Shown: positions 1-64,000, counted from the stretch's first letter. The stretch: 64,000 nucleotides of DNA from Adineta vaga (GCA_021613535.1 CP075494.1:11222001-11286000), one strand, 5' to 3'. Notes: generated from the sequence alone by a model not told the origin. A program made the numbers and translations.

Positions 1-3000
1 CTACAAATATAAACTTACTTGAAATGATTTAATAAATGTCCATAATAATGTTCGAATACCTTCTCCTCGACTTAGAACTTTAACCAAACGCATAACACGA
101 AATAGACGAAAGAAATTGATACTGATTACATTGGTACCAGGCTAGATAAAATCAATAAAAGAATCATTTAATGAACGTTCAAATTCAATATGTTTTTTTT
201 TGTTGACATCAATAAATCAAATAATAAGATCCTTTCTTCGAAAAGAATCATTTCAAATTTAGAAACATCGATATTCGAAATAGACAAAAACTAAACAACA
301 TTAGTTGGATACCTGCTGAATTTTCCAGAATCGCTAATGAATTACAGAAAGAAAAGAAAGCAATAAACAATTCAAGGAAACATGCAATAGTAAAACTATT
401 TCACGTTCGAAAACAGGGAGAAAATGATTCTCATACTTGTTTTATATGACTTACCGCAATAAGATCAGTATAAACAATATCAATTACACTACCAACGACG
501 ATAATGAAATCAGAACAATTCGATGGATCACTGAAATAATTCTAAAAATAAAACAAAAAAAAATTAAAAACTGAAGAAATTCACTTTGGATTTTCTATAC
601 TTTAAAACGAAATGCAGCCATTTTAAGAACAAATTCTAATCCAAAAATAGTTGTAAAAACAATATTTAGATAATCCAATGCTTTAGAATAATTATCTGGT
701 TGTTTATGATACTAAAGAGAAAAACAAAGATTCGTTTTTCATTGAATAAATTGGTAAATTAACTTACTTTCATTGCAAGTACAATAGTATTGATCATAAT
801 TAAAGAGAAAATCGCGTATTCAAATGGTGGTGATGTAACAAACCACCAAATTTTCAACTGACTCTTTTTAACTGGTATATAACGTTTGATTGGCTTTGCT
901 TTCAAAGCAAATTCAATACATTTACGCTAAAATAGATCGATAAAAAAGAGACTTTTTTCTTATCTTGAAGAAAAATATATCTACTTGATTTTTATCCAAT
1001 TCACAATTTTTATATTCTTGTTCACCTTCATTTTGAAATGTAACGATGACGAAACCGACGAAGATATTAACCATAAAGAATGCAATTACCTAGAAAATAA
1101 ACTTTAGTGCAATCATCGTGAGATCATATTCTTACAATGATAAATGTTATGAAAAATGGAGCAACAAATGGTCGATGGTTATACACTGGACCGTGGCCTT
1201 CTGCTTTCGAATCAATAGCTGTATGTAATAAACTGTAATAAATAGAAAAAGAGAATTCATTGATGATGATTTCGTTTAATTAAACTAATTACGCTGGCCA
1301 TCCTTCAAATGTTGCAACAGTGAAGAGAGTTAAGAGAGCTTGAGGAACATTATCAAAATGAAATTTTGAATTTTCCCAAACACGTTCTTCTTTCGAAACG
1401 CTACTTTCACTTGTTTTTAAATAATATCCTCTAAACAAACAATTGAACAAATTAAATCCAAACATCTGAAATCGTGAATTCATACTTGCAATTTTCTTTT
1501 GTTAACATTGATTTATCATTACATGAATAGAATGTTCCCTATGAAAAGAAAATGTTCCAAAAAGAAAAACTCTCTTTTGTCGATAATTTACTTTGAATAA
1601 TTGTACACCCATACAAGCAAACATAAATTGTAGAAGAAAAGTAACTAACATAATATTTCCAATAGTTTTAATAGCTACAACGACACATTGAACGACATGC
1701 TATGAAATTAAAGAATGAATTATTTTTTTTTATAAAAATATCTTAAGGAAAATTCAGTCATACTTTAAGACCTTTTGCTCGATTAATGGCACGTAATGGA
1801 CGAAGTACACGAAGTACACGAAGAATTTTGACGACTGACATTGCTCGATCTTTAATTACCATAGATATCAATGAAACGGATACGACGACAATATCAAGTA
1901 TATTAAAGCGATTACGAGCAAATGCACCTGGATGAAAAATTAAACCATAGGAAATAACCTATAAAGAAATAATTTGTATAATCTTTGTTTTTTTTTCTCT
2001 TGACATTTGTTCTTACCTTCAAACAGATTTCAATAGTAAACACTGCCGTGAAAAAGTAATCAGCTGTATTAAGAATCTATTGAGGAGAAAACGATGAAAG
2101 CCATCAGTTTTTGAAGAAAAATGAAGACATATCTTACTCGATTTCGAACTGAATCAGAATCTACAGGATCTTCTGCACCCAAAGATATACTTGAAAGTAA
2201 AATACAAACGAGTACAATGTATCCAAATGCACGATGATTACAAACACGATGGCAATAGATTCGAAATCTAAAAAGTTTTTGTTTTTTTGAATATTTAAAT
2301 TCGAGAGAAAAAGCTTTTTTTTCTTCTGTTTACTTGTTCGTATGACTGAAGAGAAATAGAGATGAGTATGGTGGAATTGGTTTGACTTTTTCGACAATAT
2401 TCAACTCAGATAGACGACGAGGTCTAAAAGAAAAAGAAACTTTTTATAAATCGATATTCTCTTTAGTTTCATTCTTTAACAAATTAAATTCACAGTTCTC
2501 GTATTAAATACTGTACCTTGCTTTTGTTCTTTCTTCATCATCCGTTTCACCCGTTGGTTCTTCATTAAGTTCGGCTTCGACTCCATCGTCCTCGTGTTGT
2601 GAAGGTTTATCTCCAATTTCATCTAATGGTTTTTCTTCGTTTGCATCGCCTACTGCTTCATCTAGACAAAGAATATTATAGTCTTGCCGATTGAATTCGA
2701 TCATTCTCTTACCTGTTCCAGCTGCTCCAATGGTTGCTCTAATAATTGAGAATAACATTTTCATTATGAAGAAATAAAAATATTGCAAAAACAAACGAAA
2801 CTTACTGATCAGTACCTTGTACATCTCCATTTGGTTTTGCCTCTTCACCTAATTTCGCTTCTTCACGTTTCTTTTGTTCTTCTTCTTCGGCAGCAGTTAA
2901 ATTTTCTGCATCAGCCAAGTTATCAACGGCGACTAGAAACACAGCATTTTTATCTTCTAGTTTTTCTTATTCAAATTCACTTACTAGCCAAAAAGACATT

Positions 3001-6000
3001 TAGTAAGATGTAATTACCACAGATAAATAAAACAATAAAATAAACGCAAACAACTGTACCAGCAAGGCCCAATCCACCTAGTGCACGTATACCTGTATAC
3101 AGTACTTCATTCCAATCTTCACCTGTGAGAATCTATATAAAATAGAAGTACTTCTTTTTTCCGAAATTCAAACCATTTTCGCGTTTTTCTTACTTGAAAT
3201 ACAGTGATTAATGCGCCCCAAAATGAATCAAAATTATTTCGTGGTTTCTCTTCAACGGTAAATATTTCATCAAATTTTCCTCCAAACATTTGCATGCCCA
3301 AAAGAGCAAAGATGACAATAAATAAGAACAAAAGTAACAAGAGAGATGCAATTGATTTCATTGAATTAAGTAATGATGCAACTAAATTTCTCAAAGCTGT
3401 CCAATAACGTGTTACTTTGAATACACGTAGTAGACGAACACATCGAAGCACAGATATACCCAAGGGAGGCATAAGATCTTTGAAGATGAGAACAAATTCA
3501 ATAATCGAAGCGATAACAACAAAGCAATCGAAACGATTGAAATTCGATACAAAATAGCCAGTTATACCAAGTGAATACATTTTCAAAAGCATTTCAAATG
3601 AAAATAATACCACAAAGATTCGATTGGCATATTCTAAAAGAAATCAATATATCCATAATTAACAGAAAATATCAGATGAACAATTATGAAAAAATACACA
3701 TCTATGATTAAGTGAATCTCATCTATTGCATGTAGACAATCATTAGATTTGATTAAATTATGCAAGTAACCGATGTGTATCTTGGGATTTGATGTCTACA
3801 GTTAACTTCGCACTTTCCATGTCACGTAGAAATGATCAAGAATGAATGATAAATGAGTTCGAAACGAATCCTACCTTGAGTATCGGTTAACCAATCAGGT
3901 TGTTGATAATATTCACTTGCTAAGACAACTGTATTCATCAATACAAGAATAATAACAATCCAATAAAAAGTTTGTGATTTCACCATTGTATGAATACGAC
4001 GTCGTGTATATGCATGAAAAACTCGAATATATCGTCTGAAAAGAAAATACGAGATATATCCATTGAAAATCTATGCATTCGCACGTACAATTTTTCATAA
4101 AGCCAACTACAATGTGTTTCTAGTGTTCCTTGTTTTTTTATGGGTTCTCCCGATGCATCCAAAGCAACTAAATTAATAAGAAATGAATCAAAGAATACGT
4201 TTATCTTTCGAATTTACCCTCATTTTCTGTCCCATCAGCTGTATCATTTCCAATTTCTAAAAATAAATTTCATTTTTAGAAATTCAAGTTTTAGAAATCA
4301 CGTTCGTGCATTTACCAGCTTTACGAATCCATGCCATATAGTTTCGAAAAGATTCATCGATAATTTGTATTTCTCTCAATTTTTGAAAATCACCTCTTTG
4401 TTTTGCTTTTTCTCTTTCTTTTGAAAATTCACTAAATTAAAATCAAATTTTGTTTTTTTTCAAGATTTTTTTCTTTCCCTTTTCAAAAATATACCCGCTT
4501 AGGACACCTAAGACAAGATTCATGACGAAAAAAGAACCAATAATTATCAATGAAACAAAATAAATCCAAGCCCATTCACGTCCAATAGCATCATTCATCT
4601 AAAAACATTCAAGAACAAAAGGAAATACTCGATAGAAATTAGAATCTATAACAATGTCACGATGCTCATATCGCAGTTATTTCCTAACATTCATATTCAT
4701 TTGACTTCCGATGAGAATCAAGATCAATAGCAATCAAAGACGTTCAACTCAGATTTAATTACTTCCGTATTGCATATACAAATAAGTCTTCTTTCTTAAG
4801 TACGAAGTTCTCGAAATGACTTCATTCTTTATCACATTAAACTTTTGATTTTTAGGTTCTCTTTAACATACTCGATATAAAATTGATGTCCATCCTTCCA
4901 TTGTTATACATTGAAAGACAGTTAACATTGCCAAACCAAAATTATCGAAATTAATAAATCCAAACCATGGGCCTACCCAACCGATATCTTTACATTCTTG
5001 ACCAGCAGGACATTTCCTTCCTTTTTCACCACATGGTCGAACTGGATCTTCAGGCGGCATTATAGCTAAAGAAGATATTTCTTATATTGAAATCAAAGTT
5101 GTTTTCCCTACTCGTTCCATTGTAATAACAGGTCATATGCATTTTTCCACAGAATAATTCTAAACCAATAATTGCATAGATTGTAATGACAAAAAGTACC
5201 AATAAGGCGATATGTAACAACGGTAACATTGCTCGTAGGATGGAATTCAAAACAATTTGTAAACCTTTAAAGAAAAGAAAAGTCACATATTAATTCATGT
5301 CGATAAAATATGAATTCACATGCAACAAACAAAAATTTCCTCTGACTAAATGCATAACTTATACATGCAACCATGAAATGGAATTTTTTTGAAACAAAAA
5401 TCGACACCAAACATAAAAGCAGGCAGGGATAGGATGATGATAATAACAACTAATACACTAAATAATTTATATATATTGCTTTGCTTTTTGTTTTTATTTA
5501 CTCGGTACACCATTGACAAGTTTTAATGGCCGAATAACACGAAAGGCTCGTAAAGATTTGACATCAAAACCTTGGACATTATATCGAACTAATATGACAC
5601 TCAAAAATCTAATGAATATGAAGAGGTTATCGATTTTCTTTGTTTTTTGAAATCTTTGTAATGGATTTTCCTACCCGACAACAACAATAATAAAATCAAG
5701 TAAATTCCATCCGCTCCGTAAATATGCATTCGGATGAAGACATAGACCATAGGCAATAATTTTCAGAACAACTTCAAGTGTAAATATTGCCAGAAAGATA
5801 TACTCAATTTGCTCCTATAAAGTTCAAATATCAAATTAATCAGTCAGTTTTTTGATAATAACAAAAAAAAGCAAAAAATCTCTTGAGAACGATAATCTGT
5901 GCTCAAAATTCTTTCCTAATATATTAAATCTCGATAGATTGATTAAATTCAATGTATTCTGTAATTCAATTATTTACTAGAATAGAATTTGTTGGTGTTG

Positions 6001-6539
6001 TATCATTATGTGGTAATGGCTTGCTCATAGCTAATGCAGCACAATTACAAAAAATTGTTAGTAGCACCAAGTACTCAAAAGGTCTAAAATAAAGAAGAAG
6101 ATAGTTTTCATTTAATTTCATGTATATGATTGAAATCTATCTTTATGTTAATTCTTACTTCCATTCAACTAATTTGATACATGTACGACGTAATTTATTA
6201 TCAAGTGATAAACAAAATAAAGCTCGACTAGGATGTTCAGGTGTTGTTTGTCGTCGTTTACGTCGACGAATTTCTGCTTGTTGTAATACAGCACTCCACG
6301 CGTTGTTACCAGTAGGAATATCGAGTAGATGTGCCTTTAGAAGAAATAAGTATGGAAAAATATTGAAAAAAAAACACAGAATCTGCTTACGGCTTTTTTA
6401 GGAGGTGCTTTCATCTGCGGTGGTAACGGCGGAACTAAATGAAAATTTATATTGAATGAATGAATCATCTTTTCATTTGCAACTTACGTGCATCGTATTC
6501 ATCATCCGCCGCATATGAATATTGTAATGGACCAAACAT
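1..6539 (-). CDS. Voltage-gated calcium channel alpha-1 subunit, L-type (Cav1/EGL-19-like); multi-exon, runs off the left edge in domain IV
   Basis: Pore loops TMEGW (I), TGEDW (II), TFEGW (III); S4 segments [16 protein letters not shown] and [32 protein letters not shown]; II-III loop RPRRLSELN; probable start [17 protein letters not shown] at 6539. Confidence 0.95.
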
Positions 6540-8161
6540 TTTCTTGACTAATTTATTTTTATCTTAATAATAGAATCGTTTGATATTGTTGAAATGCGGA
6601 ATGATCATCAAAGGACACTAGAGAAGAAATAAATATATATATAGTCGAGTCCTACTGTCGAAAGTTAATCGAGTGAAATATAAAGCAAAAGAAAACTTAC
6701 CGAAAGAGACATTATAGAACATTCTTTTTCTCGTTGTTGCATTGAAAGAACATTATAGCTAATGATCAGTTTAGAAAGAAATATCTGAATAGAAGAAAAG
6801 AAAAAGAAATAGCTCAAGGAAATCAAGAACTCTTTAAAAAAAAACAAATCATATCAAAGGGTCATATAATACAAGGTCGAAGAAGAAAATATCATCAAGG
6901 ATTTTTGTTTGTCTGCTACTGCCATACATCCGGTTCCAAATAAGGACAAACATGTTCTGGTACTACTATCAATGCAAACGAACATTGACTGTGCTGCCAC
7001 ATATAATCATGTTATCATTTACAATAAAAAATGATCACTTAGAAAAATTTCCTTTCATCTTTTTATCAAATTAACTTGGCATTTGACTTTTAAGTCTTTT
7101 CAAACGATAAGTAACCAATAAAAAAATTGTTATTTTATATATATATATATATATATGGAAAGAGAAATTTTCCCTCTAACAGAACATTCGTCATACGTAT
7201 TTGTCCTAATCGACTACTAATATATCATCAATAGGAAACAAAAACAAATAATATCTGTTTTCAAAAAACAGAGAAATTGCCTTGAACTTACTAAAGATAT
7301 TATAAGAATAAATATAAAAACATAAAAGTTTACAAATATAATAGATTATAATTATTGATGGTAAATGGCAATAAAATAATAAAATCATGAATAAATATGT
7401 GTTTATATACGTAATCTTTTCTTGATTAGACTTTGATTTCTACTTCCTGTTATAAAAGATTCTAATAATAATAAACAAAAGCGAATCGACAACTTGCTTT
7501 TATTAAAGTCAAAATGATTTAGAGTTTGAACCTTTTGTCAAAATATAACACTATCTGAATACAATCATTTTCGAATTACTCATACTAAAAGGAATATATA
7601 TATTCGATTTGTAATCACAGGATCGTCATTGTAAAAATGATTCATCCTCCGCATTATAGACATGTTTGATGCTCGAAAAGAAATATTATATCATTTTAAA
7701 ATGTTTTTTTCGTTTCTTTCTTTATAAGTCGACTAAATAGCATGAGGTTTGTCTCAAAACATTGACTGTTTTATATTATATTTTGTTTCATTAAGAAATC
7801 TGTACAACATTGTTTTGATCCTATAAATCGTTTGGTGAATAGTTATATTCAAAGTAAAAGAACATACCTTTGATCTTTGAGTAGAACATGGTTGATAAAC
7901 AATTGAATGCTTAAGTTCATTGCTATGTAAGAAGAAAAGAGTTTCTAAAAACTTTAGTCTTGTTTAATATTTCTATTCAAACTAACGAAAATCTATGACT
8001 AAATTTCGAATTTCGCTGATTTTTTGACGACAATAAAATTTTGAAGAGTAAATTAATAAATACTTTTCATGTAATCGAACATCAATTAGAACTATCAGTA
8101 ATGCATCCATTAGAATAAGAGTAAAGTTTATAGTTGATAAATGTTACTTTTAGATTTTCTA

Positions 8162-9624
8162 ATGACAGATTCAACGTTATGGAATACATGTGAAGCTGTT
8201 TGTAGTTTACATGTTGAAGAATTAACTAATGAACAGTTGATTTACAATAACTATTGTCGTACATGTGGGTATCATAAAGACGATCATACATGTAAGTAAC
8301 TCTAAAGATTAGATACTAATTATTATATGATATATTTACAGATATTCTGGACGATGCTCAAAATTTTATTACAGATTTCGATGGAAATGTTGAAGATACG
8401 ATTTATTCACCCGTTAGTATATTGGATGCATTTGTGTATTTTCGGACTATTGAAATTATTCTGTAGGGCAAATCTCGTTTCAACGATACATTATTCGATT
8501 CCCAAAGCAGAACTGTAATCGCCGACACTTTTCCCGGATTAAGTAAACAAGAAGCTTCGAATATCTTAGATAAAATCTGGACACGATTACAAACCGAACA
8601 ACTCGAAACAAGACTAGCTGAGTTAAATGAGCAATGTCTTTCACTGCAAGGTGAAACCCTTCGTTGGCATGAGTGTATTTATAGTGAAACAAAACCACCT
8701 ACTGGTCACAGTCTATGGATATCTATGCATGGAGGTGGTGGTTGTCCCGCGCCTATTAATGATCAACAATTTCAAAATCAAATTAAACTTTATGATCCAA
8801 GTGAAGGCATCTGGGTAGTACCGCGAAGTCCTACAGATAGTTGGAATATGTGGCATCAAGAACATATTGATGCTATGTTTGATCGAATCATAGAAAATTA
8901 TATTATGGTTAAAGAAATCAATCCAAATCGCGTTTATATTTTAGGTTATTCAGCGGGTGGTGATGGTGTATATCAACTTGCACCACGTATGGCTGATCGA
9001 TTTGCAGCTGCTGCGATGATGGCTGGACATCCTAATGATGCATTACCTTATGGTTTACGTAATCTACCATTTGCAATTTATGTTGGTGCAAATGATTCAG
9101 GTTATAATCGAAATGAAGTTGCACAGCAATGGGCTAAGCAGTTGGATACTTTACAAAAAGAAGATTCAGATGGTTATCATCATCATGTAAATATATGTGC
9201 CAATATGGGACATTGGATGTGCGGTCAGGATGCAGAAGCATTGACATGGATGGTACAATGTGCTCGTAATCCATGGCCGAAAAAAATTGTTTGGGTTCAA
9301 GATAAAGTTTTTCATAATCGTTTCTATTGGATATTTTTACCTAATACTATCAAAGTTGACAAAGGTGAAAAAATTACTGCCGAAGTCAATGAACAAACAA
9401 TCATTATTTCAATCAGTGCAAACATTCAACAACTCAATTTATATCTTTCTGATGTTTTAATCGATTTAGATGAACCAATCAATATTTATGTTAATGGTTA
9501 CGGTCAAGTTTTTCACGGCTATGTTCCACGTACTGAACAAGCAATTGAACATTCCTTGCGTCATCGTGCTGATCCAACATGTGCTGCATCTGCTATACTT
9601 GAACTTGCATGGGCAAATGATTGA
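8162..9624 (+). CDS. Bacterial-type alpha/beta-hydrolase (esterase/peptidase-like) with short N-terminal extension; exons 8162-8291, 8342-8412, 8467-9624; HGT candidate
   Basis: SLWISMHGGGG oxyanion motif, GYSAGG nucleophile elbow, VGAND acid, MGHW His; the two GT-AG introns join all exons in frame. Confidence 0.85.
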
Positions 9625-9903
9625 AAGAGATTATTTTTAGTTAGTTTGTTTGTTTGTTTATTTTTACTTTGTCTTTATGTGCGTATGCTTTTTTTTCAAA
9701 ATAGAGTTTAAGAAAAATGTGAACATGGGACGTAAGAGAAGGAGCGAAACATAATAAATTCAGTTAACCAGAACGAAGAAAAGAAGCAGAAAAAAAACAA
9801 GAAAAATCAATATCAATAACAACCAAAACGATGATGGTGTTTAAACATGAAAGAGGGTAAGGCTGCTCAAAAGGCAAAATTTACAGGAGCGCGCAGAGAA
9901 CAG

Positions 9904-9929
9904 CACACACACACACACACACACACACA
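9904..9929. repeat. (CA)n microsatellite
   Basis: Direct run of cacacaca... followed by TA repeats. Confidence 0.9.
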
Positions 9930-10908
9930 TGTATACATATATATAATCGCGCAATAGAATAAGTAGACAAAAGTACATTCCTAGTTCAAGAAAAACAAAC
10001 ATACAGATAGTTTAGCACACGATGATCCAAAAATGTATATATTTGGAAGCTCGTCTTCGTGTGTTTCGTGCTCCTGATTTCTGACTTGTTCAATATTTTG
10101 TTTGCTTCAATTAATAAACTACGAAAGTTTTCTCGACTCATCCTCTGAATTTTTCTTTTAAAAACTTATTGTTGAGAAGAAACAAAAAAAAACAAGACAT
10201 ACATAAGATGAGAGTACACGCACACAAAGATATCACTCGGCCAGAGACAAGAAAAAAAATACAAAGTACACAAACGGGACAAAAAGAAAGCTGGGCTTTG
10301 AAAAGTATTTTTTATCATCGATAGAAAATACTGTTTTGATACGGTTAATCATCAAGTTGCCCGCAGTGTTGATATTATACAACAAGAGAAGCTTAATGCA
10401 TCATCTTGAAAAATAGAAAGAAAGAAAGAAAGAAAGAAGAGAATGCATCACACATAAACAAGAAAAAAAGAAAACATGTTATCACATTGAGAACAATAAC
10501 AGTATGACAAAGAGAAAGGGTGTGGGTACTACTTGTCATAAGAAAAGGTAACAGAAACACACGTATGTATATATATATATGAATAGAGAGCAAGAGAAAA
10601 AGGAAAGAAAGCTTTAACAAAAGAAAAGAAAAACAAAACAGTTTAGTGTGATGCTTGATTTTATACATACGAAAAAAAAAAACAATGTAAAGGCAAAAGT
10701 CTCATAAATAGCAATGCAGATAATATTTGAGCTTGAAATTCACACGAAAATTCGTCGCCATCATCGCCGTCGTAAGAAAAAGAACAAGGGGAAATGTCGT
10801 CACACTCGCTGAATTAACGAGATCATATATCAACGTATAAATATTCCATTCTCAATTGAATGCTTGAAGAGATATTTTTATTTAATAAAAAACAAAACTT
10901 TGTTTTGA

Positions 10909-13900
10909 TTATTGCTCATCTGTCAAGAGAATTTCATCATCACCTAAATAAAAAAAACAAATTTGAGTTTTTCAATCAATAAAAATGTTTTTTATAGTTT
11001 TTCAGAACATCTCTTACCTTGTTCATAGCCATCTACAGCATCTGTCCATTTCATTGCTAAATAGGCTGTTAACTGATCAAGATTAAAACGATCTGTTTGA
11101 GCATTTCGTCTTTCTTGACTATAGACAAGTTGTAATGCATTTGACATAATGTGTGATGACGATTGTTGTCTAGTTTGATGAAGTAATCTTGAAGATCTTT
11201 CATAATCATTATTATCGTTTTCATTATCAGTATCATCTGGATGAGATTTACTTTCGATTAATAATGATGCAGGTGTGATTGGTTGAAAATATGCTGCTGC
11301 ATATGATCCTTGTGATGGATAATATTGTTGTGAAGAATAGAACGGTGAAATTGGTATTGGTTGTTCAAGATCATTGGGTTCTTTTCGAATGGGTTGCATA
11401 TAAACTGGTGCTAGGTGTGCTGGAATAGTTGTATAAACAACTAATGGTTCTTGAACATGTTCGGAAGATTGAATAGTTTCACCAATAGTATCCTCATCAA
11501 GAGTTTTTTCATCTTGATCTATTGTATCATTAGATTTTCCGGTCGTATATGTTGTTGGAATAAGAACATATGGTGTTTGAGAAGACATATATGGTGCACG
11601 GACTAAATTCATATAGGCAAATTGTTGAGGATAATTAGCAGCTAAGCGTTGTTGATTAAGTTGTAACAAAAGAAGAGGATCGATGTAAGATGGTTGAGTG
11701 ATCGGTGTTGTTTGAAATGGATAATTTCGGTTATTATGTTGATATGTATGAATATCTGAACCGGAATAAAAGACTTGTCCACCATTCGATCGTTGTTGTT
11801 GATAAGAACGTCGAAATGACGAAGATTTGGAATCTATTAAGGTATCAGGTAGTTGTGTTGAAAAGAAATCTTCTGATTCTTTTTCAATTTCTGATAATGA
11901 TGATGGTAGTGGTGGTGGCGTCGGCGATAACGGTGACGATGATGATAATGTTTGTGTGATAGGTTTATCAATGATAGGATTTTCAACATCAAAACCAAAG
12001 GAAACATCATTTAATTCTACATCTTCAGATTTATTGACAAAAACTACAGGTGGTGGTTTTGATTGTCGCTTTTGTGATGATGATAACGATGACGAAGAGG
12101 AATGAGATGATAGACGAGGTGATAATTGCTCATTTAGAGTATTCGATATAGAAGTTAATGTAGGTGGCACTGATGTTTGAGAGATTGATTGTGCAGGTGA
12201 AATAATCGATTCTTCTTTTGTTGACATGGAACTAGATGGCTTTATATTTGAAGGCCCATTACGCATTGTTGAACGTGCGGTTCCATTCTGTAGCAATTGT
12301 GGCAGTGGTGGTGGGGGTGGCGGTGGAAAACGACGTTTATCATTCGTATTCGATGACGGAAAATGAGATGTTCGAGAATTTGATGATGTGGAAGGATTTG
12401 AATCTTGACGACGTTCTTTCGTAAGACGACGACGATGTGTGACCGTTACAAAAGGCTCTGAAGTAATTTCACTGTTCGAATCATTTAATATTGCTGAAGA
12501 TAAAGAAAACGAATCATTATCATCATTAATTGGTGATGTACTATGAATTGGTTCTAACCATTCTGGTGCTGATATTTCACCATTCTATTAAAGAATATTA
12601 GAAAAAAAAAGAAAATATTAATTGTTTTTACCAACAATAAAAAATCACAAATATATGTCTATATCTATTATACAGTTAATAGAGATTTCATTCTTCTGAA
12701 AAGATCGAGAAATCTATCAAAAATTAGTATCGAAATCAGATATATACATCTATATAGCCAAAGAATATGTCTAGAAATGTCCTTAACAAAAAAAAACTCT
12801 GATCAAATCAATATGAATTGATATTTGTTATAGATAATGAAAAAAAAGAAGGAATGTAGTGTTCATTCTAAGAAGGAACTTACAGTCGTATTTGGTGAAG
12901 AATGAGATTCATCATCATTCGGAAGACTAATTTCAGTTACACTTTGTCCATGAGATGTATTATCGATGGAATGGGATGATGTTGTTGTTTGATCTTCTTC
13001 ATCAACGAAACTAATCGATTGAATGTCTTCATCAACATGTGATGTTTTATCTTCATTATTCGTAGTTATGAATGCATCTTTAATTGATTTTCGAAATTTT
13101 CTTCGCGTTGTACTAGTATTCGTATCTGTTATACGTAAAGGAACTGAGTTGTGTCGTTGTTTTGATGATGATTCTCCATCAATAAACATAACAAGTTCAT
13201 CAACATCACGATCACCACGATGACCTGGAATTAATTCTGTTCGTATTGTTTCTTGTTGTTGTAACTAAAAATGAATAAAATTTTATTGTTCTTTGTTTCT
13301 AATTTCGATAAGAATTATTTCATATACCTGTTTTCGTTTTTTGCTGGCTCGAGTTGTTGATTTTCGTGAAGAATTGGAATGATTGACATTATGTTGATCA
13401 TGACGTTCCGAATTTCTATATAAACAAAATCATAAAATAAGAATACATATATATCATTGTTTAAATATTTTGTATTTACTGATTTTGATGACTAGATGAT
13501 GATGATGATTGAGGTCTTTGCGTCGTATAGGAAAGAATGTCGTTACTTGAATGAATATTGCCGTTTGGATCTATGATAGAGAAAATAGTGTAGTTGATTT
13601 TTCTTCTCAAAAGAAAAAGAAAAACTATGGCGTGACATTTTTTTTGTCAAACATCTTACCACCGTTTTGGTTATAATTGAAAGTATCGGATAATTTATAA
13701 TATAAAAACATTATTAGCGGCCGAGGCCGTATACTAAATAGATCTGGCATATCCACCTGGATATTGAACGAAACATGTTGGGTTTCGAATGTATATGTAT
13801 ATATACTTTCTTTTTTATCGTTAGTTGGACTGGATGGATGATGATGACGTTAAACGAGTGATAATTATATTGAAAAATGAGATAAGAAAGTAAAAAAAAT

Positions 13901-16055
13901 CGAAAAGGCTACTACTCGGTCGGTCGTTGTCGACGAAAAGAGGAAGAAAGAAAAGATGGTGTGGTAGGATGAATAGCGTAGTATCGTACTTGTGCAATAT
14001 AGTATTTCTCGCTTCGTTCGTTCGTTCGTACGGCTTTTTTTCTTTTCTCCTTTTCGTATATGTTTTACGTCGATTTTGATGATATAAAAACAAGAGCATG
14101 ACTCAGATACTTTTATACTCCTCCGTCCAGTTATTTCAAAATCGTCAGAAATTACTCTCTATTCAATACATCATCCATATGCGAGCAAAAAAAGGAAAGA
14201 AAAAGAACGAACGAAAAAAGTTATGAGATTCTTATATTTCGTGTACAAATGAAAAGAATTCTTACCATCGATAGCTGATAATTTAAAACGTGGTAGTTGA
14301 CTAGCACATAAATGATGTTCATTACTTGAATTTAACTGAACCAATTCATAACTATCTTGTGTAGCTAAATATTCCAATGAAAATAAAGATAAATATATAT
14401 ATACATATATATTGTTAAGAAAAACACGTACGTAAAGATGAAATACGATCATGTTGATTCAATCGATGATCACTTGTTGTGTTTAACTATTGAGAAGAAA
14501 ATAAATTATAAAAATGTTAATGAAATAGCGAATATTTACCACCATGGTTGGTGTGGCATCATTATTAAATAAGTTAGTCGCAGATAGTAATGTTGGTTTC
14601 GTTTTTGTTTTTGAGAATAAGTCAGGTTTTCTCGCCGAATGAAGATGATGTTCATCATCACTATCGGAACATGAACCAGTTCGAGCACTTCCACTATTTT
14701 CTGAGGAAGATTTTGTAGCTATGGATGAACCATGAGAATCAAAATCATTGTTAACTATTGGTTTACTATATTCACGTGGTAAGAGTTGAGATTTGATTGA
14801 CTCATTGTTTGTATTTGATAATGTTGAAAACGAAGTCGTTGATGATGAAGATGATGATCGAGTAGGTTGTCGATCATCTTCATCATTTTTAAAAAAATAA
14901 TCTAAACTTGCTTCTTCATGATATTGATTTTCGAGAGATTTCTTCGGTTTCTTCATCATACTATTAGGAGTTATGTTCGATTCATTAATACCATTGGATT
15001 GTAATAGAGAAGATCGATTGTTGATATTACTACTACTACTACTAATCTTTGTAGTAGGTGATGAAACTCTCGCCTAAAATAAAGTGGCATAGTAAGAAAA
15101 GAAGAGAAAGAAAAGAAAACGAGATACACCATTGTTATTCGTCGTTCTGTGCCTTAGTAACACACGCACACCTATCAGCAGCACATTCTATACTAGGAGA
15201 ATAACGCACTATGACAATAGACTAATCGTTTTGTTCTTTTCTCTGATTAGATGATATATATATATATATGTCTTGAACTCATGTAAACGAATATGTTCAT
15301 ATTGTTTACCTTTTTATAATCTTGGAGTGAAATTTCCATAGCTGGTTTGAGATTCAATTGAACAAACGAATCAACAGGTGTATGAGCTCGATAATTAGTT
15401 GAAGTCATTTCATTTGTTGTATTATTATTATTATTATTATTGTTGTTTGTTAGAAATGGAAATTGTCGAGTTTGATTTCTTGAAAAAGAAAATGAGAGAA
15501 TGAAAATATGTCTAGAAATCAAACTAACTTCGAAGATGAGGAATATTTTGATGTTAAATCATGTTGTTCATCGCATGCAAGGTTATTTGCTGTTTTTCTT
15601 TCTAAATGTTGTTTTTGTTGAAGAATAGCTAATGATGTTACACGACTAGTTGATGAAATGGTTTGTTCAGTAGTATGATTATCATCATTCTGAATTATTG
15701 TTGATTGTTTTGACATATCAATTGTTGAAGAATCTGATTGTTGTTCTCGTTGATGAAATACACGTTGGTAGAGTTGATCAAATTCGTTCTCATCAAGTTC
15801 TTGAAAGTGACGAATAGATTCTTTTGCTGCTTCAAGCTGTAGATATTCGTCATGAAAGATTTAGAAAAACTCTATCTAGAAAAAAATCGAAAATCCCACT
15901 GGAATTTTACTCACTCGAGAACCATTCCATTCTGATGGTAAACTATCGTAGAGATGAAGAAAATGTTCTGTTTGTTCTGTACGTAATAATTTAGCTAATT
16001 CGAGACAATGTTGAGTGAAAAATGATTCTTCTTCGTCGTCATAATTTAAATTCAT
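10909..16055 (-). CDS. Large multi-exon Ser/Pro/Gln/Asn-rich low-complexity protein of unknown function
   Basis: Same-strand ORFs (15519-15716, 14483-14959, 12863-13189, 10992-12296) linked by phase-compatible GT-AG introns; start MNLNYDDEEE at 16055; last exon GDDEILLTDEQ*. No recognised domain. Confidence 0.65.
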
Positions 16056-17160
16056 TTCATTTCATTTTATAACTGTAGAGGCTCACAACGGTTAGATATG
16101 TCGCGAACAATTGTAGTTATATTATATGTTTATATATGTATGTATGTCTGAAATATACTATCATCCGGTTACCATGAACCATGTACGACGACCTCTAGAC
16201 ATCCATTTGAATCAAAGCAGTACAGTCACTGTGAAATGAAAAGTAAATTCGGAAGTTGAACATGATGATATATCGATAGAAGAATTTGTTTCATGTGATA
16301 GATTTTCGAAGAGATTTAATTTGATTAAAAATTACGATGAAGCATACATAGAGAGTGACATCTGTTCTAATAGGCGATAAATTGTAGCATAGATATATGT
16401 CTTATACAATATAACTATAATCGAGGATTGATACAGATGGAAATTATAGCCTTAGATTATCATAACCACAAATCTAGTAAGTTCTGAATTGGTTTCATCA
16501 AAAGAAAAAGAATGGTCTCATACTAATTAAAGATTGTATTTACTCTAAACGGATGGAAACTTTTGCATAATGTTATTACAGATTAGACACATTCATAGAA
16601 TCCATTAATTCTTTTTTTTTCTATTCCATTTTATTTGACTAACGATCATCGATTGTACTCAAAATACAAAGGCAATCTTAAATTTTCATTTTAATAAATT
16701 TTCCGACAATTTTTTCTTTCTTTCTTATGTTGTTTACTGTTCATTTCCAATAACAGAAGAACATATTCGTACAGAACCGATCAAATTTTAAGAAAAAAGA
16801 ACATCCAAACAAAACACTGTTCAACTATTGTCCTCAGCAAAAAAATCAACGACATACATAACATACAAATATATATATATATATATACGTATATATAGAG
16901 AAAAGAAGAGAGATAATCATACAATACAAAATAAAACATAATACTTTACAAATAACAACAATCCTTGATTGTCAATTAGAACTAAAACCAAACGAGAATA
17001 ACATATAGTTGAGCAAAAAATAAAGGAAAATAAACAAAATGAATGGACAAAATGTAGACAGTTGGGTACCCGTTACATCAGTTCTATGAAACTAACTTAT
17101 CTAGAAATCACAGTTATTCAAGAAAATAAAAAATAAACTATACAATAATTAATAATGCAT

Positions 17161-20100
17161 TCAATAAGGATAAGTAGTACTATGATGATGATGATGATGA
17201 TGATGATGGTGATTGAAAGAAGATGATGTTGTCATTGTTGTTGAATTATTAGTTGGATCTTGAAATGAAACATTCATATATGAATGTACAGATAAGAGTG
17301 GATTGTTTACTGGTGTATGTGATGTAGATGAAGGCGGAGGAGTTAGAAATTCATCATATATAGGAGTTTTCACTCTTGAATGAGAATCATGAAATGAACC
17401 TGTTGATATTTGTCCTTGATCATAGTGAAGAGCTGATGCTGATGATCGAAAAGCAGGTGAAGCATTTCGTTGATGGGGATAATTCGGTGGATAATATGAT
17501 GCAGATGGTGATGTTGATGTTGAAGAATTATATAGAGATGAAAGTGGTGAAGGAACTGCTGCTATTGGACTATGACTATCCATGGATACCAATCCAATTG
17601 GTTTTGGTGATGATGAATGAAATAGATTGTTAAATAAGTCTTTCTGTTCAACATTATTAACTGCGATAGCTGTTGCTGATGTAGACTGATGAGTTTGTCG
17701 TTTTACTTCAATTGTACGTGCTAAATGTTTGTTTTTAATTGTTTCTAATTGAGATAATTTATTAAGAATCGTATTCTAAATAGAAATGAAATAGAAATTA
17801 ATCTTGAAAAAAAAAGAAGAATATTACTCGTTTTAGTATATCGCTTGCTTGACCACCATTGGCTATTTCTTGTGCTCGAGCTGCTTCTAATTGAGATTCT
17901 AATTTTGCTTTAGCTAAAATGAAAGATATTCATCATCGAAATATTTAAGCAAAATATCGAGTATTTTCGAATGTTAAGTATTCAAATATTCCGTGAAATA
18001 TATTACTGACAAATTTTTTCTATTTTGCGAAATGCAATAGTTCGGTTGAGATTGTCCAATGTTTTCTTACCTGCTTTATATTTCCTTATAAAATCATAAT
18101 GTTGTTGTTGAAATGATTCAGGATTCATTGGAGCTTGATTTGCCTATACAATTAAATATAATCAATCGATTTCATTTCAATTTAGTTTTCTAACTCTCGT
18201 TCGATCCATTTGAGGCTGTTGTTGTTGTTGTTGTTGAGGAGTAGGAATTCGTGTATGATCATTCAAAAGTCCTGTCAATGTTGCTGGTGAATCACCTTAA
18301 AAGACGAAAAAAAACAGCAAATAAAAAACCAATAAGTCTTCTTCTTTGTACCGGATTGTTTTTCATGATTATACTGAAGTGAATTATTGAGTATACCACG
18401 TACAATCGAATCCGAATCTTGTTTTTTACGTAATGATGGATCATTCAAATTGATTGCTGATTCCATTGGAAATGTCTCTTGTATTATTTCATCTGAAATA
18501 ATTCAAAATCGAATTAAAAAAAACTCGAAATACAAAACAACATCTCTTACTAGAAAGTTCTTTTTCATTCGTTAATTGATTATTATTTCCATTACTTAAC
18601 CGTTTGTAACGTGCGGGCAAAGAATTAATCATATACGCTAATTCATCATCAAGATATTTATCATTTTCAATTAATATTTTTATATAATCTTGTATGGTTA
18701 ATGGTTGTGTTGATTTAGAAACATCAAAAATATTTCCTGTAACATTTAACGATTGTAATTTATTTGTTGAAAAACACATATTTAATGATGGAACACATAT
18801 ACGACATTCACCGGGTGGAATTGACAATGTATCTGTATCCGCTGAAGTAACTAAAGAATAAAAAACTTCATTGAGACAAGAAAAACAAGGTATGAGAACA
18901 TACTTAATTTAAATGATGAATTATTTCCTTTGATATCTGCTGCACATTGATGTCGCCATGCTGTTTGTAGTTCTTCAAATTGTGCTCGTTGTACCGGACT
19001 AGATTGATTTCGATATATATATATATACACATTCATAAAAGAAAGGCGATACATACCTGAGTACTTCATTTCGAGCAACAATTGTATCTTGTTTTCGATG
19101 ATTGGCGATTAATTTATACTCAGTTTGAAGAAAAACAACTGAACCATCACGAGCATTTAAACGCCACTGTAGTTTACTTGCACCAGTCGTTGCACCTAAA
19201 TGTAAAAATTGCAATTAAATATTCGAAATACAAAAAGAAGAAACTTTATTTTTAACTTACATTTCCAAAGTGCATGTAATTTAACTAAACGATCTTCATG
19301 ATAGACAAAATTAAATATTGAATGGGATATTAATTCATGTGGTAAATAACCGGTTATTAAAGCACCTCTAGTAAAACAAAATCATATGCACGAATGATTC
19401 GTTGAAAAACTTTGGAAACTATATTATTTTCTCTCTCACTCTCTCAAGAAGATTTACTTTTCAATTTGATGAATTAGTTAAACTCAAGTTTTCGCATGTT
19501 TAAAGAAAAGTATCTATGATTAGAAATTCTTCATACCGATGATCTTCAAATATAATTTCACCGACTAAATTGATTTTTGTATAAAATTCTTGTTTATGTA
19601 CATCGAATAATGTTATATCAATATAAGATGAATCATCTAATGTCAGAACAAGAATTGTTCCAACAGAACTACTATGTCGAGGAGTAGTTGAATGCACATC
19701 TAAAGATGAATATGTAAAATCGATATGAAACTATCAATGTTAGTCATCTTACCAACGCTATCTTGATTTAATTTTCTCTTTCGGTGAACTTTCACCTGTC
19801 GATATTCATTCGTTACAGCCATTATCATTCGAACACAACAAATATCAAATACTAAAAATAAATCAACAAGAATAATTATAAAATACAAAATGAAATTATA
19901 TCGTACATTGTGATGTATCCAAAAGAAATTTCAGGAACAAATCTCGTTCGCTATCTTCAATCAATAACAATATTGAAAGACCAACGATTTGCGTCTGAAA
20001 AAACATAATTTCCAATTGAATTCTCATCAATGTAAAAGAATTAACGAACTTGTTCAAAACCAAAATAACGTTTGATAGTTCTGGAAACATCGATGATAAT

Positions 20101-20563
20101 ATGTTGACTATCAAGACAGATCAGTATGCCCTGCATGGCGTCAAGCAATACATTGCCCATTTCGTCTAATGGTAATTGATTTTGCTGACGTGGCTGTGCG
20201 TATACAGTTACGTCAACTAGAAAAGAATTTAAAACGTAGAGATAATCATCAAATCGATCTACTCACATTTGTTTCCATCGGACATTACGCAAATGGATGC
20301 AGCATTGCCTTTGATTTGATTTTTGTATCAATCAAGTAAGATGATTAGAAAGAAGGAGAAAAAAAAAGAAAAAGAAGCAACCCTCGAAGACAAGAAAATA
20401 ATAATCCACTCGATAAATCAGTTAAATGCCAATATGACTGCTTCGTTGTCTTCACGACTTTTGTTTTTGTTTTCGAATATTTTTTATTTCTAATCGATAA
20501 AAAACGATTATCATCAATTTTTATTTTATTGTACTTACAGTCTATTTCTTTTTCACCTAACAT
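17161..20563 (-). CDS. PAS-A/PAS-B domain protein (bHLH-PAS-family-like) with Gln-, Ser/Pro- and His-rich C-terminus; 5' end uncertain
   Basis: Spliced exons give LLDAMQGILICLDSQHIIIDVSRTIKRYFGFEQ-TQIVGLSILLLIEDSERD (PAS-A) and EFYTKINLVGEIIFEDHR-GALITGYLPHELISHSIFNFVYHEDR...WRLNARDGSVVFLQTE (PAS-B); poly-His before the stop. Confidence 0.75.
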
Positions 20564-20956
20564 CTTGTCTGGTTCTTCTTGACAAATGATATAATCTGAA
20601 AAACAAAATTGTCATTAGACTTTTTTTTTCCTTTTCTTGAATATATAAATAGCAAATAACATGTAACAAAAAAAACCTTTACATTCACGTGTATGGCACA
20701 CAAAATAACTATTTGAATACATGTGTCTATGCTTTTCTTTCTCAGTTTTTTTTCTTCTCTTCTTCTTCTTCTTTTTTTTTTATACTCAATTTTCAGTCAA
20801 TGATGAAAAGAAAAGAAAAAGAAAATGACCGAAGAAACGAAAAAGGGTAAAAAGAATTTTGAAAAAAAGAAACTTATTGAATGTATCTACCTGCGAGGTA
20901 GAAGAAAAAACATCTTTAAAGTCATTGGAGTGGAATAAAGATTGATCATTCTCATG

Positions 20957-20982
20957 TCTATCTATCTATCTATCTATCTATC
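20957..20982. repeat. (TCTA)n microsatellite
   Basis: tctatctatctatc... run upstream of the PAS gene. Confidence 0.85.
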
Positions 20983-21821
20983 TTCGATTGATGATTATAT
21001 GCACACTTGAACTATTTGCTCCTGTTATTGTTGTTGTTGTCTCTCTGCTTCTTTTTCTTCTTCTCTTTAACCTACAAAAATTTTCAGTATCACAAGCATC
21101 AAGTAAAAAAATACGACGAACGAACGAGACTCAGACTCATGTATGTTACGTGCATGAGTCTGTGCGTTTTGTTCTCGTCGTTCTTTTCTTTTCTCGTCTG
21201 ACGGTTTCCTGCTGTCGTCAATATTGTCGTTTAGTAGGAAAAAAGGATCTACAATGAACATGATGTAAGTCGGGCTGTTTCAACGTCGACATCAATGATA
21301 GGTTGTGTGCATCATTGCTTTCTCAAAGAGGAAAAGATATTTTCAAGAACAGGTATCTAGTTTTTGAAAACAAGTATAAACATAGAAGAACAAGAAGAAG
21401 AAGAAGGGAAGACATATCTAGCACTAGAGTCAAACTGACATATTATACTTTTCTTCTCATTTTTGATTCTTTTCTTTTCAAATTCAAAGATGAATGAATG
21501 AATGAGTGAATGAATGAATGAAGAATAAAAAAGAATCTTATAGTTAAATCTCTCGTATTCATGAGAAGAAAAAACAAAGACTTCTCGTATTTCCCTTTTA
21601 GTTTTTTGTTAATAATAAATATTTAAGAACAAAAGTATGTGCGTGTGTCAGTAATTTCTCATACCTTAGTATATCTTCGAGCAAATGAATGACATGTATA
21701 AACTAAGGAAAAAAAACGGAAAACAACTGAAAGACACCACACAGATGAGCATTTAACATTAAACAGATATTTTAAAGAGAAGACGAAGAAAGAAAGAGAA
21801 AAAAAAGAAACTTAGTAAACA

Positions 21822-23865
21822 TTATGATGATTGTGTATGTTGATGACGACGTCGAGGAAATAGAAAAATACCCTTCTTTTCGAGAGCATCTTCTTCTAGT
21901 TCATTAACTGTTGCTTTTATTGATGACTTGTTTCTTAATAATAGATCATCAGTAATTTGAATGAATTTTAGTGTTTTTTCGCTCAGTTCGATTCGATATT
22001 CATTCGGTAATTTATCTGATTCTTTGAGTTTTTCATGATTAATTAACAATTGTTTTGGAATTAAATTCGTATTTGGACTGAATCGTAAATGTTGAACATA
22101 CAATGATTGTTTTGGATACTTTTCTTTATCATAATTAAAGCGTTGTAAATCATCACTAAAATCAACTTGAATATTATTTTCATTGCCATGTAATTTCGTC
22201 CATATTTGTATTGGTTGTTTTTCAGTATTGAGACAATATTCTACACCACAATCTGGATTTTCTACAGGTGGTGATAATACGATAGGAGTTGATTTAACAA
22301 TAGTACGTTTTGATTGATATACTCGAGAGAAAAAACTTGTTTTTTGTCCTTGTTGTTGTTGTTGTTGTTGAGATAGATTATATTGTTCCAAAAGATATGG
22401 TTGACAACGTAAACAACCAGAACATGAACGAGAATAAAGAATAGCTGGTTGTTCTGAAGCTAAGACTGATGTGAGTGAATTTGTCATAAAATGATATATT
22501 GAAGTAATCGGATATTTCAAATAACTGAAATACCATAAACGTTTTTGAAGTTGTTCAAGACGTGAATAATGACCGAAATCAAATGTACTTGCATAACTGA
22601 AAGTGTTACAAAAGAAATTAAAAGAAAATGGATTAAATCATTTAAATAGCTTAAAACAAAACATTACTTAATATATGTTGATAAATACATTTTCTATTTA
22701 AAAATGTTAGACTAATCAATCATATTGAGATTAGTATCACTCATATGATTACAATGATGACAAAGAAAACATGTTAAGTCAATAGATTAGGTTAATAAGG
22801 TTTCTGTCTTTTGCCTATGAGAAATCAATTACTAGATTAAATATTTGATCCAAACGTGTTCTTTTTCCTTTTTTTTAATCTAATTAAGTCTGAAATAATA
22901 ACAATGTAATCGATGATAACACATTCTTATGACATAGCTCAGCAAAAGAATAGACTAGACTGCCTCTTTTCTGATAAGAATACACTAAAAATAAACATTT
23001 AGTTTCTATACATCGGAATTATTCATACTATTTTAAGTTTTTAAAACGCACTTCCCAAAATATCCATCATTTTCTCTTATTCAAATCATTGGTTCGATTA
23101 AAACCTGCATTGAATCTATATCCTATACAAAATGATTCCTATCTAATCGTTCATCATTTTTGTTTGTCTTTTCTTAACATGCAAGATTCTTTAATCAATT
23201 TGTTTTTCATTCTATTTTTTACATAACAAAACTTACATGGGTTTATCATCACTATCTGATGTTGTTATTTTCAATAAAGGGCTTCGAACAATAGTTCCAT
23301 TAAATAAAGCAAAAACTGATTCACATAATAAACTAATATCATCATGAAGTTTCTTCTTATTTGTCGTTGGTAATAAACTACGTGCAAATGAAACATGTTC
23401 ACCAATTGGTACAATACAAATAGGAAGGTTTTCTAAAACAGTTGATTCTAATAAATAAGGTGTTAATTCACTTAATGTTCCATCACCACCAACAATCATT
23501 AATGCACTTATTTCATTCGGTTCAATTTTATTTGTTAGTAGATCAGTTAAACCGTTTGGATCTGTTATTGTATCAACACGATAAACACGTACATCAAGAC
23601 CGATCAAATGTAATAAAGGAAAGATCGTTTTATCGTAGAGAGATTTCGCTTTTCCATTGTTTGCTTTACCATTCAATAAAACAGCAACACGATTTAATCG
23701 ATTCATTGATGGAAAAGTTTGAGAACCTAATATTGAAGCTTGTCGACAATAAAATGCACGAATTTTATTTGCTTGATAACGATCATACGACCATTTAGAT
23801 CCGTACGATACAGCACAAAAAGCAAATAAGGATTTTTTCCAATGATTACGAAGTGTACGAAACAT
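21822..23865 (-). CDS. AGK: Acylglycerol kinase, mitochondrial (multi-exon)
   Basis: N-terminus MFRTLRNHWKKS matches the AGK TLRNHWKK motif; DAG-kinase catalytic motif IVGGDGTL and PICIVPIG; last exon in ORF 21822-22520. Confidence 0.9.
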
Positions 23866-26309
23866 TTCGTTTGATTATCTAGAATAGAAACTAGTCGAGA
23901 ATTACATTGAATTTATATGAGATACTGTCGTAGAAGAAAAACTAACTAGACTAGGTACCTATAGACGGTATGGCCAGTTCAGTTTACTACGAACGAGGTC
24001 GAGATAAGTTACATTCAATCAGCGCTACACTCGACGAATCGCCATATTGCATTAAACGCACATAGCCCTATTTGAAAAGAGAAAATCAATAGAGGGCGTT
24101 AATTTTTAACATATTGTAATACAGACACGATAGGAACACGTATGTATTGATTTTGTTTCGTGATCTTTTAGATATATATATAACTATTTTCTCCTTTATG
24201 TCTACTGAAAACTTATTCAATTTAAAGATGATTTGCATAAATATAAATATATTTGATTCTAACATACTATAATAAGGCAATAAAAGTACTGATAATACAG
24301 ACAATTGACTATTTGACAAATTACATGTTTATTAAGTGAATTGAAATCTAGCAAAAATTGTTGTAAGGTATTCTTCAGACTTTTTGTTTGATATAATTGC
24401 GTACATATGAGAAAATTAGAAATAACGTATGTTCAATACAGAAAAAAACTTATTCCTTTTTTTTCAACAGTCAATTATACTCCTCTGCATGATTTTCCTT
24501 CAACCGATCAGAGAGAGAGAGACGATATGAACATGCGTAGCAGAATAGATATTTCTGTCTAAAATCATGTGGAAATGAAAAGAAGTCTTTCTCCTCTTTC
24601 GTTTAATCTTTTTCAATCGGTTGTATACACGTGGTTTTATTATCATTTTGGCTGCGTATGAACTATTCTATATTTGTTTTTCGTCTTTGAACGTATATTA
24701 GATTATACGCTCAAAGACAGCGATATACGATATAAGTCTCTCTCTCGCTGTTGTGATATAGAAAAACGTCTCGATCGCCATGTGACTTAAATGTCTCTTA
24801 TGGGTTCGATACCCGTACTATATTATCTTGATGTCACATATGATCAGAAATGAATAATAATGCTTATGCATTTACTTAGTTCGTAGAAACTACGTCAGAG
24901 AAATAAAAATAAAATCAATTTTTTCTATTTTATTGTTAATACACACCTACTTATATATAATGAAATGTCACAAAGACTCCTTCTAAATAAGTTAGAGATC
25001 TACATTACGATAGAATTTTTTCAATGAAATACAGATTTGATTGCATAAAAATATCATATAATTTTATGTGCACTTTAATATCTATTGAAAAACACCCAAA
25101 GTGTTTTTAATAAACTTTCATATCATATGCATTCTCAAAATCGTTTATGAGACTGAGATCAAACAGTAAGTTATTCATATTATTCAAACTAAACGAAAAA
25201 GTTTCAGATCTTTTGCAGAACTTTTGATAGACGAAACGATAATGAAGTTATTGTAAGAGTTATTTAAATAAGAAAATTATCTGAATAACGGACTATAAGT
25301 TTTACAAGACGAAGACAGACATATTTTTTTTATTAATACAAATTCATATTCATCTTTTCGGCCCTGACTAAATGAATGACAGAACAGAACAAGAAAAGGT
25401 ATGATGTGGAATGAATTTTGATTGGTTTAAAGTGTAAGGATAAGTTACATACAATCTTATATGTAGCGTCTGTATGTATGTAGCTTACCACACCCAACCT
25501 TTCTTTCCTCTCTTATATTTTGTAATTATATTTGATAGATGGCACATTGTTCTGTACGTTTCATCCATCATTGTATTGTATTGTGTTACAATTATACTTG
25601 AATTTGCTCTTACACCTTATTTCGGTACAACTGCAGTTTAGTCACACCCTACCAGAGGTGAGCTAAGCCAAGTTCATAAAAACATTTAATACAATATGGT
25701 TGAAGATTTAAACCAAAATCTCCTCTTTTTTAACGTACAAGGATCTTCCGAAAGTTAAAACGTTTGAGGTGGATCATCGATAAATTGTGCGAAATTTTTT
25801 GAATAACTTGAAAAAATGAAATTTGCCAGGACTCGGAAGCATCGTGGCCTCAACAACTCTCTGATTAATGGATACTTTATGTTTTAGAAGATATTTTATT
25901 CATTGTTTAGATATATATTGTTCTAAAAATTAGCTTTTTAAAAACTATCGGTGAGTGGACAGCGCCTAGTCATGCCCTACCAAGGTTACGGTGCTAAGCT
26001 GAAGTGAAATTTTTTCTTTTATTTATCATATTATATTATTAAATATTAATCAAAATGAATTGAAATGTCGTCAAATTATATTGAAATAATATTGAATGGA
26101 ATGAATAACTCAAAATTTTCCATATTCTTTGTACTGTAGTTTACGCGTAATAGCTTTGTCTACATATATGATCAAATATCTTTAATCTATATTGCGATAT
26201 GTAATGAATATTTCGTTCGAAATTATCACTAAAATAATGTTTATTTCAAATAGAATGAAATGCACAAACATAAACATTTTTTGAAACAACAAAAAAGAAT
26301 TCACATGAA

Positions 26310-27300
26310 CTACATAGAATTATAATAGTTCAGAAAATGATTACGATACAACGGTTTTAAGCATAGCTTTTCGTTCATGTTGAATATATTTGTAACACCA
26401 ATTGATGTTAAATATCCATGAAATGATGTATTGCGATGTTTATCACTTCTGATAAATTTCTTAATCGAATCGTGCTTGATTTGATTTCGGTCGAACTTCA
26501 TTAATAAAAGTTCAATGAAAGTTTGGTAATTTATTCGTAAGATATTTGTTTGATCACGAATAATACCTTCAAGTTCATTAAATGTATTTATATTAAAACT
26601 TGTTTGGGGATTATCACGATTAAATTCAGCTATTTCCCACGTAATATTTTCATTTTTTGAATACAATAAACATGCATTAATAATGGACTTCGTATAATAA
26701 TAATCAGGAATATGTCGATGAATCATATCATTTCTAATTTCTTTAACTATAGGAGTTAGTATTTCGGCAATTATCCTAAGCTTTTTTGTTTCAATTTGTT
26801 CATCTTTCATAACATTGATTTGATTTTGTAAAAATTCAACCTGAGCTGTTAAATGTGAAGCTTGACTTTTAAACGTTCCGTTATCATGAATCAAAACCAT
26901 ACAAATACTTTTAATTTCGTCGATGAACTTCCCAGGTGATTCGATCCGATAGGCGGATTCTGGCGAAAAAACGATCGAATCTTCGCGAATCCGATGGGGA
27001 ATTCGCCGGAAGTTACCGGAATCTTGGCAACAGGATTCCGACAGGGTAAGTTCGACCTGGATTATCCAATTGCGAACCTTGCTCATGACTAATCGGATAA
27101 TACTGATTAATAAAAAAAATAATTTCATCAAGTAAATAATGTATACGTTGATTCACAGGTACTTCTTGATCAATAACTTGAACGAATTTATCTTCTGGAA
27201 TATCCCGAATAGCCTTCACTAATTCATTGAATGCTGGACATTCTTTTGAAATATATAATGAAAGAACAGATACACTCGAATTTTTAATAGTGTGTGACAT
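26310..27300 (-). pseudogene. Intronless orphan ORF (285 aa when reconstructed; coiled coil plus RNQIKH motif) frameshifted by a MITE insertion; possibly rescued by splicing
   Basis: ORFs 27013-27300 and 26310-27131 overlap in different frames; removing 133 nt (element plus one TSD copy) gives the continuous frame ...GSQLDKFIDEIKSIC... Confidence 0.7.
26931..27061. mobile_element. 131-bp GC-rich non-autonomous DNA element (MITE) with short CCAGGT terminal inverted repeats and 2-bp TT target-site duplication
   Basis: Left end cccaggtg, right end gacctgga; repeated internal cggaatc/cggattc/cgaatc motifs; tt at 26929-26930 and 27062-27063; clean excision restores the host ORF. Confidence 0.8.
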
Positions 27301-27903
27301 GACAAAATATTTATCTAAAAAAAGGCTATGAGTAAAATTAAAGCTAAACTTAATTTAAAAAGAAGATAGAATCTAATAAAACATAATTACAATACTCTAC
27401 TATATCGAAATCGTCATTTTATGTTCTCACTGTAGCAGTGTTGCAATAGATAACGACAAGAAAGTGTATATGTACACTGATTTTCTTAGAAATATGTAAA
27501 ATAATACACACATCAGAGGTAACTGATGATCTGATCTGTACATTTTGCTTTTTTTCCTAATACACATGCTGCTATAGGATAAAAAGAGTCGGAATTTGAA
27601 CCAATCAATCTGTTTTTTATGTCTTTCCGAATTTCCGAACGAAATAGAAACTCTATATCTTTGGCTTGAGTTTTTTAGACAAATGAAAAGGTGATGACGA
27701 AAAATGATTACTTAATTCATAAAAGAAAGTTATTTTATTCGATATTTTACATATAAAATTCTTCAAAAAAAATACAATTTAATTCATTTTAACCATACAT
27801 TCGTATCGAAAAGATAATAGCGTCATCTATCAACAGCTGGATTTCTTCTTCACTTGTCATTGTCATCACGTTATACAATGAAATGAAACATCTGTATATT
27901 TTC

Positions 27904-28816
27904 CTATTTTTCAAAACGATTCAATAGGTCTGTTTTAGCGTTGAGTAACAATTTAAATGCATCTTCACTCCCAGGTGCATCACTTTTATCTGGATGTAAT
28001 AATTTCGCTAAACGTTTGTAAGCTACTAAAACATCTTCCTTTGTACAATTAGGTTTTAAGCCTAAACGTTCGAAATTATCTTTATTATTTCGTAAACGAT
28101 TGATTGCTTCGACTTGTTCGATAGTAAAATTAACATTTGGAAGATTAGTATCGGGTAAAACACCACCATTTTCATTTGTATCGATCAGAATAGAAAATAA
28201 ATTGTCAAACATTTCTTGTACACCGGTACCGGTTGCAGCTAAACGATAAAATTTAAAAAAAGTTAGAATACGAGTACTCTAGTAATTAGTGGACTTTTAA
28301 TTTCTAATTTTTTTTAAAACTTTCTTTAGCATCTTTAAAGGTACCTGATGTTTCAAAATATTGATAACCACGAATATTTGCCCATAGTTTTGCTTCGTTT
28401 TCATCTACAACTCTTTTTAAATCATTTTTATTTCCAATAACAAAAACACTAATCGAAGATTTATGTCCATTGTGTAAATTTAATTCTTTTTTCATTTCTG
28501 TTAACCAAGATTCTAATGATTCAAATGATCGACGATTATTTAAATCAAAAACAAGTAAAATGCCTTGAACATCACGATAAAATTCATTTCGAACTTCATA
28601 AAAAAGTGGATGACCAGAAAAATCAAATATATTCATTCGTATATCATAATTACGTATCCGTATTCGTGTAACACCATAATCAATACCAACTGTTGCCATA
28701 TATTTCGATACAAAACGTTTTTCACAATAACGTTTAATTAAACAACTTTTGCCAACACTAACATTACCAAGGCTTATGATTTTAAAGCGAAGAAGATGAT
28801 CAGATTTTGTAGTCAT
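27904..28816 (-). CDS. DNAJC27: DnaJ homolog subfamily C member 27 (RBJ; Rab-like GTPase plus J domain), two exons
   Basis: GNVSVGKS P-loop, DFSGH G3, GNKND G4, ETSA G5 across the intron; C-terminal J domain with HPDK and APGSEDAFK. Confidence 0.95.
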
Positions 28817-29417
28817 TACTATCTACAATAGAAAATTCAATTAAAAATAATGTAAACGAAGGTGAACACGAGGAACGAGTAATGCTCACATTTCTCTTTT
28901 ATTTTCTTTCGTTTCCTGTTGTCACTAAGGTAACGGGAAGAATATTCTATTACTTCCGATAGATGGAGATACATTTTTTCAATAACGAAAGTCTATTCAT
29001 TGAATTTACATATAAATGGATTAGATGAATACAATCTTTAGTAAAAGTGTCGATACGATATGCAAACAAACTTTAAAAGATTCGTCTTCTTAAAACGTAC
29101 GACTTAGAAATCATCCATCTTCCTGAATCAAACTAGATTTGACTGAACATTGATCAAATCCACTTTCCCACTAATACATTTTATAGATGAGAAATATTAA
29201 TGATTAATCGCATGATACAGTTCATCATCCACTTTGTGAATACATAAGACAATGTGTGCGCGATTTTTTTCAACATACATACACTATCGACATCTACCTA
29301 ATTGATATGCAGTGAAATCTCTATTGGTTTATTAAAATATCCATATTGTCTGAAAGAACAGATGAAATGACCAAATCCTTTCCTTAAAATTTTTTTTTCA
29401 ATTGACATCGAATTCAA

Positions 29418-31326
<1,909 letters not shown>

Positions 31327-31910
31327 ATCTTTCGTTCTCTTCTTCTCTTTTTTGTTTGTCTTTGTATTATTGTGTCGTGTAAAACTAGTACATTTGTTAT
31401 TCTTTAAAATAAGAAAAAAAAAATGAGTCCTTGAAATAGTTATATCAATTAGTTTTCTACTTTTCTATGAAGAATCATGTATTTTGAGTTATTGAAAAAG
31501 AAAAGAAAACGAAAGAAAAAGCCCTTGCGGGTATAGTAAAAATAATTTATCAAGTCTACAAACATGAATACTTTCATATTTAGTGATACTTGTTATGACA
31601 TCATCTGTCCTTGCTAAATAGACAATCTTTTTTTCATGCAAGGTCGGTCTGTGTTGAATGTTATGCGACGAAATTGATTACTAGCATGTTTAACTGTACG
31701 TTTATCATATAGAATTGTAAACTAAAAAGACATAGATGAAAAATGTCGACAACGATACGCACATTTATTTAGAGAAAGACGAAAAACCAGTCATCAGTAA
31801 CGATAGACACACCTGAGAAGTAAATTTTTTCTTTGGCTAACGCGGTTAGAGGGTGATCATGAGGGGAAAAAAACAAATATAAAATAGACGAAAATTTTAC
31901 TTGAACAAGT

Positions 31911-33486
31911 ATGGGAGGACTACTTAACAGAAGAAAAAATCAATATGATCCAAATTTTTATAACGATCCATATTATCCTGCAGGTATACCACCTACTGGC
32001 GTACCCGGTCCGTATTCTTATGCACCGGGGCCTGATCCATACGGAGGAGGGTTAGGAGGATATGAACCTGATCCGTACGGCTATGGTCCTTATGAAACTG
32101 ATCCATTTCTAACTTACGGACAACCGTACGGTCGTAGAACAAATCATTATGGTGGTCGATATGGTCGAGGTAGGTTTTAATGCAATGAAAAATAAATTGA
32201 ACTCGACAAAAATTTACACGCTATTTATCTATGTCAATATAGGTTACAGTCAAATGGGTGGATTATCTCCTTGGAACTACGGTAACTTTTACTTAGGAAA
32301 TACCACCATGCAAATGGTACCATATATGCAAAGAAAAGTAGCGAAATATGCTTTACGACAAGGAATGGGTGGTATGGGTGGTATGGGTGGCATGGGTGGT
32401 ATGGGTGGCATGGGTGGTTTTGGAGGTGGTTGTATGCCAATGATGCCTTGCATGCCAATGATGCCTTGTATGCCATCAGCGTGTAGTATGCCTATGGCTT
32501 CACCAATGATGGCAATCGCTGCACCATTACCTGTTGCTTATAATCCACTAGTTCAAGGTATGTATCCAGTAGTAACAGCAAATGCAGCCAATTGGATGAC
32601 ACCATCATCATTTATGTCTGCATTGACAACGGGTCCAATGCCTTATCGACCACCACCATCCTTCGAACTACCAAACAATATCGGTATGGTAATGACTGTT
32701 CCTTATGGTGCACCTAATCCTTTACTTTCACCACCTACATTTGGTGGTTTTTCACCACAATTTAATGCCGGCAGTGGATATTCATGTTGTTGTTCTTATT
32801 GTACACCATGCGCACCACCACCAACGATAACTTATTATCCACGACCAGTATGTGTTCCACAACCATGTCCTGCTCCATATCCAGTTCCAGTACCAATTCC
32901 TAATATTCAACAAGTACCAGTTCCCAAGCCTATCACTGTTGTTGCTCCACCAATTATTGCTAACTGCAATCAACCTTTTGGTATGCCTGCTGGAGCACCA
33001 TTATTACCATCTCAAGGTGGTTTCACTCAAAATGGTTTTGGTCAAACATTAGTCATGGCATCACATAATTCAACTTTAGAAACATTACTAAGTGATGAAA
33101 CACCTGCTAAATCCAAACATGACACATCGACTTCGAAAACTATAAATGAAAATCGTCGTCGAAAAGCTCAACAAATTGCTTCCAGTCTTTCTAATCTTGG
33201 ATTAAATACAAGTGTAAGTAAAGAAACAACAATTAGTAAACGTAAACATCGAACAAAATCAAAACATACTTCCTTAAACTTTGATTCTCTTTATCTTTCG
33301 AATGGAAAAAATATTTTCGATTCCGATTGGTTATCGTCCGATGAATTAACTGATATTTTAAATAACTCAAAATCAAATCGACATACAAAATCTACTACAC
33401 ATCATTCAAATCGTCATAAAAACTCATCACGATCTCATCATGATTGTGTTGTTTGTCGACAAGAACAAATGACTAAAATCAAATAG
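31911..33486 (+). CDS. Orphan Gly/Pro/Tyr/Met/Cys-rich repetitive protein; exons 31911-32169 and 32243-33486
   Basis: A phase-1 intron 32170-32242 (gtaggt...atag) joins the two ORFs in frame; (GGM)n, (MPMMPC)n and PVPVP repeats; basic Ser-rich tail ending HHDCVVC. Confidence 0.75.
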
Positions 33487-33628
33487 TTGATTTCTGGAAT
33501 GATTTCTTTTCTTTTCTCATATAACATTTTACATTAAACATCTTCTCTTCTTTTATTAGTTTTATCTCTTTTCTAATAACTATAATAAAAATACACACAA
33601 AAAAAACAACAGACTTGTTTTTTTCTCT

Positions 33629-35028
33629 TTATTGAAAACATTGCAACGAACAACGATAGTATTCTGTTGAACAAATGTCATATTCATTCGAAGGAAATAA
33701 GATTGTTCTATTTTCATATAAATAATTCAAAATATGTTGAATTCGACTTAGTAATAAACCAAATTCTTCTCGATTAGCATTCGCACACATATCACGTAAT
33801 AAATCTTTGATACGCCAAAGAAATCGAAGTAAATGTATTGAACCATAATAATCACATAAAGATATTGTCGAATCTCTTTCTAATAATTGTCGTAATTGTA
33901 AACGTTCAAAACGATAGAGTAAACATTTACCTAATGCTGTATTAAACATATCAATTAACGATGCAATTAATGTTCGAATAGCGAGTACTTCAGCTAATGA
34001 ACATTCATTGATTTGTTGTTCTAAATAATTATTGAAAATATTTCGTATAATTAATGTTGAATCGATTGGTGGAATTGAAAGAAGATAATTATGATTATTA
34101 ATTAAATCACGATCATTGATTAGAAATTCGACAAGTTCGGATGAAAAATGTAACCATTCCATTTGATAGGAATAAAAACGACGTGTTAAACGTTGACAAG
34201 TTTCATGTTGTGCAGATATTGTGGGTGATAAATCATTTACAATTATAGTTGTTGGTTCAGGTTCTGAATAGAAACAAAATTTCATTGATTCAAATATGCT
34301 TTTATTAAATAAATCTTACTTTTATCTTTTGTTGTCAATTTTCCAATTGTATTTACATTTCGTTTGAATTTTTTAGCATCAGGTTCACTTGTATCATTAT
34401 TTGTTGTAGTTAAATCTGTATTCGTTATTAATTCACTGGTTGTACTACTACTACTGCTACTTCCGGTATCACTACGTCCAGATAATGATGGAGTTTCTTC
34501 CAGAGGAAAATGATTGTTGAGATTATTTGGCACTTCATTGATTATGGAATCCATATTAGTACTTGTTGAATGATCAGATATTGATCGACTAGTTGTTCGT
34601 TTTAATGGACTTGTACTATTCGTTTTTCGTAAATTTTTCAATCTTGCTTTACCTTTACCATGTTGATGAAGTAATTGTGCTTGTTTTTTCAATCCAGCTT
34701 CATCCATTTTAACAAGACGAGTTTCATCCACCCATTCATCCCATTTCGAACTCCAACCACAATAATGTACTAAATAAGATGGACGATGAAAATTTCCACT
34801 ATCATTTTCTTTCATCTTATGATCAACACATTTAACTTCATAGAGAAGTACACCATGATAACAAAGCATAAGTTCATTTTTTTTAAAACGATATTTTGTT
34901 GATGATAATTCATTATCAATTTGTAAAACATCGATTATAGGTTCATTTGTTTGATGATTATATTCTTCGTCGTCTTCTTCTTCTCCATCTTCATCACCAT
35001 CTTCAAGCATTTCTTCTTCATCCGACAT
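33629..35028 (-). CDS. MRG-family chromatin protein (MRG15/MSL3-like): chromo-barrel plus MRG domain, two exons
   Basis: LCYHGVLLYEVKC...YLVHYCGWSSKWDEWV chromo-barrel; FNTALGKCLLYRFERLQ and YGSIHLLRF MRG motifs. Confidence 0.88.
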
Positions 35029-35477
35029 AATAGAAATCTTCTTATTGATTATTTAATTCTGAGAATTTTTCTGTCAAGGAAGATATTATATTATATTATG
35101 ATCTTTCAAATGATGAGAAAGAAAAAGGCACGATAGAATGAATGATGATCATTATTCCATTTATATGCAATGATTGACAAGCGCCACAATCTATTGCAAA
35201 TATTTTACGATGTTGTGTCATAGCGCTAGTTGTCGATGTATTTATATAGTGAAATGATTATTTCGGTTAAATTGGCGCATTGAAAATTTAGTAGTGAAGC
35301 GCTTTATTTATCACTAGAAACACTTTTAGTAACTATCATTTCAGTTCTCTCTGTTTATCGTATCTCTTATTCTAATATATTACTATCAATATTACGTTCA
35401 TTCTTCTGTTTCGAATTGATGATCGTACACAGTTTTATTTCATTTTTTCTTATCTACAATATTTATCATTTGACAAC

Positions 35478-37363
35478 ATGTATCAAAGGTAACCTTGTTT
35501 CTCTCAATTTAATTGATCAATCGTTTATAAAAATGATGTGAGTAATCGAAGAATTTTTCCTTATTGTTTACAGCAACACAAAGTTTTTCGTTGAAACAAT
35601 ATGGAAATACTAAAACAATCCACTTGCAAAGAATTATTCGATCAATTATACCACAGGCTAACGACATATGGAATAGTATGCATCGCAAAAAGAGATCAAA
35701 TGACAATTCTAATGAAACGAAGTCAAGTAATATAAACTACCAAACATTTAGTTGTCATATTCTTATATGTTAGTGGAAGTAACTTCAAACGATCCGATCA
35801 CTGATGTAGTGGCGTTCGATACCAGTGAACAAGAAACGACAACAAGAGAAGCAGGTGAATAGTCAGTATTCTAGTACTATTTCTGCTACTACATTTTTCA
35901 TCGTAAGAGTTATTTCGATTCTAATTGAAAGATATCAAGCGATTTCCAGTGTAAATATTGTGAATGAAAATTTATATTATCGTTTTTTTGAGCAGAATCT
36001 TCAATCATACAGAAAAATAAAACGTAGGAATCGTCATTATGCCCAAAACCAATATAAGTTTATTACCAATTACTCATAGTGATTGGCACAGATATTTTTC
36101 ATTTGATATAAACATGTTGCATTTTCCAAAGAAGAGCCATATATTACCATATATATGTATATTCAGATCTATGTAAAAAAGGATGAGTGTCCAGTCTTCA
36201 ATGACATGAATAACTCTAGATGCTACATTCGTATGAAGATAATCACTATGAAAAAAACCTCAGTTATCGAACTTCTTTGAATATATAGAATCTTATTTCG
36301 GGATCATATAATTTATCGATTTCTGACACTTACCGTCATAGTACGTATGAGCTCGATCGATTTTTGTACTTTTCTCTTAAAACTGTATTATAATCACGAA
36401 CCATTACCAGTGAGAGATTATCCAACATCATGATATAGATATTGTCATCCAATTTGATTAGTTACTTTATTTAAACGCAATTTCTATAAACACCTCTTTC
36501 GTCTTTCAATGTTGTTTGCTTTTACAAACATGACATAAATCTCTCTTAAACTATCCCAAGCACAATCTATATAAATAGTTACTCAGAAAAAACACCGAAC
36601 TTCGTCTATTTTCTAGATTCAACATCTACCGAAAAATCTGATTCAACTAATTCCATGTAAATAAACGATTCAAACAACTCTCCTATCGAATTCCTTACCT
36701 GTAATTGACTAAGCCGAACTTTTCCGCATTTTTAGTTCAGAAACCGATATCCAGCACGAAGCTCACATTGAAAAGCCATCGCAAACATCGTCAGAACTTT
36801 CTAACTCCAGTGAGTACGATGCAAATCTTTATTCTAGAGTTATAACTTTGCCATTTAATTTTCAGAATCGATGTCAGAATCACTATTTCCAACAGTAGAA
36901 CATTTGTCATCTGATGAAAATAGCGTAACTGATCTGAATGGAGACTCTTATCCAGCATCAACATCTTCCAAATCAAGTTTGAATCAGCAGACGCAATACT
37001 GGAATACATCGCACATTGTATTTTCAGATGATGTAACTGGATCAGATTTCGATTCGATGAAGGCTGCATTAATTAATGTCGGTGATACAGATGCTATCAA
37101 GGAGAGTGAACATGAATCATCAAAATCTGTAGATTCAAGTGAGAATAGTTAAAAAGTAATAGTTGTTGAATTATCATTCTTTTCAATTTCAGAGGAAAGC
37201 AAAGACAATTTGAGTAGATTCGAGCTAGACTATCCTGAAGTTCTACATAATGCAACTGGTATCATGGAGAGTACACATGAACCATCAACGTCTACAGACG
37301 GAGGTGAATCCATAGTGAAACAATATTCGCCTACTTCTGGTGGTTGGATTTTTATAGGGTAGC
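35478..37363 (+). other. Series of short Ser/Thr/Glu-rich exon-like segments; possible 5' part of the downstream gene or a separate degraded gene
   Basis: Exon-like blocks with ag/gt borders (e.g. 36867-37148, 37193-37363) and a duplicated KESEHESSKS/MESTHEPSTS motif; a complete model could not be built. Confidence 0.35.
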
Positions 37364-38433
37364 GGTAGTACGATAGTGTGACTTGATAGACCTAGTGGAT
37401 GTAAATAGGTTTTATATATTTGATGTTAGTGGTTTAGTTTTGAGAACGTAGTACATTAGGACTTCGTGATTAGTTGGACAAATTGATAAGATGACGTGTC
37501 AGAAGTAGTTTATGACGATATGATTGATTTTTAATTGCTAGGTATAGGAGTAAATGGATATTGGTTACGGAAGAAGGCAGTCTATTTTTTATGAAGTATT
37601 ACTTTTACTGTTAAGTTACGGACTAAAAAATAGAGATTGATATGAATTTTATACATGAAAAATCTTGATTTTTAAGACGAGAAACCTTAAAGTTGAGAAG
37701 TGATGGTATCTTTCAGTTTTCGTCTATTTTCGATTGTGTTATGACGTTCCCTTTGGAATCGAGTTTCAATAAACTGTTTTTCTGAGTTAGGAATTGAAAA
37801 GAAGAAACACATATATTTCAGATCGTCTGTGATGGAGATGAAATTATAGAGTAATATTTGACATATGCATCTCCAAAAACTGTGATGGTCAGTAACGAAA
37901 AATCTAATGAACGAAAAGAATATTCTGCTTTTTATAAGAGCTAAATTACTAATATTCGTCGGTATTCATACGAAAGTATAAATTTTGTTACAATCATTGT
38001 TTGATATTGATTCTTCATTAATATGACATGTAGAGAACAACTCAAACGATGAAATCGCGCGGAACTCGATTATACGACGAGTTAAAAAGTGTACTCTGTA
38101 AGTTTGAAGACTCTATAGTTTTCAGAAGTATAGTATCTAGCATGTCTCGTAAGAAACGCTTGCCGTATAATAGAAATTAAGTATGCTCTTCGCCTAAAAT
38201 CAGTTCATCGAAAACTAACATCACTGAATTAAAGAGAAAAAACAGTGTGCATTTATGTTTCGCTTCAGCGATTTTAGTTTTTGATGATCCGGTTTTCGGC
38301 GAGGAGCATTGTATTCTGGTTCTCTTTCATTGAACAGCGAAATTCTTGAGTCTTCGTCTATCCATAGTAAAAGAAAAGGTATTCTGTAAGCAGAAGTATC
38401 ATTTTATATACGTTTTGTTTTGTTTATTTGCAG

Positions 38434-41003
38434 GTGGCAAACTCTCGATCTCTGATTCTTTTGAAAACGATATACGGAAATTAGAGCGGCAGACAAACAT
38501 CTTGTCGAAAATATGTAGAACACCTATTGCTTTAGAGCATTATTTTCGGTCTGGTGCTTTTACATATTGTTGTAGTAGATTAAATACAACGGATGGCAAC
38601 CTTTTTGAAAAATATTTAAATAATTATGGTGTTTTTGAGGAACAAGATAATATCGTGAAAGGATGTTTGCGACGAGAAAACTCGATGCGTTATCCGATGT
38701 GCCGCTATTTCATAAGTGAGTTACGGTACATGCGTGCACATGTTATCAGGTGAGTAAATCATGAGCATTTACTAACATTAAATGTGTTTAATTCTCATTA
38801 TCAATTAGAATCGCTCAAAAATCTGGTAGTGAATCAATGCTTAAAAAGATTGATACTGCATTTCAACAGAAATTGCCTCCCAATACTGGCCATATTATAA
38901 ATCAATACAGAATGAGAACAAGGAAAATCTGTGAACATTCATTAGTGCTCCTTTGGAAACCATATGGAATCAAACACTGTGAAAAAATATATCGGAAAAT
39001 GTTGATGGAGACAGAAAAAACTCCTGACGAATACAATAAATTTGATAAAGAAATCAGTCTACCCTATCGATCGTTGATGAACATAGTGTTTACTGTTATA
39101 CAGGTAAGGAAATGTTTTCTTTTGTTTACGTACTACTACAAAAAAAAGACAAGAGTTTAATCTAATTGGGATTAATTCATATTTATTCAGATTGCCAAAT
39201 GCTTTTGACAATTCCTATGGTAAAAAACAATTAAAATTGTTTCCATAACTTTCAATATCGACACAAGTGTAATCCGAAAACTATCAAGTCTTACTTGTTT
39301 CTTCTCCACTAAATCTTTGACAATTTTATAGATTACTGTTCTTATCTTAGAATAAATTTGTGTACAAAATGTATACTTTTATTTAGAATATTTGGGATGA
39401 GTTACAGAACAGCCAGAGTTCCATTCATACACCATTAGTAATTCCAAATGATACCGAAGATTTAAAGTCCATTGAAGATGAAATCGAAACTTATCAAACT
39501 CTCTTTTATGAACCAATGATTTCGCATCATGCAGAACGTGCGCATACCTATAAAATATGTTGTAAAAAAATGGAAACCAAAGATTTCTTCGAAAATTATA
39601 TAGTTAATCTTAATAGTGACTTGGAACAAATAGATCACATTATAAACGTTTGGTTCGTAAATATGTTTCCTTTCTTGAAATGAAACTATTTATTGAATTA
39701 TTTTCTTGAAGTCTCAACAAAGAGAAAGAACTTCATACTGCATCTACTGGAGATAGTGATGCACCTTGCCAAAGAGCTTACACTGGATTGAAAGAAGTCA
39801 TGTGCGAACGTGAAAAGTAACGAACAATTGTGAATTAAACTTTTTAGCAGAAAAAACAAACACTTCTTCCTTTCTATCTTTACAGATATCTTGAAAATCA
39901 TCAACATCACCGTAAGGACATTATCAGACTCTATTCAGATGCAATCGGTTTAAAAGCATCTGAACAGAAAATTATAAGGGCAATGGCAAATATGACTGAA
40001 AAATATTGTCCTGACTATCATGTATTCGAATTGCTATTTAATCCATCGATGGTCATTATTTGTGAAGGACTTATACGTCGCGAAATGAAACATATGGGGA
40101 TGGAGACTTATCTTGAATACGATACTGACATTAGTAAACCATTTCTTAAGATGATCATTGAAGATTGGAAACGACTCGCTCAAGTTAAAGTTGATATGCA
40201 AAAATTACTCACATCGGAGAATGATGAAGCAAAAAGCACAGTAGAATCTAATAGACAAGAAGGGCCTGCACAATTAGGTAAAGAATCAAATAATTTACTT
40301 AATAAACTCGATAAAGTATCAAATAATTTACTGATTAAACTCGATGAAGCAGCAAATAATTTACTTATTAAACTCGATGAAGCAGCGAATAATTTAATTG
40401 GCGGACTAGATGAAGCGTCACACACTGTAGATGATCCAGAAACATATTTTGAAGAATCAGAAGAACCTGAAAACGCATCCGAAAATGAAGAACCATATAA
40501 TGCTGAATATGTTCCAGAAGTAATATTTTATGTGATTCTTTTCATTTAAATATCATTCTATTTTTTTATTCAAGAATTATGAAAAATCACTACCAGACGA
40601 AACCAATAGGTAAACTAATTTAGAGAAAAATCATATCAATGCAAATTCAGTAAAATGAAACATCTAAACTTACGGATTCATTCGTCGGCAATAATGTTTG
40701 CGCGAGAATCTATGGAGTTTTGAATTAATCTAACCGATGTGATCAGAGATAAAATTTTCATTCTCTCGGCCAAACAATACATATGATAGTATAGAAGAAT
40801 TTTAGTTTCTTTCACCTTTGAAAAACTTATGAATAAAAACAATTATTTGCTCATCTTTATTAATATATTCTTATGTATTTCATTTTAGTGACGATGCAAA
40901 AAGTCAAGATGGTGTAAAAAATAGTGCATCAACGTTTAATATGTGGTTTTATCAATCTTGTACGATATTGCTTATGTTTTTTGTTCATATGATTTTCTTT
41001 TAA
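38434..41003 (+). CDS. Orphan multi-exon Cys-containing protein ending in a GPI-anchor-like signal; 5' end unresolved
   Basis: In-frame exons in ORFs 38346-38753, 38837-39160 and 39983-40549; terminal exon 40889-41003 SDDAKSQDGVKNSASTFNMWFYQSCTILLMFFVHMIFF*. Confidence 0.6.
40288..40420 (+). repeat. Coding 33-bp tandem repeat (~4 copies, NNLLIKLDEAA)
   Basis: aataatttacttattaaactcgatgaagcagca-type units repeated in tandem. Confidence 0.85.
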
Positions 41004-41291
41004 AATCTTGTCGAGTTTACCTCTTCTTTTCGATCTTTATCTTCTATTATTTTGAATGAATATTCGGTTTTTTCTGGTCGTTTTTTCAACAAAACTTTAG
41101 TATTCATTGATTTATTTTGAAATGAGCAAGAAAGAAAAACGAAATGAACAACAAAGAAATATGATAAGAAATATTGAACGTATACTGTTCTCGAAAAGAG
41201 AAAAAAAACGTATATCTGCAAATAAAGTAACTAATTGAAATAATAACATTTGGAAGAAGGATAGTTGTATATGAATATGTTTGTTATGAAA

Positions 41292-47740
<6,449 letters not shown>

Positions 47741-49424
47741 ATTTCGAAAATACAGAATGTCCTCGAAAACGGAAACTATCTCGTCAAATTGACGTTTATT
47801 CTCTTGATTTTATATCCTCTACTAACGTTTATATATTTAGAAGAAATTGCTATTTACTCGTTTGTCTATCTCTCTGCTGTTTGTTTCAAAGTTGAAGGTG
47901 TATCTCTTCCTTGTTCTTCGTCTTCCTTTTTCGTTTTTCTCTTTTGATTTTACTCATTGTATGCATAAACATTCAGCATGAGAATGACAAAAACCTTGAT
48001 CAATTCGCTATTGTTTGTCTTCTTGTTTTATTGTAATTTCAATTTTACAAAGGACAATCTTGTGGGACGATGGATTAAAAGCAAAAGAAGTGAATAGAAA
48101 AAGTGTATTATCATTTCACCTCTAGTTCATGTGAACATAAGAAAATCAGATCTCACAAACTATTTAATAGTAGATTAAAATAAATAATCAACTGTAAGTA
48201 AAGCCAACAATATGTTGGAAAGAAAATGTCCTTCCTCTTTAGATGTCATATGTTAACACGAGATATAAGGTAAATTATCAAACACTCTTAATCAATTGAA
48301 ATAAAAACTCAAAGTTTTCAGGAAGATCACTTACCATTAGAAAGAATTTGTCGAGAACGAATACTAATGTTGATCAGATATCTTTAAGTTTCGTCGTAAT
48401 ATGATCGATTGCATAAAACTACGGTGACAAACTATTTTCTCTCCTTTTTTTTTTATTCCAATGTCATATGTTGGATTGAGCAATGAAATGAAAGAGAAGA
48501 GAAAGCGAGAGAGAGAGAGAGAAAGAGACTAACACCTGATGATCATTATTGTCATGTTGCCTTGTAGAGAGCGAAAAAGGAATTAGGAAGTGTATGATGA
48601 TACACCGTTATAACTACATATATATAACAATCATGAATAAAACTAATCACTGGCGACTGTTTGAGATAAGTATAGAGATGTACATAATGAAGGCGAACTG
48701 ATTACTTAATGTAGAGGACAGAGAGTAGAATGAGAAAAGAGAAGCGCATGAATGGTGAGAACGACGATCAGTAAGGGAGGGATTAGCGAGGTGTATATAA
48801 AAATAAATAAAATCATGTTCTCACGTAATTTCTTTCTTTGATCATTTGTAAATGAACTCAAATTTCTTCTTTTAACCCTCATAAATGTTCATTAATCGAA
48901 ATGATGTAACGTATCGAAAGAGAAAAAATACAAGATATTTCTGTTGATCTCAAATTTCAAAGACATAAATAGTATTATAACAATCTTTTTATTAATTACT
49001 ACAATCATTCTAGTTCACATATTTCAAATGAAGAAGATTTCTTTTTCAATCAAATCTAATTTATTCATTAAATAAAATTTTAAAAAGAACAAAATGTCTT
49101 TATTACTATCAAATATATATATATATATATTTATATAAAAAAACAAAACAACGATTTTCTTTTTAGTAGGATTTCTGTTGACCAAACAAATGTGCTTTTT
49201 TTGTTTTCATTCACTCGGAAAGATATGAACTGCATATTTTTTCTAATCAAAAAAAGAATCAATAGCAAGGAGAAAGAAAAACAAAATACAAAACATCAAT
49301 CTATTACATTCACGAAATAGGTCAGCCTGAATTTGATTATACTTTTGTTCAAGGATGAGGATTAGAATGTTCTTCATTGAATAGATGTTTGCTATTTTTT
49401 TGTTATCAGATAAGGAAGACTAAT

Positions 49425-51230
49425 TTAAATTCGTTCGACAATATCGTTTAATGTTTTGTCAAATGTTTGTGCAGTTGATTGATGTTCATATGAATGATGA
49501 GGATGTTTAACAGCTAATAATGGTGAATGAGATTTCACAGCCATTCGTGAGATAGTATTGATTTCATGACTGATACGCATAACATATTGACGCATAAAAT
49601 CTTCAAATGTTTCCGGAGAAGAGGAAGAATCGATATGATTATTAAATAAACTAGTCGACGATAAATTCAATGTTGAAGAAATTTTATTATTCGAATGAAT
49701 TTCAAATGCATCACGATGTTTTGTATAAACATCATAAACGAATCGCCAACAATTCTCAATTTCTTCTGCTTTAGGTAAGGAAAGAGTTCCAATACCGATT
49801 TTCATATCTTTACCTATTGATGATGGTCGACAGAGAATTAAATGTATTTTCGGTATTTTGACACCATTTTCATCCGCTCGATAATAGAAACTATAATGAC
49901 GATAATAATAATATATACTGGACGGTTGCGAGAAACCATAAAGAAGACTAAATAAAAATAAGAAGAATAAAAATCTCTTTTTCTTTTTGTTTCTTTCTCA
50001 TACCTAAAGAGATATTCAAAACCATTTCTATGTAAATGATCTTCACTAACAGGTAGAATAATTCGATCAGCTGCAGTTAATGCAATTTCAGTTGCAATAT
50101 TAAATGAGGAATTTGTATCAATAAATGTCATTAATTTTATTCCACGACGTTCACCTATCTTCTGTACAAATATCCGTAAACTTTGAGTAATTGTTCGCCA
50201 TGGATTTGTATATGGACCTATTGAATTTGCACTTCGTTTATAATCCATTGCTTTACCTAATAATTCAAGTGAAGTATCACCACATAAGAGATAAACCTAG
50301 ACGAGAAAAGATAAATAATACAATGCATAGAATATGTTAATGAAATTACATTTCGAGGTAATTGATGATTAAATTTTGAAACATTAAATAGAAAAGTTCG
50401 TGGATCGACTGTTGTTGGTAATCCAACTGATGTAAATAGATCTAAATAACCGGCAATTGTACGTGGTATACGTTGTTGTCCATCGAGTATCATAGGATCT
50501 TTTTTAAGTGAACCAATTTGAGAAACATAATCATGTCCATCTTCATCATCACCTAATATCACATGAAAGAAAGAATATTTTCTACTCATTTGTCTTTTAC
50601 TTTTGATATGAAGTGTATTTTTAATTAATAAAATATAGCATAGAATCAAAATCAAATAGTATTAATTTTTAATATCATCAAACAAGTATTATACACGAGC
50701 ACATTTCTCATTAACAACATTGTTTTTTTTTCGTCTTCTTCGTCCTCCTACTTATTTTGCTAAAGGCTTTCTTTTTGTTAATCAACAATAGTTTTCTTTA
50801 GATTTTTATGGTTATTAGTCAAAGAAAAATATCGAAGATATACAAGATTTAATTGTTCGCTTCAGTCTATTCTTTTTCCTCGTTGACTTACCAAGAAAGG
50901 CATGACTGAGATCAGCTTGTGGACACATATCAATAACAAGAATTGTTTTATCGGGATTTCGATATGCATATTTAATCGCCAAATGATAAGTTAAATTAGT
51001 TTTTCCTGATCCTCCACGATTATTCCATATTGCATAGCTTCCTTCCACTGGCATTTTCTAAATAGATATAAATATCAATAGAATTATTACTGATCCATAG
51101 ATTTTCCGATAAAAATGTTTTTGAAAAAAAAAGCAGCAAACAAAAGAGAAATCAACTAGAGAAACATATTAACGCAAACCTTGCCACCTATTGGTGATGA
51201 AATAGGAGTAGTGAATGTTGTAGAAGCCAT
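49425..51230 (-). CDS. ParA/Soj/MinD-family (deviant Walker A) ATPase-like protein with 4 introns; HGT candidate
   Basis: YAIWNNRGGSGKTNL, LVIDMCPQADLS (A'), VYLLCGD, TFIDTNSSF (Walker B), ALTAADRIILPV; exons about 51180-51230, 50892-51057, 50350-50553, 50003-50297, 49425-49947. Confidence 0.88.
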
Positions 51231-54200
51231 TTTTTGTCTATGTATTGATATTGTCCTTAGTCGACGAGAGTTTGGATGAAAATGATGACAAGTAGTAGCA
51301 ATCGTTGTCTTAATTAACTATTTGTACAATATTATATCCGATCGATAGTGTGCACAACATTGACAGTGACATAGAGAAAACGACATCGGATCTCGATTTC
51401 CATTTTCTTCTCTTGACGATCGTAAAAGAAAACTCAGCGATGACGATGTCTTTATTCGACGCAAGAGAAAGAAGAGTAGAAGAAGAAGAAGAAGAAAAAA
51501 GAGAAAAGAAATCGACCGAAGTGGTCGATTGTCTTTGATTCGCTGTTCTATTCCATCATATTATTTCTAACATATATAACAAAACAAAAAAGAAACCTGG
51601 AACTAGTTTCTCTCATCTGTTCTTTTCTAATGATCTTTTACTCTTTAACATAGTTTCTCTTTCGCATAATACGATGTATTTGTCAATCCTATAGTCATTT
51701 TTTAATACATTCATATGCAAGAGATTCTCAATGGATCTTTTTTTCTTGAAAATGAAATTATATCTGAACAAAAATTCGATTGTCATTTACAGTCCATTTG
51801 AAAATATCGTTTCTATTTTTCTCGTCATCCTCTTTTTATCGTTTTTATCGAAAAAGAATAATTCAATTAATTCTTTCTTTCTTATAATCCAACGCAAGAT
51901 TTAAATGTATTCATTCTTTCATGAATATAGATCTATAGTTAGAGTGACAAAACTCGTTATTTTCATTGAATACAAGTAGACTTGTGAACTAACTTTAATA
52001 TACAATTATGCTAATGATCGTTGACGAGTTCCGAACAAGATTGAACGCGTTTCTTCTTCTTCTTCGTCTTCTTCTTTTTCACAAGTTCAGATGACATTAG
52101 CAAAGAAAAGAATAGACAACAAGGGAATATATCGGATATTGACATGGAAAAAGAAACTATAAATAAAATTCTTTTTACTCTCTCTCTATATATATAAATA
52201 TATATATATTAAAATTAATGATGACATAACAAAACAACGAAATGTAATGATTAACTATGCGCACAGAGAAGAAAATGAAAGAAGAATCTTCATACCTATT
52301 CAGACGAAATCTTTCGTTGACTTGGTTCATGTGACATGGAGAAAATCATATTTAAAAGGACAATTAAAAAATCAATGTGATACTTCCGGTATTGTTGATA
52401 TGCTCGAATTTCCGTTAATGATCATATTAAACTTATCTCCAATAGGAAACAAAGACAAATGAATATTCTTGTTTTACTAATTTTCTCGTTAGCTTTTTCT
52501 GTCTTCTTTACGATCAAATAAATACAAAGAACACAAACTGACAAAAACAATAAATAATCAAGTAATAACGACAATGAGATGAAAAAATAACTCGAATGAG
52601 AATTTCTTTTCCTCTATCCTACTAACAGAAACAAACAGAGCGACTTTTTCTTGTTCTTTTCATTTCTAACTCACATTATATACATTCTCAGCAAGCAAAT
52701 CAATTCCTATGATCGAATAAAGTAATGTGCTTCCTTGTCATTGATGTTGAAACAAAGACCCCTCCATAAGCACAAAAAAAGAAAAACGATCGGTAATGAA
52801 ATACTCCAAACTATACAGAGATCATAGTTTAAAAAGTATTTGACGAGTATACAGTCGTTGTCTATTTACACTAAGATCGTTTTTTTTATTATTTTGAAGC
52901 AAACAAAACTAGAGGACATAAATTTTCTTGACACGAGATATTCTTAGCCTGGTTATCTTCTTTGATAATCTTTCTTTTATAGTTCTTGCTTCTTGTTTTT
53001 CTATTTTTTAATACATTCGCTCTCTGATAACAACAAACAATCAGCACCACTTCTCTTCATTTTTCTCTTTGACACAAACCGATTTTGTCAGTCAATCATC
53101 AATGTTTATACTAACACAAAAAAAAAATCTTTAATATATTTCGAAATGATATTTATTTGATAGATTAAATCTGAGATAATGTTCTAGGAGCAGATCAAGA
53201 AAAACGCAAGCTTCAATTATCACATTCGCTGCACACATTTTCTCAAGACCACTTGATAGAACCATCAATCAGCAAACATCCATATTATTAGAATAGGCAA
53301 AAAAAAAGCGGAGGAATAACGTCAAGCGAAGAAGAGAAAAAAAAACTGTCACAAACTGGAAGTAATTGAAAGAGGAAAATATCGTCGAGAAAAAAACGAA
53401 GTCGATGATTTCTATGATGAACGGAAATGGTTGTCGATAGAACGGTACAAACTCAGGAATGACAATACATCAATGAATTTCTCACATCATTGATGAATCA
53501 ATTGATAAATTATTGAACTTATCTATAGATTAATACTTTCCAACTCATCATTAATAATAGAATTATGACGTTAAATAGAAAGAAAAACCGTACAATATAA
53601 ACGTTGATTTCTATTTGAATAAATGACATTGTTTTTCGATATCGGAAGCCATAAAAAAAGAAAAATGACCTTGATCGACAAATGTCAAATTCATTCACAC
53701 AATGATATGATGTGCTTATTTTTTATATCGTCTTCATCTTTTTTTACTTTACAATCATATAAAATAACAACTCACGATCGAATATGTATTATATTTTTGA
53801 AAATTTTTACTCATTCTCTTTCGGCATTTCCTTATTATTTCTACAGCGAACGAACACATTTTATACCTACGTGTGTTAAAAAAGGAAGAAAGAACTGAAC
53901 GACTCACTATAGTCCCTCGATATGAAATGCTTGTGTTTATTTAAGAACTGCGGTTATTAAATCCCTATTTCTATCAAAACATGATTTTTGTCGAAATGAA
54001 ATTCCCATAGGAAAACATTGAATACATATTCACACATATAACATCAAATTAATCACTTTTAATATCCATACTAGACGCAAAATTTGTTAATAAGAATTTT
54101 GTTTTTTTCAAACATTTGTTGAATTCTTACTTTATTCTTCTCTATCCATAAATTTCATCAACAGAATAATTATTTTATTTTAATATCCTCTGGGATTATA

Positions 54201-54292
54201 TAATGAAGAATGAGGTTTTTCTCAGATCAAATCTCATCATATTGGACGAGGCTTTATTTTTTCCTAGTTACTTCGATATAACAGGAACTTAC

Positions 54293-54415
54293 GTTATTTA
54301 GACACAAAGTTGGATCATGAATCATGATATTTGTTTGACTTTTTCGAAGATCAGCACTTGAATTTGTTTCGAAGATTAAAGATTTCATATCAGTAATCAT
54401 ATCTTTCGATTGCAT
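54293..54415 (-). other. Candidate distal alternative first coding exon of the ParA-like gene (41 codons)
   Basis: MQSKDMITD...TLCLNN ends at a strong AAC|gtaagt phase-0 donor, compatible with the phase-0 acceptor at 51057. Confidence 0.5.
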
Positions 54416-55592
54416 TGTTAATCTAAAAATAACAACAGCAACAACAACAAATTCAGAATTAATCTTAAGCAAACCACATCATGCATATGATTCAATTGGG
54501 AAAAAGACTCGTTCTGAAAAAATTCTATTCTCTTCATTTGTAAAGAAAAAGAAAGAAAAATCGATCATAGTAAGACTGTCCTCTTCCGTTTGTTTGACTA
54601 AATAATCAAGCCGTTTCGATTTGTCTCCAAGCAGTATTTAAGACACGATCGCTTGCACACACATACACACACACACGCGTAGAAAAAAACACTTGGTATT
54701 ATCGAACTAGAAGATCGAATGTATAGGTCGTAATTACTTTGAATATTAGATCTAGAGACGAATAACATACACAATCATTAATAAACTACTCGTTGTAACT
54801 GTCATTATCAGACCAAATGACATTTCCACAAAGAAGAATGTCTGTATATTATGAGTAAAAAAAAAGGAATCTCTCGATGTTTGTTATAATATCTGAAAAT
54901 AGAAAGAGAAATGATTTTTCGTTGTTGTTTGTAATATGGAATTAATATTTGATTGAGCAAATAGAAGAGAAAAATAATAGAGATGGAAATAACGATGGAT
55001 GATGTTTGGATGTTGATTCATCGAAATAGTCGAATGCGATAACAATGTGATGTTTATTGATTACTAGAATTGTCTTGTTTTAGGGTTTTTATTGTTTCAT
55101 TTGTTGAGAGAATGTGAAATGTTATCAATAGGACTATTTTGTCTACTTACACGAATGAACAGTTAGACGATAATGATGTTGCATTCAGTTTTGTTATTAA
55201 GGGGATAGTATTCTAGCCTTCGCTTGTTATACAATGATCATTTGTGCATCTAATATCCTCAGCTATTACATACAATTGCCATTTCGTATTACAAGACGTT
55301 ATTATCATGACTGATAGTAGTGGTAATATACCATGAACAGCTGGCATTTTCTGTTCTAATTCATTAGTATAAGGACGCGTCTAGTATTGATCTAACTTAT
55401 TGAATTGTCAGTTTACATCTTTATCGATTTTCTATTGTATGATTTATTTCATCGTAATGTTATTGTCAGAGCTTTTCGCTATAAAACCTAACATTTTACA
55501 ATATCAATTCTTTTTTTCATATTTTTTCTATTATCAAGAACATGTCTCAATGTATGTATTAATTGATGGTTTTTATTGAAAATAGTATAAAT

Positions 55593-56576
55593 CTATTTCT
55601 CTCTTAAAAAAGCTTGTATTGCATAAATAACTGGGTTTGAATGTTCAATAAGTAACATATGTGTAGCGCCAGGAATAATGGTTAACGAAGAATTTTTGTA
55701 TAATTGATGATAATGATACGCATTATTCACAGGCACTAACGTATCGTTATCACCCCAAATGATTAGAATAGGTATATTTAATGTCGCAATAACTGCAACA
55801 GATTTCAATGAAGCTTCGAAATCAAAATTAGTTACTGTCGAAAATAAAGCGCGTAAATATCCCGGATGTTGTTGCCAACCTGATCGAAATAATCTTTTAT
55901 ATTCTTTGTATTTATCATCATCAGGAAAAGCCCATTGTAAGCGATCTTTTTTCTCATTACCACGTTGCATAATAAACTTGAAAAGCATTGGACCAAGAAG
56001 AGGAATAGATAAGATAAAGAAGAAGATTTTCAGTGGTTTTACCAGACCAAGTCCACCAGAACAACAAAGAATAAGTTTCGACACTTTTGATGGATATAAT
56101 TCAGTAAAACGTTGTATAATTGCTCCACCCATGCTAACACCATATAGATTATATTTTTCATGTGGAAGATCTAATGCATATAATAATTCGGCTAACTGAC
56201 AAACGAAAATATCAATATCCATTGGAACATCAGGAGAATCTGACCAACCACGACCATAAAGATCAAAAACTAAACATGATTGATTATCGTTAACAAGTGC
56301 TTGAAAAATATCTTGCCACATTTCCATCGGTGTTGAATAACCATGAACAAATATATTTAATGGCGTTGCTGAGGCAGATGATGAAGAATGGTAAATATAA
56401 TGAACAGTACCAAATGAAAGTTCAATAAATTGATCACGACCCATTCTTGTTATAGGTATAGTAGAAGTTCGATCATATGAACGTGATAATCGACCACTTT
56501 GAAAAGCAAGACGATCATATAATTTAAAAAATACAATATAAACCACAAGAATCAAAAATAGTACGAGTAGAAACAT
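55593..56576 (-). CDS. Intronless alpha/beta-hydrolase with N-terminal membrane anchor; HGT candidate
   Basis: Hydrophobic N-terminus, FVHGYS, FDLYGRGWSD, GVSMGG nucleophile, IWGDNDTLVP acid, GATH His. Confidence 0.88.
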   Translation of the reverse strand: MFLLVLFLILVVYIVFFKLYDRLAFQSGRLSRSYDRTSTIPITRMGRDQFIELSFGTVHYIYHSSSSASATPLNIFVHGYSTPMEMWQDIFQALVNDNQSCLVFDLYGRGWSDSPDVPMDIDIFVCQLAELLYALDLPHEKYNLYGVSMGGAIIQRFTELYPSKVSKLILCCSGGLGLVKPLKIFFFILSIPLLGPMLFKFIMQRGNEKKDRLQWAFPDDDKYKEYKRLFRSGWQQHPGYLRALFSTVTNFDFEASLKSVAVIATLNIPILIIWGDNDTLVPVNNAYHYHQLYKNSSLTIIPGATHMLLIEHSNPVIYAIQAFLREK

Positions 56577-57020
56577 CTAAAACAATATTTAGTTCAAAGG
56601 TAACTATGATTGCATTCTAACCAAGTTCTAGTCGTAATTCGATTATCAAAACAAACAAATTGAAACATTCAGAGACAAAGAAATGTCATTGACCTTTCAT
56701 TATAATTGGAACAAATGTCAGTTTATTGCTATTTGTATTTTTTTTCGGGGACAGACGAAAACAATAAGTTGGAAATTCAACCTTTGCAGCTAATATACAG
56801 CACCATATGATTATCACAAGAGAAAATGATGAGAGATAAAAGATAAAGTCCATCGTAAACGTAGCGAATAGAAATATTTATCTACAGGTGACTCTCTGTT
56901 GATGTTATAATATTCATTCGCATACAACTATGAAAATGAAATTTATTTATGATAAAAGTCGATCATTATTTGAAATATGTAGTTTTAAAAATGAATAAAT
57001 ATATACAAAAAAATATCATT

Positions 57021-59254
57021 TCAACTATATACTGTTCGATATTCATTTACATACGCATTAATCATTCTTTTTATCCATTTATAATCCGTTTTTTCCGCAT
57101 ATGTTGCCTAAAATCAAACAAAGAAAGTCTCTTCATTTGCAAACTACTAAATACATACTTTCGTAACAACTTTTTTCATTATTTTCTTGTATTGTCTTTT
57201 TGTTATGATGTGTTGTTTGAAGATAGGTTTTAATTCTTGTTTAGCAACGTCAATGATTTGTCTTTGACGTTGGTAACATTGTTTTTTCTGAAATTACATT
57301 TTATAATATCATTCAATCGATGTACCGGAAAAGATTTACATGTTCATTTCTTTCCATCTGTACAGATGATGACGATGATCTTGGATGTTCTATTTCACTT
57401 GTCGAAGGAGCTTAAATAATGAGATAAAAACAATAGATGTTTGGATCGATATTCGAACGAATTCATTACTCGCTTCGTTTTCAATTATTTGATTTATCGT
57501 TGCAGAAATTTTCTTTAATGTATTGATCTCAACGGTACTCAAATTCAACGCTATAAAGAATCATTTCAGATTAAACAAGGTAAAACAATTGAGCTCCTCT
57601 TTTCTTTTTTTACAGTTTGATGATTTATTCGGTGTTTGACAGGCAATTGATTGAGTTTTTTTATCATTGATTAACGCTGCAGAATTTTCACAATCACTGA
57701 CAGATGGGTGTGGGTGATTTTGTTGTAAGAATTGATCGTTTAGTTGTAATGTTAGAGTTAATGATAATGGTTTTTCATTTTGATATTGATTATCTGTAGT
57801 ATTTGAAATTTGTACATCATTTGAATAATTGGAATTTAACCTAAAAGAATAAAAAAGAGTTTTAATTATTAACAAATTGATGATTACATTTTCGAGAGAT
57901 ATTGGATCATTTATTATTCATCCATAGTATCACCTTTAGAAGAATCGATTGACTACAAAGACATCTAGAAAATAAAACAATATTACTGATATACAAATTT
58001 ATTTATCATGATTAATTAAATTATCAAGATTATTTAATAACAAAAATTAAAAAAATTGGCTGGAAAGATTTATGAAAATTGTATTTTGGCTCTAAATAGA
58101 GAAGAACTAGACAAGAATAGATCGGAATTAATAAATTTACCCTTGCATTTGAACGTTTTTTAGAGTATGAAGATTATTTTGTTCATGAAGTAGTTTGTCA
58201 AGAAAGGATACATTAGCTAAACGAGTTGATTTTGGAATGACTACTTTTGGTCGAGATGGCGCATCAACTCGACGTTTCATTCGAGGTAATTGAGCAACTG
58301 ATACTTTCGGTGGAAGATTGTTTAATCGTTTTCGATGACGTTTAAGTTCAGTCATGAATCGTTTTTGACGTAATAAAACAGCAGATCGAGCACAATTTTT
58401 ACTTAAAATTTTATAAAAAAGATTCTGAAAATTAAAAAAAGTTATTTCAAAACTAACTTATGTGTAATAATCGATTGAGAAGTCGAATATTTTGAACTAC
58501 AGCATGGTTTAATAATACGATCTTTTGTTATTCCTAAAAAGAGAGAGATAAATACACACGAGATAATACATCAGTATTTATACCTTTCTGTTGTTTGATT
58601 CCACTTGTTGTCGACAAAATTTTGGTAGACTATACAAAAAGAACTTTCATCTCACTATCAAAAATCATAGTTCAATCAAACCGTTCGATGAAGTTTGAGT
58701 TTTCTTCCATGTGTATGTCCACATGATGGACATATCCATGCTTCTGTATTCGATGAATTCAAACAAAACGGATGATAACTATAATTTCAAACTCAAATCT
58801 TCATTTTCAATATAACAAATAACAACTCACCTATTATTACATTGACTACAACTTAACAGTACATATTCTTCTTCACCATCACCACATGCATTACAAGTAT
58901 TGATGTGTCCATCTATTAATGCTTCTAGTTTTCCATCTTTTGCACTGACCTTAGCGTAAGGTTTTTCACTGAAATAAGATTCCTTTTTAAGAATATATTC
59001 AAACGATTGACGATCAGTTGGGCATGTATTATTTTTCTAAAAAATCGGTGCTAGTTTCTATATATTCAATATAAAACAATCGTTGGCCTTCTCACCGTAG
59101 CCCAATCGAAAAGACAAATAAAACAGAATGAATGCCCACAATTTTCTGGTATTCCAATTTCTTGAGTAGTGAAATCTTTTAAACATATTGGACATTCTTC
59201 GACCGATGATGCCTTTAACGATTGAACCATTTTCACAGATTTTTTTGTCGACAT
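57021..59254 (-). CDS. PHRF1/SCAF11-like protein: RING, PHD and C-terminal SRI-like domain, multi-exon
   Basis: CPICLKDF...CGHSFCFICL...TCPTDRQSF RING; CNACGDG...CSQC...HPFC...WICPSC PHD; C-terminus ELKPIFKQHIITKRQYKKIMKKVVTK...MINAYVNEYR. Confidence 0.85.
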
Positions 59255-59631
59255 TACCGTGATGAAAACAGATTTCGTCAGAAAGTCCAATCACTCTTAA
59301 TCATACATTGGAAATTTAAGGGGAAAAGTATTTTGTATTATATTCGTTTTTCCCTTTGCTCCTTCCGTTTCGTATTGTAGAACACAACAGAACTTATTTT
59401 ACTCAGTTATTTGTAGATACAAACATCAATCCTATTAGTTCTTTCCTTTCGATAGAATGCGTCGCTAAACAACGTCGTTGAATGACATCTACATCAACGA
59501 TGAGAATTCAGTTTTCGAGATAACTTTCTTTTTTTCATGCGCCAAAATAAATTTTCAAATACACTTTATTCTGCTTCTTCTTTTGAATCAAATACTACAA
59601 ACTACTTGAATAAAATCAAAATATCGTTTCG

Positions 59632-59990
59632 TTAATGTTGTTGATTTTTTGGATTTTCTGCTGCTGTACGCCATTGACTAGCCGCTTTTTTAAATGCGTC
59701 TTGGTGTGTCATATTTGGATCAGATGCTTTGAGTCTTAAGTTATAAAGAAAATTGTATGTTAAACTAAACATAGATGATCTTACTGAGAAACAGCATGTT
59801 GAATGTAAAGATTATAACTACTCTTCGTTGCTTTTCGGCCCGAATGATGTGTTTTGCGAGCACCTTTTCGAGCTGTTTTTCTTGGTTGACGATGTTTAGC
59901 AGTACCAGCTCGTTTTCCTCGATGAGTTTTCTTGTGTTTCGTTGAAGCTGATTTGGCACCTTTTGCAGTTCGTTTACGATGTTTAGCCAT
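59632..59990 (-). CDS. 102-aa basic protein: Lys/Arg/His-rich H1/protamine-like tail plus YABBY/HMG-box-like domain; exons 59785-59990 and 59632-59734
   Basis: Removing the 50-nt intron 59735-59784 (gtaag...ttaag) gives SSYNLYIQHAVSQLKASDPNMTHQDAFKKAASQWRTAAENPKNQQH*. Confidence 0.85.
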
Positions 59991-60058
59991 AGTTGTTGTC
60001 AGTGAATGAATTTAAATGGAGCAAATAAAAATAAAATGAGAGTGATAAATAAGTTGAT

Positions 60059-60086
60059 AAACTGAACAAAAGTTGTTTTTATATAA
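60059..60086 (-). promoter_or_regulatory. Candidate TATA box and initiator for the YABBY-like gene
   Basis: Minus strand reads TTATATAAAAA, then TTCAGTT about 20 nt downstream, 70-95 nt before the ATG; AT-rich background weakens the call. Confidence 0.35.
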
Positions 60087-60232
60087 TGAAATGAATTCAA
60101 TTAGTTACCGTATGTATAAGAACAAAAAAAAGCGCGATAGTTAAAGCGCTAAAATGTATTCATATTTGTACCGTTGATAGTAAGTTCTTAGGAGTGAATG
60201 AAACAAGAGTATTAAATCAAATGTAATAATTG

Positions 60233-60970
60233 TTGTAATGATATTCTTCTAAAAGAAGATGCTTACCTCTGCCGTTTTGACTTCAGTCTATTCAACTTTT
60301 CTGATACCATCGAAGTATGACCGTATAATGTATGATGTATGAAAATTCAGTTGAACCTTCCGTGTTAAATCTGGTATTGAATTATGATATTCATCAGGTG
60401 ATTTCCATTCTGGATAATTGAAATCAGTGTGACTTTCTTCAGGATAGTTTTCATTATTTTCAAAATGAATGAATAAAAATCAAAGGAAAATATTGAAGAG
60501 ATATCAACTATGAAATTATTCTTACCGTATTTTCTGCGCTATCATTCAGTTCACTGAAAAAATCTGAAAAGAATACAAAGAAAATTGTGATGATCATCAT
60601 ATGTACTAAACTCATTCGTTTATTACATCTTCCAATTCTGTTTTAGTGAATATTCGGAATAAAAATTTACCATCCTGATCATTTTGAAATGTACCGGAAA
60701 TAATAACAACATATATCCCCAGCGTTGAACGATATCGTTTCGTTACAGAACGATCGATAACATACACACCACTGCTTTCCCTAAATTTTGATTTATCATG
60801 CATTATATCAACGTCATCATGTACCTAAAAGATATTCAATATTAGGAAGAGACAACTTACTTCAGACGCATCAGACCGTGTGATATAAACGGTTCCCGCG
60901 TTCGTCATAGGTAATGATGGTGAATTACGATAACAAATACGAAAATTTTGAAAATTCGAGTAAAAATCAT
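60233..60970 (-). pseudogene. Degenerate calpain fragment (end of catalytic domain plus second half of domain III/C2-like)
   Basis: DDFYSNFQNFRICY resembles the end of the calpain protease core; SGVYVIDRSVTKRYRSTLGIYVVIISGTFQNDQDGKFLFRIFT resembles the domain III C-terminus; no upstream catalytic exons seen. Confidence 0.6.
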
Positions 60971-61520
60971 CGTTTCGACGATATAGCTATTTTTTTATTA
61001 ATATCAACTAAATAGAATACACCGATCCATACTCTCAACGAACGACTATTTTACATTATAGTTATATAATGTAAAGTGCATTCTTTCCTGTTAATCTGAA
61101 GTAATTACGATATAACCACAAGACACAGTCTATATACTATTCATGATGGAAAAGAAACATTATTTGTAGATATATTATTTATTATTGATATAAAAAACCT
61201 GAATAACAATTTGAATAAGAAAAATGACTGTGAATCACACTACAACAAGTACATGTTGTAGTAAAAATCAAGTGTTTTTTGCCCCGTATATATGGAGAAA
61301 TTCAAGTAATCATTCATATGTGCGTCCATATCATCATTCTTCTATTTCTTTTTTGTCTTCGATGTTTACCCTCGAACAGCGCTTTATAATAACACACATA
61401 GACAAATACTTCTGTGATTGATATTTAGTATAAGAGCTGATATTTCGTATTGAAACCGCTCAGTAATCATTCACGAGCAACATACAATTTATTTACACAA
61501 ATCAAGTTCTTAGCAGATAG

Positions 61521-62354
61521 GTCACGTTTCAGACATATTTCATCGATGCTAACGGTTATCCCGTGTTGTTTGATGATGAAAAGGCCATCTCAATTGATAA
61601 GTTAGTCATAGAAGCTGAAATGAGAAATATTATCAGGTTAGAAATGAAAACGGGTTCGCATGGGATGTACATACGCAATATTTTATTCGTCGGTGTGCTT
61701 TTATTCGCTGCTAGCGTCGCTATTATCAGTAGTGATCCAGAAGGATCGATCAAGAAATCTCTCTATTTGTGGACTAATAATCAAGGAATTAACAATTTAT
61801 ACTGCATGTTACGCTGCTTCCATGATGAGATTCCCTTTAATCCAAATCCACATGAACAGAAGACCATTGATTATATCCAGGATAAAGTTACACATAATTC
61901 TAGTGGACAAGAAATTTTTGTCCATGATAGCAAAAGTCGTTTCGACGAAAGAGTAACCAATTCCTTTAAAGTGATTAAAGATATGCCTGAGATCATTCGC
62001 CGATTTGCTGAAGGAGAATTTCAAACTTGGTCTTAGACTGTATGGGACAAAGTCGATGTCGGAATCGTTATAGCCAGTTCAATCACTGACGACGTAGACA
62101 ACTTGGTGCTAGATAAAAATGTTAAAATAACATCAAATATGTATTTAGTCATTTGGGAACGAAGCGACCAGGGAAAAATTGAAATTCAAAGTTATGTCAC
62201 CATTTTCAAAACAATAGTTGGGACAGATTGTCGGCTCAACGAAGACTATTGGACTAATAAGAGAGAGCGAATCTATAATGCTAAGAAATATTATCTAGTT
62301 CTGAAAATTGAAACAAATCCAGTCTATCGCGGTTATTCATTAGAATCCAACTAG
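61521..62354 (+). pseudogene. Intronless orphan reading frame (~277 codons) with one in-frame TAG at 62034-62036 and a hydrophobic segment
   Basis: ORFs 61563-62036 and 62103-62354 are in the same frame and the gap translates without further stops (TVWDKVDVGIVIASS...). Confidence 0.55.
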
Positions 62355-62821
62355 AACTAAATTGCTTCTTTCATTTTCTAAGTTCTTGCATATCGTCTTT
62401 ATTTTTCATCAAAAATAAAATCATCATATGCATGGAAGTTTCAGAAAAATGTTTTTATCTTGATGCTTTGCTCATGATAAATTCTGATTCGTCTGAGATA
62501 GCGCCTTCTTACTATAGTTGATGGTGAGAAGAGAAAGGCTTCTCTATACCAACACGCTCTCTATAGTAATATAATTACGTCTTTCAATCAAATGAAAATG
62601 ATAAATTTGTGATCAAAAATTATTTTTGTTTATTTCAACATAACATCTTTATAGATTAATATCATCATCATGTTTGATAACAAAGAAAAAAAAATAGACA
62701 TACATACATACATAACTCTTATCCATGATAATACAAGATGAAATAAGAAAAAAAAATATTCCATACGACGGGCACAAAGATATACACCAGTGACAAAGGA
62801 AAACAAAATATTTCATTATAT

Positions 62822-64000
62822 TCAATTGTTCTTAGGCGGAATTTGGGCTTCAACTATATCATATACTTCAATTAATTGCTAAAAACGAGAATATACATGA
62901 GGAAGAAGATCGAAGAAGAACTATATTTCTTACCTCCCATTCATCCATTGTGATCGACTATAATAACAGAGAAATATTTCTTATATTAAAAACTTTCATT
63001 TAAAAAAGATCTTACCATAATCATTTGATTAGCACGTTCAGTTGATTCATCTGCCTGTGTTGAACTGTTACTATTAGCCGTTCGATTCATTGCTTTACTT
63101 GTTGGTTCTGAATTGTATAATAATCAATTAAATCTTTTTCTTTTTCAATCAATTAACTTACCAAGTGCTGGTAAAGACACATCATCTTGAAAAAGATTAA
63201 CGAATCCTTCCTAGAATAAAAGAACAGAATATTAAGAAATTCATCTGAATTTTTACATAAATTCAAATACTTTGATAAGAAATGAAACATGAAACATATT
63301 TTCTACAGTTTTAGCAAATGATGCTGGATCAATAACAAATTCAAAGTAATCAATTGGACTACAATCAGCTGATTTATAACGTTCAACAAGACAACGTTTG
63401 ATATGCATGATTTGTTTGATAGTTTGTTCACCAAGTTCAGAATTAAATTCTTTTACCTAAAATAAATAAGAGAGATGAACAATTATACATCTTACCAATT
63501 GTTTTCTCTTAAAAAATTCTTACTTCTTCTGGTCGTGTACGTGTTCTTTCTAATTCTTCTTGTGTTAATTTCTGTTGTCGAACAGGTTTTGCACGTTGTT
63601 TTTGTTTTTCATGATATTCATTGGTAAATAATTTCGTTGGTAATCGACCATTCCTTTATCAATATTACGAAAAATAACGAAAACAATCTTTCAGAACAAT
63701 CAAACTTACATCAAACATGGTGCTGGTAGAATATGATGAAAATTGCCAAAGATTTCATAGAATTCATTGGCATTTCCAACTAATTTCGAAAGGATTTTCT
63801 CGCATTTACGTGCAAATTCATAAGCACGATCTAAACCTCCTGCTTCATCAACAGCACGAATTCGAACACTAGCTAAATTTGATATAGTCCGTAAGGTTGA
63901 AGCATCAAGCACACCTTCTCGTGGCATTTTAACTAAAGATTACAAAGAAAATGTATGAAACTTTTCATAAAACTTCATTTTACCTTTAGCAAATGCTTTA
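62822..64000 (-). CDS. NSMCE4A: Non-structural maintenance of chromosomes element 4 (NSE4, SMC5/6 kleisin), 3' part
   Basis: PREGVLDA N-terminal kleisin motif; [31 protein letters not shown] Nse4 C-terminal signature. Confidence 0.88.

Follow-up and report, generated by a model that had tools for sequence, protein, structure and literature searches.

In prokaryotes, ParA-type ATPases serve to organise DNA and cargo; the other eukaryotic examples known have mostly organelle-related or Fe-S roles. Their deviant Walker A motif carries a signature Lys that reaches across the dimer to the beta-gamma phosphate of the ATP bound by the other monomer (PMC8684754). McdA is a natural member of the family that lacks this Walker A Lys and has a Lys supplied from elsewhere in the protein instead (PMC8684754). 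A recent preprint (Li, Burroughs, Aravind; bioRxiv 10.64898/2026.10.19.760177, 22 October 2026) defines a ParA "conflict" branch, ConB1, that holds ParA-effector systems with HEPN among the effectors as well as standalone transposon/prophage lineages. It also describes eukaryotic standalone ParA clades, Euk1 and Euk2, with rotifers included and with bacterial STP (Standalone-Transposon-Prophage) lineages as their sister, infers that bacterial genes were transferred twice, and suggests that the proteins act against selfish elements. Such defence is the sole cellular role so far proposed on record (bioRxiv 10.64898/2026.10.19.760177), and we treat it as a conjecture carried over from bacterial gene neighbourhoods.

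Here we describe a ParA-like gene of the rotifer Adineta vaga that lies in a 64,000-nucleotide stretch of its genome (GCA_021613535.1 CP075494.1:11222001-11286000; this whole stretch is called the window, and positions are counted from its first letter). Compared by the features given in the preprint, the family to which this gene belongs fits the ConB1 standalone/HEPN description. Like Euk1/Euk2 and the STP lineages, it is ParA-like and standalone, with rotifers, other metazoans and secondary-plastid algae among its hosts, and it resembles ConB1/STP in that its bacterial relatives occur in prophage or defence settings or are paired with HEPN. The window protein also shares with PriB1, as described there, both the Asn that opens Walker A (NN-R-GG) and the Gln two positions past the sensor (D-M-C-P-Q), while the Walker A Val of ConB1 is present in the wider family and is Ser or Thr in rotifers. 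The available text reports rotifer expansions, whereas A. vaga has two copies only of the ParA-like family studied here, and that text makes no mention of Arg or His at the first Lys; its one Arg substitution of this kind concerns the second Lys, in ConB2.

Neither the family and its C-terminal module nor its occurrence in rotifers and other eukaryotes is new to the record, and public databases already label the genes as ParA-like. The initial annotation had read the window gene as an old horizontal acquisition with altered kinetics and as a potentially undescribed eukaryotic system; the old ParA-type acquisition with an altered signature residue stands in outline and the altered kinetics are inferred, whereas the novelty was overstated, given homologues in corals, Chromera and Phalansterium and a preprint that names rotifers (bioRxiv 10.64898/2026.10.19.760177). 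New detail is the clade-wide Arg or His in place of the signature Lys together with the accompanying pocket changes, the sharing of the gene by monogonont and bdelloid rotifers, and the finding that both A. vaga copies, two old duplicates, are strongly constrained and spliced.

Gene structure, expression and copies

Exons were derived from the raw sequence by translation frame by frame and then checked against contigs from public runs, which revealed a gene at 51445..49166 on the minus strand with five exons and four introns, all GT..AG (Table 1). It encodes a protein of ~410 residues with a predicted ParA/Soj fold and the P-loop NNRGGSGKT. Every exon boundary is matched by spliced contigs from three studies, with X1 and X2 contigs from study P1, X17 contigs from study P8 that match the joints of introns 2 and 3, and an X5 contig from study P2 that gives partial cover, over the last two exons. 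The contig pieces lie on 49166-49947, 50004-50296, 50350-50552, 50892-51057 and 51180-45 (the last as given; it reaches 51445). Because single contigs hold exactly these exons and skip exactly these introns, the gene is confirmed to be transcribed and to be spliced as predicted. The spliced ParA-motif gene of five exons and four spliceosomal introns that the initial annotation had proposed is borne out by sequence, transcript contigs and Pfam, and lack of expression, which it had named as grounds for giving up its reading, is contradicted by the same contigs.

Table 1. Features of the ParA-like gene, in order of transcription
Feature	Position	Strand	Remarks
Exon 1	51180..51445	-	Mostly 5' UTR, with four upstream ATGs; contig pieces reach 51445
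Possible start ATG	51230	-	In frame; adds an S/T-rich N-terminal extension of ~17-18 residues
Intron 1	51058..51179	-	122 nt, GT..AG; joint 51057/51180 in X1 and X2 contigs
Exon 2	50892..51057	-	Conserved Met at 51054, P-loop, Walker A'; AAA_31 6e-7, CbiA 2e-6
Deviant Walker A, NNRGGSGKT	50998..51024	-	Arg codon CGT at 51018-51016 replaces the signature Lys
Walker A'/sensor motif, IDMCPQAD	50911..50934	-	Asp retained; family form DxCPQ
Intron 2	50553..50891	-	339 nt; joint in X1, X2 and X17
Exon 3	50350..50552	-	Family-specific insert between sensor and Walker B; 91% identity to C2 copy
Intron 3	50297..50349	-	53 nt; joint in X1, X2 and X17
Exon 4	50004..50296	-	Walker B region; AAA_31 profile positions 122-160; 88% identity to C2 copy
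Walker B, LMTFIDTN	50111..50134	-	Asp retained; the family's next Pro is Ser in rotifers
Intron 4	49948..50003	-	56 nt; one contig record passes directly from 50004 to 49947
Exon 5	49166..49947	-	End of ATPase core, linker, C-terminal helices, stop TAA at 49427-49425, 3' UTR to ~49166
Strand KIHLILCR	49827..49850	-	Degenerate [NT]xxx; the family's base-contact Asn (94% N) is replaced
Variable S/T/N-rich linker	49614..49694	-	~40 residues longer in C2 copy (alignment)
Conserved C-terminal helical module, end ..FDKTLNDIVERI	49428..49613	-	Homologous to the C-terminus of bacterial members

Translation may start either at 51230 or at the Met at 51054. The N-terminal extension that begins at the in-frame ATG at 51230 ends in ..SSPIGGKK directly before the conserved MP.EGSY, and comparable ..SSPxGKK extensions are present in annotated orthologues of Rotaria and Adineta steineri; the extension is not conserved in the second A. 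vaga copy, and other models begin at the Met at 51054. A view of exon 1 as pure UTR is weakened by the in-frame ATG and by these similar bdelloid extensions. An EGF-repeat gene adjoins the ParA-like gene on a chromosome-scale contig of more than 11 Mb.

Scanning the genome for copies exon by exon and by profile (100.8 Mb, six contigs) revealed a second copy of the gene, on contig C2, as the only paralogue, with 93%, 91%, 88% and 69% identity to the window gene in exons 2, 3, 4 and 5. This C2 copy carries a longer S/T/P-rich linker and an intron 2 of ~60 nt (339 nt in the window gene), and its translation is identical to an A. vaga "hypothetical protein", I4U23_007926 (P0299). Reading frames are uninterrupted in both copies, and comparison of the two (Nei-Gojobori, per exon, summed) gave a dN/dS of 0.157 at a dS of 0.78, with the lowest values, 0.06-0.12, in the core ATPase exons. 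Both A. vaga copies are under purifying selection, and neutral evolution, a further outcome that the initial annotation had set against its own reading, is contradicted by this ratio of 0.16.

Family, predicted fold and the altered signature position

Exon 2 alone passes the Pfam models AAA_31 (PF13614; 30.0 bits, gathering cut-off 27 bits) and CbiA (PF01656; 28.3 bits, cut-off 25.4 bits), and the full-length A. steineri orthologue, P0047, reaches 45.7 and 30.9 bits, both above the gathering score. None of the NCBIfam models came near its cut-off, and single-exon sequence searches of the PDB gave no useful match. PADLOC gave marginal P-loop matches to PDC-M28B alone, so the family has no place among the defence proteins catalogued there.

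Alignment revealed homology from end to end across the bacterial and eukaryotic family, with a motif order of WNNKGGVGKT, DxCPQAN, a ~70-residue insert, LLCGD, FIDTNPSF, ADDxS, LPKIHLxIxNR and a C-terminal helical module that ends in a conserved L..LV..L; in rotifers, a low-complexity linker of variable sequence lies between this module and the core. The C-terminal extension pointed out in the initial annotation is not peculiar to the window gene and is a family-wide trait, aligned across bacterial and eukaryotic members. The ParA/MinD motif KGGxGK[ST] is not matched to the letter, as the window protein reads RGGSGKT, with the catalytic second Lys and the Thr present. Both aspartates are kept in the window protein, namely the sensor D42 and the Walker B D182 (P0047 numbering), of which D182 shows no variation in alignments A1 and A2 and D42 shows none in A1 and almost none in A2, and the second Asp of DxD is Cys throughout the family (DxCPQ). 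Descent from the ParA/MinD clade of SIMIBI P-loop NTPases is clear.

For the fold, we used an AlphaFold2 monomer model of P0047 built with 87 family sequences, with P0047 standing in for the window protein, to which it is 92-94% identical in exons 2-4 and 74% identical in exon 5. The model (pLDDT 88.7, pTM 0.89) is disordered only at residues 316-333, the counterpart of the linker, which is poorly modelled with a pLDDT <50, and shows the C-terminal module as helices (residues 341-399). Foldseek matched this model best to ParA, Soj and McdA (probability 1.00, TMt 0.63-0.75), the top 40 matches being ParA, Soj, McdA or FleN-type throughout, and the predicted fold is accordingly that of ParA/Soj proteins. 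A family profile run against solved structures ranked 3pg5 best (1.6e-22), with Soj and ParA at ~1e-14 versus ~5e-7 for Get3, where the match covers ~65 residues of P-loop only; matches to Get3 and NifH fell in the range of 1e-7 to 1e-4 and were limited to the P-loop. The structural matches and the profile, with Soj well ahead of Get3, uphold the earlier assignment of the gene as a ParA/Soj-type ATPase.

Among solved structures, the best sequence match is thus DIP2308 of Corynebacterium diphtheriae (3pg5; ~200 residues covered), an uncharacterised structural-genomics protein that at 361 aa is similar in length and has a P-loop of the NNKGGVGKT type with a sensor of the form DxDPQ, but that keeps the signature Lys and stands below Soj and ParA in the Foldseek ranking for the rotifer model. 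With chromosomal and plasmid ParA/Soj proteins (for example Helicobacter pylori Soj 6iub/8jml, Thermus Soj 2bek), the rotifer protein has only ~14% sequence identity, yet its predicted fold agrees with theirs (TM-score by target 0.63-0.75), and it has the same arrangement of the deviant Walker A and the same aspartates in Walker A' and Walker B; it differs from them in an extra insert in exon 3, between sensor and Walker B, in a longer C-terminal helical module, in Arg for the signature Lys and in the apparent lack of a ParB partner. McdA of beta-cyanobacteria (6nop/6non), which is among the top structural matches of the P0047 model, has no Lys at the Walker A signature position and forms an ATP-sandwich dimer nonetheless (PMC8684754). 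It has Ser at that position and a Lys from position 151, in the C-terminal half, whereas rotifers have a basic residue (Arg or His) in place.

Evaluating this position across the sequences with a readable P-loop in the first searches revealed Lys in 144 and Arg in 11, with all 11 Arg carriers of rotifer type and the non-rotifer relatives all having Lys. Rotifer sequences obtained later have Arg throughout, except for two metagenome sequences with His. The Lys-to-Arg change seen in the window is real and is conserved across the rotifers sampled. Arg is encoded there by CGT or CGA, which are two steps removed from a Lys codon. Rotifer changes at family-conserved sites comprise K13R, V16S/T (the Walker A Val is present in 80% of the wider family), N48D, P185S, Y190S/L, S211H and loss of the [NT]xxx Asn, while GK[ST] and the aspartates of Walker A' and Walker B are intact in every rotifer sequence seen. 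Because the rotifers form one clade with 100% SH-aLRT support and a long stem, the pocket was remodelled a single time, at an early stage, and has been frozen since. By analogy with other family members, Arg or His could plausibly serve the role of the signature Lys with different kinetics.

Distribution and origin

Relatives were sought with single exons and then with orthologous proteins (P0013, next P0275 and P0047). The exon 5 word search, limited by its length window, returned rotifer fragments alone, and full-length relatives were obtained on re-query with P0013 and then P0275. Full-length bdelloid models come from Adineta steineri, A. ricciae, Rotaria species and Didymodactylos carnosus, and a second, more divergent rotifer group is monogonont, with Brachionus calyciflorus and B. 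plicatilis, the latter annotated as a "chromosome partitioning ATPase". As monogononts and bdelloids both carry the gene, it predates the split between them. An exhaustive protein search with P0047 gave 659 relatives at E <=1e-3 and 256 at <=1e-10, and the named relatives outside rotifers include Chromera velia, the corals Acropora millepora and Porites evermanni, the amoebozoan Phalansterium and a Planctomycetota MAG.

At least 342 bacterial/archaeal loci encode a relative in a scan of one genome per species, with the relatives 30-39% identical over ~260-310 residues and spread across nearly every phylum in a patchy manner. The bacterial genes encode 340-360 residues and are mostly standalone, with neighbours that include a GmrSD restriction gene, an Mrr nuclease and a phage tail gene. 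Nine loci, from cyanobacteria, poribacteria and proteobacteria, have a gene for a 200-residue HEPN_RiboL-PSP protein directly downstream. The HEPN_RiboL-PSP family is absent from the A. vaga genome. None of the bacterial relatives examined has a ParB neighbour, and since bacterial members are standalone or paired with a HEPN RNase, the ParB-like partner that the initial annotation had looked for near the gene is not one to be expected; in an animal genome, moreover, the logic of operons does not hold.

Quick maximum-likelihood trees of 130 and 64 rows, with other ParA proteins as outgroup, both placed the rotifer sequences in one clade with 100% SH-aLRT support and a stem of ~0.95 substitutions per site. 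All sampled bacterial members fell within one clade (97% SH-aLRT with 130 rows, 93% with 64 rows), in which Phalansterium is nested, and outside this bacteria-rich clade, in a comb, stand rotifers, Chromera, corals and several eukaryote-like metagenome lineages. In these quick trees, rotifers, Chromera and corals meet the bacteria-rich clade in a polytomy (55-93% SH-aLRT), and the named eukaryotes do not group, such that four changes are required on the tree. Two further sequences bear on the introns, namely a Brachionus-like locus, L012, with no introns across its first ~280 codons, and a metagenome contig, L010, that holds a rotifer-type relative (NNRGG) with an open frame and without intron 2. 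A bacterial and old origin is likely. An old acquisition is indicated because the gene is common to monogonont and bdelloid rotifers, and bacterial ancestry followed by intron gain is favoured because bacteria carry the family in abundance and eukaryotes only in patches and because L012 and L010 lack introns as described. The old horizontal acquisition suggested at the outset is thereby supported as likely.

Mechanism, rival readings and meaning

Our preferred reading, to which we assign a probability of about 0.7, is that of an acquired ParA/Soj-fold NTPase kept as a nucleotide-dependent dimerising switch or scaffold with an Arg finger. A rotifer ancestor would have acquired a standalone bacterial ParA/Soj-fold P-loop NTPase before the monogonont-bdelloid split, and the gene would then have gained introns and been kept under purifying selection. 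With the catalytic Lys and the Thr of the P-loop intact, along with the aspartates of Walker A' and Walker B, the rotifer protein should still bind nucleotide and Mg2+; it probably also still forms a nucleotide-sandwich dimer, in which the Arg (rarely His) would act in the manner of an arginine finger and extend to the beta-gamma phosphate of the partner. Combined with the lost base-contact Asn, the Ser-to-His change and the Pro-to-Ser change, this residue would alter kinetics or nucleotide preference, and the protein would then work as a nucleotide-dependent switch or scaffold that binds a partner surface via its conserved C-terminal helices.

Such a switch is the best-supported mechanism, and its main rival is a pseudo-enzyme scaffold, no longer capable of dimerisation driven by ATP or of hydrolysis, which persists only as an adaptor with or without bound nucleotide. 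Since the signature Lys, the base-contact Asn and the conserved Ser are all gone, hydrolysis or dimerisation could have been lost rather than retuned, and the joint change of pocket residues on the stem (K13R, V16S/T, N48D, P185S, S211H and the [NT]xxx Asn), the length of that rotifer stem branch and the acceptance of His at the signature position in two sequences are all in keeping with an adaptor. We nonetheless consider it unlikely, as the phosphate- and Mg2+-binding residues (GK[ST] and the Walker A' and Walker B aspartates) are kept in all rotifer sequences seen, the lowest dN/dS (0.06-0.12) falls in the core exons, and the signature position, with either Arg or His, still has a side chain that is basic or can donate a proton.

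As to where the gene came from, the acquisition that we favour has to be weighed against vertical inheritance, in which an early eukaryote or early animal already possessed the family and many losses followed. The quick trees leave room for this, with the rotifer clade outside the clade of all sampled bacterial sequences and among eukaryote-type lineages such as Chromera and corals, and the presence of the family in corals too points the same way. Abundance across bacteria against very patchy occurrence in eukaryotes, the scatter of the named eukaryotes with its four changes on the tree, the intronless ~280 codons of L012 and missing intron 2 of L010, which fit intron gain after acquisition, and the two transfers from bacteria inferred in the preprint (bioRxiv 10.64898/2026.10.19.760177) together make vertical descent rather improbable. 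That the gene might be a diverged form of an ordinary eukaryotic SIMIBI ATPase (NUBP1/2, NUBPL, Get3/TRC40 or a plastid-type MinD) is suggested by weak matches of its P-loop only, and we regard this as very improbable: on exon 2, PF10609 (NUBP/Mrp) reaches 12.6 bits against a gathering cut-off of 27.1 and is not listed for P0047, PF02374 (Get3/ArsA) reaches 10.9 bits against 24.3, the family profile prefers 3pg5 and Soj to the ~65 residues of Get3, and the Foldseek top 40 are wholly of ParA, Soj, McdA or FleN type. NUBP or Get3 identity is rejected on these Pfam scores, profile and structural matches, and the grouping with NUBP/Get3 that would have spoken against the initial annotation is not seen, with separate NUBP/Mrp-type genes lying elsewhere in the genome, at C5:8289283 and C2:13352626. 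For bacterial contamination or a decaying pseudogene we found no supporting point and hold the chance to be negligible; both are rejected by the four spliceosomal introns and their removal in transcripts, by the position of the gene within the chromosome-scale contig of more than 11 Mb with the EGF-repeat gene adjoining, and by intact reading frames in both copies with a dN/dS of about 0.16.

A bolder extension of the preferred reading, and a doubtful one at present, is that the rotifer conflict-type ParA is a nuclear system of animals, in which a dimer with an Arg/His finger would bind DNA or chromatin and would either police foreign or mobile DNA or position cargo. If true, this would be the first ParA-type surface-gradient or DNA-interception machine in animal cells, and one kept since before the monogonont-bdelloid split. 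Apart from this nuclear reading, an animal phylum has kept a prophage/defence-type ParA under strong constraint while the family-defining residue is now Arg, and the rotifer clade offers a natural experiment on the role of the signature lysine. The rotifer ParA-like "foreign" gene predates the wave of gene transfer that is specific to bdelloids, and Brachionus and A. vaga together provide a tractable test of the proposal that eukaryotes borrowed ParA proteins against selfish elements.

Gene pairs and signature residues among relatives

In nine bacterial loci, from cyanobacteria, Poribacteria and proteobacteria (named here are L033, L036, L037, L039, L041, L065, L075 and L080), a HEPN_RiboL-PSP protein of 200 residues (PF18735, 1e-6) is encoded no more than about 10 nt downstream of the ParA-like family gene. 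The two genes look like a two-gene ParA-HEPN module, a pair of the same kind as the ParA-effector systems described in a 2026 preprint (Li, Burroughs and Aravind, bioRxiv 10.64898/2026.10.19.760177). Within the rotifer-type clade, the metagenome proteins P0294 and P0295 read WNNHGG, with His at the signature position in place of Arg or Lys.

Transcript leader and intron layout

The four upstream ATGs with short ORFs in the 5' leader, together with its partial conservation upstream of the C2 copy, the only paralogue (74% identity over 145 nt), hint at translational control of the ParA-like gene. Exon/intron layout is not uniform, as intron positions vary between relatives, and the fused exons of the GC-richer L010 (44%) and the intronless stretch of L012 are consistent with the Adineta lineage having gained introns step by step.

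Features of the ParA-like gene, its relatives and its surroundings
Feature	Location	Strand	Remarks
5' leader	window 51231-51445	(-)	
Tandem EGF-like repeats	window 44174-44996	(-)	recurring residue pattern
327-codon ORF	window 55593-56576	(-)	unbroken
Fused exons 2 and 3	L010:4112-4480		metagenome contig, rotifer-type relative
Stretch without intron	L012:203-1040		Brachionus-like, ~280 codons
HEPN_RiboL-PSP gene	L033:5025-5624		next to ParA-like family gene
NUBP/Mrp-type P-loop ATPase gene	G000:C5:8289283-8289411		ordinary
NUBP/Mrp-type P-loop ATPase gene	G000:C2:13352626-13353048		ordinary

Genomic surroundings and internal comparators

About 4.5 kb separate the ParA-like gene from the EGF-like repeats downstream of it, and because an EGF gene also lies near the orthologue of the ParA-like gene on a metagenome contig of 79.6 kb, conserved synteny of the two genes is suggested. 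Separately, the 327-codon ORF resembles an alpha/beta hydrolase in its sequence (HG..., GxSxG-like GVSMGG); its absence of introns is unusual for the A. vaga genome, and it could be another foreign gene. The NUBP/Mrp-type genes of this assembly (G000), marked by SGKGGVGKTT and a C-terminal Cys pair, share with the ParA-like gene the arrangement as a C5/C2 pair and are useful internal comparators.
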